Below, one piece after another: positions 1 to 64,000 of a DNA stretch of 64,000 nucleotides. Position numbers and translations under genes: made by a program. The stretch is from an uncultured delta proteobacterium. Its GTDB lineage: Bacteria; Myxococcota; Myxococcia; Myxococcales; Myxococcaceae. The notes beneath the pieces were generated by a model. That model did not search any database, was not told the DNA's origin, and saw nothing but the letters and a program-made list of their open reading frames with translations. The stretch's first letter is position 1. Every line of letters begins with the position of its first letter. The DNA is taken from NCBI GenBank assembly GCA_963796055.1, contig CAWCKH010000004.1, positions 3,584,001 through 3,648,000 on the forward strand. The letters run 5' to 3'.

Positions 1-1
1 G

Positions 2-808
2 CTGGACTACGGGACGCAGCTCGTCGCCGGCGTGACTCCCGGCAAGGGCGGGACCGAGTTCCAGGACGAGGTGCCCATCTTCAACACCGTGGCCGACGCG
101 GTGAAGCACACCGGCGCCAACGCCAGCGTCATCTTCGTCCCGCCCCCCTTCGCCGGGGACGCCATCCTCGAGTCGGCCGATGCCGGCGTTCCGCTGATCA
201 TCGTCATCACCGAGGGGATCCCGGTGCTGGACATGGTGAAGGTGAAGCGGGCGCTCCAGGGGCGGCCGGTGCGGCTGGTGGGCCCCAACTGCCCGGGCGT
301 CATCACCCCAGGGGCGAAGTGCAAGATCGGCATCATGCCCGGCCACATTCACCGGCCCGGGCGGATCGGCGTCGTCTCCCGCTCGGGGACCCTGACCTAC
401 GAGGCGGTGTTCCAGCTCACCCAGCTCGGGCTCGGGCAGTCGACGGCGGTGGGGATCGGCGGCGACCCGGTGAACGGGACCGACTTCGTCGATTGCCTGA
501 AGCTGTTCCATGCCGACCCCGAGACCGACGCGGTCATCATGATCGGCGAGATCGGCGGGAGCGCCGAGGAGACCGCGGCGCAGTACATCGCCAAGGAGTT
601 CAAGAAGCCCATCGCCGGGTTCATCGCCGGCGTCTCGGCCCCCCCCGGCAAGCGGATGGGGCACGCCGGGGCGATCATCGCCGGGGGCAAGGGAACCGCG
701 GCGGAGAAGATCCGGGCGATGGAGGCGGCCGGCGTGCTGATGGCGCCGTCGCCGGCAGAGCTCGGCACCACCCTGCAGGCCGCGCTGCAGCGCGGTCGCA
801 CTCGCTGA
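2..808 (+). CDS. sucD: Succinyl-CoA synthetase alpha subunit (5' truncated by window edge)
   Basis: [29 protein letters not shown] and RMGHAGA (phospho-His) motifs; frame is open from position 2. Confidence 0.97.
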
Positions 809-830
809 GGAAGAAGGAAACGGAACGGAC

Positions 831-1268
831 ATGGCCACTGAGCGCACCCTCTCCATCATCAAGCCCGATGGACTGGAGAAAGGAATCATCGGGAAGATCA
901 TCAGCCGCTTCGAGGAGGCTGGCCTCAAGCCGGTGGCGGTGCGGATGCAGCACCTCTCGCAGCGCGACGCCGAGGGGTTCTACGCCGTCCACAAGGCCCG
1001 ACCCTTCTTCAAGGACCTGGTCACCTTCATGACCTCGGGGCCGGTGGTGCTGATGGTGCTCGAGGGCGAGAACGCCGTCGCGCGCAATCGTGAAATCATG
1101 GGTGCGACCAACCCGGCCAACGCCGCCCCCGGGACCATCCGCAAGGACTTCGCCACCGACGTGGAGAAGAACACCGTGCACGGCTCCGACAGCCCCGAGA
1201 ACGCCAAGGTCGAGATCGCCTACTTCTTCCGGGAGACGGAAATCACCCCGTACGCCTCGAAGCGCTGA
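831..1268 (+). CDS. ndk: Nucleoside diphosphate kinase
   Basis: [21 protein letters not shown] and NTVHGSDS catalytic motif. Confidence 0.98.
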
Positions 1269-1291
1269 TCAGCCGAAGGCGGGGCCACCTC

Positions 1292-1990
1292 TCACCCTGC
1301 CTCCACGCTCAGCCCCAGCGCGTCACGGAGCCCCCGCGCGCCCTCGACGCTGACCCGCAGCGCCCGGGTTCCGGTCCTGCGGCGGACCCAGCCGAGCTCC
1401 AGGAGGCCCTCGGCCAGGCCAATCCCGAGCGGGCCGGCCAGGTGGTCGCGGCGCTCGGTCCAGTCCAGGCATGGCGTTCCCTCGAGGGGATCCGGGGCAG
1501 GCTCCAGAAGTCCGAGCGACGCGCCGGTCCGGCGTCCGGCCGCGGTGAGGAGGAACCGGGCACCCTCGCGGCGCACCAGCCGTCCGCGGAGGAGGGCGTC
1601 CAGGAGCCCCACCCCGAGCGCACCCGCGAGGTGCCGATAGCAGGTCCGGGCGCGCCGGAACGCCGCCTCCTCCGGGTCGACGCTCGCGGGCCGCACCGGC
1701 CGGGTGGTGAGGAGCGACAGGCTCTCGAAGGCCCGGGCGACGGCGTCGCTCGCCAGCCGGTGGTAGCGGTGACGGCCGTGCTGCTCGACGCGGAGCAGGC
1801 CGCCGCGGGTCAGGAGCGCCAGGTGCTCGCTCCCGGTGGAGGGCGAGACCCCGGCGATGCGGGCCAGCTCCGTGGCTGGCCGTGCCTGCCCGTCCATCAG
1901 GGCGGAGACGATCGAGACCCGCGCCGGCTCCGAGAGCAGGGCGGCCGCGGCGGCAATGTCCAGGCGGCTGGCCGGGCGGAGGTCGTCCAT
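1292..1990 (-). CDS. ArsR/SmtB-family transcriptional regulator with C-terminal extension
   Basis: ATELARIAGVSPSTGSEHL helix-turn-helix, QHGRHRYHRL, ARTCYRHLAG and CLDWTERRDHLAG motifs of this subfamily. Confidence 0.88.
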   Translation of the reverse strand: MDDLRPASRLDIAAAAALLSEPARVSIVSALMDGQARPATELARIAGVSPSTGSEHLALLTRGGLLRVEQHGRHRYHRLASDAVARAFESLSLLTTRPVRPASVDPEEAAFRRARTCYRHLAGALGVGLLDALLRGRLVRREGARFLLTAAGRRTGASLGLLEPAPDPLEGTPCLDWTERRDHLAGPLGIGLAEGLLELGWVRRRTGTRALRVSVEGARGLRDALGLSVEAG

Positions 1991-2047
1991 GCCCCGGAGA
2001 CTAGCCCCGGGGCCACGGTGATGCTTCGGCCGCGACCGAAACGTGCT

Positions 2048-3184
2048 TCAGCTCTTCGGGAGATCGACCAGCCGGCCGCGCTCGCCGATCCAGCGCTTGC
2101 GGTCGAAGGACGACTTGTTCTTGTTGCAGACCAGCTGGAAGGCGGTGGAGCCGCCGCGCTCGGAGACCAGCACCGACCAGGCGAGGAAGATCTCCCAGAG
2201 CCGGAACCAGCGCTCGCCGTAGCTCTTCACCACCGCGTCCCGGTTCCTGAGCCAGTTGCGGTACCAGCGCTCGAGGGTGAGCGAGTAGTGGATGCCGATG
2301 TTCTCCACGCTGTGAATCTCGAAACCCGCCCGCTCGAGGTTGTTGCAGACGAAGCTCAGCGGCATCGAGGCATCCGCGCCGGGGAAGACGTACTTCGACA
2401 TGAACATCCCCCAGGTGAAGTCCTCGGCGGTCCAGTTGCGGCGGAGGCCGGCGATCTGGAGGAAGAGAATGCCGTCCTCCTCGAGCATGCTGTTCAGCTG
2501 GCGCATGAACTTCTGGAACTTCCGGATTCCCACGTGCTCGGCCATCTCCAGCACGGTGATCTTGTTCCACTTCTCGTGGGGGATGTCCCGGTAGTCCATG
2601 GTCAGGATCCGGGCGCGCTGCTGCAGGCCCTTCTGGGAGATGCGCTCGGTCCCGAATTCGGCCTGACGCGCGGCGAGGGTGACGCCGGTCGCGTCCGCCC
2701 CGTGCTTCTCGGCCATGTGGGCGACCAGGGTTCCCCAGCCGCAGCCGATGTCCAGGAGGCGCTCGCCGGGCTTGAGCTGGATCTTCTGCGCCACCACCTC
2801 CAGCTTCCGGCGCTGAGCGTCCTCCAGCGTGTCGGCGGGGTTCTCGAAGAAAGCCGAGGTGTAGATCATGATGTCGCCGAGGAACGCATTGAAGAAGTCG
2901 TTCCCGCGATCGTAGTGGCCGGTGACCGTCTTCCGATCCGCGGCCTGGGTGTGAATCAGCACCGAGGGGATGAACCCGCCGACCAGGAACTTCATCTGCT
3001 CCCAGGTCATCCGGTAGTTGAGGACGTCCTCCTTGCGCCGGAAGAAGGCATGCAAGTCCCCGCTGACCTGGATCTCGCCCTTGACGTACTTCTCCACGAA
3101 AGCGGCCATCGGGAGCTTCTTCCCGTTGGGGGGGGCGAGATCGATGTTCGGTGCGGCCGCGGTGGGCTGCAGGGCAGTCGTCAT
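2048..3184 (-). CDS. SAM-dependent lipid methyltransferase, cyclopropane-fatty-acyl-phospholipid synthase family (sphingolipid C9-methyltransferase-like)
   Basis: HYDRGNDF, MIYTSA, LLDIGCGWG, EMAEHVG, KYVFPG, HYSLTL motifs; GGAG RBS before ATG at 3184. Confidence 0.9.
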   Translation of the reverse strand: MTTALQPTAAAPNIDLAPPNGKKLPMAAFVEKYVKGEIQVSGDLHAFFRRKEDVLNYRMTWEQMKFLVGGFIPSVLIHTQAADRKTVTGHYDRGNDFFNAFLGDIMIYTSAFFENPADTLEDAQRRKLEVVAQKIQLKPGERLLDIGCGWGTLVAHMAEKHGADATGVTLAARQAEFGTERISQKGLQQRARILTMDYRDIPHEKWNKITVLEMAEHVGIRKFQKFMRQLNSMLEEDGILFLQIAGLRRNWTAEDFTWGMFMSKYVFPGADASMPLSFVCNNLERAGFEIHSVENIGIHYSLTLERWYRNWLRNRDAVVKSYGERWFRLWEIFLAWSVLVSERGGSTAFQLVCNKNKSSFDRKRWIGERGRLVDLPKS

Positions 3185-3315
3185 GGAGGCTCCAGAGATT
3201 GGAAAGTGGGAGTGAAACGCGGCCGGACACAGAGCAGACCGCCGAGAGTGGCGCACACTACCAGCGTTCGCCGTTCGACGTTGCTAAACCTGGGGCCGCC
3301 TGCCGAATGCCGGGC

Positions 3316-3930
3316 TCAGAAGGCGAGCAGGATGAGGGGGGCGATTCCCCAGGCCTTGTAGGGAGTATCGACGATCGTGTCGTAGGTGACGCTCAGGCCG
3401 AGGGCGAACGACGGGCTGAAGAACAGCATGAAGCCTGCCCCCCCGCGCACTGCGAGCCCACCGGCGGAGTAGTTGAGCGGCCCTCCGACATGCCCGTAGC
3501 CCAGGGCGGCCTCCACGTACGGGCCGAAGTTGCCGAGCGGGAGGGTAACGCGCAGCCCGCCGAGGCCGGAGTAGACGTTCCAGTCGGAGCTCCAGCTGCC
3601 CTGGCCGATCACCCCGGGAGTCAGGATGATCGGGCCCAGGTCGAAGCCGTAGCCGCCGATGATCCCGAGCGTGAAGCCCGCGCTGCCGGTCGAGGGGATG
3701 AAGATGCCCGGGGCGATGATGAGCCGCGGCCCCACCGCGTAGCGGCGCACGAGGCTCGGTTCGGGGGCGGGTGCGGGCTGGGGCGCCTGGGCCGCGTAGT
3801 CCGGCGTGGCGACGCCTGGAGGCGGCTGGGTCGCCGAGTCCGGCGGGGGAGCCGGCCCGGTCTGCGCCATGACCACCGTCGAGAGGAGCAGCAGGCATCC
3901 CGAAGGGCCCGTCCGGACGTGGATTCGCAT
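3316..3930 (-). CDS. Secreted outer-membrane beta-barrel-like protein with Pro-rich N-terminus
   Basis: Signal-peptide-like N-terminus, Pro-rich linker, alternating Gly/aromatic beta strands (PYVEAALGYG), C-terminal Phe. Confidence 0.7.
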   Translation of the reverse strand: MRIHVRTGPSGCLLLLSTVVMAQTGPAPPPDSATQPPPGVATPDYAAQAPQPAPAPEPSLVRRYAVGPRLIIAPGIFIPSTGSAGFTLGIIGGYGFDLGPIILTPGVIGQGSWSSDWNVYSGLGGLRVTLPLGNFGPYVEAALGYGHVGGPLNYSAGGLAVRGGAGFMLFFSPSFALGLSVTYDTIVDTPYKAWGIAPLILLAF

Positions 3931-4014
3931 GGCGCGGCAGCCTGCCCGTCCGGCCCCCCCCACGGCAATCTGAACGTTGTACCAGCCGGCCCGAACGGCG
4001 AGAGTCCCCAGGCG

Positions 4015-4791
4015 ATGGACCCCGTGGCCCTGTTCATCCCCTGCTACGTGGACCAGCTCTACCCGGAGGTGGGGCTGGCCACCGCGCGGGTGCTGCAGCG
4101 GCTGGGGGTGAAGGTCGAGTTCCCCGAGGCCCAGACGTGCTGCGGACAGCCCATGGCGAACGCCGGAGTCACCTCCGCCGCGGCGCCGCTGGCGCGTCAT
4201 CACCTCGAGGTGTTCGAGAGGTACGCCCAGGTGGTCTGCCCCTCCGGGAGCTGCACGGCGATGGTGCGTCACCACTACACCGACGTGCTCCCGGGGGACC
4301 CCCGGGTCGAGGCGGTGGGCGGCCGGACCTACGAGCTCTGCGAGTTCATCACCGACGTGCTGGGGATCCGCCGGATCGAGGGGAGCTACCCCCGCCGGGT
4401 GGGGCTGCACCAGAGCTGCCACGGCCTCCGGGAGCTCCGCCTCGGGACCGGAACCGAGCGGATGGTGGAGCCGTGGAACAAGGTTCGTTCGCTGGTGGGT
4501 TCGCTGGCCGGCGTCCGGCTGGTGGACCTCACCCGCCCGGACGAGTGCTGTGGATTCGGCGGCATGTTCTCCATCGACGAATCGGAGGTGTCCGGGGCGA
4601 TGGGCCGGGACCGGCTCGCCGACCACGCCAAGGCCGGAGCCGAGGTGGTGACCGCCGTCGACGTCTCCTGCCTCATGCACCTGGAGGGCATCGCCCGGCG
4701 CGGACGCTCACCGCTGCAATTCCTCCACGTGGCCCAGGTGCTCGACGAGGCCATGTCCGGCGGGGCAACTCAGCGGGCGCGGAGCTTGTGA
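4015..4791 (+). CDS. lutA: Lactate utilisation protein A (CCG-domain Fe-S protein, LutA/YkgE)
   Basis: LFIPCYVD, QTCCGQP, PSGSC, HQSCH and ECCGFGG motifs; precedes lutB/lutC homologues. Confidence 0.92.
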   Translation: MDPVALFIPCYVDQLYPEVGLATARVLQRLGVKVEFPEAQTCCGQPMANAGVTSAAAPLARHHLEVFERYAQVVCPSGSCTAMVRHHYTDVLPGDPRVEAVGGRTYELCEFITDVLGIRRIEGSYPRRVGLHQSCHGLRELRLGTGTERMVEPWNKVRSLVGSLAGVRLVDLTRPDECCGFGGMFSIDESEVSGAMGRDRLADHAKAGAEVVTAVDVSCLMHLEGIARRGRSPLQFLHVAQVLDEAMSGGATQRARSL

Positions 4792-5000
4792 GGCCATGGA
4801 AGGGGCTTCGGGCACTGGCAGGTCGCACGGGGGCAGCGCCAGGGAAGCGGTCCGAGGGTCTGGCCGGCACAGACCCGTCCGCATTGCTCGATCTCGCTCG
4901 GACAGGGGTGCACCAGCGGCTCGGCCATCAGGGTGGCCGCCACCAGCACGGCGAGGATCAACAGGCTCGCCACCAGGGCGATGCGCGCATTCCGGCTCAT
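4770..5000 (-). CDS. Small secreted cysteine-rich, defensin-like peptide (76 aa)
   Basis: MSRNAR + hydrophobic signal/TM stretch + C-x6-C-x3-C-x11-C-x4-C-x1-C; GC-rich third codon positions; fills the lutA-lutB gap on the opposite strand. Confidence 0.7.
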   Translation of the reverse strand: MSRNARIALVASLLILAVLVAATLMAEPLVHPCPSEIEQCGRVCAGQTLGPLPWRCPRATCQCPKPLPWPHKLRAR

Positions 5001-5028
5001 GGCGAGTGCGTCTGGAGGATAGTCAGCG

Positions 5029-6393
5029 ATGAACGCCCACGCCCGCGCCGCATCGACGCTGGTCCGGAACGAGGAACGGCTCCACTGGCACGACGCGGCG
5101 GTGTGGAACATGCGCACCAAGCGCGATCGCGCCGCCCACGCCGTGCCCGACTGGGAGGCCCTGCGGGACGCCGGCTCGCGCATCAAGCTCCACACCCTGT
5201 CGCGGCTGCCGGACTACCTGGAGGAGTTCGAGCGCAAGGCGCTGGCCCTGGGCGCCCAGGTGCACTGGGCCGCCGATGCGGCGGAGCACAACGCCATCGT
5301 CCTCGGGCTGCTCCAGAAGCGCGGGGTCACCCGGCTGGTGAAGAGCAAGTCGATGCTCACCGAGGAGTGCCACCTCAACGAGGTGCTCGAGCACGCGGGG
5401 ATCGAGGTGATCGACACCGACCTCGGCGAGCGCATCGTGCAGCTCGCCCATGAGCCCCCCAGTCACATCGTGCTGCCCGCGGTCCACAAGAAGCGCGAGG
5501 AGATCGGCGAGCTCTTCCACCGCACCATCGGGACCCCGGCCGGAGTCTCCGACCCCACGCAGCTCACCGAGGCAGCGCGGCAGCATCTGCGCGAGAAGTT
5601 CCTCGCCGCCCAGGCCGGCCTCACAGGGGTGAACTTCGCCATCGCCGAGACCGGGGGGTTCGTCGTCTGCACCAACGAGGGGAACGCCGACCTCGGCGTC
5701 TCGCTGCCGCCCATCCACATCGCCTGCATGGGGGTGGAGAAGCTGGTGCCTCGGGCAACGGACCTCGCGGTCTTTCTCCGGCTCCTCGCCCGGAGCGGGA
5801 CGGGCCAACCCATCACCACCTACACCTCGCACTTTCACGGCCCCCGGCCGGGCGGCGAGCTGCACATCGTCCTGGTGGACAACGGCCGGAGCGTGCTCCT
5901 GGCCAGCGAGACGCACCGCCGCGCCCTGTGCTGCATCCGCTGTGGCGCATGCATGAACACCTGCCCGGTCTACCGGCGGAGCGGGGGGCACAGCTACGGG
6001 ACCACCGTGCCCGGGCCCATCGGATCGGTGCTCTCGCCCGCGGCGGACGCGGTACGGAACATGGCGCTGCCGTTCGCCTCCAGCCTGTGCGGATCGTGCA
6101 GCGACGTCTGCCCGGTGCGGATCGACCTCCACAACCAGCTGCTCGCCTGGCGGCGCGAGCTGAACGCGCGTGGCCTCACCCCGCGGACGAAGCGCTGGGG
6201 CGTCGGGATGGCCAGCTGGGTCTTCCAGCGGCCCTGGCTCTACCGGCTGACCGGGCGGATGGTCCGGTTCTTCGGGAGGCTCCTGCCCGGGGGGCTGCTC
6301 CGGGTCCTCTCCGGAGGCTGGGGCCGGGAGCGCGAGGTCCCCAGCCTCCCGGCACGGAGCTTCCGCGAGCAGTGGAGGCGCCGTGCGACCTAG
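5029..6393 (+). CDS. lutB: Lactate utilisation protein B (LUD domain + 4Fe-4S)
   Basis: VKSKSMLTEE, TDLGE, PSHIVLPA, TNEGN, CIRCGACMNTCP and SSLCGSCSDVCP motifs; GGAGG RBS. Confidence 0.95.
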   Translation: MNAHARAASTLVRNEERLHWHDAAVWNMRTKRDRAAHAVPDWEALRDAGSRIKLHTLSRLPDYLEEFERKALALGAQVHWAADAAEHNAIVLGLLQKRGVTRLVKSKSMLTEECHLNEVLEHAGIEVIDTDLGERIVQLAHEPPSHIVLPAVHKKREEIGELFHRTIGTPAGVSDPTQLTEAARQHLREKFLAAQAGLTGVNFAIAETGGFVVCTNEGNADLGVSLPPIHIACMGVEKLVPRATDLAVFLRLLARSGTGQPITTYTSHFHGPRPGGELHIVLVDNGRSVLLASETHRRALCCIRCGACMNTCPVYRRSGGHSYGTTVPGPIGSVLSPAADAVRNMALPFASSLCGSCSDVCPVRIDLHNQLLAWRRELNARGLTPRTKRWGVGMASWVFQRPWLYRLTGRMVRFFGRLLPGGLLRVLSGGWGREREVPSLPARSFREQWRRRAT

Positions 6394-6979
6394 CCGGGAG
6401 AAGGTGCTGGAGGCACTCCGTCAGGCCCGCCCCTCGCCGGTGCCGTTGCCCGACGTTCCCGCCTCCCCGGTGCGGTTCGAGGACCTGCCGGCGCGCTTCG
6501 CCCAGGCCGTGACCGAGGTCGCCGGGTCGTGCATCCGGGTCCCCGGGCTGGCCGAGGCCGCCGCGGCGGTCCGCGCGCTCCCGGTGGCGCAGTCGGCCCG
6601 GCAGATCGTCTCCCTGCTGCCGGAGGTGCTCCCCGGCACCGTGGCCATCGACGCAGTGGACGATCCGCACGCGCTGGCTGGAGTGGACCTGGCGGTGGTC
6701 CCCGGCGAGTTCGGGGTGGCCGAGAACGGGGCGGTGTGGCTGACCGATGCGGTGCTGAAGCAGCGGCGGGCGGTGCTCTTCGTCACCCAGCACCTGGTGC
6801 TGGTGGTCCCGGCGCGCGAGCTGGTGCACACCCTGCACGAGGCCTACGGGCGCATCCTCCTCGGCGCGCCCGGCTTCGGCCTCTTCATCGCCGGTCCTTC
6901 GAAGACCGCCGACATCGAGCAGGCCCTGGTCATCGGCGCGCACGGGGCCCGGTCGGCGACCATCGTGCTGGTCGGATGA
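6383..6979 (+). CDS. lutC: Lactate utilisation protein C (LUD domain)
   Basis: GVAENGAVW and FIAGPSKTADIEQALVIGAHG motifs; overlaps lutB end. Confidence 0.93.
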   Translation: MRPSREKVLEALRQARPSPVPLPDVPASPVRFEDLPARFAQAVTEVAGSCIRVPGLAEAAAAVRALPVAQSARQIVSLLPEVLPGTVAIDAVDDPHALAGVDLAVVPGEFGVAENGAVWLTDAVLKQRRAVLFVTQHLVLVVPARELVHTLHEAYGRILLGAPGFGLFIAGPSKTADIEQALVIGAHGARSATIVLVG

Positions 6980-7554
6980 AGACCGGACGGCTCGAGGCCT
7001 TCAGCGACGGCGTGCTGGCCATCGTCATCACGATCATGGTGCTGGAGCTCAAGGTGCCGCATGGCAGCGACCTGGGTGCGCTCCGGCCGATGGTGCCGGT
7101 GTTCCTCAGCTACGGCCTGAGCTTCGTGTACGTCGGCATCTACTGGAACAACCACCACCATCTGCTCCAGGCCACGAAGGAGATCGGGGGCGGGGTGCTG
7201 TGGGCGAACCTCGTGCTGCTCTTCTGCCTCTCGCTCATCCCGGTGGTGACGGCCTGGGTGGGCGACAATCCCCACGGGCGCTGGCCGGCGGCCCTCTACG
7301 GGGTGGTGCTGCTGCTCTCCGGGCTCGCCTACGTGTTGCTGGAGCGGGCGATCATCGTCCACGAGGGGCCGCAGTCCGAGGTGGCACGGGCGGTGAGCGG
7401 CACGCTCAAGGACAAGCTCTCCCCGGTGGCCTACCTGGTCGGCATCGCGCTGGCGTTCGTCCATCCGTGGCTGGGCGAGCTGGTGTACGCGGGCGTGGCC
7501 CTCGCCTGGATCGTCCCCGACCGGCGCATCGAGTCGAGGCTTCACCGCCGCTGA
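6976..7554 (+). CDS. TMEM175-family (DUF1211) potassium channel
   Basis: RLEAFSDGVLAIVITIMVL signature, YWNNHHH, multiple TM helices; ATGA overlap with lutC stop. Confidence 0.92.
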   Translation: MKTGRLEAFSDGVLAIVITIMVLELKVPHGSDLGALRPMVPVFLSYGLSFVYVGIYWNNHHHLLQATKEIGGGVLWANLVLLFCLSLIPVVTAWVGDNPHGRWPAALYGVVLLLSGLAYVLLERAIIVHEGPQSEVARAVSGTLKDKLSPVAYLVGIALAFVHPWLGELVYAGVALAWIVPDRRIESRLHRR

Positions 7555-7658
7555 TCCGCTGGCCCGGCGGCTGCACCGTTCGGTACCCCGGGGCACCGCC
7601 CCAGAGCAGAATACGCCCGGGGCACGCACCGCCGAGCTCCGGGGGAGGACGCCACGCC

Positions 7659-10600
7659 GTGAGGCATGCATCGACCCGTCTCGTCTGCGCCGCCATGCTC
7701 GTCGCCGTCGCGCTCACCGCCTGCAAGGAGAAGCCATCGGGGCAGGCACCGCTGCAGCCGCTCCCACCGCCACCCGCGCTCTCCATCGCGCCGGAGGCGC
7801 TCCCGAGCTCCGGCCTCACCGTCGTGGCCGCCCGCCCGCACGAGGTGGTGGGCGCGGACGCACGGCCGACCATCACCTTCTCCCGTCCGGTGGTGGCGCT
7901 GATGTCCATCGAGGAGCAGAAGGCGCTCGCCCCGCCTGCGTCCCTGAGCCCCGCGGTGGAGGGGGAGTGGCGGTGGATTGGCTCGGCCAGCGTGGAGTTC
8001 GTCCCCAGGACGCCGCTGCCGTTCGCCACCCGCTTCACGGTCACCGTCCCCGCCGGTCTCAAGGGCGTGGACGGCTCGAGCCTCCAGGAGGCCTACAGCT
8101 GGTCCTTCGACACACCCGGACCACGCCTCGAGTCCGTCCAGCCCGCGGGCCAGTGGCGCTGGCTTCGCCCCACCGAGGACATCGTCCTGGTCTTCAACCA
8201 GGCGGTGGTCGAACCCGAGAAGTCCATCTCGCTCCGCGTGGGGAACGAGGGGACGCCCTGGCCCATCACCGTGAGCACTGCCGCTGCGCCCGCGGCACCG
8301 GAGGAGGTGGAGCGGCCGGGCCGGAACTTCGTCCCGAGCCGCCGCACCACCGTCACGGTCAAGGTCGGAAAGCCGCTGCCCCTGGCCACCGACGTCCTGC
8401 TGGTGGTTGCCACGACGCTCCGGGCCAAGGAGGGGCCGCTCGCGCTCGACCAGGAGCAACGCATCGCCTACCGGACCTACGGGCCCGCCCGCATCGGGAG
8501 CATGTCGGCCTGCTTTGGAGGGTACGACTGCCCCTACGGCCCTCTGGTCATCGAGAGCACGAATCCCCTGTCCGTCGCCTCCTTGAAATCAAACCTCAGG
8601 ATCGAGCCGGCGGTGGAGCTCGACTGGGGGCACGCCTCGAGTCCCCCCGGCGCTCGAGGTGACCGGCACGAGGCCGTCACCGTGGTCCCGGGCAAGTTCC
8701 GCCCCGGGACCTCCTACAGCGTCTCCATCGCCTCCGGGGTCAACGACGCGTTCGGACAGACTGCGCCCGCGGCCCGGGGGCAGATGCGGACCGACGACCT
8801 GCGGCCGGAGTACGAGCTGGGACCGGACGTGGCGCTGCTGGAGGCGAGGGGAGACGGGGCGCTTCCGGTGCGCTTCACCAACGTCACTCAGCTGGACGTG
8901 CAGCTCTGGCCGCTCGGGCCCGCGGAGATGGCCCGCTTCCTCTCGGGGCGCCGCTCGGCGCAGACGGTTCCCTCCGGACAGCCGGTCACCACCCAGCTGG
9001 TGCTGGACGGCACGCACAACCTCCCCGGCACCCGGCCGGTGAAGGTGCGCGAGCTGCTCGCGGGCAAGAACACCGGCCTCTTCCACCTGGTCACCAGCGC
9101 ACCGGAGATCGACGTCAAGCACCAGTGGCAGCGAACCCAGCGCGTCACGGGGCAGATCACCGACCTCGCGGTGCACACCAAGCTCGGGGCCACCTCGGGC
9201 GTGGTCTGGGTCACCCGGGTCTCGGACGGCACCGTGGTCCCCGGCGCCGCGCTCTCACTCTACGACGCCGACGGTGCGGTGAAGTGGCACGGAAAGACGG
9301 ACGGCGACGGTCTGGCCCGGGTGCCGGGTCTCGCCTCGCTGGTCGGGCCGGGGAGGGGCGCCGGTCGGCGAAACCGGGACCTCGACAGCGGCCCGCCGTT
9401 CGCGCTGGTCGCCGCCGCGCTCGGTGGCGACACCGGGGTCACCCTGGCCGACTGGTCCGGAGGGTTCGGCCCCTGGGCGTTCGGGGTGGAAGGGGCGTGG
9501 GACGGGAAGCGCCCGCAGTCGATGGGCTTCGCCACCGCCGAGCGCGGCATCTACCGGCCGGGTGACACCGTGCTGGTGAAGGGGATGCTCCGCTACCGGC
9601 GCCTGGGCGTCGTGACCTCGCCGCCCAAGGGGACGCAGGCCGAGGTGGTGGTCACCGACTCGCACGGAAAGCAGATCTGGTCGCGCAGCGTCCCGCTGAG
9701 CGACTACGGCACCTTCTCGGCCGAGGTGGCGATTGATGCCGCGGCCGCTCTGGGGACCTATTCCCTCCGGGCGAACGCGAACGTCCCCTCGGGCAAGGTC
9801 GACACCGGCACGGCCTTCCGGGTCGAGGAGTACCGGCCGCCCCAATTCAAGGTGGACGTCACCACCCGGTCCGCCGACGCGTTCGCCGGGCAGCCGCTCG
9901 AGGGGCGGGTGGTGGCCCGCTACCTCTTCGGCGGAGCGATGCCGGGCGCGACGGTGCGCTGGACGGCGACCCGGACGACCGATGATTTCCAGCCACCCGA
10001 CAACGCTGGCTTTGCCTTCGGCGTCGCCACCTGGGAGTGGAGCGACGAGTCGCCGCAGCCCAGCACCGAGGTCATCGGCGCCGGTGAGGGGAAGACCGAT
10101 GCCCAGGGCGTGCTGGACCTCACCGCCGGGCAGGTCGAGACCCCCGGAGGCCGGTCGTCGCTGGTGACGCTCGAGGCCGAGGTGGCGGACGTCAACCGCC
10201 AGCGCATCGCCAACCGGACGCAGATCCAGGTGCACCCCGCCGCGCTCTACGCCGGCATTCGCCAGCGGAACGTGGAGGGCTTCGCCGAGGTGGGCAAGCC
10301 GGTCTCGCTGGAGGCGGTGGCGGTGTCGCCCGACGGCAAGCGCCAGAAGGCACAGGTCCAGGTGACCGTTCTCCGGCGCGACTGGAAGTTCGTCCGGAAG
10401 AAGACCGCCGGGGACCGCTGGGAGACTCTCAGCGAGCCGGTGGAGGAGTCGGTGGCCTCCTGCGCGGTGAAGGTCGAGGGCCTGCCCGGCGCCTGCACCT
10501 TCACCCCGAAGGCCCCCGGGTACCACGTGCTGCAGGCCGAGGTCGTCGACGCCCAGAAGCGGAAGCAGGTTTCTCGAAGTTCGCTGTATGTCGTCGGCGA

Positions 10601-13499
10601 CGGCTGGGTCTCCTGGCAGCGCAACGACTCGGACCGCATCGATCTCGTGACCGACAAGGCGGTCTACGACCCGGGCGAGACGGCGAAGGTCCTGGTCAAG
10701 AGCCCGTTCCCGGCGGCCGAGGCGGTGCTCACCGTGGAGCGGGAGGGCGTCAGCTCGGTCCGCCACGTCAGGCTCAAGGGCGCCGCCACGGCGCTCGACG
10801 TCCCGCTGGGCGAGGCGGGAATCCCGGACGTCTACGTGGGGGTGGTGCTGGTGCGCGGGCGCGTGGCCCAGGGCGACGCACCCGAGGCCGGCGAGGATCC
10901 AGGGCGGCCTCAGGTCAGGATCGGCTACGCGAAGCTGAAGGTGGAGCGGAAGAGCAAGCGGCTGGCGGTGGAGGTGACGCCCGGTCGGACGCAGTACCGG
11001 CCGCGCGAGACGGTGAAGGTGGCCCTGCGGACGACCGACTGGAAGGGTGCGCCGGTGCCCGCCGAGGTCGCGGTGTGGGCGGTGGACGAGGGCGTGCTCC
11101 GCCTCACGTCGTACGAGCCGCCGGATCCGCTCGACGCGCTCCAGCCGGAGCGAGGCCTGTCGGTCCGGATCGGCGAGCCGCTCATCCACCTGGTGCGCCG
11201 GATGGTCTACGCCGACAAGGGGATGACGACGGGCGGCGGAGGTGGCGCCGAGGGCGGGGGAGGGATCCGCTCCCGGTTCAAGACCACCGTGCTCTTCGCC
11301 CCCGCGGTGGTGACCGGCACGGACGGACGGGCCGAGGTCGAGTTCACGCTCCCCGACAACCTCACCACCTACCGCATCATGGCCCTGGCGCTGGACAAGG
11401 GAGACCGGGGCGGGAAGGGCGGCAGCAGCTTCCAGGTCGCCAAGCCGCTCCTGGCCATGCCGGCGCTGCCGCGGTTCGCGCGCGTGGGAGACACGGTGGA
11501 GGCGGGGGTCGTCGTCCACGCGCCCTCGGGGAAGATCAAGGAGGTGGAGGTCACGGCCACCGCCAGCGGTCCGCTCAAGCTGCAGGGCGAGACCCGGCGT
11601 GTCCTCGCGCTCCCCGAGGGAAAGCCTCGCGAGGTGCGGTTCCGGTACCTGGCAGAGGGGTCGGGAGAGGCAGTGCTCCGCTACGCGGTCAAGGGCGGCG
11701 GCGAGCAGGACGCGGTGGAGCAGCGGATCCCGGTGCGCATCCCCACCCAGATGGAGGCGGTGGCAATCGCCGGCGAGAGCAAGGACGTGGCGCGCGAGCA
11801 GCTCTCGAGCCCCTCCGGGGTGCGGCCGGACGTGGGCGGCCTCGAGGTGACGATGGCCTCCACCGTGCTCGGCGGGTACGGGGAAGCGATGCGGCAGCTG
11901 GTGGACTACCCCTACGGTTGCCTCGAGCAGCTCTCGTCCCGTCTCGTTCCCTTCGTCGCGCTCCGCGAGCTGCACGGGGTCTTCAAGCTGCCGTGGCGCC
12001 CGGACAGCGCCCGGACCTGGGTGGGGGAGGACGCCATCGCCCGCTGGGGAACGACCGACCCCGACGAGGTCACCACCAGGACGGTGAAGGCCATCGAGGC
12101 GCTGCAGCGGTACGACGGCGGGTACGGCTACTGGAGCTCGGACAGCTGCAGCTCGCCCCATGGCTCGGCGTACGCGGTCCTGGCCCTCGGGCGCGCCGCG
12201 GAGGTGGGTTACCCCGTCGACCGGGAGGCGCTCCGGAGAGGCCAGCAGTTCCTGTCCAGGGTCGCGGCGGGCAACGTCCAGACCTGCTCCTGGTGGGTCC
12301 GGCAGGTCGACCCCGGCACCCGGGCCTTCGCGCTCTACGCGCTGGCGCGCACCCGGGCCCCCCAGGCCTCGAGCGCCACGGCGCTGTTCGCCCGCCGCTC
12401 GGAGCTCCCCTTCTACGGCAAGGCGATGCTCGCCGACGCGCTGTGGATGGGTGGTGGCGACCGGGCCGCGGCACGGCTCCTCACCACCGAGCTGCTGGAC
12501 CGGGCGAAGGAGACGTCGGGCACGCTCCACCTCGAGGAGATGAATGCGGTGACCTACCAGTCCGACTGGTCGAGCGACCTGCGCACCACGGCGATCGCGC
12601 TGCAGACGCTGGTGGACGTCACGCCCGACCATCCCTACGTGGGGAAGATGGCCCGCTACCTGGTCGAGAGTCGGGGAGCAAACGGGCGCTACAAGACGAC
12701 GCAGGAGGCGGCCTTCGCGCTGATGGCACTGACCGAGGTGGTCCGGACCCGGGAGAAGGACGCGCCGGACTTCGTGGGCAAGGTGCTCGTCGGCGGCAAG
12801 CAGGTCGCCGAGTCCGAGTTCCACGGCCGGAGCATGGACGTGCGGCGGACGGTGCTCCCGATGTCGCAGCTCCCGCAGCTCGGGAAGTCGGCGGCCTTCG
12901 AGTTCCTCCGCGACGGGAAGACCGGTCTCCTGTCGTACACTGCGGTGCTGCGCTACGCGCCGGCGGAGATGCCCCGCGACGCGCTGGACCGGGGGCTGGT
13001 CGTCCAGCGGTGGATCGAGCCGTACTCGGGCGGCGGACAGCTCAAGGCGGTCAAGGCCGGCGAGCTGGTACGGATCAAGGTCCGGGTCGGCACCCCGGCG
13101 GCGCGGGCCAACGTGGCGCTGGAGATTCCGCTGCCCGCGGGCCTGGAGGCGGTGGACACCAGTCTTTCGACCACGGCCCGGCTCTCCCGGGGGGAGCCGT
13201 CGGCGGACACCGAGACCGACGAGATGGAGGACGCCCGCGAGGCAGGCGTTCCCCCCTGGGTGCTCGGTTTCTGGAACCCCTTCAACCACACCGAGCTGCG
13301 CGACGACCGGGCCCTGTTCTTCTCCAACGAGCTGCCCCCGGGCGTCCACACCGTCTCGGTGGTCGCCCGGGCGACGAGCCCCGGTGACTACCTGCTGGTC
13401 CCGGCTCGGGCGGAGGCGATGTACGCGCCCGAGGTGTTCGGCCGATCGGAGGGAGGCAACTTCCAGGTGCTCGACGAGGGGAACGTCGCGGCCCGCTGA
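7659..13499 (+). CDS. Bacterial alpha-2-macroglobulin lipoprotein (YfhM-like)
   Basis: GGAGGA RBS, GTG start, lipobox LTAC, ERGIYRPGD, FTLPDNLTTYR, thioester motif YPYGCLEQ, EAMYAPE; adjacent to pbpC. Confidence 0.95.
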   Translation: MRHASTRLVCAAMLVAVALTACKEKPSGQAPLQPLPPPPALSIAPEALPSSGLTVVAARPHEVVGADARPTITFSRPVVALMSIEEQKALAPPASLSPAVEGEWRWIGSASVEFVPRTPLPFATRFTVTVPAGLKGVDGSSLQEAYSWSFDTPGPRLESVQPAGQWRWLRPTEDIVLVFNQAVVEPEKSISLRVGNEGTPWPITVSTAAAPAAPEEVERPGRNFVPSRRTTVTVKVGKPLPLATDVLLVVATTLRAKEGPLALDQEQRIAYRTYGPARIGSMSACFGGYDCPYGPLVIESTNPLSVASLKSNLRIEPAVELDWGHASSPPGARGDRHEAVTVVPGKFRPGTSYSVSIASGVNDAFGQTAPAARGQMRTDDLRPEYELGPDVALLEARGDGALPVRFTNVTQLDVQLWPLGPAEMARFLSGRRSAQTVPSGQPVTTQLVLDGTHNLPGTRPVKVRELLAGKNTGLFHLVTSAPEIDVKHQWQRTQRVTGQITDLAVHTKLGATSGVVWVTRVSDGTVVPGAALSLYDADGAVKWHGKTDGDGLARVPGLASLVGPGRGAGRRNRDLDSGPPFALVAAALGGDTGVTLADWSGGFGPWAFGVEGAWDGKRPQSMGFATAERGIYRPGDTVLVKGMLRYRRLGVVTSPPKGTQAEVVVTDSHGKQIWSRSVPLSDYGTFSAEVAIDAAAALGTYSLRANANVPSGKVDTGTAFRVEEYRPPQFKVDVTTRSADAFAGQPLEGRVVARYLFGGAMPGATVRWTATRTTDDFQPPDNAGFAFGVATWEWSDESPQPSTEVIGAGEGKTDAQGVLDLTAGQVETPGGRSSLVTLEAEVADVNRQRIANRTQIQVHPAALYAGIRQRNVEGFAEVGKPVSLEAVAVSPDGKRQKAQVQVTVLRRDWKFVRKKTAGDRWETLSEPVEESVASCAVKVEGLPGACTFTPKAPGYHVLQAEVVDAQKRKQVSRSSLYVVGDGWVSWQRNDSDRIDLVTDKAVYDPGETAKVLVKSPFPAAEAVLTVEREGVSSVRHVRLKGAATALDVPLGEAGIPDVYVGVVLVRGRVAQGDAPEAGEDPGRPQVRIGYAKLKVERKSKRLAVEVTPGRTQYRPRETVKVALRTTDWKGAPVPAEVAVWAVDEGVLRLTSYEPPDPLDALQPERGLSVRIGEPLIHLVRRMVYADKGMTTGGGGGAEGGGGIRSRFKTTVLFAPAVVTGTDGRAEVEFTLPDNLTTYRIMALALDKGDRGGKGGSSFQVAKPLLAMPALPRFARVGDTVEAGVVVHAPSGKIKEVEVTATASGPLKLQGETRRVLALPEGKPREVRFRYLAEGSGEAVLRYAVKGGGEQDAVEQRIPVRIPTQMEAVAIAGESKDVAREQLSSPSGVRPDVGGLEVTMASTVLGGYGEAMRQLVDYPYGCLEQLSSRLVPFVALRELHGVFKLPWRPDSARTWVGEDAIARWGTTDPDEVTTRTVKAIEALQRYDGGYGYWSSDSCSSPHGSAYAVLALGRAAEVGYPVDREALRRGQQFLSRVAAGNVQTCSWWVRQVDPGTRAFALYALARTRAPQASSATALFARRSELPFYGKAMLADALWMGGGDRAAARLLTTELLDRAKETSGTLHLEEMNAVTYQSDWSSDLRTTAIALQTLVDVTPDHPYVGKMARYLVESRGANGRYKTTQEAAFALMALTEVVRTREKDAPDFVGKVLVGGKQVAESEFHGRSMDVRRTVLPMSQLPQLGKSAAFEFLRDGKTGLLSYTAVLRYAPAEMPRDALDRGLVVQRWIEPYSGGGQLKAVKAGELVRIKVRVGTPAARANVALEIPLPAGLEAVDTSLSTTARLSRGEPSADTETDEMEDAREAGVPPWVLGFWNPFNHTELRDDRALFFSNELPPGVHTVSVVARATSPGDYLLVPARAEAMYAPEVFGRSEGGNFQVLDEGNVAAR

Positions 13500-13505
13500 G
13501 GGAGG

Positions 13506-15803
13506 ATGGTTCCATCGGCCATGAGAACTCGTGTGGGCCGCGCGCTGGTCGCAGCCGTCGGGGCACTGGTGCTCGGGTGTCTCGGCTTCGTCGCCGGGCC
13601 GCTGCCCCCCGGGCTGCTCGACCCGGCCGGCACGCTGAGTGTCCGCGTGCTCGACCGCGACGGCCAGCTCCTCCGGGAGCTTCCCTCCCGCCGAAGCTCG
13701 CGCAGCATCTCGCTCCCGACGGATGCGCCCGTGCCCGCCGTGCTGCGCGACGCCTTCATCGCCTCGGAGGACCGGCGCTTCGAGTGGCACCCCGGGGTGG
13801 ACCCACTGGCCATCGCCCGCGCGGCGGTGAGCAACCTCCGGGCGGGTCGGGTGGTGAGTGGCGCGTCGACCCTCACCCAGCAGCTCGCGCGGCTGGTCGT
13901 CCCGCGCCGGCGGACGCTCGCCGGCAAGGCGGGGGAGGCGCTCTGGGCCCTGCGGCTGTCGGCACACCTGTCGCGTGAGGACATCCTCCGCGCCTACCTG
14001 GACCGGGTGGCGCTGGGGCACGACCTCGTCGGGGTCGAGGCGGCCGCACAGGCTTACTTCGGTCGGCCGGCGAGCGCGCTGTCGGCCGGGCAGGCGGCGC
14101 TGCTCGCGGCCATCGCCCGTTCCCCGGCCCGGGTGGACCCGTGGGGAGATCCCGGGGTCACCATGGAGGCGATGCGCGAGGTGCTCGCACGGATGCGCCG
14201 GGGCGGACGGCTCGACGCCCAGCTGGAGCGGGTGGCCGCGACCGCGGACCTCGACGTCGTCCCCCCGGCCCGGCCGTTCGGCGCCCCGCACCTGGTGGTC
14301 GACCTCGCCGGAAAGCTCGGCACGCTCGGCCTCGGCGGCGCGGTGGAGGTGCGGACCACCCTCGACCCGGCACTCCAGCGCGACGTCGAGCGCGCGGTGC
14401 GCTCGGAGCTGGCCGCGGACCCGCGTCTCGGCCAGGCCGCGGTGCTCGTCCTGGACAACGCCTCGGGCGAGGTGCTCGCCTACGTGGGCTCGGCGGATTT
14501 CCGGGACGACGCCCACGAGGGTCAGAACGACGGGGTCCGTGCCCGCCGCCAGCCCGGGAGCGCGCTGAAGCCCTTCGCCTACGGGCTGGCGCTCGCCAGC
14601 GGCTGGACCCCGGCCTCGGTGCTGAGCGACGTGGATCTCGAGGTGGGCACCGCCGGCGGTGCCTGGCTCCCGCGCAACTACGACCGGCGCCAGCACGGAC
14701 CGGTGCGCCTGCGGGCCGCGCTGGCCAACAGCTACAACGTCCCGGCGGTCGAGCTGACCGACGCGCTCGGCCCCGAGCGAGTTCTCGACGTGCTCCGCGA
14801 GGCGGGTTTCTCCGCCCTGGATGCCAGCGCCGAGCACTACGGCGCCGGGCTGGTCCTCGGGAACGGCGACGTGTCGCTCTGGGAGCTGGCCCGGGCCTAC
14901 CGTGGGCTGGCCCGCGGAGGCATCGTCGAGCCGCTCCGGCTGGTGCGTGCGGCGACGGACCCGCTGGGCGAGCGGGTCGAGGCCAGGGCCGAGCTCGCCC
15001 CCCGGCGCTTCCTGCCCGCGGACGCGGTGGCGCTGCTGACCGACCTCCTCTCGGACGAGATGGCCCGCGCGCCGGCGTTCGGCCTGGACAACGCGCTCCG
15101 GCTGCCCTTCCCGGTGGCGGCGAAGACCGGCACCAGCCGGGCGTACGTGGACAACTGGACCGTGGGCTTCACCCGCGAGCGCACGGTGGCGGTGTGGGTG
15201 GGGAACTTCGATGGCCGGCCGATGCAGCGGGTCTCGGGCATCACCGGGGCGGGGCCTCTCTTTGCCCGGGTCATGCGCCGGGCGATGGTCGGCCTGCGTC
15301 CGGCGCCGCTCGTGGACCGCGCGCGGTTCCAGCGGGTGCGCATCTGTCCGCTCTCGGGTCATCGAGCCGGGGAGGCCTGCCCGGGCTCGTTCGAGGAGGT
15401 CTTCCTCCCCGGGACCGCGCCGACCGAGCCGTGCGTGATGCACCGGATCGCGGACGGTCGGCGGGTGCTCGCCCTCGACGCGCGGTACAGCGGCTGGGCC
15501 GAGCGCGAGCGGCTCGAGGTCGCGGCCGGGGAAGGTGGCGGCGCTTCCCCGGGCTTCATCACCCCGCGTGACGGGGACGAGTTCCTGGTGGAGGCCGGCA
15601 TCCCGACCACGTCGCAGACCATCCCGGTCCGGGTACGGGGCGGCGGGGCCGCCCGGTTGTGGGTCGATGGACGGGCGGTGGAGCTTGACGCCGGCCGCTC
15701 GGTGCGGCTCCCCCTGAGCGGCGGGACGCACGCGCTGGAGCTCAGGGCCCCAGGCTCACCGGACCCCGTCCAGCGCATCCAGGTCCGTGTGCGGGGGCCG
15801 TGA
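13506..15803 (+). CDS. pbpC: Penicillin-binding protein 1C
   Basis: SEDRRF and GASTLTQQL transglycosylase motifs; GSALKPF (SxxK), SYN, KTGTS transpeptidase motifs; follows A2M; start may be 13521. Confidence 0.94.
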   Translation: MVPSAMRTRVGRALVAAVGALVLGCLGFVAGPLPPGLLDPAGTLSVRVLDRDGQLLRELPSRRSSRSISLPTDAPVPAVLRDAFIASEDRRFEWHPGVDPLAIARAAVSNLRAGRVVSGASTLTQQLARLVVPRRRTLAGKAGEALWALRLSAHLSREDILRAYLDRVALGHDLVGVEAAAQAYFGRPASALSAGQAALLAAIARSPARVDPWGDPGVTMEAMREVLARMRRGGRLDAQLERVAATADLDVVPPARPFGAPHLVVDLAGKLGTLGLGGAVEVRTTLDPALQRDVERAVRSELAADPRLGQAAVLVLDNASGEVLAYVGSADFRDDAHEGQNDGVRARRQPGSALKPFAYGLALASGWTPASVLSDVDLEVGTAGGAWLPRNYDRRQHGPVRLRAALANSYNVPAVELTDALGPERVLDVLREAGFSALDASAEHYGAGLVLGNGDVSLWELARAYRGLARGGIVEPLRLVRAATDPLGERVEARAELAPRRFLPADAVALLTDLLSDEMARAPAFGLDNALRLPFPVAAKTGTSRAYVDNWTVGFTRERTVAVWVGNFDGRPMQRVSGITGAGPLFARVMRRAMVGLRPAPLVDRARFQRVRICPLSGHRAGEACPGSFEEVFLPGTAPTEPCVMHRIADGRRVLALDARYSGWAERERLEVAAGEGGGASPGFITPRDGDEFLVEAGIPTTSQTIPVRVRGGGAARLWVDGRAVELDAGRSVRLPLSGGTHALELRAPGSPDPVQRIQVRVRGP

Positions 15804-15812
15804 CGAGCCGGT

Positions 15813-15962
15813 TCACACCGACGCGACCACCGCCCCCGCCCGCTGCACATCCGCGCGGACGAGGACGAGGAAGGGCAGCCCCATCAGGCAGAGGAAGCAC
15901 GCCACCGCGCACCGTACCCGCGCCCAGCTGCGGAACTCGGTCCGGTCGAGTTGGATCATCAT
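15813..15962 (-). CDS. Small membrane peptide, paralog 1 (49 aa, apparently truncated)
   Basis: AAAGGAGG RBS; SWARVRCAVACFLCLMGLPFLVLVRADVQ aligns with paralog 2 (SWMRVRSVAAGFLCVMGLPIALALADVQ). Confidence 0.65.
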   Translation of the reverse strand: MMIQLDRTEFRSWARVRCAVACFLCLMGLPFLVLVRADVQRAGAVVASV

Positions 15963-16013
15963 GGCCACTCCCTCCTTTCTGAACAGGCAGGTCGCCCGTG
16001 CACGCCTGGAGGT

Positions 16014-16028
16014 TGCACCCGCCGTGCC
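16014..16028 (-). promoter_or_regulatory. Putative sigma54 -24/-12 promoter of paralog 1
   Basis: GGCAC-ggcggg-TGCA (GG-N10-GC), 52 nt upstream of ATG; same element at the same position before paralogs 2 and 3. Confidence 0.7.
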
Positions 16029-16123
16029 GGATCCACGTTGCTGAAAACACGGGGGAGTCCGCTCGGCCGGTGTGACCTCCACGTCCACCCTGGGCCGGCG
16101 CCTGTTGCGGCTCAGGCAAGAGA

Positions 16124-16770
16124 TCAGCGCGGAGCCGTCGGAAGGTCTCGCAGTACGTAGAGGTGCCCCAGGGTTCGGCCGAACATCAACGCCAGCTCCT
16201 GGCCGTCCGGTGACACCGCCACGTGCGCCGTGCCGAGCCAGCCCGTCGGGTCGACGGGCCCGAGGCTGCGCTCCTCCAGCACCTGCCCGCGAGTGAGGTC
16301 GATCCGGAAGAGCCGGGCCAGCTGACCGGCCCAGGACCTGCGCTGGCGATCCGTCCACCCGCGCATGACCACCAGGGCCGGCTGCAGCCCGGTGAGGGTG
16401 GGGAGCGGGCTCGCGACCGAAAAGAGGATTCTCCGGTCACGGGAAAAGGAGGCGAGGGTGTTGCTCCAGTCGGTCCACGACAGCAGCGTCTGCTTCCCGG
16501 TCCGGTCGAAGTGGACGACCTCGGACCGTTCGAACTGGTTCTCCAGGAGCACGCTCCATCGGGACCGATGTCCTCGAGATGGATGTCGGACGGGGCCTGG
16601 TACACCTCCCGCTGCCGCCCGCGTGGGTCCACCGCGAGGAGGGTGTTCCGCCCCAGCTCTCCGGTGGTGACCCATACCTCCGCGTCGTCCGGGGACCAGG
16701 CCAGTCCCTCGGCGCCGAGGACCGAGACGATCTGGTAAGGCCCGACCTGGTCACCCGGGCTCAGCTGCAC
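16124..16770 (-). pseudogene. Remnant of Ser/Thr kinase + beta-propeller (PD40/TolB-like) gene; kinase domain deleted, frameshifted
   Basis: Starts LSPGDQVGPYQIVSVLGAEG (kinase subdomain I start), jumps to GLAWSPDD...; continues in another frame (VLLENQ...SPDGQELA...LYVLRDL). Confidence 0.7.
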
Positions 16771-16884
16771 GTCGACCGAGCCCAGCCGAGGTCGCTCCGG
16801 CGCGACGGACCCAGAAACGAGAGCGGGGCCACCGACACGCCCCCGTGTCCGTGGCCCCGCGTTCACTCTCTCCTATGGAGAGCC

Positions 16885-17124
16885 TCAGCGATTCGAAGGG
16901 GACATCGCCAGCAGGGCCTCGTCCGAGCCCGGGCCGATGTCCAGCCCCGCCTGGGCCACGTGCACCACGCCAGGCACCGACTCCGTGAAGACGGGGGCCA
17001 CGGCGGCCTCGGAAGGCTGAACGTCCGCCAGCGCAAGCGCAATCGGGAGCCCCATCACGCAGAGAAATCCCGCCGCCACGCTCCGCACTCGCATCCAGCT
17101 GCTGCCCTCGGTCTCGTTCATCAT
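16885..17124 (-). CDS. Small membrane/secreted peptide, paralog 2 (79 aa; GLDIGPGSDEALL motif)
   Basis: GGAGGAG RBS, hydrophobic N-terminal helix, C-terminal motif shared with paralog 3 with synonymous codon differences. Confidence 0.8.
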   Translation of the reverse strand: MMNETEGSSWMRVRSVAAGFLCVMGLPIALALADVQPSEAAVAPVFTESVPGVVHVAQAGLDIGPGSDEALLAMSPSNR

Positions 17125-17177
17125 GGCCTGCTCCTCCGTGGCGCCGTTTGCTTCGGCGCCCGACAGGTTCCGGGGAC

Positions 17178-17210
17178 TGCAGCCCTGGTGCCTGGCTCAA
17201 GTCGTTGAAA
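17178..17210 (-). promoter_or_regulatory. Putative sigma54 promoter plus IHF-like site of paralog 2
   Basis: GGCAC-cagggc-TGCA at 17178-17192; TTTCAAcgacTTG at 17198-17210 resembles IHF consensus WATCAANNNNTTR. Confidence 0.7.
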
Positions 17211-17313
17211 TCACACTTCTTTCAACACGATTCCGTCGCGCCGGTATCTACAGGAGGCCCCGGGCGTTGCCGGCGAGGCAACATGTCGACCGGGGTTGGC
17301 ACAGGAGGGGTCG

Positions 17314-18288
17314 ATGTCGGAGGAGCGGCTGCGGTACCTCGCTGAGGCGGATGTGCGCGCGGCGGGGCCGCCGCTGCCGGAGCTCGTCCGGGCCCTCGAG
17401 GCGGCCTTTCGTGACCTGGGGGAGGGCCGAGCCGAGGTGCCAGCGAAGCTCGGCGTGCATCCGTCGGCCGGCTCCTTCTTCCACGCCATGCCAGCGCTGT
17501 GGCTGGGAGCATCCGCCGCGGCGGTCAAGTGGGTGGGCTCCTTCCCGGGGAATCGGAGCCGTGGCCAGCCGAGCATCTCGGCGCTGCTCGTCCTGAGCGA
17601 TCCGGACGACGGCCGGCCGCTGGCGATCATGGACGCACGCTGGCTCACCGTGCAACGCACGGCGGCGTGCTCCGCGCTCTCGGCGAGGTTCCTTGCCCGG
17701 CCCTCGGCGCGCAGCCTCGGAGTGCTGGGGTGCGGGCTCCAGGCGCGAGCGCACGTGGAGGCGTTCCGGGCGCTCCTTCCGCTCGAACGGGTGCGGGCGT
17801 TCGACCGTCACCCGGAGCGGGCAGCCGCGTTCGCCGAGGAGGTCGCGCGTGCGCACGGCGTCGATGCCAGCGCGCATGCCTCGGTGCAGGAGGTGGTGGA
17901 GGACATGGACGTCGTCTTGACCGCGGGCGCCATCGGCACCCTTCCGGACCCGCCCATCGCCGCGGGCTGGCTCGCGCCGGGAGCCTTCGCCTGCAGCATC
18001 GATTACGCGAGCCCCTGGAGCGGGGGTGCGCTTCGCGAGCTCGATCTGGTGTCCACGGACGACCGGGCGCAGCTCGAGGCGGCGCGGAAGACCGGGCCTC
18101 TGGCCCGGCTCCCACCCGTGCACGCCGACCTCGCCGAGCTGGTCACCGGGCGCAGGACGGGGCGAACGGCCGAAGCCCAGCGCACGATGGCGTGCAACCT
18201 CGGATTCGCGCTCGCCGACCTCGCCGCGGCGGCGCTCGTGGTCCGGCGTGCCCGGGACGCCGGGCTGGGGACCCTCCTTCCCCTCTGA
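17314..18288 (+). CDS. Ornithine cyclodeaminase / mu-crystallin family protein
   Basis: HAMPA, AVKWV, LTVQRTAA, GCGLQA Rossmann motif, GFALADLA; AGGAGG RBS. Confidence 0.9.
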   Translation: MSEERLRYLAEADVRAAGPPLPELVRALEAAFRDLGEGRAEVPAKLGVHPSAGSFFHAMPALWLGASAAAVKWVGSFPGNRSRGQPSISALLVLSDPDDGRPLAIMDARWLTVQRTAACSALSARFLARPSARSLGVLGCGLQARAHVEAFRALLPLERVRAFDRHPERAAAFAEEVARAHGVDASAHASVQEVVEDMDVVLTAGAIGTLPDPPIAAGWLAPGAFACSIDYASPWSGGALRELDLVSTDDRAQLEAARKTGPLARLPPVHADLAELVTGRRTGRTAEAQRTMACNLGFALADLAAAALVVRRARDAGLGTLLPL

Positions 18289-18309
18289 ACGCTCACCGAT
18301 GGGTGGCGT

Positions 18310-18540
18310 TCACTCGGGCATGGGCGAGGTCACCAGCAGCGCCTCGTCCGAACCCGGCCCCACGTCGATTCCCGCCGCCGCCTCGTGCATCGAGGGAGGC
18401 ACGTATCCACTGACCGAGGAGGTCGCCTCCGGTGCCGCCGGGTGAACCCCCGCGGTCGCCAGGGTGACGAGCGCCGTCACCGACAGGAACCCCAACAGCA
18501 CGTTCCGCACCCACCTCGGCCCATCATTCGCATTGCTCAT
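18310..18540 (-). CDS. Small membrane/secreted peptide, paralog 3 (76 aa; GIDVGPGSDEALL motif)
   Basis: GGAGGA RBS, hydrophobic helix, conserved C-terminal motif. Confidence 0.8.
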   Translation of the reverse strand: MSNANDGPRWVRNVLLGFLSVTALVTLATAGVHPAAPEATSSVSGYVPPSMHEAAAGIDVGPGSDEALLVTSPMPE

Positions 18541-18597
18541 CGCCGTTCCTCCAGCACGGGCGCCGTGTCCAGTCGGTCGCCCTCATGCAGGCACGGC

Positions 18598-18612
18598 TGC
18601 AGAGTCGGTGCC
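18598..18612 (-). promoter_or_regulatory. Putative sigma54 -24/-12 promoter of paralog 3
   Basis: GGCAC-cgactc-TGCA (GG-N10-GC), 58 nt upstream of ATG. Confidence 0.7.
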
Positions 18613-18782
18613 TCGCGCAAGTGCCCGGGCTCAGCGCAGGCTCAACACGGTGGTGTGACTTCGCAGGCTGCAGCCGCGCGGAGGATGTCGCGGCGGCGGC
18701 AACCGCACGCCTCGTGCGGCGCGCGATCGCACACAGCGCCGTGTCGCAGAGAGGCCCCTGAACGCGCAGGGACGAGCACCCG

Positions 18783-19775
18783 TCAGAGCGGGCGGCGCAG
18801 GACCCGCGACAGCTCGCCGATGATGCCCCGGCGGAACGCCAGCACGCAGACCACGAACAGCGCACCCTCCACCACCGTCACCCAGCCGCCGAGCTGGGCC
18901 AGGTAGCTCTCCACACAGACGATCACCACCGCGCCGACGATGGGGCCGAACACCGTCCCCAGGCCCCCGAGCAGCACCATGAGAATCACCTCGCCCGAGG
19001 TTCCCCAGTGCACGTCGGTCAGCGAGGCCAGCTCGAAGACGATGGACTTGGTGCCACCGGCAAGCCCGGAGAGCGCCGCCGAGAGCACGAAGGCGATGAG
19101 CTTGTACTGGTCGGACTTGTAGCCGAGCGACACCGCCCGCGGCTCGTTCTCGCGCACCGCCTTGAGCACCTGCCCGAAAGGCGAATGGACGACCCGGAAG
19201 ATGAAGAAGAAGCCGAAGAGGAAGATCGCCAGGACGACGAAGTACATCGCCAGGTCGTTCTCCAGTGACAGCAACCCGAGCAGCTTCCCGCGCGGCACTC
19301 CCTGGATGCCGTCCTCGCCGCCGGTGAAGGGGGCGCGAAGGCAGAAGAAGTAGAACATCTGCGCGAGCGCCAGGGTGATCATCGCGAAGTAGATCCCCTG
19401 GCGGCGGATGGCGAGCCACCCCACCGCCAGCCCCAGCAGGGCGGCGGTGACGGTCCCGGTGAGCACCGCCAGCTCGAAGGGCAGCCCCCAGACCTTCGCC
19501 GCATGGGCCGCCAGGTACCCCGCGCCCCCGAAGAACAGCGCGTGCCCGAACGAGAGCAGGCCCACGTACCCGATGAGGAGGTTGAACGCGCAGGCGAACA
19601 GCGCCCAGCACAGCATCTTCATCAGGAACACCGGGTAGACGACGAACGGCGCCCCCAGGGCCAGGACGATCAGGATCGCCATCGGGATGCGCAGGGAGCG
19701 GAGCTCCTCCCTCGCCTTGGTACGGTCGCGGATGCCGGCGCTCGTCTCCGCCCCGGTTGCCCCGTGCGCGGTCAC
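18783..19775 (-). CDS. livM: Branched-chain amino acid-type ABC transporter permease (LivM-like)
   Basis: GYVGLLSFGHA, YFAMITLA, TGGEDG, AVRENE motifs; GTG start overlaps livH stop. Confidence 0.9.
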   Translation of the reverse strand: MTAHGATGAETSAGIRDRTKAREELRSLRIPMAILIVLALGAPFVVYPVFLMKMLCWALFACAFNLLIGYVGLLSFGHALFFGGAGYLAAHAAKVWGLPFELAVLTGTVTAALLGLAVGWLAIRRQGIYFAMITLALAQMFYFFCLRAPFTGGEDGIQGVPRGKLLGLLSLENDLAMYFVVLAIFLFGFFFIFRVVHSPFGQVLKAVRENEPRAVSLGYKSDQYKLIAFVLSAALSGLAGGTKSIVFELASLTDVHWGTSGEVILMVLLGGLGTVFGPIVGAVVIVCVESYLAQLGGWVTVVEGALFVVCVLAFRRGIIGELSRVLRRPL

Positions 19776-20659
19776 GTGGTCCTCCCGAAGAGCCCGGCCG
19801 GCTTCACCAGCAGCACCAGGGCCATGATCACGAACACCACCGTGTTCGACGCCTCCGGGTAGTAGACCTTGGTCAGCCCCTCGATGACCCCCAGCCCGAA
19901 GCCGGTGATGATCGAGCCGAGGATCGACCCCATCCCGCCAATGACCACCACCGCGAACACCACGATGATCAGGTCGGCGCCCATCAGCGGATTGACCCGG
20001 TAGATGGGTGCGGCCATCACCCCCGCCAGCGCGGCCAGCGCCACGCCCAGCCCGTAGGTGATGGTGATGAGGCGCGGGACGTTGATCCCGAACGCCTGGA
20101 CCAATAGTGGATTCTCGGTGGCGGCGCGCAGGTACGAGCCCATCCGGGTGCGCTCGGTCACGAACCAGGTCAGCGCGCAGATCAGCACCGAGACCAGCAC
20201 CACCCAGGCCCGGTAGTTGGGGAGGAACATGAAGCCCAGGCTCTTCCCCCCGCTGAGCTGCGGCGGGATCTCGTATGGCTCGCCCGAGACCCCGAAGTAG
20301 TTGCGGGCGACGCCCTGGATGACCAGCGCCAGGCCGAAGGTGAGGAGCAATCCGTAGAGCGGATCGAGCCCGGCGATCCGCTTGATCATCGTCTTCTCGA
20401 TGAGCATCCCGAAGGCGCCCACCACGATGGGAGAGATGAGCAGCGCCGGCCAGTACCCGATGCCCAGGTGCTCGAGCATCAGCCATGCCACCAGCGCCCC
20501 GAGCATGTACAGGGCGCCGTGGCAGAAGTTGATGACGTTCAGCAGCCCGAAGATGATCGCCAGGCCGAGGCTGAGCAGCGCGTAGAACGAGCCGTTGATC
20601 AGCCCCACCAGGAGCTGGCTGAACAGCGCCTGCACCGGCACTCCGAAGACGGTGGTCAT
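19772..20659 (-). CDS. livH: ABC transporter permease (LivH-like)
   Basis: GLAIIFG, INFCHG, FAVVVIGGMGS, KPAGLFG. Confidence 0.9.
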   Translation of the reverse strand: MTTVFGVPVQALFSQLLVGLINGSFYALLSLGLAIIFGLLNVINFCHGALYMLGALVAWLMLEHLGIGYWPALLISPIVVGAFGMLIEKTMIKRIAGLDPLYGLLLTFGLALVIQGVARNYFGVSGEPYEIPPQLSGGKSLGFMFLPNYRAWVVLVSVLICALTWFVTERTRMGSYLRAATENPLLVQAFGINVPRLITITYGLGVALAALAGVMAAPIYRVNPLMGADLIIVVFAVVVIGGMGSILGSIITGFGLGVIEGLTKVYYPEASNTVVFVIMALVLLVKPAGLFGRTT

Positions 20660-20678
20660 CGGCCTGGCGGAGCGAGGG

Positions 20679-21884
20679 CTACTTCTTGGCGACCAGCGGG
20701 CACTCGCCTTGGTCCAGTGGACGGAATGCCTCGGCGGCGGGGATCTCGTGGATCAGCTTGTAGTAGTCCCATGGTCCCTTGGACTCGGAGGGCTTCTTCA
20801 CCTCGTAGAGGTACATGGGATGGATCTTCCGGCCGTCGGCACGGATGGTGCCCTTGCCGAAGAGGGGGTCGTCCGTCGGCATCGCCTTCATCTTGGCCAC
20901 CACCGCCTTGCCGTCCTGGTCCGACTTGAGGGCCTGCACCGCCTTCAGGTAGTGCAGCACGCCGGCGTAGACGCCAGCCTGGACCATGGTGGGCATGCTG
21001 CCCCCGTGCCGCGCGGCGAACTTCTTCGACCAGGCGCGGGTCTTGTCGTCCCGGTCCCAGTAGAAGGCGGAGGTCAGCTGCAGGCCGTTGGCGGCCTTGA
21101 GACCCAGAGCGTGAATGTCGCTGATGAAGACCAGCAGACCGGCCAGCTTCTGGCCGCCCTGGACGATGCCGAACTCGGCTGCGGACTTGATGGAGTTGAT
21201 GGTGTCGCCGCCGGCGTTGGCCAGGCCGATGATCTTCGCCTTCGAGGCCTGGGCCTGGAGCAGGAAGGAGGAGAAGTCGGAGGTGTTCAGCGGGTGGAGC
21301 ACCGAGCCGAGAACCTTGCCGCCGTTGGCCTCCACCACCGCGCGGGTGTCCTTCTCCAGCGCCTTGCCGAAGGCGTAGTCCGCGGTGAGGAAGAACCAGG
21401 TGTTACCCCCGGCCTTCACCACGGCCTTGCCGGTGCCGTTGGCCAGCGACCAGGTGTCGTAGGTCCAGTGGACGGTGTTGGGGGTGCAGGCCTTCCCGGT
21501 GAGGTCGGAGGTCGCCGCGCCCGAGTCGATGAAGACCTTGTTCTTGTCCGCGGTGATCTTGGCGAGGGCCAGCGCCACGCCCGAGTTGGGGACGTCGACG
21601 ACGACGTCCACCCCGTCCACGTCGTACCACTTGGTGGCGATGCCCGAGCCGATGTCCGGCTTGTTCTGGTGATCGGCGCCGATGACCTGGATCGGCATCC
21701 CCGCCACCTTGTTGCCGAACTCCTCGGCCGCCATCTTCGCGGCCTCCACCGAGCCGGAGCCGCTGAGGTCCGCATAGAGCCCGGACATGTCGTTGAGGAC
21801 GCCGATCTTCACCACCTTCTCCTGGGCCATCGCGGCCAGGGGCAGAAGACAGGTGAGGGCGAGAAGCCGTGAAGCGATTCGCAT
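20679..21884 (-). CDS. ABC transporter substrate-binding protein (Liv/PBP1 type)
   Basis: Signal peptide, KIGVLNDMSG, ADHQNKPD, TADYAFG. Confidence 0.92.
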   Translation of the reverse strand: MRIASRLLALTCLLPLAAMAQEKVVKIGVLNDMSGLYADLSGSGSVEAAKMAAEEFGNKVAGMPIQVIGADHQNKPDIGSGIATKWYDVDGVDVVVDVPNSGVALALAKITADKNKVFIDSGAATSDLTGKACTPNTVHWTYDTWSLANGTGKAVVKAGGNTWFFLTADYAFGKALEKDTRAVVEANGGKVLGSVLHPLNTSDFSSFLLQAQASKAKIIGLANAGGDTINSIKSAAEFGIVQGGQKLAGLLVFISDIHALGLKAANGLQLTSAFYWDRDDKTRAWSKKFAARHGGSMPTMVQAGVYAGVLHYLKAVQALKSDQDGKAVVAKMKAMPTDDPLFGKGTIRADGRKIHPMYLYEVKKPSESKGPWDYYKLIHEIPAAEAFRPLDQGECPLVAKK

Positions 21885-21922
21885 GAGGACGCTCCTGGGG
21901 CGAGGGGAGTGAGAGGAGACGG

Positions 21923-22672
21923 CTAGACACCGAGGTACGTCTGCAGCTGGGGCAAGCTCGACTGAAATCGGTCGGCGGGAATCTGGTCCACCACGCGGCC
22001 GCGGTCCATCACGTAATGACGGTCCGCGATGGACGAGGCGAACTTGAGGTTCTGTTCCACCAGAAGGATGGTGAAGCCTTCGGTCTTGAGCCGGCGGATA
22101 GTGGCGCCGATCTGCTGGACGATGACCGGGGCCAGGCCCTCGGTGGGCTCGTCCAGGAGCAGCAGCCGCGCGCCGGTGCGGAGGATGCGGCCGATGGCCA
22201 GCATCTGCTGTTCTCCGCCCGAAAGCTTCGTCCCCTGGCTGCCCATCCGCTCCCGGAGGTTGGGGAACAGCTCCAGCACCGCGTTGAGCGGCATGCCCCC
22301 TGGCCTGACCGGCGGCGGGAGCAAAAGGTTCTCCTCCACCGTCAGGCTGGCGAAGATGCCCCGCTCCTCCGGGCAGATCTCCATCCCCAGCCGGGCAATC
22401 CGGTGCGGGGGGAGCCCGATGGTCTCGTTGCCCGCCAGCACCACCGAGCCCTCGCGGCGCGGCACCATCCCCATCAGCGAGCGCAGGGTGGTGGTCTTGC
22501 CTGCCCCGTTCCGGCCCAGCAAGGTCACCAGCTCGCCGGGAAGGATCTCGAAGTTGACGCCGTGGAGGATGTGGGACTCGCCGTACCAGGCCTGCAGCCC
22601 CTCGACGTGGAGGAGCGGCCGGGTTCCCGCCTCGGGCGCCGGGCCCGTGCTGGCCATGGCGAGCTCAGGCAT
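21923..22672 (-). CDS. livF: ABC transporter ATP-binding protein (LivF-like)
   Basis: GRNGAGKT, LSGGEQQ, LLLDEPTEGL. Confidence 0.92.
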   Translation of the reverse strand: MPELAMASTGPAPEAGTRPLLHVEGLQAWYGESHILHGVNFEILPGELVTLLGRNGAGKTTTLRSLMGMVPRREGSVVLAGNETIGLPPHRIARLGMEICPEERGIFASLTVEENLLLPPPVRPGGMPLNAVLELFPNLRERMGSQGTKLSGGEQQMLAIGRILRTGARLLLLDEPTEGLAPVIVQQIGATIRRLKTEGFTILLVEQNLKFASSIADRHYVMDRGRVVDQIPADRFQSSLPQLQTYLGV

Positions 22673-23438
22673 GTTCGGACCCCATGTAGGCCTGGATGAC
22701 GTCCTTGTTCTTGGAGACCGCGGCGTAGTCGCCCTCGGCCAGCACCTCGCCGCGGGCGAGCACGGTGATGATGTGCGAGAGGTTGGCGACCACGTTCAGG
22801 TTGTGCTCGACCATCAGCACCGTCCGGCTGGCGCCCACGCGCTGGATGAGGGTGGCAATCCGGTTCACGTCCTCGTGGCCCATTCCGGCGGTGGGCTCGT
22901 CCAGCAGCAGCAGCTCGGGGTCCAGCGCCAGGGTGGTGGCGATCTCCAGGGCGCGCTTGCGGCCGTAGGACAGCTCCACCGCCTGCGTGTGCAAAAAGTC
23001 TTGCAGACCCACCGCCTCGGCCAGCTCGAGCGCCCGCGGCTCGAGGTCCTTGAGCGCCCGCTCCGAGCGCCAGAAGTCGAAGGACTGGCCGCGCTTCCGC
23101 TGCAGCGCCACCCGGATGTTCTCCAGCACGGTCAGGTGGGGGAACACCGCCGAGATCTGGAACGAGCGCACCACGCCGCGTCGGGCCACGTCGGCCGGTC
23201 GGTCGGAAGTGATGTTCTGCCCCTTGAACTTGATGGTGCCGGCGGAGGGCGTGAGGAACTTGGTCAGCAGATTGAAGCAGGTCGTCTTGCCTGCGCCGTT
23301 CGGGCCGATCAACGCGTGAATGCTTCCGGCGCGGACGGTGAGGCTCACGTTCTTCACCGCCACGAACCCGCGGAATTCCTTGGTGAGACCTTGGGTCTCG
23401 AGAAGCGGCTCACCAGTCTGACGCGCTGAATCGAGCAT
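22665..23438 (-). CDS. livG: ABC transporter ATP-binding protein (LivG-like)
   Basis: GPNGAGKTT, LSYGRKR, LLLDEPTAG; start uncertain. Confidence 0.92.
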   Translation of the reverse strand: MLDSARQTGEPLLETQGLTKEFRGFVAVKNVSLTVRAGSIHALIGPNGAGKTTCFNLLTKFLTPSAGTIKFKGQNITSDRPADVARRGVVRSFQISAVFPHLTVLENIRVALQRKRGQSFDFWRSERALKDLEPRALELAEAVGLQDFLHTQAVELSYGRKRALEIATTLALDPELLLLDEPTAGMGHEDVNRIATLIQRVGASRTVLMVEHNLNVVANLSHIITVLARGEVLAEGDYAAVSKNKDVIQAYMGSEHA

Positions 23439-23525
23439 GTGCGCTGACCTAGAAAAACGGAGGAGGGCGCAGCAAGACACGTTGCGTCGCCCAGGTCGAG
23501 CGCTTCCGACGCGGGACGAGCCCGC

Positions 23526-25289
23526 TCAGCGTTCGGTGACGTACAGCCCCGGAGCGTCCGCCAGCGGCGGGTACTCCTCGCTCCCGATCATCGCCGGAGG
23601 TGGCCGGCGCTCCCCGGCCCGGGCTTCGATCCATCGGGCCCAGGCGTGCCACCAGGTGTCCGTGTGGCGCGTCGACGCAATGCGCCATGCCTCCGGCGAC
23701 TCGTGGAGATGCTCGTGCAGCCAGTAAGCGGCACTCTTGCTCGGCGGGTTCACCACCCCGGCGATGTGGCCCGAGCTGCTCAGCACGAACTGGACCTTCC
23801 CCCCCAGCAGGCTCGTGGTCCGGAAGGCCGCCCGCCACGGGGTGATGTGGTCCTCCACGGCGGCGACGATGAACGTGTCCTGCTCGATGGAGGAGAGGCG
23901 GAGCCGCTGCCCGCGGACGACCATCTCGTCGCGGGCGAGCGCGTTGTCCAGGTAGCAGCCACGCAGGTACTCGGAGAGGAGCCGGGCCGGGATGCGCGTG
24001 CCGTCGTCGTTCCAGGCCAGCAGGTCGAAGCCGGGCGGTTCCTCGCCCATCATCCACGCCGAGCCGAAGTAGTTGAAGTACAGGTCGTTGGGGCGGAGCA
24101 GGTTGAAAGTGCGGGCCATCTCGAACGACTCGAGGAGGCCAGTGCGCTGCACCCGGCGGAGGAGGCGCTCGATGGTGGGCCGGTCGGTGAACGCTCCCAG
24201 CGGGCCGGGGTCGCTGAAGTCCACCAGGGTGTTCATCAGGGTCAGCGAGTTGAGCGAGCGGTCCCCGATGGCCTCGAGGTACGCGGCGAGCATCGTGGCC
24301 AGCGTGCCGCCCACGCACAGGGCGGCGACGTTGACCTTCGGCGCACCGGTGATCTCCTTGACCACCCGCAGTGCCTCCAGCGGACCCTCGACGAGGTAGT
24401 CCCCGTACCCCACATCACGCAGGCTCTGGTCCGGGTTCCGGTAGCTCATGCAGAACGTGGTGTGGCCGTTCTTCACCGCCCACTCCACGAAGCTGCGGCC
24501 GGGGGCGAGGTCCATGATGTAGTACTTGTTGATGAACGGCGGGCTGCAGAGGAGTGGGACGGAGAACGTGGTCTCGGTCTGCGGCGAGTACTGGATCAGC
24601 TCGAAGAGCCGGTTCCGGTAGACGACTTTCCCCGGCGTCGCCGCCAGGTTCTTGCCCACCTCGAAGCCGGAGTGGTCCACCAGCCGCGGCCAGCCCTCGC
24701 GGGTGCGGAGGTCGTCGAGCCACTTGCGCAGCCCCCGCACCGCGCTCAGCCCGCCGGACTCGAAGGCTCGCCGCAGCGCGACCGGGTTGGTGAGGAAGAA
24801 GTTGGTGGGGGCGAAGGCGTCCACCAGCAGCTGGCTCGCCATGCTTGCCTTTCGGGTGGAGACCTCGCCCAGTCCGGCGGCGGCGAGGAGGTCGCGGGCG
24901 AGTTGCTCGCGGAGCAGGTGCTGCTGGAGCAACCAGAAGAAGAGCGCGTTCTCGTTCCAGATCCGGTCGCCGAACCGCCGGTCCTTGGCCGGGATCGGCA
25001 TCGGGCCCTCGGCGGTGGCGCCCACCGCGCGGCCCGCGCTCACCCCCGCGGCGACCAGTGCGCCGTTCGCCCAGCGCACCAGAGCCCTGGCGGTGGCGAG
25101 CGGATGCCGTGCCAGCCCCGCGGCCTCGATGCTCAGGGCCCGGCCGAAGCCCACCGGGTCCACCCGATCGAGGAGCTCGTCCACCGCCCGGCGCAGCCCG
25201 CCGCGCACCTTGCTCGGAGGAGCGGGGGAGGGCAGCGGCGGCTCGACGTCGACCGGCGGGGCGCGCTGCGGAAGCTCGAGCACCTTCAT
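23526..25289 (-). CDS. phaC: Polyhydroxyalkanoate synthase (class I/II-type)
   Basis: DRRF, APTNF, FEVGKNLAATPG, PPFINKYYIMDL, catalytic ALCVGG, LRPNDL, EDHITPW, SSGHIAGVVNPP. Confidence 0.95.
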   Translation of the reverse strand: MKVLELPQRAPPVDVEPPLPSPAPPSKVRGGLRRAVDELLDRVDPVGFGRALSIEAAGLARHPLATARALVRWANGALVAAGVSAGRAVGATAEGPMPIPAKDRRFGDRIWNENALFFWLLQQHLLREQLARDLLAAAGLGEVSTRKASMASQLLVDAFAPTNFFLTNPVALRRAFESGGLSAVRGLRKWLDDLRTREGWPRLVDHSGFEVGKNLAATPGKVVYRNRLFELIQYSPQTETTFSVPLLCSPPFINKYYIMDLAPGRSFVEWAVKNGHTTFCMSYRNPDQSLRDVGYGDYLVEGPLEALRVVKEITGAPKVNVAALCVGGTLATMLAAYLEAIGDRSLNSLTLMNTLVDFSDPGPLGAFTDRPTIERLLRRVQRTGLLESFEMARTFNLLRPNDLYFNYFGSAWMMGEEPPGFDLLAWNDDGTRIPARLLSEYLRGCYLDNALARDEMVVRGQRLRLSSIEQDTFIVAAVEDHITPWRAAFRTTSLLGGKVQFVLSSSGHIAGVVNPPSKSAAYWLHEHLHESPEAWRIASTRHTDTWWHAWARWIEARAGERRPPPAMIGSEEYPPLADAPGLYVTER

Positions 25290-27265
25290 CGTTCACTCCC
25301 TGATGGCGAATGCCGCGACTGTCGCCGGCGCTTGAGGGACTCGAGCGCGTGGCGCTGGGTGTCGAAGAGCTCGGGGTCCACGTGGTGTGCCTGCAGTGAC
25401 GCGCCCAGCTTGAGGCGCAGGAAGGCGCTGGAGGTGTAGCGGGTCACCCGCTCGTAGTAGCGCTCCGTGAGCTGCCGGACCAGCTCTGCGTACGAATCCG
25501 TCAGGTGGGCGGGCACATTGAAGCCGTCGTAGTCCACCACCGCCCGGACGCGCCGGCCCAGCGGCTTGCACACCTCCTCCACCGTCTCGGCGATCCGGCG
25601 GAGGTCCTCCTCGCTCCGGAGGGTGAGCCCGGCGAAGTTGATGAACAGCACCTCGCGCCGGGGGTCGAACTCGAAGCGCGAGGCGAGCGGGCGCTCCTCG
25701 AGCATCGCCCGCAGCCCCATTGCCTCGGCGCGGAAGAGCCGGGGGTCCATGGTCCTCAGCGGCCGCTTGATCTCCGGGGTGAAGTCCATCTGACCGAGCA
25801 CCTCGTGCTCCAGGTCGATGCCCGGGGCAATCTCCTCCAGCCGAATGCCGGAATCGGTGAGCCGGAACACCGCGCGCTCGGTGACGTACATCGTCTCGTG
25901 GCCGGTCTCTCTGGCGCGCTGGCCGCTGAACGTGACCTGCTCGACGGCAGGGATGAATTTCCGGCTCCGGCCCTCCTGGAGGATGCGGAGCCGCCCGTCG
26001 CCGATCTCCAGGGTGAGGCCGCCGCAGGTGAAGGTACCGACGAACACGACCTTGCGGGCGTTCTGGCTGATGTTGATGAACCCGCCACAGCCGGCGAAGG
26101 TCGACCCGAAGCGGCTGACGTTGACGTTACCCTTGGCGTCCACCTGGGCCATGCCCAGGTAGGCCTGGTCGAGCCCGCCCCCGTCGTAGAAGTCGAACTG
26201 CTGGTTCTGGTCCACCAGAGCCTCGGTGTTCACCGCCGCGCCGAAGTTGAGCCCCGAGGCGGGCAGCCCCCCGATGACCCCGGGCTCGGCGGTCAGGGTG
26301 AGCAGGGGCAACAGGCCTTCCTCCGCCGCCACGCCGGCCACCGACTCGGGCATGCCGATGCCGAGGTTGATCAGCGTGCCGGGGACGAGCTCGGACGCCG
26401 CTCGGCGGCCGATGACCTTCCGCCCGTCCAGGTGGGGAGGGGGAAGGGTCTCCAGCGGGACGCGCAGCTCGCCGGAGAAGGCAGGGCTGTACGGCGTGGC
26501 GTAGGTCTGCGCGTGGTACTCGGCCGGGGCCACCGCCACGCAGTCCACCAGCGCGCCAGGAATCTTCACGCTCCGTGCAGGGATGGAGCCGGCCTGCGCG
26601 AGGCGCTCCACCTGGACGATGACCACCCCCCCGCTGTTCTTCGCCGCCATGGCCATCGCCAGGTTGTCGAGGGTGAGCGCCTCTCGCTCCATGCTCACGT
26701 TTCCGTGCGGGTCCGCCGTCGTACCCCGGAGGAAGACCACGTCGATGGGGAAGGTGCGGTAGAGGAGCCAGTCCTCGCCGTGGATCTGCACCAGCTCCAC
26801 CAGGTCCTCGGTGGAGCGGGAGTTCACCTTGCCGCCCCCGTTTCGCGGGTCGACGAACGTGCCGAGGCCGACGCGGGAGATCGTGCCTGGCTTGCCGGCG
26901 GCGATGTCCCGGTACAGGTGCGAGATGCAGCCCTGGGGGAAGTTGTAGGCCTCGATCTCCCCGGCGAGCGCCAGCGCGCCCACCCGCGGGATGAGGCCCC
27001 AGTGTCCGCCCACCACCCGGCGCAGTAGGCCGGGGATGGCCAGGCGATTCAGTCCCCGCGTCTTGCCGTCACCCTGACCGGCGGCGAAGACCAGGGTGAG
27101 CCCGCCCGGCCGTCCGTGGGTCTGGTAAGCGCGAGCCAGCGCATCGAGCAGCCCGTCGGGGGTGCCAATGCCCACGAACCCCGAGGTGGCGATGGTGTTG
27201 CCTGGCTGCACCAAGGCCACTGCCTCGTCGAGGCTCGCGACCTTGCTCACCGACGTGGGCGACAT
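25286..27265 (-). CDS. Family I acyl-CoA:short-chain acid CoA-transferase (YdiF/propionate CoA-transferase type) with C-terminal extra domain
   Basis: AAGQGD, TFVDPR, RGTTAD, NLGIGMPE, catalytic TAEPG, QFDFYDGGGLD, GGFINISQ; ATGA-coupled to phaC. Confidence 0.92.
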   Translation of the reverse strand: MSPTSVSKVASLDEAVALVQPGNTIATSGFVGIGTPDGLLDALARAYQTHGRPGGLTLVFAAGQGDGKTRGLNRLAIPGLLRRVVGGHWGLIPRVGALALAGEIEAYNFPQGCISHLYRDIAAGKPGTISRVGLGTFVDPRNGGGKVNSRSTEDLVELVQIHGEDWLLYRTFPIDVVFLRGTTADPHGNVSMEREALTLDNLAMAMAAKNSGGVVIVQVERLAQAGSIPARSVKIPGALVDCVAVAPAEYHAQTYATPYSPAFSGELRVPLETLPPPHLDGRKVIGRRAASELVPGTLINLGIGMPESVAGVAAEEGLLPLLTLTAEPGVIGGLPASGLNFGAAVNTEALVDQNQQFDFYDGGGLDQAYLGMAQVDAKGNVNVSRFGSTFAGCGGFINISQNARKVVFVGTFTCGGLTLEIGDGRLRILQEGRSRKFIPAVEQVTFSGQRARETGHETMYVTERAVFRLTDSGIRLEEIAPGIDLEHEVLGQMDFTPEIKRPLRTMDPRLFRAEAMGLRAMLEERPLASRFEFDPRREVLFINFAGLTLRSEEDLRRIAETVEEVCKPLGRRVRAVVDYDGFNVPAHLTDSYAELVRQLTERYYERVTRYTSSAFLRLKLGASLQAHHVDPELFDTQRHALESLKRRRQSRHSPSGSER

Positions 27266-27300
27266 CCATGACCCCCTTCCGCAACGCCCCGAGGATCGAC

Positions 27301-27350
27301 AAAAAACGGCGGGTCGACCCGGGGCGCCGATGACGCCAGGGGACCCGCCG
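27301..27350 (-). terminator. Rho-independent terminator after putative phasin gene
   Basis: CGGCGGGTC...GACCCGCCG stem followed by T6 on the minus strand. Confidence 0.65.
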
Positions 27351-27393
27351 GGGTGTCAACCGGTGCTTCCCGGCCGACCGGTTCTTCGGGGAA

Positions 27394-27666
27394 CTAGTTC
27401 TTGGGGGTGATGAGGTCGAGCGTGCGCTGGGCGTACTCATTCATCGCCTTCCGCCACTGCGCGCTGATCTGCTCGCCGGCGGTGATGGCCTCCTTGGCCA
27501 CGCGGCCGGCCTCGTCCACGGCCGACACGGCCTGGGCGACGCCCTGCTTCTCAAACTTCTCCACCTCGGACAGCGCCGCGGTGAAGCGGCTGGTGGACTC
27601 CGCCATCAGCTTGAGCCACTCACTGCCGAACTGCTGCATCTGCGTGAAAACGGTCTTCTGGTCCAT
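27394..27666 (-). CDS. Putative phasin (PHA granule-associated protein), 90 aa
   Basis: Strong GGGAGGAG RBS; amphipathic all-helical A/E/K/Q-rich sequence; lies between phaR and pct-phaC; PhaR-like boxes upstream. Confidence 0.7.
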   Translation of the reverse strand: MDQKTVFTQMQQFGSEWLKLMAESTSRFTAALSEVEKFEKQGVAQAVSAVDEAGRVAKEAITAGEQISAQWRKAMNEYAQRTLDLITPKN

Positions 27667-27700
27667 GGTCTTCTCCTCCCGAAACTCCGGGTTCCCCCCT

Positions 27701-27752
27701 CGTGTAACACCTGGCAAACGCGAGTCAAGGGTCTTTTGTTGCGGTGCAGCAA
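27701..27752 (-). promoter_or_regulatory. Putative sigma70 promoter of phasin plus PhaR-type operator
   Basis: TTGACT-16-TACACG with upstream TG; TTGTTGCGGTGCAGCAA (TGC-N3-GCA box) at 27736-27752. Confidence 0.6.
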
Positions 27753-27912
27753 AATCAGCTGGCTGTGCGGCATTCTCCGCCGCGGGCCGCTGACTTCCGC
27801 CCGGCGTGCGCCGGGTCTGTCCTGAGCCGTTCTTCCGAGACATCGTGGTCTCCTCCCGGGTGCTGGGTCACTGGTCTGTCGCACCCCAGGCCGGTGGAGT
27901 CAAGTCCCGGTA

Positions 27913-27927
27913 TGTTGCAGTGCAACA
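27913..27927. promoter_or_regulatory. Palindromic PhaR-type operator
   Basis: Perfect inverted repeat TGTTGCA-g-TGCAACA. Confidence 0.6.
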
Positions 27928-27931
27928 GAAT

Positions 27932-28426
27932 TCATTTTCGGCGCGGTGCCCGGCGCTTCAGGCTGCGGCGGAGCGCGGCCACCTCCCGGCGGAGCTCCCC
28001 GAGCTCGTCCGGGGCTCCCGGGGCTCCCGGGGCGGCTGGCTCGGGTGGACGCGGGCGCTCCGGCGACGCCAGGGCGGGGAAGGGGCGGAGACCGGCGAAG
28101 GGGTTGTAGAGGCCTCCCAGCCCGGACCTGGCCTGGAGGTACATCTCCAGTGCCCAGCTCACGTACCGGCCCAGGAAGTCGGCCAGCGGCTCGTCTCCCA
28201 TGCGGATCAGTTGCAGCAGCAACGGAACGGGGAGGAGCCGGGCGGCGTTCCGGTCCTCGAAGATGATCTGGGCCAGGGTCGGGGCGGTCAGATCCGCGCC
28301 GCTCTTGGCATCCACGACCTGCACGTCCGCCCCGGCGCGAATCCGCTCGGCGATCTCGTCGAGCCGGACGTAGCGGCTTTGCTCGGTGTCGTAGAGGCGG
28401 CGGTTGCCGTACTTCTTCACCAGCAT
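27932..28426 (-). CDS. phaR: PHA synthesis repressor
   Basis: VKKYGNRRLYDTEQSRYVRLDEI, VVDAKSGADLT, LAQIIFE; AGGAGG RBS. Confidence 0.93.
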   Translation of the reverse strand: MLVKKYGNRRLYDTEQSRYVRLDEIAERIRAGADVQVVDAKSGADLTAPTLAQIIFEDRNAARLLPVPLLLQLIRMGDEPLADFLGRYVSWALEMYLQARSGLGGLYNPFAGLRPFPALASPERPRPPEPAAPGAPGAPDELGELRREVAALRRSLKRRAPRRK

Positions 28427-28542
28427 GGGTCGCCTCCTATCAGGGACTTGGCCCTGTGCCACTTCCTGTGCAGTTGCAGCAAATGTGGGACGACGAACAA
28501 AGGCTGGACCGGCGGGCAGAGGGTCAATAGATTCTCGAATCA

Positions 28543-29757
28543 ATGTACTTCGCCCACGACCTCGGCCGGGCGTTCGCCCTCCCAATTCACACCTGGGCGT
28601 CGATGCTCCGGACGGCGTGGACCCATCCCTTCAACCCGGTCTCGGTGCTGCCCCCGGTACGGGCGATGGCCGCGGCGGCCGAGATGGTCGAGCGGGCCAC
28701 GGCCGCGTACCCCAAGCCCTCCTTCGCCCTCGACTCCACGGTCATCGACGGCCAGGAGGTCGCGGTCCGGGAGCAGCTGGTCCACGAGACGCCCTTCTGC
28801 CGGCTGCTCCACTTCGAGCGGGACGTCCCCCGCGACGACCCGAAGGTCCTCCTCGTCGCTCCGCTCTCCGGTCACCACGCCACGCTCCTCCGCGAGACGG
28901 TGCGCGAGCTGCTGCCGGACCATGACCTCTACGTCACCGACTGGGTGGACGCGCGCCTGGTGCCGCTCGGCGGCGGGAAGTTCGACCTCGCCGACTACGT
29001 CGACCTCCTCATCGCTCACTTGCGGGAGCTCGGGCCCGAGGTGCACATCCTGTCGGTCTGCCAGCCGGCGGTGCCGGTGCTGATCGCCACCGCGATGCTT
29101 GCCGAGGCGGACGACCCGGTGCAGCCGGCGAGCATGGTTCTGATCTCGGGCCCGGTGGACACCCGGGTGAACCCGTCGTCGGTGAACCAGTTCGCCCGGG
29201 TGCACTCGCTGAAGGCGCTCGAGGCGCTGGTGGTCCACCGGGTGCCGGTCGGTCACCCCGGATCAGGCCGGCGGGTGTACCCGGGAATCTTGCAGCTGTG
29301 GTCCTTCATGTCGCTCGATCCGCACCGGCACGTGGACGCCCACGTGGGCTTGTTCAAGGACCTCATGAGGGGCGAGCTCGAGTCCGCCGACAAGCGCCGC
29401 AAGTTCTACGACGAGTACTTCGCGGTGATGGACCTGCCCGCGGAGTTCTATCTGGAGACGGTGCACCACGTGTTCCACCGGCACAGCCTGCCGGAGGGGA
29501 AGATGCTGCACCGCGGGAAGCCCGTGCGTCTGGACGCGATCCGCCGGACGGCGCTGATGACGATCGAGGGTGGGGAGGACGACATCACCGCCCCGGGGCA
29601 GACGTACGCCGCCCACGGCCTGCTCGCGTCCGTCCCCGCCGGCTGGAAGGACCACCTGCTGCTGGAGGGGGCAGGGCACTACGGGACCTTCAGCGGCCGG
29701 CGGTTCCGGGAGCGCGTCGCCCCACGGATGCGGGCGTTCTTCCGCGCGAGACGCTGA
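28543..29757 (+). CDS. phaZ: Intracellular PHB depolymerase
   Basis: APLSGHHATLLR, YVTDWVDAR, catalytic VCQP, RRVYPG, FYDEYFAVMDL, IEGGEDDI, GHYG. Confidence 0.95.
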   Translation: MYFAHDLGRAFALPIHTWASMLRTAWTHPFNPVSVLPPVRAMAAAAEMVERATAAYPKPSFALDSTVIDGQEVAVREQLVHETPFCRLLHFERDVPRDDPKVLLVAPLSGHHATLLRETVRELLPDHDLYVTDWVDARLVPLGGGKFDLADYVDLLIAHLRELGPEVHILSVCQPAVPVLIATAMLAEADDPVQPASMVLISGPVDTRVNPSSVNQFARVHSLKALEALVVHRVPVGHPGSGRRVYPGILQLWSFMSLDPHRHVDAHVGLFKDLMRGELESADKRRKFYDEYFAVMDLPAEFYLETVHHVFHRHSLPEGKMLHRGKPVRLDAIRRTALMTIEGGEDDITAPGQTYAAHGLLASVPAGWKDHLLLEGAGHYGTFSGRRFRERVAPRMRAFFRARR

Positions 29758-29893
29758 GCCGCGGGGTCGGCGTCCGCCATGTCGCCGGACGTTGGTCTGC
29801 CCCTGGGCGGCGGTCGGAGAGCGCCGGCGCCCTGCCGGGCACCCCTGACTGCCTCGCGCCGGGCTCCAGTTCCCTCGTACTCTCCGGGCCGTC

Positions 29894-31174
29894 ATGAGCA
29901 CCGGACGGATCGAGGAGCTCGGGGCGGCCGCGGCCGTTGCTTTGCTGCAGCGGGGCGCGCTCACCGCCGAGGCGCTGGTGCGCGCCTGCCTGGACCGCAT
30001 CGCCCGGGACGAGCCGCAGATCCACGCCTGGGCCTGGCTCGACCCCGACCAGGCGCTCGCCGCGGCGCGCGCGGTCGATGCCGGGCCCCGCAGGCCTCCG
30101 CTCTACGGGCTCCCGGTCGGCATCAAGGACATCATCGATACCGCCGATGCACCGACCGAGTGCGGAACGCTCCTCTACCGCGGTCGCCGCCCGACGAAGG
30201 ACGCCGCCTGTGTGACCGCGCTGCGACAGGCGGGCGGCGTGGTGCTCGGGAAGACCGTCACCACCGAGCTGGCCTTCTTTGCGCCGGGGCCGACGCGCAA
30301 TCCGCGAAACCCCGCCCACACCCCGGGGGGGTCCTCCAGCGGATCCGCGGCGGCGGTGGCGGACTGCATGGTCCCTGCGGCGCTCGGGACCCAGACCGCC
30401 GGGTCGATCATCCGTCCCGCCGCCTACTGCGGGGTGGTGGGGTTCAAGCCGTCGCACGGCCTGCTCTCGCTCGAGGGCATCCACCCCTTCGCTCCGTCCC
30501 TCGACACCCTCGGCGTGTTCGTTCGCACCGTGGCCGACGTTCCGCCGCTGCTCACCGCGCTCGGGGCACCGGTCGAGGTTCGACAGCTCTCACGGCCCCC
30601 GCGGATCGGGTTGTGGCGGAGCGCCCAGTGGTCGTGCGCCACCCGGGCGATGCAGGAGCGGCTCGAGCACGTCGCCTCCGAGCTGACGCGGGCCGGAGCC
30701 GAGGTGCGCGAGGTGGGGCCGCTTCCGGACGAGCCGGTGCTGGCCGACGACCAGGCGCTGATCATGGCGGCCGAGGCGGCTCGGACCTTCGGGTCGCTGC
30801 GAAGGACCGCGGGTTCGTCCCTCAGCCCCCAGCTGACGGCCCTGCTCGACCGGGGTGTGGCCGCATCTCCCGAAGAGCTCCAGGCGGCGAAGGTCCGCGC
30901 CGGCCGGGCGTGGACCGCGGCCACTGCGCTCCTGGCCGAGCTCGATGTCTTGATGACGCCGAGCGCCCCGGGCGAGGCCCCCGAAGGACTCGCCAGCACC
31001 GGAGACCCGGTCTTCAACCGGGTGGTGACGATGCTCGGCTTCCCTTGCCTCTCCGTGCCTGCCGGCACCGGTCCGTCTGGCCTTCCGCTCGGAGTCCAGC
31101 TGGTCGGAGCGCCCCGCGCAGAGCCGGCGCTCCTCGCCGTCGCCGCCTGGGTCGAGGCGCGGCTATCCCCCTAG
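29894..31174 (+). CDS. Amidase-signature family amidase
   Basis: VGIKD, GKTVTTE, TPGGSSSGSA, GTQTAGSIIRPA. Confidence 0.93.
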   Translation: MSTGRIEELGAAAAVALLQRGALTAEALVRACLDRIARDEPQIHAWAWLDPDQALAAARAVDAGPRRPPLYGLPVGIKDIIDTADAPTECGTLLYRGRRPTKDAACVTALRQAGGVVLGKTVTTELAFFAPGPTRNPRNPAHTPGGSSSGSAAAVADCMVPAALGTQTAGSIIRPAAYCGVVGFKPSHGLLSLEGIHPFAPSLDTLGVFVRTVADVPPLLTALGAPVEVRQLSRPPRIGLWRSAQWSCATRAMQERLEHVASELTRAGAEVREVGPLPDEPVLADDQALIMAAEAARTFGSLRRTAGSSLSPQLTALLDRGVAASPEELQAAKVRAGRAWTAATALLAELDVLMTPSAPGEAPEGLASTGDPVFNRVVTMLGFPCLSVPAGTGPSGLPLGVQLVGAPRAEPALLAVAAWVEARLSP

Positions 31175-31698
31175 GGCCCGAGGTGCAGGCGGCAGAGGCG
31201 AACCGATCCGTCGTCCGGATCCGGGGCGATGCTGAACCCGAGGCGCTTCGCCAGGCGCAGCATCGGCTGGTTCACGGCGAGCACGAAACCGTCCATCGTG
31301 CGCAACCCCTGCCGCTTCGCGGCGTCGATGAGCGCGGTCATGAGCGTGGTCGCCAGTCCGACACCGGCGAAGCTGGAAGCGACGATGATCGCAAACTCGC
31401 AGCGCGTCCGATCTTCCTCGATGAAGTAGACGGCATGTCCCACGATGTCGATGCCGTCGTCCGCCGGGACCGTTGCCACGATCCCGATGCCGCCTTCGGG
31501 GAATGCTGCGATCGCCTTGCGCAATCGCTCGACGTCGAGCTCGCCGACCGAACCCATGAAGCGCATGTACCGCGCCTCCGCGCTCAGCCGGCCGAAGGCC
31601 TGCACCAGCTCTGCCTCGTCCGTCGCGTCGACGGCGCGGAGGTGGACGACCCGCCCATCGCTCAAGGAGACGTCGTAGTCCTTGAAGGTGGAGTCCAT
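31171..31698 (-). CDS. GNAT N-acetyltransferase (Pat/PatZ GNAT-domain-like)
   Basis: LSAEARYMRF, CEFAIIV, GVGLAT, VLAVNQPMLRLAKRLGF. Confidence 0.88.
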   Translation of the reverse strand: MDSTFKDYDVSLSDGRVVHLRAVDATDEAELVQAFGRLSAEARYMRFMGSVGELDVERLRKAIAAFPEGGIGIVATVPADDGIDIVGHAVYFIEEDRTRCEFAIIVASSFAGVGLATTLMTALIDAAKRQGLRTMDGFVLAVNQPMLRLAKRLGFSIAPDPDDGSVRLCRLHLGP

Positions 31699-31773
31699 AG
31701 GTCACCTGCCGGAGCAAACCTGGGGCGCCTGGCTTCTGCGCTTCCGCGCATCCCATGTTAGACGCCCCGCAGG

Positions 31774-32883
31774 ATGCCGTCCTCCGCACCGGCCCACCCG
31801 CTCGACCTCCTGGGCCTCCCGCTCGAGCAGCTGACCCGCCTCGTCGTCGACGAGCTCGGAGAGCGTCCGTTCCACGCCCGGCAGCTCTATCGGTGGATCC
31901 ACCAGCGAGGCGTCACCGACTTCGACCAGATGACCGACCTCTCCAGGGCGCTCCGGGCAAAGCTCGGTGAGCGGTGCGCGCTCGAGCCGCTCTCCAAGGA
32001 CCTGGAGCAGCGCAGCACCGACGGGACCATCAAGTACCGCTTTCGCACCCGCGACGGTCGGCTCATCGAGAGTGTCTACATGCCGGCGACCGACCGGAAG
32101 ACGCTCTGCGTCTCCACCCAGGTCGGCTGCGCGATGGCCTGCAAGTTCTGCATGACCGGCACGCTCGGCCTGCTGCGCAACCTCTCCGCGGCGGAGATCG
32201 TCGCCCAGGTCCACACGGTCAACCGCGAGGTCGCGCAGAACGAGGGCCTGGCGCTGACCCGGCCGCTCACCAACCTCGTCTTCATGGGAATGGGCGAGCC
32301 GCTGCACAACTTCGAGAACCTCAAGGACGCGCTCCACATCCTCCAGTCCGAGGACGGGCCCAACTTCTCCCACCGCCACATCACCGTCTCCACCGTGGGC
32401 CTCGTCCCGATGATCGCCCGCCTCGGCGCCGAGACCGACGTGAAGCTCGCCATCTCCCTCAACGCCACCACCGACGAGCAGCGGGACGAGCTGATGCCGG
32501 TGAACCACAAGTGGAAGATCGCGGATCTCATGGAGGCCTGCCGGCAGTTCCCGCTGCGGCAGGGGCGGCGCATCACCTTCGAGTACGTGCTGCTCCGCGG
32601 GGTGAACGACAGCGACGAGGACGCCCAGCGTCTGGTGGAGCTGCTCCGCGAGGTCCCGGCGAAGGTGAACCTCATCCCCTACAACGAGAACCCCGGCCTC
32701 GGCTTCTTCACCACCGGTGAGGAGCGGGCGGAGCGGTTCCGGGAGATCCTCGCCCGCGGCCACGTCGCCGCCTTCATCCGCGAGAACCGCGGACGCGACA
32801 TCGCCGCAGCCTGCGGGCAGCTCGCCAACCGGCAGGGCCCCGGAGCCGCAGCGCAAGAATCTCCTAGCGGCGCGACGGCCTGA
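31774..32883 (+). CDS. rlmN: 23S rRNA (A2503-C2) / tRNA methyltransferase RlmN
   Basis: CVSTQVGCAMACKFC radical SAM motif, FMGMGEP, NLIPYN, DIAAACGQL. Confidence 0.97.
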   Translation: MPSSAPAHPLDLLGLPLEQLTRLVVDELGERPFHARQLYRWIHQRGVTDFDQMTDLSRALRAKLGERCALEPLSKDLEQRSTDGTIKYRFRTRDGRLIESVYMPATDRKTLCVSTQVGCAMACKFCMTGTLGLLRNLSAAEIVAQVHTVNREVAQNEGLALTRPLTNLVFMGMGEPLHNFENLKDALHILQSEDGPNFSHRHITVSTVGLVPMIARLGAETDVKLAISLNATTDEQRDELMPVNHKWKIADLMEACRQFPLRQGRRITFEYVLLRGVNDSDEDAQRLVELLREVPAKVNLIPYNENPGLGFFTTGEERAERFREILARGHVAAFIRENRGRDIAAACGQLANRQGPGAAAQESPSGATA

Positions 32884-32903
32884 GCGCGAGACGGGGGGGC
32901 ACC

Positions 32904-33437
32904 ATGGCCCTTTCCTCGTTCCTCGACGCGCTCTCCGCCCCCGGTCCCGCCCAGGACCGTGCGACCGGCCTCCAGCTCTACGCCTTCCTCGTTGGCAGCT
33001 GGTCGCTCGACGTTCGCTATCCGCAGCCGGACGGCACCAGCCTCCGCAGCCGGGGCGAGGTGCACGCCGGCTGGGTCCTCGAGGGCCGGGCGATCCAGGA
33101 CGTGTGGATCGTCCCGGCCCGCGGGCTTCCCCGCGGCGAGCTCCCCGCCCCCTTCGAGTTCTACGGAACCACGCTCCGGATCTACGACCCGGCCCTGGAC
33201 GCCTGGCACATCCTCTGGAGCGACCCGATGCGCCAGCTCTACCGGCGCCAGCTCGGCCGGGCGGAAGGTCCGGACATCATCCAGCTCGGGAAGGACGACG
33301 CGGGCGCCCTCGTCCGGTGGTCTTTCCGCGACCGGACGCACGACGCGTTCCGCTGGTGCGGCGAGCACTCCCCGGATGGCGGGGTGACCTGGACCCTCAT
33401 GGCCGAGTTCCACGCGCGCCGTGAAAACAGGTCGTAA
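32904..33437 (+). CDS. Conserved hypothetical beta-rich protein (DUF1579-like)
   Basis: LVGSW, WVLEGRAIQDVW, YGTTLRIYDP, SPDGGVTW; good codon bias. Confidence 0.7.
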   Translation: MALSSFLDALSAPGPAQDRATGLQLYAFLVGSWSLDVRYPQPDGTSLRSRGEVHAGWVLEGRAIQDVWIVPARGLPRGELPAPFEFYGTTLRIYDPALDAWHILWSDPMRQLYRRQLGRAEGPDIIQLGKDDAGALVRWSFRDRTHDAFRWCGEHSPDGGVTWTLMAEFHARRENRS

Positions 33438-33460
33438 CTGCCCGACATCCCGAGCCGTTC

Positions 33461-33489
33461 TTGACAAGCAGGCGAGCCACGACTAATCC
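33461..33489 (+). promoter_or_regulatory. Putative sigma70 promoter of rpsP operon
   Basis: Perfect TTGACA -35, 17 nt spacer, weak TAATCC -10. Confidence 0.5.
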
Positions 33490-33516
33490 CGCGCGTTCCC
33501 CAAGACGGAGAGGATC

Positions 33517-33768
33517 ATGGCTGTCGTGCTTCGGCTCGCTCGCGCGGGCGCAAAGAAGATGCCGTACTACCACGTGGTTGCCACCGACTCGCGCAACCCG
33601 CGGGACGGCAAGTTCATCGAGGCCATCGGGGCGTACGACCCCAACCTCGAGCCCCCGAAGATCGAGTTTCAGCAGGAGCGGCTCGAGCACTGGCTCAAGG
33701 CGGGCGCGACCCCGTCGGAGACGGTGGCGGGGCTGATCAAGCGCGCCAGCAAGACCCCCAAGGCCTGA
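33517..33768 (+). CDS. rpsP: 30S ribosomal protein S16
   Basis: LRLARAGAKKMPYYHVVATDSRNPRDGKFIE. Confidence 0.98.
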   Translation: MAVVLRLARAGAKKMPYYHVVATDSRNPRDGKFIEAIGAYDPNLEPPKIEFQQERLEHWLKAGATPSETVAGLIKRASKTPKA

Positions 33769-33772
33769 GGCC

Positions 33773-34054
33773 GTGGAGGAGCTGTTGATGTCCCTGGCCC
33801 GGGGACTGGTGGACCGCCCGGACCAGGTCGAGCTGCGGAGCCAGCCGGCAGACGGCGGCACCCTGTTCGAGCTGAAGGTTGCCCCCGAGGACGTGGGGAA
33901 GGTCATCGGCCGCGATGGCCGCACCGTGAACGCCATCCGGACCTTGCTCTCCGTCGCCGCCCAGCGGCGCGGGGTGAAGGCGCGGCTGGAGGTGCTGGAT
34001 GATCGCCGGCCCGCCACCTCGCCTCCGCCCCCCGAGCCTCCACCGGCCGGATGA
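33773..34054 (+). CDS. khpA: KH-domain RNA-binding protein KhpA
   Basis: DVGKVIGRDGRTVNAIRT; canonical position between rpsP and rimM. Confidence 0.92.
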   Translation: MEELLMSLARGLVDRPDQVELRSQPADGGTLFELKVAPEDVGKVIGRDGRTVNAIRTLLSVAAQRRGVKARLEVLDDRRPATSPPPPEPPPAG

Positions 34055-34569
34055 ACCCGCCCCGCCCCACGCTGGAGGTGGGGTACGTGGCGCGCGTGCA
34101 CGGGCTGAAAGGTGAGCTGGCGGTGCGTACCTTCGATCCCGAGTCCGAGGCGCTCCCCTCCGTGAAACGGCTGGTGCTCCGGCTTCGGTCCGGCGAGGAG
34201 CGGCACGTCGCGCTCGCCAGCGCACGCCGCGCGGCCGACACCACCCTGGTCTGCATCGCGGGGGTGGACTCCCGCTCGGCCGCCGAGGCCTTCAGGGGCG
34301 CCACCGTGCTGGTCCACCGGGAGGACCTTCCGCCCCCAGGCGAGGGCGAGTGGTTCCAGGGAGACCTGGTGGGCCTCGAGGCCCGCACGCCCGAGGGTGC
34401 GCCCCTGGGCCGGGTGACGGAGATCTGGAACACCGGCCCGGTCCCGAACCTCGTCATCGAGGGCACCGGTCCCGAACCCCTGGTCGTCCCCTTCGTCGAC
34501 GAGTTCGTCCCCGAGGTCGACGTCCAGGGGGGGGTGCTCGTCGTCCGGCCTCCGGAGATGCTGGAGTAG
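34051..34569 (+). CDS. rimM: Ribosome maturation factor RimM
   Basis: HGLKGE, DLVGL, VPFVDEFV; operon position. Confidence 0.94.
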   Translation: MNPPRPTLEVGYVARVHGLKGELAVRTFDPESEALPSVKRLVLRLRSGEERHVALASARRAADTTLVCIAGVDSRSAAEAFRGATVLVHREDLPPPGEGEWFQGDLVGLEARTPEGAPLGRVTEIWNTGPVPNLVIEGTGPEPLVVPFVDEFVPEVDVQGGVLVVRPPEMLE

Positions 34570-34581
34570 GCGGCAGCGGCC

Positions 34582-35316
34582 ATGTGGCAGGCGGAGATCC
34601 TCACCCTCTTCCCGGCGATGGTGACCGGGTACCTCGAGGCGAGCATCCTCGGAAAGGCCCGTGCCCGCGGGCTGCTCCGGGTCGAGCCGCGTGACATCCG
34701 CGAGCACGCCGAGGGAAAGCACCGGGTGACGGACGACGCCCCCTACGGCGGCGGGGCAGGGATGGTCATGAAGCCCGAGCCGCTGGTCACGGCCATCGAG
34801 GCTGCCCGGGTGGCGCTCCCCGGGGCGCGGGTGCTCCTCACCTCGCCACGCGGGGAGCAGTTCACGCAAGCCATGGCGCGGGCGCTCGCCGCTGGCCCGA
34901 CGGATCTCATCCTGGTCGCCGGACGCTACGAGGGAGTGGACGAGCGGGTCCGCGCGTACGTCGACGCCGAGGTCTCGCTCGGCGACTTCGTCCTCACCGG
35001 GGGCGAGCTCGTGGCCCTGTCCATCGTCGACGCGGTGGCGCGGCTGCTCCCCGGCACGCTCGGAAACGCCGAGTCGTCCGGCGCGGAGAGCTTCGAGGGC
35101 GGGCTGCTCGAGTACCCGCACTACACGCGGCCCGCGGAGTTCCGCGGCATTGCCGTTCCCGAGGTGCTCCAGGGCGGAGACCACGCCCGCATCGCCCGGT
35201 GGCGGCGCTGGCATCAGCTCCAGCTCACCCGCGCCCGGCGGCCAGATCTGCTCGAGGGTGCGGGCCTGTCGGACGAGGATCGGCGCCTGCTGGTACTGGA
35301 GGAGAAGGACCTCTGA
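34582..35316 (+). CDS. trmD: tRNA (guanine-N1)-methyltransferase
   Basis: [45 protein letters not shown]. Confidence 0.98.
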
Positions 35317-35393
35317 ATCCGGGGACTTGTGCTTGCGATGGGGCGGCCCGTCTGCTATCTGGCCCGGCTCCCCATCCGTCGGAGTTTGTAGCC

Positions 35394-35873
35394 ATGCGCC
35401 CGAGCGCCCTGGAGTACATCGAGTCGAAGCAGCTGCGGAAGGACGTCACCGACTTCCGCACCGGTGACACCGTCCGCGTGCACTGGAAGGTCCGCGAGGG
35501 TGAGAAGGAGCGCGTGCAGCCGTTCGAGGGTGTGGTCATCCGCAAGACCAAGGGTGCCAACCGGGCGACCTTCACCGTACGCAAGGTGTCCTACGGAGTC
35601 GGCGTGGAGCGCATCTTTCCGCTGCACAGCCCCCGCTACGAGCGCATCGAGGTGCTGACCCGCGGTGACGTGCGGCACAACCGCCTGTTCTACCTCCGTG
35701 ATCTCCGCGGGAAGGCGAGCCGCGTGGACACCCAGGAAGAGCTGGTCGAGGGTGCCGCCCCGGGCACCCCGCCGGCCGCCGAGGCTTCCCCGGACACGCC
35801 GGCTTCACCTGCCCCGGCCCCCAAGGGCAAGAAGGCCAAGAGCGGCAAGGCCGCAGCCGCCGCGCAGAACTGA
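35394..35873 (+). CDS. rplS: 50S ribosomal protein L19 with low-complexity C-terminal tail
   Basis: [41 protein letters not shown]. Confidence 0.97.
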
Positions 35874-35904
35874 GCCGCTGCTGCGCTAGACTCGACCGCT
35901 GCGC

Positions 35905-37761
35905 ATGCACTGGGTCGAGTTTGCGCTCCAGGGCGTCCGCGGGTTCCTGCCCAGCGTTCGCGTCTCCCTGAAGCCCGGTTACTGGACGTTGCTCCCGAAC
36001 ACGCCGGGCGCACCGCTCGTGGGGCTCACCTCCGAGCTGTGCTTCCCCGACGGGCGGGGCGGTGACGCGCGCTACGCCTCCGCCGAGGGCGGCACCACCA
36101 GCAAGGCCGCGCTGTGGATCGTCGGTCGCGACGGCACGACCTACCGCCTGCTGCGCGAGCTGGGCCGCTCGGGCTCCCTGCACCGGGTGAACGCCAGCAC
36201 CCGAGGGCACGACCTCATCACCGAGGACCCGACGGAGATGGCGCAGTTCCTCCGGGCGCAGGTGGGCTTCCCGCCCCGCGGCCGCTACGAGACCGTCTTC
36301 ACCTTCACCCCGGGCCAGCTGCCCACCAGGCGTCCGAAGCGCCAGCCGGCGTCCCCCTCGGGACTGGGCGGCGGCAGCTCGCCCGCCACGCCCGAGCCTC
36401 CGATGGATCCGATGCAGGCCCGGGCCCGGCTGGCCGAGCTGGAGCGGGAGATGGCGGTCTCCACCGAGGTGGAGCGCCTCCAGTTCCGCGTCGACGGGGT
36501 GACCGCGCAGGTGTTCCAGCTCGAGACGCGGGTGAAGTCGGTGCAGGGCCTGGAGCAGGAGCTGGCCGAGGCCCAGCGGGGCTTGCAGCAGGCGCCCACG
36601 GTGGAGAGCCTGGGGCTCATCCCCGACATCGTGGAGCGGGCGAAGGGCTTCCCGGCGCTGGTGGCCAGGGTGGACGAGACCCTGGCCAAGCTCGAGGCCG
36701 AGCGGCAGGTGGACGTGGTCACCGCCCCCAATCCGAGCCCGCTGAGGCGTGACGGTCGGTTCTGGGCCGGCATGGCGCTCGGGGCGGCGGCGCTCTTCAC
36801 CGGGGCCACCGTGACCGGGCCGCTGAAGTACCTCGCCCTGCTGGACATCCCCGCCTTCGGGCTGGCGGCGCTGGTGGCGCTCAAGCGGGTGGAGGACCTC
36901 CAGTGGTCGGAGCTGGCGGTCCGCAAGACCGACCGGCTCGGCGACCGCGAGCGGCAGGTGCGCGAGCAGTTCGAGACCGACGCCCAGCCGGTGCGCAACG
37001 CGATGAAGATCCTCGGGGTCGAGCAGCCGCACGAGATCGTGGCCGCGCTCGAGGAGCACGGGAGGTGGGGGACCCGGGTCGCGGACATGGAGAAGCTGCT
37101 CCAGACCGCCAAGCTCAACCCCGAGTACGTCGCCGCCGCCACCCAGCTCGCCGAGCTGCGCGCCGAGCTGGAGTCGCTCAACGCCAAGCTCGGCGAAAAG
37201 GGCAGCTACGTGCGTGACGCCCGCGACGTCGAGCGGGAGATGGCGCGGGTGCGCGAGGCCCTCACCCCCACGCCGCGGCGCGTCTCCAGGCCCGGGGTTC
37301 CGGCGGCGCAGACCCCGGAGGGGCTCGACGACTTCACGCCTGCGCTGGTGAGCGCCGCCGCAGATCTCCTGACGGTGGACGTGCCGACGCTCGCCTCGCG
37401 CGTCGCCGAACGCTGCGCGCAGTACACCAGCGCATTGACCGAGCGCCGCGTCGAGCGCCTGGACATCGCCCACGACGGACAGGGGACGGCTCGGGTCGGC
37501 GGGCGGCAGGTTCCCGTCGGTCAGCTGGACCCGCGAGACGTCGACTGGGTCTGGCTCGCGCTCCGTCTGTCGCTCCTCGAGCGGCTCGTCGCCCACGAGC
37601 CGATGCCGGTGCTGCTGGAGGACATGGCGACGGGGATGGACGAGGCGCGGCTGCCGATGCTCGGCCGGATGCTGAAGGGGCTCGGGACCGGGACGCAGCT
37701 GCTCCACGTGACCGCCCACCCGGTGTTCGCCTCGATGTCCGAGGGCTCCCTGAACGTCTGA
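35905..37761 (+). CDS. Degenerate SMC/SbcC/YhaN-like coiled-coil protein with central TM hairpin
   Basis: Split ABC-ATPase-like ends (QGVRGF...LKPG; LALRLSL, PVLLED, QLLHVTAH), long coiled coils, two hydrophobic helices. Confidence 0.72.
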   Translation: MHWVEFALQGVRGFLPSVRVSLKPGYWTLLPNTPGAPLVGLTSELCFPDGRGGDARYASAEGGTTSKAALWIVGRDGTTYRLLRELGRSGSLHRVNASTRGHDLITEDPTEMAQFLRAQVGFPPRGRYETVFTFTPGQLPTRRPKRQPASPSGLGGGSSPATPEPPMDPMQARARLAELEREMAVSTEVERLQFRVDGVTAQVFQLETRVKSVQGLEQELAEAQRGLQQAPTVESLGLIPDIVERAKGFPALVARVDETLAKLEAERQVDVVTAPNPSPLRRDGRFWAGMALGAAALFTGATVTGPLKYLALLDIPAFGLAALVALKRVEDLQWSELAVRKTDRLGDRERQVREQFETDAQPVRNAMKILGVEQPHEIVAALEEHGRWGTRVADMEKLLQTAKLNPEYVAAATQLAELRAELESLNAKLGEKGSYVRDARDVEREMARVREALTPTPRRVSRPGVPAAQTPEGLDDFTPALVSAAADLLTVDVPTLASRVAERCAQYTSALTERRVERLDIAHDGQGTARVGGRQVPVGQLDPRDVDWVWLALRLSLLERLVAHEPMPVLLEDMATGMDEARLPMLGRMLKGLGTGTQLLHVTAHPVFASMSEGSLNV

Positions 37762-37806
37762 CCGGCCCCGTACAGTTCCTTCGTCGATCGGACGTGGGGG
37801 GTGGGA

Positions 37807-38178
37807 ATGGGCGAGGTGGATCGGTCGAGGCTCGGCTCGGAGGCCGAGGAGCAGTGCGTGGCCTGGCTGGAGCGCGCGGGGTACCGCATCCGCGAGCGGA
37901 ACTGGCTGGTGCGCGAGGGCGAGCTGGACATCGTGGCGGAGCGGGACGAGTTCCTGTGCTTCGTCGAGGTTCGGATGCGGACCTCGGCGCGCTTCGGCGA
38001 GCCGGCGCTGACGGTGACCCGGGAGAAGCAGCGGCGGGTCGTGCGGGCCGCCCTGCGCTACCTCCAGCGGCGGCCTGCCGCCCGGCGGATGATTCGCTTC
38101 GACGTGATGACCGTCCTCGGCCAGGGTCCGGGCGCAGTCATCGAGCATCTGCCTGGCGCGTTCGACGCCGGGATGTGA
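37807..38178 (+). CDS. yraN: YraN family (UPF0102) protein
   Basis: GSEAE, GYRIRERNW, GELDIVA, FVEVR, RFDV. Confidence 0.93.
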   Translation: MGEVDRSRLGSEAEEQCVAWLERAGYRIRERNWLVREGELDIVAERDEFLCFVEVRMRTSARFGEPALTVTREKQRRVVRAALRYLQRRPAARRMIRFDVMTVLGQGPGAVIEHLPGAFDAGM

Positions 38179-38200
38179 GAGCGTCGCCGGCCAGGCGCAC

Positions 38201-39028
38201 ATGGCTGGCACCCTGCATCTCGTCGCGACGCCGATCGGAAACCTGGGAGACGTGACCGCCCGGGCGGCGGAGGTGCTCCGCGCCGTGGCCTTCGTGGTCT
38301 GCGAGGACACGCGGCACTCGGGGCCGTGGCTCAGGTCGATGGGCGTGCAGGCCCCGCTGCTGAGCCTGCCGGCGTTCGCGGAGAAGGAACGGGCGGGGCG
38401 AATCCTCGCCCGCCTCGAGGCAGGGGAGGACGGGGCGCTGGTGACCGACGCCGGGAGCCCCGGCATCAGCGACCCGGGTGAGGCGCTCGTCGCCGAGGCG
38501 GTGGCTCGCGGCATCCGGGTGGTGCCGGTCCCGGGCCCGAGCGCGGTCATCGCTGCCCTGAGCGCCTCGGGGCTGCCCTCGGGACGCTTTCATTTTCTCG
38601 GCTTCCTCCCGCGCTCGGGGCCGGATTGGACGGCGGTGCTCGACGAGGTCGCGGGGCTCCGGGCGACGCTCGTTCTCTACGAGGCGGCGCGTCGGCTGGG
38701 CGAGACGCTGGCCGACCTCGGGTCGGCGCTCGGACCGCGGCGGGCGGTCGTGGCCCGCGAGCTGACCAAGGTGCACGAGGAGCTCGTCCGCGGGACGCTG
38801 CCCGAGCTCGCGGCCCGCTACCGGGACGGCCCGCCGCTCGGAGAAGTGGTGGTCGTGGTCGAGGGTCGGACCGAGGCGGCCCGCTGGAGCGAGGCGGAGG
38901 TGCTGGCTGCGGTCGCGTCCGGGCTCGCGCGCGGTGAGCGGCTCAAGTCGCTCTCCACCGAGGTGGCGCGTCAGGCCGGCTGGACCAGCGCCGAGGTGTA
39001 CCGGCTGGGCGCGCGCGGCCGTCGATGA
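38201..39028 (+). CDS. rsmI: 16S rRNA (C1402-2'-O)-methyltransferase
   Basis: VATPIGNLGD, CEDTR, DAGSPGISDPG, RELTKVHEE. Confidence 0.96.
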   Translation: MAGTLHLVATPIGNLGDVTARAAEVLRAVAFVVCEDTRHSGPWLRSMGVQAPLLSLPAFAEKERAGRILARLEAGEDGALVTDAGSPGISDPGEALVAEAVARGIRVVPVPGPSAVIAALSASGLPSGRFHFLGFLPRSGPDWTAVLDEVAGLRATLVLYEAARRLGETLADLGSALGPRRAVVARELTKVHEELVRGTLPELAARYRDGPPLGEVVVVVEGRTEAARWSEAEVLAAVASGLARGERLKSLSTEVARQAGWTSAEVYRLGARGRR

Positions 39029-39064
39029 GCTGCGTGCCGAGGGTCGGAGCCATCAGCCCTCCTG

Positions 39065-40138
39065 CTAGCGACCTGTTCCGATGGTCCCGAGCGCCGGTCC
39101 CGGCGTGGCCGCCACCGGCGCGGTCATCATCGACCGCCACTTCGCGACCTGCTCGGTGAGCGCGGGCCTGTCCGCGGCGGCGAGCGAGACCTTCTGCGTC
39201 GGGTGGACGTCGAACGGGTCCAGCACCCGGTCCGAGGCGGACATCAGCTGGTAGTGCAGGTGCGGCGCGAAGCTGTGCCCGCTGTTCCCGCTGTGGGCGA
39301 TGACCTCGCCCTGCTTCACCCGGGTCCCCACGGTGAGCGTCCGGGGTAGCTCGGAGAGGTGGAGGAAGATGGCCTTCAGATGCGGGGGCCCGGCCTCGGT
39401 CACTTCCAGGCTGTTGCCGTTGCCGCGGAAGAACCAGTTCTTCCGGGTGATGGTCCCGTCGAAGGTCGCCTTCACCGGTGTGCCCACCGGGGTCTTGAAG
39501 TCCACCCCCTTGTGCTTCCGGCCGTCCTTCAGCAGCGAGGTGATCTGCTCCCAGCTGTCCAGAGGGGAGGGCTCCAGCCGCAATTCCAGATCCTCGCCGT
39601 CCGGCCCGTAGAACCGTGCGAACTGCGCGCCCGCCGGCTTGAAGCGATAGGCCTCGAACGTCCGGCCTGCTCTGGCGCTCTGCAGCCGCACCGCGGTCAC
39701 CAGCGGCTCCTGCCCGGGCTGCGGCTCGTACAGCACCTCCAGCAGGTCGCCCTTGCGAAGGTCCCCCGGCACGGCGATCCACCAGACCAGGATCCGCTTC
39801 ACCACCTGGGTGAGGGCCGGTCCGGTCTCGTTTCCGGCGCCCGAAACCAGCGCGGCCTCGAGCGGGCCGTCGATGCGCACCGAAAGGACCCGCGGACCGG
39901 TGGGGACCGGCGGGGCCACCGGCGCCTGTGTCACCCCCGGCACCGCGGTGGAGCCCGGCGCACTGAGCACCGGCGCGGGCGCCACCACCGGCACCTGTGC
40001 CACGGGCGCGGCAGGGCGCTGCCTGCGGTGCCACAGATAGCCGCCCGCGCCCACCACGAGGGCGAGGAACAGCACCACCCACCTGCGACCACTCGATCGC
40101 CGGGCCGGCTGGCCCAGCACTGGCATCTTCACCGGCAT
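39065..40138 (-). CDS. M23 family metallopeptidase, membrane-anchored
   Basis: N-terminal TM helix, HKGVD and PHLHY zinc motifs. Confidence 0.92.
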   Translation of the reverse strand: MPVKMPVLGQPARRSSGRRWVVLFLALVVGAGGYLWHRRQRPAAPVAQVPVVAPAPVLSAPGSTAVPGVTQAPVAPPVPTGPRVLSVRIDGPLEAALVSGAGNETGPALTQVVKRILVWWIAVPGDLRKGDLLEVLYEPQPGQEPLVTAVRLQSARAGRTFEAYRFKPAGAQFARFYGPDGEDLELRLEPSPLDSWEQITSLLKDGRKHKGVDFKTPVGTPVKATFDGTITRKNWFFRGNGNSLEVTEAGPPHLKAIFLHLSELPRTLTVGTRVKQGEVIAHSGNSGHSFAPHLHYQLMSASDRVLDPFDVHPTQKVSLAAADRPALTEQVAKWRSMMTAPVAATPGPALGTIGTGR

Positions 40139-40160
40139 CGTTGCCCGTCCGCCTCCACGA

Positions 40161-41558
<1,398 letters not shown>

Positions 41559-41632
41559 GTGTGGCGAGCCGGGCACGATGCGGGGAGAGCGCATGCCAGG
41601 TCAAGAGGAGCCCCGGGGACTTCGAGGCTAGA

Positions 41633-43309
41633 GTGCCGCCGCCCGTGACCGACGCGCCCGTGACCGCCGCCACAGAGCCAGCCAGGAGCTCGGGCCGGGG
41701 CGCCACGCTGGTGGCGTTGGGAATCCTCGCCTCGCGGCTGATGGGCCTGGTCCGGCAGCGGGTCTTCGCCCACTACCTGAGCACCTCGGCCCTGGCCGGA
41801 GCGTTCACCGCTGCGCTCCGCATCCCCAACGTCCTGCAGAACCTGTTCGGGGAGGGCGTCCTCTCGGCCTCGTTCATCCCCGTCTACGCGCGGCTGCTGG
41901 GCGAGGGGCGCCGGGAGGAGGCGGACCGGGTGGCCGGGGCGGTCTTCGGCCTGCTCTCGCTCCTGGTCGCGGTGCTGGTCGCCCTGGGCATCTTCGCCGC
42001 ACCGTGGATCGTCGGGGTGGTGGTCGGTGGCTTCGCCGAGACCGGCCCGGCTGCCTTCGCCAAGGCCGTCCAGCTCACCCGCATCCTCTTCCCCAGCACG
42101 GGCCTGCTGGTGCTCTCGGCCTGGTGCCTGGGGGTGCTCAACAGCCACCGGAAGTTCCTCCTCTCCTACGCCGCCCCGGTGGTGTGGAACCTGGCGCAGA
42201 TCGCCGTCCTGCTGGTGGCCGGCCCGCGCGTGGACGAGGACCGGCTGACGACCCTCCTCGCCTGGGGCGTGGTGGCGGGCAGCGCCCTCCAGCTGCTGGT
42301 GCAGCTGCCCGCGCTCTGGCCGCTGCTGGGCCGGTTCCGGCCGTCGCTGGACACCACCACCGCGGCGATGCGGGCCGTCCTCCGGGGGTTCGTCCCCATC
42401 CTGGTGGCCCGGGGCGTGGTCCAGGTGAGCGCGCTGGTCGACACCTACTACGCCTCGCTCATCTCTCCCCAGACGGTGGCGGTGCTCGGGTACACCCAGC
42501 TCCTGGCGCTGCTCCCGGTGTCGCTCTTCGGGATGTCGGTCTCGGCCGCGGAGCTGCCCGAGCTCGCCCGGGAGACCGCGCTCGGGCCCGAGGCCGCCGA
42601 GCGGCTCCGGAGGCGCATCGACCGGGGCCTGGAGCGCATCGCCTTCTTCGTGGTTCCCTCCGCGGTGGCCTTCCTGCTCCTCGGCGACGTCCTGGGGGGG
42701 CTGCTGTTCCAGACCGGCCGGTTCGACGCCGCCGATACCCGCTGGCTCTGGTATCTCCTGATGGGGTCGGCGGTGGGACTGGTGGCGGGGACGCTGGGCC
42801 GGCTGTACGCCTCGGCGTTCTACGCGCTCCAGGACACGCGCACGCCGCTGGTGTTCGCGACCCTCCGGGTCGTTCTCTCCGCGGCGCTGGCCTACGTCTC
42901 GGTGCGCTACGGCCCCGGATGGTTCGGGGTGCCGGTGGAGATCGGCGCGGTGGGCATCACCGCGACCACCGGGTTCGCCGCCTGGCTCGAGTACACCCTG
43001 CTGCGGCGAGCGCTCTCCCGGCGCATCGGCAGGACCGGCATCCCCGCGCGGCGTCAGGCGTGGTTCTGGGGGAGCGCGCTGGCGGCCGGGACCTTGGCCC
43101 TGCTGGGGAAGGTGTGGCTCACCAGCCGGTTCGGCCCGGCCCCCTCGATCGAGCGCTTCTGGGGCTGGCAGGTGCTGCCCGCGCCGGCGTTGAGCCCGGT
43201 CCTGGTGGCCGCCCTGCTCGTCCCGGTGTTCGCCGGGGTGTACCTCGGTCTCACCGCGCTCGGGGGAGCATCCCAGCTCCGCAGCGTCCTCTCCCGGCTC
43301 CGTACCTGA
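41633..43309 (+). CDS. murJ: Lipid II flippase MurJ (MviN)
   Basis: SRLMGLVR, RIPNVLQNLFGEGVLSASFIP, FYALQDTRTP; start approximate. Confidence 0.94.
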   Translation: MPPPVTDAPVTAATEPARSSGRGATLVALGILASRLMGLVRQRVFAHYLSTSALAGAFTAALRIPNVLQNLFGEGVLSASFIPVYARLLGEGRREEADRVAGAVFGLLSLLVAVLVALGIFAAPWIVGVVVGGFAETGPAAFAKAVQLTRILFPSTGLLVLSAWCLGVLNSHRKFLLSYAAPVVWNLAQIAVLLVAGPRVDEDRLTTLLAWGVVAGSALQLLVQLPALWPLLGRFRPSLDTTTAAMRAVLRGFVPILVARGVVQVSALVDTYYASLISPQTVAVLGYTQLLALLPVSLFGMSVSAAELPELARETALGPEAAERLRRRIDRGLERIAFFVVPSAVAFLLLGDVLGGLLFQTGRFDAADTRWLWYLLMGSAVGLVAGTLGRLYASAFYALQDTRTPLVFATLRVVLSAALAYVSVRYGPGWFGVPVEIGAVGITATTGFAAWLEYTLLRRALSRRIGRTGIPARRQAWFWGSALAAGTLALLGKVWLTSRFGPAPSIERFWGWQVLPAPALSPVLVAALLVPVFAGVYLGLTALGGASQLRSVLSRLRT

Positions 43310-43457
43310 CGGAGCGGTCCGCTCCCAGTGCAATCCGAGGGCATCCCCCTTTGCCCCCGGGGAGCGGATGTGCAATGACCCGCGGCCCTCACGGGGGGCG
43401 CCGGCACTGGCGCGCTCCCGGTGTCATCAGTAGACCGTTGCAGCGAGGAGCATCGAG

Positions 43458-45377
43458 GTGAGTGACGATCAGAAGGGCCCGGACAAGGGTGGCTTCGGGC
43501 CCAAGAAGCCCCGGGCGACCTTCGGGGACGTGATGCTGGGCATCCCCGCGGGCCGGGGCGGAGAGCAGACGGAGCGTCCCCGGGGCGAGCGCCGCCGCGA
43601 CGCGCCTGCGTCCGCTGCCGCCGGCACGGAACCCGCTGCCGAGCCCCCACGTCGCGAGCCCAAGAAGCCCGAGCGCCGCAAGCCGCAGGGTCCGCTGGTG
43701 GTGGTGCGCCGGGCGAGTGGGGCGATCGAGACCCGCGGCCCCGAGACCCCGAGGGCCGAGGAGCCGGCGGCCGCCGCCGTCGAGGCGAGCACCCCGCCGA
43801 CCGCCGAGCCTGCCGCCCCGGCCACGCCCGCGCCGCCACGGAGCGCGCTGTACGAGGAGGTCCCCGAGGACCAGTCCTTCGCCGAGATGTACGAGGCCCA
43901 CGCCAAGCAGGAGGGCGGGACCCACCGGCGCTTGCCTCGGGTCGGCGAGCGGGTGACCGGGACCATCTTCCAGCTCGGCGCGGACACGGCCTTCCTGACC
44001 CTCGGCGGCCGCACCGAGGCGATGATCGACCTCCGGGAGCTCAAGGACGACGAGGGCATCCTCCGCTTCGGCGTCGGGGACACGGTCGAGGCGCACGTGG
44101 TGGAGGCGGGCGCCAAGGGCGTCATCCTCAGCCGCACCCTGAGCAAGGGCTCGGCGTCTCTGGCGATGCTCGCCGAGGCGCGGGCGAGCGGGATGCCGGT
44201 GGAGGGGCTGGTGCTGGCGGTGAACAAGGGCGGGTTCGAGGTTGCGGTGGGCGACGCGCGGGCGTTCGTGCCACTCAGCCAGATGGACCTGCGCTTCGTG
44301 GACAAGCCGGACCAGTACATCGGCGAGCGGCTGCGCTTCCGCGTGACCGAGGTCCGCGAGCGGAACGTGGTTCTGAGCCGCCGGGCGCTGCTCGAGGACG
44401 AGCAGAAGGTGCTGGCCGCCGAGACCCGGAAGTCCCTCGCCGAGGGCAAGGTGCTCCAGGGCAAGGTGACCGGCGTTCGCGACTTCGGGGTCTTCGTGGA
44501 TCTCGGCGGCGTGGAGGGCCTGGTCCCGGTCTCCGAGCTGTCGCACGTGCGCGTCGGCCACCCCAGCGAGGTGGTGACCGTCGGGGACACGGTCGAGGTG
44601 GAGGTGCTGCGCCTCGAGCCGCCGAACCCGCACTCGCCGGACAAGGCGAAGCACAAGGAGCGCATCACCCTGTCGATGCGCGCCCGGCAGGAAGACCCGT
44701 GGAAGGCGTTCGCCGCGGGACTCCGAGAAGGTGACCGGCTCCAGGGCAAGGTGGTGAGGCTGCAGCCCTTCGGCGCCTTCGTCGAGCTGAAGCCCGGGGT
44801 GGACGGGTTGATCCACATCTCGGCCATGTCCGAGCGGCGCATCGCGCACCCGCGGGACGTCCTGAAGGTCGGCGACCACGTCGAGGTGACGGTGGAGAAG
44901 GTGGACCCCGCCGAGAAGCGCATCGGGCTCCGGCTGGTGGTGGACGGAGTGCCGGTGGGCAGTGGCGTCTCGACCTCCGCCCCGGCGGCGGAGCCGGCAG
45001 CGGCGAAGGAGCACGCGCCGAAGCGCGAGACCGCCCCGCGTCCGAAGGCGGGCCAGGTGGTCGAGGGCACCGTGGACCGCATCGAGTCCTACGGCGTGTT
45101 CCTGGTGTTCCCCGGTGGCCGCGGGCTGGTTCCGGCGAGCGAGACCGGAACGGAGCGGGGCACCGACCTCAAGCGTCACTTCCAGCTCGGTCAGGCCCTG
45201 AAGGCGCAGATCGTGGAGGTGGACGGCAGCGGGAAGATCCGCCTGTCGCTCACCGCGGCGGAGCGGGCTGCCGAGCGCGCCGAGATGGAGGCGTGGCAGC
45301 GCACCCAGCGTCCCAGCGGCGGGGGCAGCAAGGGCTTCGGCACGCTGGGGGATCTCCTCAAGAACCGGAAGGTCTAG
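43458..45377 (+). CDS. S1 RNA-binding domain protein (bS1/RpsA-like, five S1 domains, long N-terminal extension)
   Basis: SFAEMYE helix, NKGGF, FGVFVDLGGVEGL, FGAFVEL..GVDGLIHIS, C-terminal GTLGDLL. Confidence 0.9.
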   Translation: MSDDQKGPDKGGFGPKKPRATFGDVMLGIPAGRGGEQTERPRGERRRDAPASAAAGTEPAAEPPRREPKKPERRKPQGPLVVVRRASGAIETRGPETPRAEEPAAAAVEASTPPTAEPAAPATPAPPRSALYEEVPEDQSFAEMYEAHAKQEGGTHRRLPRVGERVTGTIFQLGADTAFLTLGGRTEAMIDLRELKDDEGILRFGVGDTVEAHVVEAGAKGVILSRTLSKGSASLAMLAEARASGMPVEGLVLAVNKGGFEVAVGDARAFVPLSQMDLRFVDKPDQYIGERLRFRVTEVRERNVVLSRRALLEDEQKVLAAETRKSLAEGKVLQGKVTGVRDFGVFVDLGGVEGLVPVSELSHVRVGHPSEVVTVGDTVEVEVLRLEPPNPHSPDKAKHKERITLSMRARQEDPWKAFAAGLREGDRLQGKVVRLQPFGAFVELKPGVDGLIHISAMSERRIAHPRDVLKVGDHVEVTVEKVDPAEKRIGLRLVVDGVPVGSGVSTSAPAAEPAAAKEHAPKRETAPRPKAGQVVEGTVDRIESYGVFLVFPGGRGLVPASETGTERGTDLKRHFQLGQALKAQIVEVDGSGKIRLSLTAAERAAERAEMEAWQRTQRPSGGGSKGFGTLGDLLKNRKV

Positions 45378-46144
45378 TGGCGGAGGCGACTGGCACGCCG
45401 GTGGTGGTGGTGACCGGGGCGAGCTCGGGCATCGGAGCCGCGCTGGCGCGGGAGCTGGCGGGCCGGCACGCCTCGCTGGTCCTCACCGCGCGTCGCGAGG
45501 AGCTGCTCCGGGAGATGGCCGCGACGCTGGGCACACCGGTGGAGGTCGTCCCCGGGGACGTGACTCGGCGCGTGGACGTGGAGCGAGTCCTGGCTCAGGC
45601 CGTCGCCCGCTTCGGCCAGGTGGACGTCTGGGTGAACAATGCCGGTCGCGGCATCACCCGCCCCTCGGTCGAGGCCATCACCGATCAGGACCTGGAGGCG
45701 ATGGTGCGGGACAACACCCGCTCGGCTCTCCACGGGATGCAGGTGGTGCTGCCGCACTTCAAGGCCCGGAAGCAGGGCGTACTGGTGAACGTCTCCTCGA
45801 TGCTGTCGCGAGTCCCGTTCGCGACGGTCCGGGCGGCGTACAGCGCCTCGAAGGCGGCGCTGAACTCGCTCACCGAGTCGCTCCGGTTCGAGCTGGCAAA
45901 CGACTTCCCCAGCATCCGGGTGGTGCTGGTGCTCCCGGGCGTGGTGGCGACGGACTTCGGGAACAACGCGCTCGGCGGTGGGCCGGACTCGCGCACCTTG
46001 CCCGGCGCGCAGTCCGTGGACGAGGTGGCGCGGATCATCGCCGACGGGCTCTTCGCCGGGCCCCTGGACCTCTACACCCGGCCCGAGGGGCCGGAGATGG
46101 TGCTCGCGCATCTGCGCGGGCTCGCAGGCGGGCGCGCTCGCTAG
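45377..46144 (+). CDS. Short-chain dehydrogenase/reductase
   Basis: TGASSGIG, NNAG, YSASK. Confidence 0.93.
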   Translation: MAEATGTPVVVVTGASSGIGAALARELAGRHASLVLTARREELLREMAATLGTPVEVVPGDVTRRVDVERVLAQAVARFGQVDVWVNNAGRGITRPSVEAITDQDLEAMVRDNTRSALHGMQVVLPHFKARKQGVLVNVSSMLSRVPFATVRAAYSASKAALNSLTESLRFELANDFPSIRVVLVLPGVVATDFGNNALGGGPDSRTLPGAQSVDEVARIIADGLFAGPLDLYTRPEGPEMVLAHLRGLAGGRAR

Positions 46145-46334
46145 GCCGGCGCAGGATTCTGCGTTCCCCCTCGTCCGTCGATGACGCTCTGCGGCGAGCG
46201 CTTCGGTCGGGCTCTCGCCACCCCGAGGCATGGAACCACCGAGCGCCGGCCCCTAGGATGCGCCCCCTGGTCGCGGGCCTCGGGTGATGGTCGCATCCCT
46301 CCTCGCGACCGGCAGGGACCAGGGAGGCCATGAG

Positions 46335-48281
46335 ATGCCGGCGCCGGACACCTTTCCGCGGCTGCTCCTCGAGCACGCACGTGAGCGCGGCGACCGCCCG
46401 GCGATCCGCGAGAAGGACCTCGGCATCTGGCAGACGTACTCCTGGAAACAGGCTCTGGAGCAGGTCCGGAGCCTTGCCTGCGGGCTCCACACCCTCGGGC
46501 TTGGCCGCGGTGAGACGGTGGCCATCGTCGGGGACAACCGCCCCCGGCTTTACTGGGCGATGGACGCGGCGCAGGCGCTGGGGGCGATCCCGGTTCCGCT
46601 CTACCAGGATGCGGTCGCCGAGGAGATGGCCTACGTCCTCACCAACGCCGACGTTCGCATCGCCATCGTCGAGGACCAGGAGCAGGTGGACAAGCTCCTG
46701 GAGGTGAAGGCCCGCTGCCCTCGGCTGGCGCTCATCATCTACGACGACCCGCGCGGTCTCCGGCACTACGACCGGTCGGTGCTCCGGGCGTACGAGGACG
46801 TCCAGGCCGCCGGCCGCGACCTGGAACGACTCGATCCGGACTTCTTCGACAGCGAGGTGGCGCGCGCGCAGCCGAGCGACGTGGCGATCATGCTCTACAC
46901 CTCGGGCACCACCGGGACCCCCAAGGGGGTGATGCTCACCCACGACAACCTGATCGTCACCGGCCGCGGCGGCATCCAGCGGGAACGGCTCACCGCGGAC
47001 GAGGAGGTGCTGGCCTACCTGCCGATGGCCTGGGTGGGAGACAACCTCTTCAGCTACTGCCAGGGCCACGTCGCCGGGTTCTGTGTGAGCTGCCCGGAGA
47101 GCCCGGACACCGTGCTCACCGACATGCGGGAGATCGGGCCGACGTACTTCTTCGCTCCGCCGCGCGTGCTGGAGAACCTCCTCACCACCGTGTCGATCCG
47201 GATGGAGGACGCCTCGCGGTTCAAGCGCTGGCTCTACCGCCGCTGCATGGAGGTTGCCCGCCGCTGGGGTCCGTCCATCCTCGACGGGAAACCGGTCCCG
47301 GCCGGAGCTCGACTGGGGTACGCGCTGGCCGATCTGCTGATCCTCGGTCCCTTGCGCAACGTGCTCGGGTTCAGCCGCATCCGGGTGGCCTACACCGCGG
47401 GCGAGGCGATCGGCCCCGATCTCTTCCGGTTCTACCGCTCGCTGGGCGTGAATCTGAAGCAGCTCTACGGGAGCACCGAGACCTCGGTCTTCGTCTGCAT
47501 CCAGCCCAACGGTCAGGTGAAGCTGGAGTCGGTCGGCACGCCGGCCACCGGCGTCGAGGTCCGCATCTCCGAGCAGGGCGAGGTCCAGGTCCGCAGCCCC
47601 GGGGTGTTCCGCGGCTACTTCAGGGCCGACGCCGCCACCGGCGAGTCCATGACCGCCGACGGCTACTTCCGGACCGGCGACGCGGGCTTCTTCGACGAGG
47701 ACGGCCACCTGCGCATCATCGACCGGGCGAAGGACGTGGGTCGGCTCCAGGACGGGACGCTCTTCGCCCCGAAGTATCTGGAGAACAAGCTGAAGTTCTT
47801 TCCCTTCATCAAGGAGGCGGTGGCCTTCGGAGATCGCCGTCAGTTCGCCGCTGCCTTCGTGTGCATCGATCTCGCGGCGGTGGGGAACTGGGCCGAGCGG
47901 CGGAACATGCCCTACACCGGCTACACCGACCTCGCCGGGCAGCGGCCGGTCCACGATCTGGTGCGCAGTTGCGTGGAGCGGGTGAACGCGGACCTGGCCG
48001 CCGATCCCCGGCTGCGGGGCTCGCAGATCCACCGCTTCCTGGTGCTGCACAAGGAGCTGGACGCCGACGACGGGGAGCTGACCCGCACCCGGAAGGTCCG
48101 CCGAGGCTTCATCGCCGAGAAGTACGCCGCGCTGGTGGAGGCGCTCTACTCGGGTGAGCCCTCCGTCCACGTGGAGACGCAGGTCCGCTTCGAGGACGGG
48201 CGGACCGGGCTGGTTCGCGCCGAGCTTCCGATCCTCGAGGCGCTCACCGTGGATCTGGAAGACGCGCGGAGGGCGGCCTGA
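46335..48281 (+). CDS. Long-chain-fatty-acid-CoA ligase (AMP-binding)
   Basis: YTSGTTGTPKG, YGSTE, TGDAG, IIDRAKD, ELTRTRK. Confidence 0.93.
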   Translation: MPAPDTFPRLLLEHARERGDRPAIREKDLGIWQTYSWKQALEQVRSLACGLHTLGLGRGETVAIVGDNRPRLYWAMDAAQALGAIPVPLYQDAVAEEMAYVLTNADVRIAIVEDQEQVDKLLEVKARCPRLALIIYDDPRGLRHYDRSVLRAYEDVQAAGRDLERLDPDFFDSEVARAQPSDVAIMLYTSGTTGTPKGVMLTHDNLIVTGRGGIQRERLTADEEVLAYLPMAWVGDNLFSYCQGHVAGFCVSCPESPDTVLTDMREIGPTYFFAPPRVLENLLTTVSIRMEDASRFKRWLYRRCMEVARRWGPSILDGKPVPAGARLGYALADLLILGPLRNVLGFSRIRVAYTAGEAIGPDLFRFYRSLGVNLKQLYGSTETSVFVCIQPNGQVKLESVGTPATGVEVRISEQGEVQVRSPGVFRGYFRADAATGESMTADGYFRTGDAGFFDEDGHLRIIDRAKDVGRLQDGTLFAPKYLENKLKFFPFIKEAVAFGDRRQFAAAFVCIDLAAVGNWAERRNMPYTGYTDLAGQRPVHDLVRSCVERVNADLAADPRLRGSQIHRFLVLHKELDADDGELTRTRKVRRGFIAEKYAALVEALYSGEPSVHVETQVRFEDGRTGLVRAELPILEALTVDLEDARRAA

Positions 48282-49099
48282 TGCCGGGGAAGGTGCCAGG
48301 CCCGGTGCTGCTCGAGGTCCGCGGGGTCTCGCTGAGCTTCGGCGGGGTTCACGCGCTTCGCGACGTGGACTTCCATATCCACGAGCGGGAGGTCTGCGCG
48401 ATCATCGGTCCCAACGGGGCGGGGAAGTCGTCCTTGCTCAACGTGATCAACGGGGTCTACTCCCCGGACCGGGGGACCATCACCTACGGCGGTGAGACCC
48501 GGCGGACCATGCGCCCGCACCGCGCCGCCGAGCAGGGGATCGCCCGGACCTTCCAGAACATCGCCCTGTTCAAGGGGATGTCGGTCCTGGAGAACGTGAT
48601 GGCCGGCCGGACGTTGAAGATGAGCCGCGGGCTGCTGTGGCAGGCGCTCTACTGGGGTCCGGCGGAGCGCGAGGAGCTGGAGCACCGGGCGAAGGTCGAG
48701 CAGATCATCGACTTCCTGCAGATCGAGCACGTGCGAAAGACGCCAGTGGGCCGGCTCCCCTACGGGCTGCAGAAGCGGGTGGAGCTGGCCCGGGCCCTGG
48801 CCGCGGAGCCCAAGCTGCTGCTCCTCGACGAGCCGATGGCGGGAATGAACATCGAGGAGAAGCAGGACATGTGCCGCTTCATCCTCGACGCCAACGACGA
48901 GCTGGGCGTGGCGGTGGCGCTGATCGAGCACGACATGGCGGTGGTGATGGACATCGCCGACCGGGTGGTGGTCCTCGACTACGGGCGGAAGATCGCCGAC
49001 GGACCGCCGGCGGAGGTGCGGGCGAGCCCGGAGGTGATTGCCGCCTACCTGGGCGTCCCCACCGAGGCCGACGAGCGCGCGCTGAAGGAGGCGAGCTGA
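48281..49099 (+). CDS. ABC transporter ATP-binding protein (LivG-like)
   Basis: GPNGAGKS, LPYGLQKR, LLLDEPMAG. Confidence 0.92.
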   Translation: MPGKVPGPVLLEVRGVSLSFGGVHALRDVDFHIHEREVCAIIGPNGAGKSSLLNVINGVYSPDRGTITYGGETRRTMRPHRAAEQGIARTFQNIALFKGMSVLENVMAGRTLKMSRGLLWQALYWGPAEREELEHRAKVEQIIDFLQIEHVRKTPVGRLPYGLQKRVELARALAAEPKLLLLDEPMAGMNIEEKQDMCRFILDANDELGVAVALIEHDMAVVMDIADRVVVLDYGRKIADGPPAEVRASPEVIAAYLGVPTEADERALKEAS

Positions 49100-49980
49100 T
49101 GGCCTTCTTCGTCGAGGTGCTGGTCGCCGGCCTCCTCGCCGGGGTGATGTACTCGCTCGTCGCGCTGGGCTTCGTCCTCATCTTCAAGGCCAGCGGGGTG
49201 TTCAACTTCGCGCAGGGAGCGATGGTGCTGGCCGCCGCCACCACCTACGCCGGTCTGGTGGACATGGGCTGGAGCGGGTGGACGGCGTTCCTGGCCTCCC
49301 TGGCGGTGATGGTGGTCTTCGCCCTGCTGACCGAGCGGCTCGTGCTCCGGCCGCTGGTGAACCAGCCGCAGATCAGCCTCTTCATGGCCACCATCGGCCT
49401 CACGTTCGTGCTGGAAGGCGTCTCGCAGGCGGTGTGGGGGAGCGTGGTGCGCGGGCTGGACCTGGGCATCCCCGACACCCCGCTGGAGGTGAAGGGGGTC
49501 CTGATCTCCAAGTTCGACCTGGTGGCCTCGGCGACGGCGGGAGCGCTGGTGCTGCTCCTGGCCTTCTTCTTCCAGTGGACCCGGGTCGGCCGGGCGCTGC
49601 GGGCGGTGGCCGACGACCACCAGGCGGCGCTCAGCGTAGGGATCCCACTGGAGCGAATCTGGGCCCTGGTCTGGGCGGCGGCGGGCGCGGTGGCCCTGGT
49701 GACCGGGCTCCTCTGGGGCAGCAGGCTCGGGGTCCAGTTCGCGCTGACCCAGGTCGCACTCAAGGCATTGCCGGTCATCATCCTCGGCGGGTTCACCTCG
49801 ATCGCGGGGGCGATCGTGGGGGGCCTGATCGTGGGAGCCTCGGAGAAGGTGGCCGAGGTGTACCTGGGGTCGCTGATCGGCGGTGGAATCGAGAACTGGT
49901 TCCCCTACGTGCTGGCGCTGCTCTTCCTCCTGGTGCGGCCGGACGGGCTGTTCGGCGAGAAGCGGATCGAGCGGGTGTGA
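49099..49980 (+). CDS. ABC transporter permease (LivH-like)
   Basis: GFVLIFKASGVFNFAQG, ILGGFTS, RPDGLFG; TGATG coupling. Confidence 0.92.
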   Translation: MAFFVEVLVAGLLAGVMYSLVALGFVLIFKASGVFNFAQGAMVLAAATTYAGLVDMGWSGWTAFLASLAVMVVFALLTERLVLRPLVNQPQISLFMATIGLTFVLEGVSQAVWGSVVRGLDLGIPDTPLEVKGVLISKFDLVASATAGALVLLLAFFFQWTRVGRALRAVADDHQAALSVGIPLERIWALVWAAAGAVALVTGLLWGSRLGVQFALTQVALKALPVIILGGFTSIAGAIVGGLIVGASEKVAEVYLGSLIGGGIENWFPYVLALLFLLVRPDGLFGEKRIERV

Positions 49981-49981
49981 C

Positions 49982-51049
49982 GTGATCTACCGGGAAGCGG
50001 GACAGTTCCGGACGACGTACGCCGCCGACCAGCGGATCTTCCCCATCTCCCAGGATCGGGTGGGGATGGTCCTGCTCCTCGGCGCAGCCTTCGTGCTGGT
50101 GCCGCTGCTCGCCTCGGAGTACGCGCTCACCGCGCTGCTGATCCCGATGCTGGTGCTGGCCGTGGCCGCGCTGGGGCTGAACATCCTCACCGGCTACGCC
50201 GGGCAGTTCAGCCTCGGGACGGCTGCCTTCATGTCGGTGGGGGCGTTTGCCGCCTACAACTTGCAACTGCGGTTGCCCTGGCTGCCCTTGCTGGTGATCT
50301 TCGTCCTCGCCGGGCTGATCGCCGCGGCGGTTGGCATGGTCTTCGGGCTGCCCTCGCTGCGGATCAAGGGCTTCTACCTGGCGGTGGCGACGCTGGCCGC
50401 CCAGTTCTTCGTGGACTGGCTCTTCACCAAGGTGGGCTGGTTCAGCAACTACTCCAGCTCCGGGGTGATCACCGCGCAGCCGATGGTCATCGCCGGGGTG
50501 CCGATCGAGACCCCGGTGCGGCGCTACCTCCTGGTGCTCTCCATCGTCAGTCTGCTGGCGCTGGTGGCGAAGAACTTCTCCCGGACCCGGACCGGCCGCT
50601 CGTGGATGGCGGTGCGGGACATGGACGTCGCCGCGGAGGTCATCGGCATCCCCATCCTCCGCACCAAGCTGCTGGCCTTCGGGGTGAGCTCATTCTACTG
50701 CGGGGTGTCCGGCGCGCTCTGGGCCTTCGCCTATCTGGGCACGGTGGAGCCGCAGGCATTCGACCTGCAGCGGTCGTTCCAGATTCTCTTCATGGTTATC
50801 ATCGGGGGGCTGGGGACGGTGATGGGGGCGTTCCTCGGCGCGGCGTTCATCGTCCTGTTCCCCTTGTTCCTGAACTGGGTGTTTCACGCGGTGGTGCGTG
50901 GCGAGGTGCGAGCTGGGCTGCTCAGCCAGCTGGAGCTGGTGTGTTTCGGAGCGCTGATCATCGTCTTTCTGATCGTCGAGCCGCGCGGATTCGCCCGGCT
51001 CTGGCAGATCGGCAAGGAGAAGCTCCGGTTGTGGCCGTTTCCTCATTGA
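49982..51049 (+). CDS. ABC transporter permease (LivM-like)
   Basis: GLNILTGYAGQFSLG, YLAVATLA, AVRDMD, LWPF. Confidence 0.92.
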   Translation: MIYREAGQFRTTYAADQRIFPISQDRVGMVLLLGAAFVLVPLLASEYALTALLIPMLVLAVAALGLNILTGYAGQFSLGTAAFMSVGAFAAYNLQLRLPWLPLLVIFVLAGLIAAAVGMVFGLPSLRIKGFYLAVATLAAQFFVDWLFTKVGWFSNYSSSGVITAQPMVIAGVPIETPVRRYLLVLSIVSLLALVAKNFSRTRTGRSWMAVRDMDVAAEVIGIPILRTKLLAFGVSSFYCGVSGALWAFAYLGTVEPQAFDLQRSFQILFMVIIGGLGTVMGAFLGAAFIVLFPLFLNWVFHAVVRGEVRAGLLSQLELVCFGALIIVFLIVEPRGFARLWQIGKEKLRLWPFPH

Positions 51050-51063
51050 ACCTGGAGGCAGAT

Positions 51064-52395
51064 ATGCGGACGAAGAGACGAGGATGGTGGCTGGGGGCGG
51101 TAGCGGCCCTCGGAGTGGTGTGGGCGGGTCCGGCGCGTGCCGACGGCGAGCAGTTCATGCCCGTGCCGAGCTACCGGGTGGGGCCCTACGCCGCGGGCGG
51201 CACGAGCCTGTACGGCGGGTTCATCGACTACATGAACCTGATCAACATGCGCGACGGGGGGATCAACGGGGTCAAGCTGACCTGGGAGGAGTGCGAGACC
51301 GAGTACAAACCCGACCGCGGCGTGGAGTGCTACGAGCGACTGAAGGCCAAGGGCCCCACCGGCGCGTCGATGTTCCACTTCTACAGCACCGGAATCACTT
51401 ACGCGCTGATCGCCAAGGCCACCCAGGACAAGATTCCCCTGGTCACCATTGCCCACGGCCGGACCGATGCTGCGGACGGCCGGTACTTCCCCTACGTGTT
51501 CCCGATGATCACCCACTACTGGAGCGCGAACACGGACATCATCCGGTACATCGGCCAGCGCGAGGGGGGAATGGCGAAGCTGAAGGGAAAGAAGATCGTT
51601 CACCTCCACCACGGGAGCGCCTACGGGAAGGAGCCCAACGTCATCTTCCAGAAGCAGGCGGAGAAGTATGGCTTCGAGGCGAAGATCATCGAGGTGCCGG
51701 CTCCAGGGAGCGAGCAGCAGGCGCAGTGGCTGGAGATCCGGCAGTTCAAGCCGGACTGGGTGATCGTCACCGGGTGGGGAGTGATGAACCCGGCGATGCT
51801 GAAGAACGCGGCTCGGGTCGGATTCCCCATGGACCACATCATCGGGAACTTCTGGACCGGCTCGGAGGAGGACGTGGAGCCGGTGGGAACGGCGGCCAAG
51901 GGCTACATCAGCGCGGCGATCAACCCGCCGGGCAAGGAGTTCAAGGTCATCCAGGAGATCGAGCGGGTGGTCTACGCCGCGGGGAAGGGCAACATGGTCG
52001 ACAAGCACCGCGTGGGGAGCATCTATTACAACCGTGGGGTGCTCACCGGCATCGTCTCGGTGGAGGCGATCCGGGTGGCGCAGGGCAAGTTCGGCAAGAA
52101 GCCGCTAACCGGTGAGCAGATCCGCTGGGGGCTGGAGAACTTGAACCTCGACGCCGCGCGCATCGCCGCCCTGGGAGCGACCAACTTCATCCAGCCGCTG
52201 AAGATGTCCTGCGCCGATCACGAAGGCGGCGGCGCGGTGAAATTCCAGCAGTGGGACGGGACGAAGTGGAAGATCATCAGCGACTGGATCCAGGCGGACA
52301 AGGCGCTGGTGCGGCCGCTGATCGAGGAGAGCGCGTCGAAGTACGCCAAGGAGAACAACATCAAGGAGCGCGACTGCGCGAAGGAAAGCACCTAG
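51064..52395 (+). CDS. ABC transporter substrate-binding protein (PBP1 type)
   Basis: Signal peptide, YRVGPYA, RDGGING, ECETEY, CADHEG. Confidence 0.92.
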   Translation: MRTKRRGWWLGAVAALGVVWAGPARADGEQFMPVPSYRVGPYAAGGTSLYGGFIDYMNLINMRDGGINGVKLTWEECETEYKPDRGVECYERLKAKGPTGASMFHFYSTGITYALIAKATQDKIPLVTIAHGRTDAADGRYFPYVFPMITHYWSANTDIIRYIGQREGGMAKLKGKKIVHLHHGSAYGKEPNVIFQKQAEKYGFEAKIIEVPAPGSEQQAQWLEIRQFKPDWVIVTGWGVMNPAMLKNAARVGFPMDHIIGNFWTGSEEDVEPVGTAAKGYISAAINPPGKEFKVIQEIERVVYAAGKGNMVDKHRVGSIYYNRGVLTGIVSVEAIRVAQGKFGKKPLTGEQIRWGLENLNLDAARIAALGATNFIQPLKMSCADHEGGGAVKFQQWDGTKWKIISDWIQADKALVRPLIEESASKYAKENNIKERDCAKEST

Positions 52396-52404
52396 GCAGG
52401 GCGC

Positions 52405-53232
52405 ATGACCGCCGTCGCGCCCGCCTCACCCGGGCCGTTGCTCGCGGTGAACAACATCGAGGTGGTGTACGATCACGTGATCCTGGTGCTCCGGGGCGTC
52501 TCACTGGAGCTGCCGAAGGGACAGATCGTCGCCCTGCTCGGCGCGAACGGGGCGGGGAAGACCACCACGTTGAAGGCGGTGAGCAATCTGCTCGGCGCCG
52601 AGCGGGGAGCGGTGACCAAGGGGAGCATCCTCTTTGACCGCGTCCGGGTGGATTGCCTCACCCCCTCCGAGTTGGTGAGGCGGGGGGTGATCCAGGTCAT
52701 GGAGGGCCGGCACTGCTTCGGTCACCTGACCATCGAGGAGAACCTCCTCACCGGCGCGTACACCCGGGGCGCTCGCCGGCGGGAGATCCGCGAGGATCTG
52801 GAGAAGGTCTACGCCTACTTCCCGAGGTTGCGGGATCGGCGCAAGGCGATGGCCGGCTTCACCTCGGGCGGCGAGCAGCAGATGACCGCGGTGGGGAGGG
52901 CGCTGATGGCGCGTCCGACCCTGATCCTTCTCGACGAGCCGTCGATGGGGCTGGCGCCGCAGGTGGTGGAGGAGATCCTGAGCATCGTCCGCTCGCTCAA
53001 TCAGACCGAGGGGGTGAGCTTCCTCCTCGCGGAGCAGAATGCCGCCGCCGCGCTGCGCTTCGCGGACCACGGGTACATCCTCGAGGCCGGGCGGGTGGTG
53101 ATGGACGGGGACGCCGCGACCCTGGCGGGCAACGCCGACGTGAAGGAGTTCTACCTGGGGCTTGGCGGGGCAGGGCGGAAGAACTTCCGGGACGCCAAGC
53201 ACTACCGTCGGCGCAAGCGCTGGCTGGCCTGA
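52405..53232 (+). CDS. ABC transporter ATP-binding protein (LivF-like)
   Basis: GANGAGKTT, TSGGEQQ, LLDEPSMGL, YRRRKRW tail. Confidence 0.92.
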   Translation: MTAVAPASPGPLLAVNNIEVVYDHVILVLRGVSLELPKGQIVALLGANGAGKTTTLKAVSNLLGAERGAVTKGSILFDRVRVDCLTPSELVRRGVIQVMEGRHCFGHLTIEENLLTGAYTRGARRREIREDLEKVYAYFPRLRDRRKAMAGFTSGGEQQMTAVGRALMARPTLILLDEPSMGLAPQVVEEILSIVRSLNQTEGVSFLLAEQNAAAALRFADHGYILEAGRVVMDGDAATLAGNADVKEFYLGLGGAGRKNFRDAKHYRRRKRWLA

Positions 53233-53247
53233 GGAGGAGGGCGCGAG

Positions 53248-54483
53248 ATGGAGGCCGAGGATCCGAGCGAGCGGCGAGACCCGGAGGAGCGCGAGCGCGC
53301 CCTGATGAAGGTGCTGCCCCGGGTGGTCACCCATGCCTTCGAGCGGGCCCCCACCTACCGGCGGCGGGATCCGACCGTGGTCCCCGAGGAGGTCACCGAC
53401 CGAGCGGCGCTGGCCAGGCTGCGGCTGGTGCGGAAGTCCGAGCTGGCGGAGATACAGCGCGGCGATCCACCCTTCGGGGGTCTGTCCACGATCCCGGCGC
53501 CGCAGGCCGCGAAGCTCTTCTCCTCCCCGGGGCCGGTGTTCGAGCTCGAGCCCCGGAGCGAGGACCCGTGGCGGGCGGCGCGGGCGCTGCGTGCCGCCGG
53601 GTTCCGTGCCGGCGACGTGGTGCACAACAGCTTCTCGTACCACCTCACCCCCGCGGGCTCGATGGTGGAGACCGGGGCGCACGCGCTGGGTTGCGCGGTG
53701 ATCCCGGCGGGGACCGCGCCCACCGAGGCGCAGGCGCTGGCTGCCGCGCAGTTCCGCGCCACGGCATACGGGGGGACTCCGTCGTTTCTGAAAGTCTTGC
53801 TCGACAAGGCGGCGGAGCTGAAGCTGGATCTCTCCTCGCTCACCCGGGCATCGGTCACCGCCGAGGCGCTCCCGGCAACGCTGCGGGCGTCGCTGGCCGA
53901 ACGGGGAGTGCGGGTCCTCCAGTGGTACGGGACGGCGGATGCAGGACTGATCGCCTACGAGACCCCGGCGATGGAAGGGTTGGTGGTCGACGAGGACGTC
54001 ATCGTGGAGATCGTCCGCCCTGGGACTGGGGACCCGGTCCCACAAGGCGAGGTGGGGGAGGTGGTGGTGACCGTTCTCTCGGCCGACCACCCGCTGCTGC
54101 GCTTCGCCACGGGAGACCTCTCGGCGATCCTCCCCGGCCAGAGCCCGTGCGGGCGGACCAACGTGCGAATCCGCGGGTGGATGGGGCGGGCGGACCAGTC
54201 GACGAAGGTGCGGGGCCTGTTCGTCCATCCGAGCCACCTGGCGGAGCTGGTGCGCCGGTACCCGGTGGTCCGTCGCGCCCGGCTGGTGGTCACCCGGCCG
54301 GGAGACCTGGACGTGATGACGCTGCGCGCGGAGGTGGCGCCCGAGGACCGGTCCCGGCTGGCCGAGGCGCTGTCGGCGACGATGCGCGAGCTGACCCAGC
54401 TCCGGGGCGAAGTGGAGCTGGTGGAGGCCTACTCGCTGCCGAACGACGGAAAGGTGATCGACGATCAGCGGCCGGTAGGCTGA
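53248..54483 (+). CDS. Phenylacetate-CoA ligase family protein (PaaK-like)
   Basis: SPGP, YHLTPAG, GTPSFL, YGTAD, RFATGDLS, LPNDGKVI. Confidence 0.88.
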   Translation: MEAEDPSERRDPEERERALMKVLPRVVTHAFERAPTYRRRDPTVVPEEVTDRAALARLRLVRKSELAEIQRGDPPFGGLSTIPAPQAAKLFSSPGPVFELEPRSEDPWRAARALRAAGFRAGDVVHNSFSYHLTPAGSMVETGAHALGCAVIPAGTAPTEAQALAAAQFRATAYGGTPSFLKVLLDKAAELKLDLSSLTRASVTAEALPATLRASLAERGVRVLQWYGTADAGLIAYETPAMEGLVVDEDVIVEIVRPGTGDPVPQGEVGEVVVTVLSADHPLLRFATGDLSAILPGQSPCGRTNVRIRGWMGRADQSTKVRGLFVHPSHLAELVRRYPVVRRARLVVTRPGDLDVMTLRAEVAPEDRSRLAEALSATMRELTQLRGEVELVEAYSLPNDGKVIDDQRPVG

Positions 54484-54541
54484 GCGAGCTGGTGGGGGGT
54501 GAACACGCTTCAGGAGCCGTCTGCGTCGCCTCTCATTCGCC

Positions 54542-54570
54542 TTGACGGATCACCAGTCCGCCGCTACAAG
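54542..54570 (+). promoter_or_regulatory. Putative sigma70 promoter of tRNA
   Basis: TTGACG-17-TACAAG, 15 nt upstream of the tRNA. Confidence 0.6.
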
Positions 54571-54585
54571 CACCCCCCACATCGC

Positions 54586-54660
<75 letters not shown>

Positions 54661-54661
54661 T

Positions 54662-54716
54662 CCGAAAAACCTAAGCCCTGCAGCTACTTAGGCTGCGGGG
54701 CTTTTGTGTTTTTCGG
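54662..54716 (+). terminator. Hairpin terminator after tRNA, overlapping integrase 3' end
   Basis: CCGAAAAAC..AAGCCCTGCAGC-loop-GCTGCGGGGCTT..GTTTTTCGG with T-rich tail. Confidence 0.7.
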
Positions 54717-55790
54717 TTCACTCACAGCAACCGTGTCCAAAACGCGTCCATGCTTTTCGAGCGTCCGGGCGGCGATTCGCAGGTCGCTCTCGTCGACGAC
54801 GTTGTAGCGGTCGAAGACCGCGCGGGTGCGGTGTCCCGACATGCGCATCACGACGGATTCGGGGATGCCGGCCTTGCGCGCGCGGGTGACAAAGCTTCGG
54901 CGGAGGTCGTGGAACCAGAGTCCGTGAAGCCCTGAATTGCGCACCGCGCGCCGGAACGGTCGCCGGAGGTCCTCCCAGGGCCTTCCCGTCTTGGGATTGG
55001 GGAGGACCGGAGCGGCGCCGATGCCGCGGGGAAGCCCCTTCAGCGCTCCCGCGAGCCGTGCGGTGAGCATCACCAGCCTCGGCGCCTCGGACTTCGTGTC
55101 CTGGGGGGCCAGGGTGATGGTGCCGCTGCGTAGGTCCACCTGCTCCCAGCGGAGGTCGAGGACCTCGCGCTTGCGCATGCCAGTGTCGAACGCCATCAGG
55201 AGGATGGGGCGGAGCGGCTCCTCACTCGCTTCGAAGAGCCGGCCGAACATCTCCTCGTCGACCACCATCCGCCGGACGTTGGGCTTTCGGAGAAGCCGCG
55301 CCTCGGCAATGGGGTTGTGGCGGAGGGTGCCAAGCCGGACCGCGTGGTTCAGCACGCGCTTGAGCAGCTCGACCTCCCGGTCCAGCGTGGCCGGACTCGG
55401 TGGCCCACCCCGCTGGGTCTTCTCCGTTGACCGTCCGACCCGGTACTCCTCGACGTGACGGACGGTGAGTGCGCTGGCGCGCACCTGGCCGAGGTGACGG
55501 CGCAGGTGCGCGGCCCGCCCGGACTCGGTAGACCAGGCGCGATTCTCCTGCGCACCGAGCTTCTCGTACTGGGCCAACAGCTCGGCCGTGGTCTCGGTCG
55601 CCATCCGGTGTCGTTCGAAGAACTGGCCCTCGAAGGCATCGGTCTTGAGCTTGGCTTCCAGTGCCACGGCCTGCTCCCGGGTGGGAATCTTCGACTGCCG
55701 CAGTCGGATGGGTGGCCCGTCTGGACGCACGAGCCACGCATCCACCTTCCAGAGTGTCCTTCCGTACGACTGGTACTTCCTGACGCCCAT
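54684..55790 (-). CDS. Tyrosine recombinase / phage-type integrase
   Basis: TGMRKRE (R), DTKS (K), FHDLRR (HxxR), MSGHRT (H), DRYN (Y). Confidence 0.96.
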   Translation of the reverse strand: MGVRKYQSYGRTLWKVDAWLVRPDGPPIRLRQSKIPTREQAVALEAKLKTDAFEGQFFERHRMATETTAELLAQYEKLGAQENRAWSTESGRAAHLRRHLGQVRASALTVRHVEEYRVGRSTEKTQRGGPPSPATLDREVELLKRVLNHAVRLGTLRHNPIAEARLLRKPNVRRMVVDEEMFGRLFEASEEPLRPILLMAFDTGMRKREVLDLRWEQVDLRSGTITLAPQDTKSEAPRLVMLTARLAGALKGLPRGIGAAPVLPNPKTGRPWEDLRRPFRRAVRNSGLHGLWFHDLRRSFVTRARKAGIPESVVMRMSGHRTRAVFDRYNVVDESDLRIAARTLEKHGRVLDTVAVSEPKNTKAPQPK

Positions 55791-55832
55791 TCGTTTTCTC
55801 CTGGGCAGACGGGCGTCGCGGCCGGGAGGGTA

Positions 55833-56051
55833 CTACACGGGGGCTGACGTCGTGGACCGGGCCAGGAGCACGCGGTCGAGCTCCGGGCGGTAGAAGCGAA
55901 GGAGTCGCCCGAGGCGGTGTCCCGGAATGAGGCCGCGGCGCACGGCCTGGTACAGCGCCTTGCGGGAGGGGAGGGCAAGGTAGCCCGCGGCCTGCTCGGG
56001 CGTGAGCCAGTTCGCCGCGTCGACCTTCGGTCCCTCAGCGCCGCCGGCCAC
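55833..56051 (-). CDS. Excisionase-like HTH protein
   Basis: WLTPEQAAGYL...ALYQAVRRGLIPGHRLGRLLRF; directly upstream of integrase. Confidence 0.85.
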   Translation of the reverse strand: MAGGAEGPKVDAANWLTPEQAAGYLALPSRKALYQAVRRGLIPGHRLGRLLRFYRPELDRVLLARSTTSAPV

Positions 56052-56361
56052 GGGCCGAGGCTCCTGAGGAAGCAGGGTTCTGCTCGCGGAGCGTCTCGTA
56101 GCGGCGGAGCAGCAGCTCTTGGACGTAGCCCAGGATGTTGAGCTTCCTGGCCTTCATCTCCGCCTCGAGAACGTCGACCACGTACTGCGGGAGGCGGAAG
56201 CAGGTCCGAAGCTGGACGAGGACTTCCCGGACTGCCTCGGCGTTGTACGAGACGCCCAGCGCCGGTTTGAGGATCTCCTGGACGAAGTAGAGGTCCTCGG
56301 ACGGGACCTTCACGTTGAGCGGCTGGAGCGCCTCGTCCTTCGGAAGCGGAGTCCTTCCCAC
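56035..56361 (-). CDS. Small putative DNA-binding protein (ribbon-helix-helix-like)
   Basis: GRTPLP..LNVKVP strand, helix, NAEAVREVL helix; good codon bias; in int/xis operon. Confidence 0.6.
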   Translation of the reverse strand: MGRTPLPKDEALQPLNVKVPSEDLYFVQEILKPALGVSYNAEAVREVLVQLRTCFRLPQYVVDVLEAEMKARKLNILGYVQELLLRRYETLREQNPASSGASARGRRR

Positions 56362-56448
56362 ATCTCAAGTAGATTCTAAATAGAACCCAGAGTCAAGCCT
56401 GAGCTTGCGGCATCTCAACAGCGCGGGCACCGTCGTGGAACGAGTCAA

Positions 56449-57811
56449 GACATCGCTGACAGTTGACTGCAGGGTGACGGCGGGTTTCTCAGGCGTTTAC
56501 GGCTCGCGCGTTCAGCAGCGCGTCCTGGGTGACAGTGGCGTTGACAGCCTCTGAGTACGGTGCGTTGACGGGTGTAACGGAGCTGACGTCATCGGGTGTC
56601 AGCACGTTCGCCAGCGGGGCGATCTCGATCATCCCGAGGTCGACGCCGAAGAAGTGAGCTCGCCAGCGCAGGATCCCTTCCTGCTTGAGACCGACGATCT
56701 GGCCCGCGAGGGCCGTGCTGACGAACACCACGTCGTCGTTCACCGAGATGGTCCCCACCTTCGAGACCAGGCGCGTCTTCCACTCGGGCGGGTAGCTCGG
56801 GACGAGCGGGTCGAGCGAGCGACGCTCCGAGTCGCGATAGACCTCCGCTGGCGTCTTGCCACCGAGCGCATCGTGGGGGCGGACCTCGTTGAACTCGATC
56901 ACCCAACGATCGCACGCGCGCTGCTGAGCGCGGCGGGTACGGGCGGGGTTGAGCTCCAGCTCGCTCAGGTCCCGATGCATCCGCTCGTGCCCGCCGTTGT
57001 CCTGCGGGCACCCGGGACGTGAGCGCACGACACGGATCCCGAGCGAGACGAGCCACGCCGAGAGCCGACTCAGTCCGCCGCGGCCGCGGGTGGATACGAA
57101 TGGCGTGCCGTTGTCGCTCTGAATGGCGGCTGGCAGGCCGTGCCGCAAGAACAAGCTCCGGAGGACACGCCGGACCTCTTCGGCCCTCACCGAGCCGAGG
57201 AGGGTCACGGCGAGGACCTTCCGGCTGAACCCGTCTCGCACCGTGAGCGGCTCGCACCGCTCGCGGTTTCGAGCTCGCCACCAGCCTTTGAAGTCCATCG
57301 TCCACAGGTCGTTCGGCCCGTGCACCTCGACCCGCGGGCGCCCGTCGACGCTCCACACTCGTACGCGCGGTCGGTGTCGCCTTAGCCTCCCGAGCCGATG
57401 CAGGACCCGCGCTACGGTGCTCTTGCTCGGCCCGTCCTCGCCCAGCGTGCGCCGAAGCACCCGGGCGATCTTGTCCGGCCCCCAGGTCTGGTGCTGGTCG
57501 CGCAGCTCGAGGATGCGGACGACAATCTCCTCGCCGGTGGTGAGCGGGCTCGAGAGCGGGCGACGGCTCTGCTCGACGAGGCCCGTGTATCCCCGCGCGC
57601 GGAAGCGCCGAAGCCACTTGTGGCCGGTCTGCCGGGAGATGCCGTACTCCCTGCAGAGCGCCGAGATGTTCGCCCCCATCGCGCTGGCCTTCTCGATGAA
57701 CTCCAGCTTGTGGCTCATGACTCGCTGCTCTTTCCAGGGCACGCGACAGTCGAGCAGCCGAAACTGTCAGCGATGTCCTGAACCGGTTTTGGTCAGCGAT
57801 GTCCTGGTACA
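56449..57811 (-). mobile_element. IS481-family insertion sequence (ends approximate)
   Basis: GACATCGCTGACAGTT at 56449-56464 is the reverse complement of 57762-57777; second core copy 57792-57803; encloses transposase. Confidence 0.85.
56489..57742 (-). CDS. IS481-family DDE transposase
   Basis: MPWKE, LCREYGISRQTGHKW HTH, WTMDFKG, SDNGTPF, PQDNGGHERMH, NEVRPH. Confidence 0.94.
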   Translation of the reverse strand: MPWKEQRVMSHKLEFIEKASAMGANISALCREYGISRQTGHKWLRRFRARGYTGLVEQSRRPLSSPLTTGEEIVVRILELRDQHQTWGPDKIARVLRRTLGEDGPSKSTVARVLHRLGRLRRHRPRVRVWSVDGRPRVEVHGPNDLWTMDFKGWWRARNRERCEPLTVRDGFSRKVLAVTLLGSVRAEEVRRVLRSLFLRHGLPAAIQSDNGTPFVSTRGRGGLSRLSAWLVSLGIRVVRSRPGCPQDNGGHERMHRDLSELELNPARTRRAQQRACDRWVIEFNEVRPHDALGGKTPAEVYRDSERRSLDPLVPSYPPEWKTRLVSKVGTISVNDDVVFVSTALAGQIVGLKQEGILRWRAHFFGVDLGMIEIAPLANVLTPDDVSSVTPVNAPYSEAVNATVTQDALLNARAVNA

Positions 57812-58112
57812 GCACCCGTGGACCGAGCCTTACGGGTCCGCTCACTCCGCGGAGCCCGTGTCCGGTCGCCTGCCCCATCTCGGCGGCCATTCCGAGTTCG
57901 ATGACTTGCTGGATGTCAGGTACCGACAGAGCCCAAGTGGCCAGGCAGCTGTCGGTCGTTTCGCCTCAAGAGGCGGCGCCGGCCGGCTCGCTCGACCTGC
58001 TCCGGAGACGCGCGTTCCATCGTTGCTCACGCCTTTCCTCGCTGCCCTCCCGTCCTTCCTGACTCCATCACAAGACCTTTCCTCATCAGGACTCTACAAA
58101 TGAGGATCCTTT

Positions 58113-58251
58113 CGCCCTCGCCCACCCCGTTTGAATTCAGGGGTACCCAGAGTTTTCCGCTCACGCCCTCAGTTTCATGGTTGTGAGGGCGTGAGCGGAA
58201 AACTCGGGGGTGCTGCCGGTGCTGCGTACGAAAACGGGCTGGGCGAGGGCG
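58113..58251. repeat. Nested inverted repeats (22-bp perfect inner stem, 20-bp outer stem)
   Basis: 58150-58171 pairs with 58184-58205 (22/22); 58113-58132 pairs with 58232-58251 (19/20). Confidence 0.9.
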
Positions 58252-58283
58252 CAAGGGCGCGGAATGGCGGGCGATGGTCATCC

Positions 58284-58388
58284 GAATCCGCCCTACGTTC
58301 CGCCCTGGAAGTGGCCCGGGAATACGCCCAATCCAGGAGCGTATTCTCGGGCGTATTTGCGGGCCAATTGGAGGGCCATTTCAGGGCG
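58284..58388. repeat. Head-to-head array of 12-bp-period repeats
   Basis: GCCC cores at 58290, 58302, 58314, 58326; inverted GAGC/GGGC cores at 58337, 58349, 58361, 58373, 58384. Confidence 0.8.
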
Positions 58389-58471
58389 CGCCGGCAATCG
58401 ATTGCGGGCGATGCCAGCGACGGCCCAAGGCGGGGTCAGCGCGGTGGCTTCCGCGTGTGCCTCCCTAGTGC

Positions 58472-59014
58472 TTAGCGCACGCGCACCATCGGGAGCGGAC
58501 GAAGCGGGTGGCGCAGCGCCCAGTGGGCGGCGGTCCTCAGGAGGATGGCGTGGAACCCATGGTAGGGGAAGCGATTCGCCACCTCTCGCACAAAGGCGGC
58601 CGACAGACCGGCCCGGAGCGTTCCGCGGCTGACGTCCACGAGATCGGCCCGGCGAAAGGCATCCCGTAGGGCTGGCTCGATGCCGGTCCGGGGTCGTCGG
58701 AGCAGATGATGATCGTATATCAGCAACGCGAGTAGCTCGGCGTCGATTCCCGGCGCTCCCTCGCGACGAAACGCCTCGGCCCGCTGCTGCGAGGGCCCGA
58801 GATAGTCGAATGTCCGGTCCGACCAGATGCCGAGGTCGTGGAAGGCAGCAGCGAGCGCGAGCTCGTCGTCGTGCTGCTCCGTGCCGATCAGGGCTCGGGC
58901 GTAGTTCAGGACCCGGTAGGCGTGTCCCGAGTAGGCCTCGCGGGCTGCGCGTAGAGCGCCACCCCAGCGCGCCTCCATCTCTTCCACGAAGGGGTGACGC
59001 TCAAGAACGCGCAT
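58472..59014 (-). CDS. HD-domain phosphohydrolase-like protein
   Basis: GHAYRV, AAAFHDLG, DHH, RADLVD metal-ligand pattern; overlaps upstream gene by 14 nt. Confidence 0.82.
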   Translation of the reverse strand: MRVLERHPFVEEMEARWGGALRAAREAYSGHAYRVLNYARALIGTEQHDDELALAAAFHDLGIWSDRTFDYLGPSQQRAEAFRREGAPGIDAELLALLIYDHHLLRRPRTGIEPALRDAFRRADLVDVSRGTLRAGLSAAFVREVANRFPYHGFHAILLRTAAHWALRHPLRPLPMVRVR

Positions 59015-61634
59015 CTAGCGGGAGAGCCGGCGGGATGGCGCCGTCACCCAGGCCGTTACGCACGAGGGCGATCGCAACCGTTCGATCGAGACGAGAACCG
59101 TCCGCGAGGACCTGCACCATCACTTCTTGACCGAGCCTGGCTGTAGCACGCGCGCGAAGCTCGGCCTCGCTCCGTCGCATCGATGGCCACGCCCGGAGCC
59201 CGGCCCGCTGCCGGAGCCCCTCGGCAGCCCCCAGCGCCAGCGCCGCCTGCCGGAAGTCCTCTTCGGCCAGGGCGAGCTGGCCATGGGCGATGAGCGAGAA
59301 GGTCAAGGTCTGGGTGCTGAGCTGGCCGCCGTCTCTTGCCTCGACGGATTCCCGCAACAGCGCCCGAGCCTCGTCGAGGCGATCAGTCGCCACGGCGAGC
59401 GAGGCGAGCTGGGTTTGCGCACTCGAACTGAGCCAGTGGTTTCCCAACTGGCCGCCGAGCGCGCTGGCCTCGGCGAGGTGCACGCGCGCGGCGTCGTGTC
59501 GGCCGAGCCCGAGCTCCAGCAGCCCAGCGGTGAACAGGGCCCATCCTATGAACGGGTCATTCCGGCGGCGGAAGCCATCGAGGGCGGTCAATGCGGCCTG
59601 CAGGCCGCCCTCGAGGTCTTCGACGATGGGCCGGACCCACGAGATCGCCAGCTGCACTGCGCTCTTCAGAGACGGATCGTCGATGCGGCCGGCGAGGCGT
59701 TCGAGCTCGGTGACCTCAGCCAGCGCGACCTGGTCCTCCCCAACCTCGACTGCCGTCACAACCGAGATCAACGACAGCTCGGCTCGTGCCCGGTCGTCCA
59801 GAGCGTCGGTTCGAAGCCGGAGCTCCCGGATCCATGCTCGTCCATCCGGCAGATGATCGCGCATCTGCCAGAAGAGCCAGAGGATTCGAAACATGTGTGG
59901 CAGCGGCGTGAGGTCGTGGTTCAGGAACCAGCGGATGGCGACTCCAAGATTCCCTTCCTCGGTCCTCAACCTTTCCGCCCATTCGGCCTGTCTCTGAAGT
60001 GGCCAGTCGGCGTTCTCCACGAGCGCACCGAAGTATTCGGCGTGCCGCCGCTCAACGTCCGCTCGATCTGCACGGGCAGCAAGGCGCTCGGCGGCCAGTT
60101 CGCGGATCGAGGAAAGCATCCGGAACCTCGGCTCGGCGTTGGTCGAATCGACGCTGACCAGACTGTGCCGAACGAGGGCATCGAGCAGGTCGAGCGTTCG
60201 TTCCTCGGTCAGATCGGAAACGTGCGTCGCTGCCGGGATCGTCCAGCCCTCGACGAAGACGGACAGCGTGGCCAGCATCTTCAGCTCCGAATCATCGAGG
60301 AGACCGATGCTCCACTCGACCGTGGCGCGCAACGTGCGCTGTCGCTCGGGAAGATCCGTCGGGCCTGTTCCGAGCGCGTCGAGGCTCCTGGTCAGCCGTT
60401 CGAGCAGCATCTTTGGCTCCAGAAGGCGGACACGAGCGGCGGCAAGCTCGATGGCCAGCGGCAGACCATCGAGGCGCCTGCAGATCTCCGCCACGTCGGA
60501 CGCGTTGTCCGCAGTCAGAGTGAAGCCATAGCGCACCGCCTGTGCTCGCTCCACGAACAGCCGGACCGCGGCGAGCGCGGCCAGCTCCTCCAGCGTGGGT
60601 CGACGTGTGAACGCGGGCACCGTCAGGGCACCGACGCGGTATTCATGCTCCGCGCGCAGACGCAGCACCGTCCTGCTCGTGGCCAGGATCTTGAGAGCGG
60701 GACAACGGGCCAGAAGCTGGTCGAGCTCAGGTCCGACACCAACGACTTGCTCGAGGTTGTCCAGCACCAGCAGCGTCGGAGTGTCCCCGAGCCCCTCGCT
60801 CACGACGTCCACGGCCGGGCGCGTGTCCTCGAGGGAGGCGCCGACCGCAGCGGCGATGCGCGGAAGCACGAGCTCAGGCTGGAGAATCGAAGCGACCGGC
60901 ACGAAGACTGCGCCCTGAGGGTAGTGCGCCTCCAGCTGCGCGCCGACCGCGACCGCCAAGCGCGTCTTCCCGATGCCTCCGGGACCCGTGAGCGTGACCA
61001 GCCGTACCCCGTCCGTCTCCAACAGCTTGGAGATCGCCGCGACGTCGTCCCCGCGACCGATCAACGAGGTCGAGGTCACCGGCAAGGAGCGCGGGAGCTT
61101 CCGGGTGGCGTTCGAGGGCGAGGAGGGGCGAGGGGAATGGTCGTCTCCGGCTGCGAAACGCTCACTCAGAAGCACGGCGAGATCGGTCCGGACGAGTCGC
61201 CCGAGCTCCCGCGGGGTACGGAACAATCGATAGGAGATGGTCCCCTTGGTCTGGAGCTCCTCAATCATCGCGGTGAGCCGCGCCTCCCGGTGAGGCGCCG
61301 GAGTCTTGATGTAGATCAGGCGAGGCATCGAGACGGAGAGCCGGAACTCGTCCTCCAGCCCCGAGATGTCCATCTCCGGGCCGATCCAGCCGTAGCGCTC
61401 CCAGTACAGGCCGATGAAGATGTCGGACTGTGCGAGGTAGGCCCGGTACAGCTCCCTCGGCGCGTGCGATTGAGCTCCCGACTCGAAGAGAACGGGCGTG
61501 AGTCGAAGCGCGGAAATGGCGCGCGACACGGCGATGCGTTCCTCGGCGAGCTCGGCCAGGGTCGAGCTCACGAAGACGCGCAGACGCTGGTCCGGTGTCC
61601 GAATCACCCCGATGCTCCGGTCCTCCGCCCTCAT
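59001..61634 (-). CDS. DUF4062 - STAND (NB-ARC-like) NTPase - TPR-like repeat protein
   Basis: RVFVSSTLAELAEER/SDIFIGLYWERYG (DUF4062), GPGGIGKT, LLVLDN, ATSR, GLPLAIELAA, helical C-terminus; AGGAGG RBS. Confidence 0.9.
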   Translation of the reverse strand: MRAEDRSIGVIRTPDQRLRVFVSSTLAELAEERIAVSRAISALRLTPVLFESGAQSHAPRELYRAYLAQSDIFIGLYWERYGWIGPEMDISGLEDEFRLSVSMPRLIYIKTPAPHREARLTAMIEELQTKGTISYRLFRTPRELGRLVRTDLAVLLSERFAAGDDHSPRPSSPSNATRKLPRSLPVTSTSLIGRGDDVAAISKLLETDGVRLVTLTGPGGIGKTRLAVAVGAQLEAHYPQGAVFVPVASILQPELVLPRIAAAVGASLEDTRPAVDVVSEGLGDTPTLLVLDNLEQVVGVGPELDQLLARCPALKILATSRTVLRLRAEHEYRVGALTVPAFTRRPTLEELAALAAVRLFVERAQAVRYGFTLTADNASDVAEICRRLDGLPLAIELAAARVRLLEPKMLLERLTRSLDALGTGPTDLPERQRTLRATVEWSIGLLDDSELKMLATLSVFVEGWTIPAATHVSDLTEERTLDLLDALVRHSLVSVDSTNAEPRFRMLSSIRELAAERLAARADRADVERRHAEYFGALVENADWPLQRQAEWAERLRTEEGNLGVAIRWFLNHDLTPLPHMFRILWLFWQMRDHLPDGRAWIRELRLRTDALDDRARAELSLISVVTAVEVGEDQVALAEVTELERLAGRIDDPSLKSAVQLAISWVRPIVEDLEGGLQAALTALDGFRRRNDPFIGWALFTAGLLELGLGRHDAARVHLAEASALGGQLGNHWLSSSAQTQLASLAVATDRLDEARALLRESVEARDGGQLSTQTLTFSLIAHGQLALAEEDFRQAALALGAAEGLRQRAGLRAWPSMRRSEAELRARATARLGQEVMVQVLADGSRLDRTVAIALVRNGLGDGAIPPALPLDARS

Positions 61635-61884
61635 CTGTCCCTCCTGGGAGGACCGGAACTCTCCACGCTTCGCGTCGAGCCGACAAGCACCGGCTCGACG
61701 TTGCGACGGCCGACGTCACCCTCCGCACTGGGGGGGTATGCGAGCAGAGACGGTTCGGTCGTCGGTGTCATCGCGTGGGACCCCGGAGCAGGTTGGGGTG
61801 CTGCAGACGCGAACTGCGAGCCGATCCCTTCGTAGACGGCAACGCCGCCCGGCTCGGCCAGCGAGACGGCGAGGATGACGGATG

Positions 61885-62361
61885 TCAGGCGCTGGTCTGC
61901 GATCCGCTGGCGGCCGCCCGAGGGGCGCTGATCGCGGCCACCGTTCCCACAACCTCGTCCGGGGTTACGCCGTTGGCCAGCTTGCGGCTCCGAAGATGAC
62001 GCGCCAGGTCGTTGATGGTGATGATTCCCGTCAGGAATCCCGCGCTGTCGACCACCGGGATCCGGTGGACTTGCTCGGCTTGCATCCGTTCCTCGGTCAG
62101 GTGCAGGTCATCCGAGGGCAGGACGGTCACCAACCGCTTGGAAATGACCTCGGAAACCTTGATCTCGTGCAGGGGCTTTCCGCGGATGCACGCGGCCATC
62201 GCGATGTCCCGATCGGTGATGACCGAGGTCAGCCGCCCGTCTGCGGCCACCACCGGGAGGATCCCGATGTCGTGGTCCCACATCGATTGCCCGGCCGCCT
62301 GCAGGGAATCCTCAGACCGGCAGGTCTCCAGATGGGTGCTCATGATTTCCTTGACACGCAT
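61885..62361 (-). CDS. CBS-domain protein
   Basis: VKEIMS, IGILPVV, ITDRDI, RIPVVD, GIITINDL; AAAGGAG RBS. Confidence 0.92.
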   Translation of the reverse strand: MRVKEIMSTHLETCRSEDSLQAAGQSMWDHDIGILPVVAADGRLTSVITDRDIAMAACIRGKPLHEIKVSEVISKRLVTVLPSDDLHLTEERMQAEQVHRIPVVDSAGFLTGIITINDLARHLRSRKLANGVTPDEVVGTVAAISAPRAAASGSQTSA

Positions 62362-62399
62362 GGTACTTCTCCTTTCCGGACTGCCTTGCATGAGCTACG

Positions 62400-63221
62400 T
62401 CAGCCTCGGAGGAAGGCCAGGAGCTGCTCGTTGACCTGGGCCTGATGCGTGGCAGTGATTCCGTGTGGCGCACCGGGGTAGTAGACGTCCTTCGCGCCCT
62501 TGATGAGCCGGGCCGACTTCTTGGACGAATCCTTCACTGGGACGATCTGGTCATCCTCACCGTGAACCAGGAGGGTCGGGACGTCGAACTTTGTGAGGTC
62601 AGCGGTGAAGTCCGTCTCGGAGAAGGCCTTGACGGAGTCGTAGGCATTCTTGAGGCCGGCCTGCATGCTCCAGAGCCAGAACTGATCGAGGAGACCTTGC
62701 GAGACCGTCGCGCCGGGACGGTTGGCACCGTAGAACACGGGGGCAAGGTCCCGGTAGTACTGCGAGCGATCCTTGAGGAGACCCGCCCGGATGCCGTCGA
62801 ACACGTCGATCGGGAGGCCTTCGGGATTCGTCTGCGTCTTCAGCAATAGCGGCGGCACTGCGGCGATCAGGACCGCCTTCGCTACCCGCGCCGTTCGATG
62901 ACGTCCGATGTAGCGCGCGACCTCCCCACCGCCGGTCGAATGGCCGACCAGTGTCACCTCGTCGAGTTCGAGCGCCGTGATCAGTGCCGCCAGATCATCG
63001 GCATACCCGTCCATGTCGTTGCCGCTCCATGCCTGCCCGGAGCGCCCGTGGCCGCGCCGGTCATGGGCGATGACCCGGTAGCCGTTCTGGGCAAGGAACA
63101 GCATTTGCCCGTCCCACATGTCGGAGCTGAGCGGCCAGCCGTGCGAGAACGTCACGACCGGGCCCTTGCCCCAGTCCTTGTAATAAATGGAGGTACCATC
63201 CTTCGCCTTGATCGTGCTCAT
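62400..63221 (-). CDS. cpo: Non-heme chloroperoxidase / alpha-beta hydrolase
   Basis: [39 protein letters not shown]. Confidence 0.92.
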
Positions 63222-63336
63222 CGGTGATGCTCCTTCCTTTCGTGGTTGTTGCTGGGACAGACAGGCGTTCCGGTTTGATCCGGACAGCGGTTGACGGACG
63301 CGAGCGCCGTGTTGGTAGAGAGAAGGGCGACCGGCG

Positions 63337-64000
63337 CTACATGGCCGTTCGCTGCGGGAACGAGCGGCTGAGCCAGTCCTCGAAGCGGACTGCCCCGAGG
63401 CGGGCACCGGCGCTCGGTGTCAACGAGCGATCGTCGAGCACGGCTCCGAAGTAGGTTGCCCGAGCGTCGGGGAGCACTCGACGCTCGTCCCGGGTGGCGC
63501 GGAGGAACTGCCGGGCGAACTCATCCATCGGGCGTGCGTCGGGCCCGGCCACCTCGACGGTCGCGTCGAGGGGCGGTTCCAGGGCCAGGTCGGCCAGCGC
63601 TGCGACGACCTCGTCCGACGAGATGGGCTGGAAGAGCGCCGGCGGGACCCGCACCACCCTGTCCACCGTGGCCGAGTCGATGAGCGTGCGGATGAACTCG
63701 AAGAACTGCGTGGAGCGGAGAATCGTGTAGGGAATGCCGGAGCTCTTGATCAGCCGTTCCTGGGCAACCTTGGCGCGGAAGTACCCGTTGTCGGGGAGGC
63801 GGTCGATCCCGACGATGGAGAGCGCCAGATGGTGCCCGACTCCGCCGACCTTCTCCGCTGCGAGAAGGTTCCGGCCCGCGGTCTCGAAGAAGTCCAGGAC
63901 CGCCCGATCCTCCCAGGAGGGTGAGTTCGACACGTCGACGACAACGTCGGCGCCGGCGAGGGCCCGGCTCAGCCCCTCCCCGGTGATGATGTTCACGCCC
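63337..64000 (-). CDS. NmrA-like NAD(P)-binding protein / atypical SDR (5' end beyond window)
   Basis: [36 protein letters not shown]. Confidence 0.88.

Follow-up and report, generated by a model that had tools for sequence, protein, structure and literature searches.

In Rap-Phr and other RRNPPA systems the known receptors are cytoplasmic, the peptides are re-imported and the peptides vary with the receptor. MgrB-type microproteins are small and hydrophobic and are induced by the signaling system that they modulate. As far as it is described in PMC12756182, PatX of filamentous cyanobacteria is a precursor with a Sec signal that undergoes export to the periplasm and processing, and its basic motif (HRGTGR) inhibits cytoplasmic HetR after cleavage by PatP. 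In the account of Myxococcus xanthus given in PMC11506125, the ECF sigma factor DdvS is paired with DdvA, a single chain that joins an anti-sigma domain of the zinc type to a periplasmic TPR-CHAT part and controls a defence island; the trigger of DdvA is described there as elusive and proposed to be a protein.

The window analyzed here, a stretch of 64,000 nucleotides of myxobacterial DNA, contains three minus-strand genes encoding proteins of 49, 79 and 76 amino acids (copies 1, 2 and 3, respectively). A check of the open reading frames placed all three genes at the coordinates of the original prediction, and also in line with it each has a GGAGG-type ribosome binding site and encodes a W-x-R and a hydrophobic stretch (best 19-residue Kyte-Doolittle mean 2.1-2.3). 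The features of the window are:

15813..15962, minus strand: copy 1, a 49-aa short paralogue with the signal/hydrophobic segment only and without the GPG motif (46-50 aa orthologues)
16014..16028, minus strand: predicted sigma-54-type -24/-12 site of copy 1 (5/5 orthologues; background 1.1% per 110 nt)
16104..16120, minus strand: upstream palindrome (TTGC-N7-GCAAC) of copy 1, candidate enhancer-binding protein site (5/5)
16142..16770, minus strand: broken remnant of a gene for a membrane Ser/Thr kinase whose ectodomain is a beta-propeller (tblastn E 2e-17)
16823..16860, minus strand: GC-rich hairpin 3' of copy 2, candidate terminator (stem folding)
16885..17124, minus strand: copy 2, a 79-aa protein with a predicted signal at 1-33 (ALA before D) and a 46-aa mature part (homologue alignments, dN/dS)
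16909..16962, minus strand: motif of copy 2, H55-L72, with invariant A57, D62, G64-P65-G66 and E69 (alignments)
17178..17192, minus strand: predicted sigma-54-type site of copy 2 (14/14)
17266..17282, minus strand: upstream palindrome of copy 2 (12/14)
17296..18288, plus strand: gene for an ornithine cyclodeaminase/mu-crystallin protein, lying between copies 2 and 3 (PF02423)
18310..18540, minus strand: copy 3, a 76-aa protein with a predicted signal at 1-30 (ATA before G) and a 46-aa mature part (alignments, dN/dS)
18334..18387, minus strand: motif of copy 3, H52-L69 (alignments)
18598..18612, minus strand: predicted sigma-54-type site of copy 3 (10/10)
18687..18703, minus strand: upstream palindrome of copy 3 (10/10)
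61673..61897, minus strand: further family member in degenerate form, its GPG lost (tentative; weak profile match, E 2.2)

The hairpin behind copy 2 was not called by a simple terminator scan, and in the 14 copy-2 orthologues long stems fold past the stop codon. Rfam covariance models gave one chance match (E 0.29) outside the three-gene feature and no structured non-coding RNA. The relic at 61673..61897 sits just upstream of a DUF4062/NB-ARC/TPR gene.

The family to which the three genes belong is real, conserved and apparently undescribed, and it has so far been found only in two related genera of uncultured myxobacteria. A profile search answered the possible objection that no other copies exist: members are present in 13/13 genomes of this genus and in 7/7 of the sister genus, and the family core HxAxxxxDxGPGxxE has 73 matches among representatives at 50% identity. 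In agreement with the proposal of an undescribed family, Pfam gave no match for the three window proteins, the best Pfam/NCBIfam E-value among 22 members was 0.019, PDB gave no match by sequence or by fold, the ESM Atlas gave no feature match at 0.9, and no description of the family was found in the open-access literature text. A structure model (pTM 0.32) is uninformative, and the fold search was without a match. A quick tree (84 of 101 rows, 90 columns) groups the 22 copy-2/3-type rows together (support 97) and resolves little else. In the genomes searched outside the two genera, with only 13 candidates scored per genome, no members were found; of the six such genomes scored with the profile, L103, L106, L109 and L129 gave long or wrong frames without the architecture, and L107 and L108 matched profile positions 8-54 only, within frames of 447-449 aa. 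Pattern matches from Streptomyces, Alphaproteobacteria and Ignavibacteria were rejected as wrong-frame, three longer matches resembling fused forms as miscalled starts or read-through, P0193 as apparent read-through and P0181 as an unrelated repeat protein.

As originally described, AG(L/I)D(I/V)GPGSDEALLxxSP forms the end of copies 2 and 3, and the six synonymous codon pairs by which they differ there were all found. The motif is broader than GPGSDEALL: exact GPGSDEA occurs only twice in the genome, and the looser family core adds three more intact paralogues. Selection on the peptide, which the codon pairs had been taken to indicate, was borne out as purifying selection on the motif (dN/dS 0.02-0.10). 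Because pooled dN/dS over DxGPGSDE, at 0.098 in 14 copy-2 orthologues and 0.02 in 10 copy-3 orthologues, lies far below that of the linker (0.62-0.67), conservation of the motif goes beyond chance. The signal region of copy 2 is likewise near-invariant (dN/dS 0.04) and its N-terminal segment is almost unchanged across 118 homologues; that of copy 3 drifts (0.64) whereas its motif does not (0.02). Family-wide, conservation is confined to the motif.

In 101 aligned members, the motif follows the hydrophobic segment by 27-44 residues and is itself followed by 5-15 residues only. Members are predicted to be exported, the signals being judged by sequence pattern: the n-region is net-positive in 91/101, A-x-A follows the h-region in 84/101 compared with 24/101 in a linker control and is invariant (A31, A33) in 43/43 copy-2/3 sequences, and 7/101 members, all from the sister genus, carry a lipobox. 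A basic n-region, a hydrophobic h-region and A-x-A or a lipobox together form the pattern of a Sec substrate of SPase I or SPase II, and to that extent the suggestion that the proteins are exported or membrane-anchored stands. Because the seven sister-genus members carry a lipobox, the export handle appears to be interchangeable while the motif is kept. Compared with PatX as described in PMC12756182, the family shares the plan of a small precursor from a Gram-negative bacterium that combines a Sec signal with a variable middle part and a short motif that is conserved; it differs in that its motif is acidic and GPG-centered, in that lipoprotein forms exist, and in that no dedicated peptidase was seen. 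The PatX/PatS motif RG(S/T)GR given in the same source is absent from the family alignments.

Rather than being a fresh nonsense mutant, copy 1 is a short paralogue that has been conserved. The statement that it has TGA where copy 2 has Phe is literally correct as to register, but the gene is not a recent truncation. The DNA beyond its stop codon is the convergent pbpC gene, the stop codons of the two genes being only 9 bp apart, and the similarity of the 100 nt past the copy-1 stop to the tails of copies 2 and 3 is not above that of shuffled sequence (p 0.46 and 0.67). This downstream DNA and the conserved short orthologues, 46-50 aa in 5/13 genus genomes, rule out a recent nonsense mutant or a relic of the motif. 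The pooled dN/dS of copy 1 is 0.69.

The three window genes share a predicted sigma-54-type promoter and an upstream palindrome, an observation that is new here and absent from the first reading. The -24/-12 site, for which the sigma-54 consensus is GG-N10-GC, is present in 29/29 orthologues of the three genes (background 1.1%) and the palindrome in 27/29 (background 1.9%). With rpoN and 33 strong enhancer-binding protein matches in the genome, the predicted promoters have the attributes of sigma-54-dependent genes, i.e. a GG-N10-GC site, an upstream site, rpoN and activators. Genome-wide there are 299 sigma-54-like sites, 16 of them with the palindrome; eight of these 16 drive ORFs of <80 aa, and two of the eight adjoin an FHA-type activator. 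Distant members carry an ECF-type promoter in place of the sigma-54-type promoter, and TGCGAY-N17-CAC is found at 10/10 genome loci of ECF-linked members and at 6/6 related metagenome loci. This promoter is not enriched genome-wide at its 17-nt spacing (68 sites compared with 39-66 at other spacings), and the related sequences that show it are also those that yielded it, so that its fixed position alone carries weight. It also drives motif-less hydrophobic ORFs.

A check for co-occurring receptor kinases, as had been proposed, found kinase genes flanking some members. The kinase remnant in the window matches an 879-aa kinase (Pkinase and WD40) directly behind a copy-3-type gene in L038, and a kinase-propeller gene has the same position in L032. 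The cyclodeaminase gene is likely a bystander; L028 and L029 lack it at the position between the peptide genes. Distant members often flank ECF/anti-sigma/TPR-CHAT genes or Ser/Thr kinase genes: peptide-ECF-anti-sigma-TPR-CHAT cassettes occur in both genera, as do kinase-TPR genes flanking another subfamily. Where distant members have TPR neighbors, these are either kinases or CHAT proteins that bear a signal. As in Rap-Phr/RRNPPA systems, a small gene with a signal, a spacer and a C-terminal peptide can lie beside a TPR-containing protein; in contrast to those systems, the TPR partners are predicted to be extracytoplasmic, pairing is inconsistent (6/12) and the motif barely varies, and no cognate cytoplasmic TPR receptor lies beside the window copies. 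The flanking ECF/anti-sigma/TPR-CHAT genes recall DdvS/DdvA, but in the loci of distant members, the only ones concerned, the anti-sigma factor (250-277 aa) and the TPR-CHAT protein (about 1030-1075 aa) are separate ORFs, and the window copies are sigma-54-type with no ECF/CHAT genes in their immediate neighborhood (compared with PMC11506125 as far as it describes the system).

Combining these data, we tentatively suggest, as a reading that is quite possible if short of probable, that the family members are peptides exported upon induction, with a motif that provides feedback to receptors of the envelope. The three genes would be separately promoted within a sigma-54-type regulon, which a kinase may activate through an enhancer-binding protein of the FHA type. 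The small precursors would be exported by Sec and presumably cleaved by signal peptidase, and a mature peptide of ~46 residues would present the acidic GPG motif in the periplasm, where it would likely serve as a feedback ligand of envelope sensors. Candidate sensors are membrane Ser/Thr kinases with propeller or TPR ectodomains and exported TPR-CHAT proteases that would gate ECF sigma factors, and the sigma-54-type regulon would include copy 1 as a paralogue without the motif. In a wider version, which we regard as quite unlikely, one exported motif would be the shared ligand of three unrelated classes of envelope sensor, the beta-propellers and the TPRs of kinases and periplasmic caspase-like TPR-CHAT proteases, with each system transcribing its own copy via sigma-54 or an ECF sigma factor for autocrine or cell-to-cell feedback like that of plant peptide hormones. 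Several observations count against the feedback reading. A motif peptide lies within 1.5 kb at only 6/12 ECF-clade loci, hydrophobic ORFs without the motif are under the same ECF-type promoter, peptide genes persist where the neighboring cassette or kinase is missing or broken (the window, L052, L111, L114, L168 and L172), for most lipoprotein members neither of the two nearest genes encodes a sensor, and a disposable signal peptide does not explain the near-invariant signal region of copy 2. Moreover, adjacency to kinase or sigma factor genes is cheap because the genome has 62 kinase and 37 sigma-70 region-2 matches.

Ligands usually vary with their receptor. Because one near-identical motif adjoins three different sensor types, a common effector role would seem as plausible as specific ligands. 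Such an effector could be a stress-induced periplasmic protein with an acidic loop that binds a cation, e.g. Ca2+ or a transition metal, and has no receptor, an alternative that we consider somewhat unlikely. It accounts for one motif under several regulators and for the lipoprotein forms, and the spacing of the invariant D and E, seven residues, is that of positions 5 and 12 in an EF-hand loop. D/N/S/E is found at position 1 in 70/101 members, at position 3 in 57/101 and at both in 47/101, a His lies ahead of the loop in 63/101, and a helix is modelled directly behind it (67-73; pTM 0.32). Yet in the window copies position 1 is Q/E and position 3 is G, the EF-hand pattern, DxDxDG and the RTX nonapeptide each match 0/101 members, and metal-transport or metal-resistance genes are not recurrent among the neighbors scanned (52, chosen from 126 listed plus others). 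The near-invariant N-terminal segment of copy 2 speaks instead for a hydrophobic helix, uncleaved or cleaved-off, that would modulate a sensor by feedback in the membrane, the tail being secondary. As with MgrB, small hydrophobic proteins would be induced by the system they modulate, and in five genomes copy 1 retains the N-terminal segment, promoter and enhancer site without the motif; other motif-less hydrophobic microproteins occur under both promoter types. Nevertheless, we judge this unlikely: the N-terminal segment of copy 3 is the part that drifts, the motif alone is conserved family-wide, and since lipoproteins lose the signal helix on maturation, the lipoprotein members would lose theirs. 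Also, the family has no sequence similarity to MgrB, from which the extracytoplasmic motif that its members conserve and their predicted cleavage sites set it apart.

Short precursors encoded in several copies, whose D/E/G-rich core is invariant and has a Cys near it in 25/101 members, could also suggest RiPP precursors with a C-terminal core modified by enzymes encoded elsewhere. This is very improbable given a Sec signal in place of a leader, the loss of the cyclodeaminase from some orthologous loci, and the lack of any modifying-enzyme family (radical SAM, YcaO, ATP-grasp, MNIO, lanthipeptide or ABC-peptidase) among the 52 neighbors scanned. A self-assembling surface or matrix peptide, chaplin- or curlin-like, is scarcely to be expected either: small size, predicted export, several paralogues per genome and a turn-forming GPG would fit, but the peptides are acidic and Pro/Ala-rich with no beta strands predicted (model pTM 0.32), and no secretion or nucleator genes lie nearby.

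To our knowledge, the ligands of myxobacterial membrane Ser/Thr kinases are largely unknown. The family provides a short, synthesizable candidate ligand that has invariant residues and for which cleavage sites and promoters are predicted, and therefore the ligand question is directly testable with purified ectodomains. If the peptides are metal-binding effectors instead, they would still constitute a new family of conserved microproteins from an uncultured myxobacterial lineage, with two regulatory logics mapped. If the motif is a ligand shared between systems, it would be a first candidate trigger for DdvA-like CHAT switches.

Three minus-strand open reading frames (ORFs) of the original prediction were found as described, and all three have a GGAGG-type ribosome-binding site, a W-x-R and a hydrophobic stretch:

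15813-15962, minus strand: copy 1, 49 aa
16885-17124, minus strand: copy 2, 79 aa
18310-18540, minus strand: copy 3, 76 aa

All six synonymous codon pairs claimed between copies 2 and 3 were likewise recovered. The proposed family is real but wider than its supposed signature GPGSDEALL, as a profile search of the genome under study (7 contigs, 5.53 Mb, ~71% GC) identified three further intact members and two relics without a start outside the three copies. In 69 sequences of the wider search below whose motif is clear, conservation is 97% for A(-5), 99% for D, 100/99/99% for G-P-G and 100% for E(+7). Pooled over sequence pairs, which are not independent, pairwise dN/dS is 0.098 for DxGPGSDE in copy-2 genes (n=14) and 0.02 in copy-3 genes (n=10), 0.62 and 0.67, respectively, in the linker, and 0.04 versus 0.64 in the N-terminal segment.

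With copy 2 as query, 118 proteins matched among 120 candidates; database entries for homologues carry the label Myxococcaceae or Myxococcota MAG. Each of the 12/12 genomes of the same genus contains a strong match (E 1e-23 or better), and the best E-value among 48 other genomes was 0.012. A 22-sequence profile matched 13/13 genomes of the genus (2-10 matches each at E 0.05) and 22 of 401 genomes of the phylum, i.e. the genome under study, 8/8 of its genus, 7/7 of the genus g50 and six others; the four of these six that were inspected were all false matches. Genus g50 looks like a sister genus because a common activator is 73-77% identical there versus about 56-65% elsewhere. Searching 1.84 billion representatives gave 73 matches at E 0.001 or better, 70 of which are 50-110 aa; of three longer matches examined none was a true fusion. 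Pfam, NCBIfam, PDB sequences, PDB folds and the ESM Atlas gave no credible family match, and a description of the family was not found in open-access text. One subfamily ends in GPGQCEPC (a CxxC; loci L046 8828-9100 and L049 7560-7811) and adjoins HD-domain and hydrolase genes; an FHA-sigma-54 activator is also present at L046 and L179, and L046 additionally encodes a PD40-repeat kinase. In another genome, G004, family genes at L030 9252-9500 and L032 8988-9200 are interrupted by frameshifts, which probably reflect assembly errors; frameshifts are frequent in neighbouring genes there too.

Copy 1 lacks the motif, as predicted, but its TGA does not mark a recent truncation. A fresh nonsense allele is ruled out, since the DNA past the stop resembles motif-coding tails no better than shuffled DNA does (p 0.46, 0.67) and copy-1-type genes of 46-50 aa are found in 5/13 genus genomes. 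The coding part matches copy 2 (0/2000 shuffles as good), the stop lies 9 bp from the convergent pbpC stop, and the pooled dN/dS of copy-1-type genes is 0.69. By these measures copy 1 is an old, short and weakly constrained paralogue.

The promoters were overlooked in the original prediction. Each window gene is preceded at 50-63 nt by GGCAY-N6-TGC, which fits the sigma-54 consensus. This site is present in 14/14 (copy 2), 10/10 (copy 3) and 5/5 (copy 1) orthologues (random windows, 1.1%) and in 5/7 lipoprotein genes of g50 (7/7 with a relaxed pattern); the genome encodes rpoN and has 33 strong activator-domain matches. Further upstream, a palindrome, TTGC-N7-GCRAC, is found in 27/29 orthologues (background 1.9%). 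Genome-wide it accompanies 16/299 sigma-54 promoter-like sites. Eight of these 16 drive ORFs <80 aa, and two of the eight adjoin an FHA-domain activator, the candidate regulator. Members linked to ECF sigma genes lack the sigma-54 site (0/9) and carry TGCGAY-N17-CAC, a pattern derived from the same sequences in which it was counted, at 10/10 genome loci (in nine of them 29-35 nt before the start) and 6/6 related metagenome loci; it is not enriched genome-wide. TGTCCRG precedes 4/5 genes of another subfamily. By their promoter sequences, the window genes are predicted outputs of signal-responsive sigma factors.

Similar sites precede other small ORFs. TGCGAT-N17-CAC lies before motif-less hydrophobic ORFs of 55-89 aa at L158, L161 and L162, where the same ECF clade adjoins. 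On contigs C2-C4 of the genome under study (G000) we observed:

C2 209017, minus strand (L184 region): 51-aa lipoprotein-like ORF without the GPG motif, N-terminus like copy 2, sigma-54 site and upstream palindrome as in the window copies; nearby, a sigma-factor gene with its own sigma-54-like site
C4 505866-508606 (L181): three hydrophobic ORFs of 54-59 aa with sigma-54 sites, two with the common palindrome, around an FHA-domain enhancer-binding protein; similar ORF at C2 57746
C4 299314 and C3 376493: hydrophobic ORFs of 59-61 aa downstream of sigma-54-like sites, the former with a G-W-R-W start as in copy 3
C4 1381971 and 1382268: two Lys/Ala-rich, secreted-looking paralogues of 57-58 aa downstream of sigma-54-like sites, adjoining an enhancer-binding protein and a kinase

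Among 101 aligned members, many of them close relatives of one another, the n-region is net-positive in 91, and an A-x-A follows the hydrophobic core in 84 (24/101 in a linker control). The distance from the hydrophobic segment to the motif is 27-44 residues, and that from the motif end to the stop is 5-15. The -3/-1 alanines are invariant in 43/43 copy-2/3 sequences while flanking residues vary, and therefore mature peptides of 46 residues are predicted for both copies. Seven g50 members carry a lipobox instead. Because the export handle changes and the motif is kept, we infer that the motif sits outside the cytoplasm. An AlphaFold model has helix 5-33, a coil and helix 67-73 (pTM 0.32).

The window locus (liv operon, copy 3, cyclodeaminase, copy 2, pbpC, alpha-2-macroglobulin) is syntenic across the genus, with the cyclodeaminase absent at some orthologous loci; the alpha-2-macroglobulin and PBP1c pair (7200-15803) accompanies the peptide locus genus-wide. 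Copies 2 and 1 flank the broken remnant (E 2e-17) of a kinase with a propeller ectodomain. In L038 the gene immediately after a copy-3-type gene is its intact homologue, and L032 has a frameshifted homologue in the equivalent place. Around distant members in both genera lie genes for ECF sigma factors, zinc anti-sigma factors and signal-bearing TPR-CHAT proteins, or kinase-TPR genes:

L045, L047, L054, L110, L112, L118: ECF, anti-sigma and TPR-CHAT
L116: ECF and anti-sigma
L113, L119, L120, L125: kinase-TPR

Of 16 metagenome pattern matches, 10 are real members, three of which directly follow a TPR-CHAT gene (called by Pfam in L173 and by eye in L165 and L167). No RiPP enzyme was found among 52 neighbours scanned. 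A putative, degenerate family relic (61673-61897, minus strand) lies upstream of a DUF4062/NB-ARC/TPR gene, an order shared with family members in L049 and L115. Integrase-like and transposase-like ORFs at 54687-57742, judged by eye, suggest that a mobile element precedes the 58-64 kb region.

Several observations speak against dedicated pairing of peptide and neighbour: a motif peptide lies within 1.5 kb at only 6/12 loci of the ECF clade, the ECF promoter also precedes motif-less ORFs, peptide genes are kept at loci without the cassette, kinases and sigma factors are common (62 and 37 matches in this genome) and lipoprotein members mostly lie beside unrelated genes. We tentatively favor a model in which the peptides are sigma-factor outputs whose precursors would be exported and cleaved, the motif then acting as a periplasmic ligand that feeds back on kinase or TPR-CHAT sensors. 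That the motif instead makes the peptide a cation-binding effector seems unlikely: the acidic spacing fits and positions 1 and 3 are both D/N/S/E in 47/101 members, but canonical calcium patterns match 0/101. More doubtful still is a membrane-helix modulator, which would explain the invariant copy-2 signal and suit copy 1 but fits neither copy 3 nor the lipoproteins.

Under the feedback-ligand model the family would work like PatX, a precursor that is exported and acts through a short motif (PMC12756182). The family also borders switches like DdvS/DdvA, whose trigger is described as unknown (PMC11506125). It belongs to neither system. We conclude that the GPG family is a real, selected and undescribed microprotein family whose regulation has been mapped and whose target is putative.
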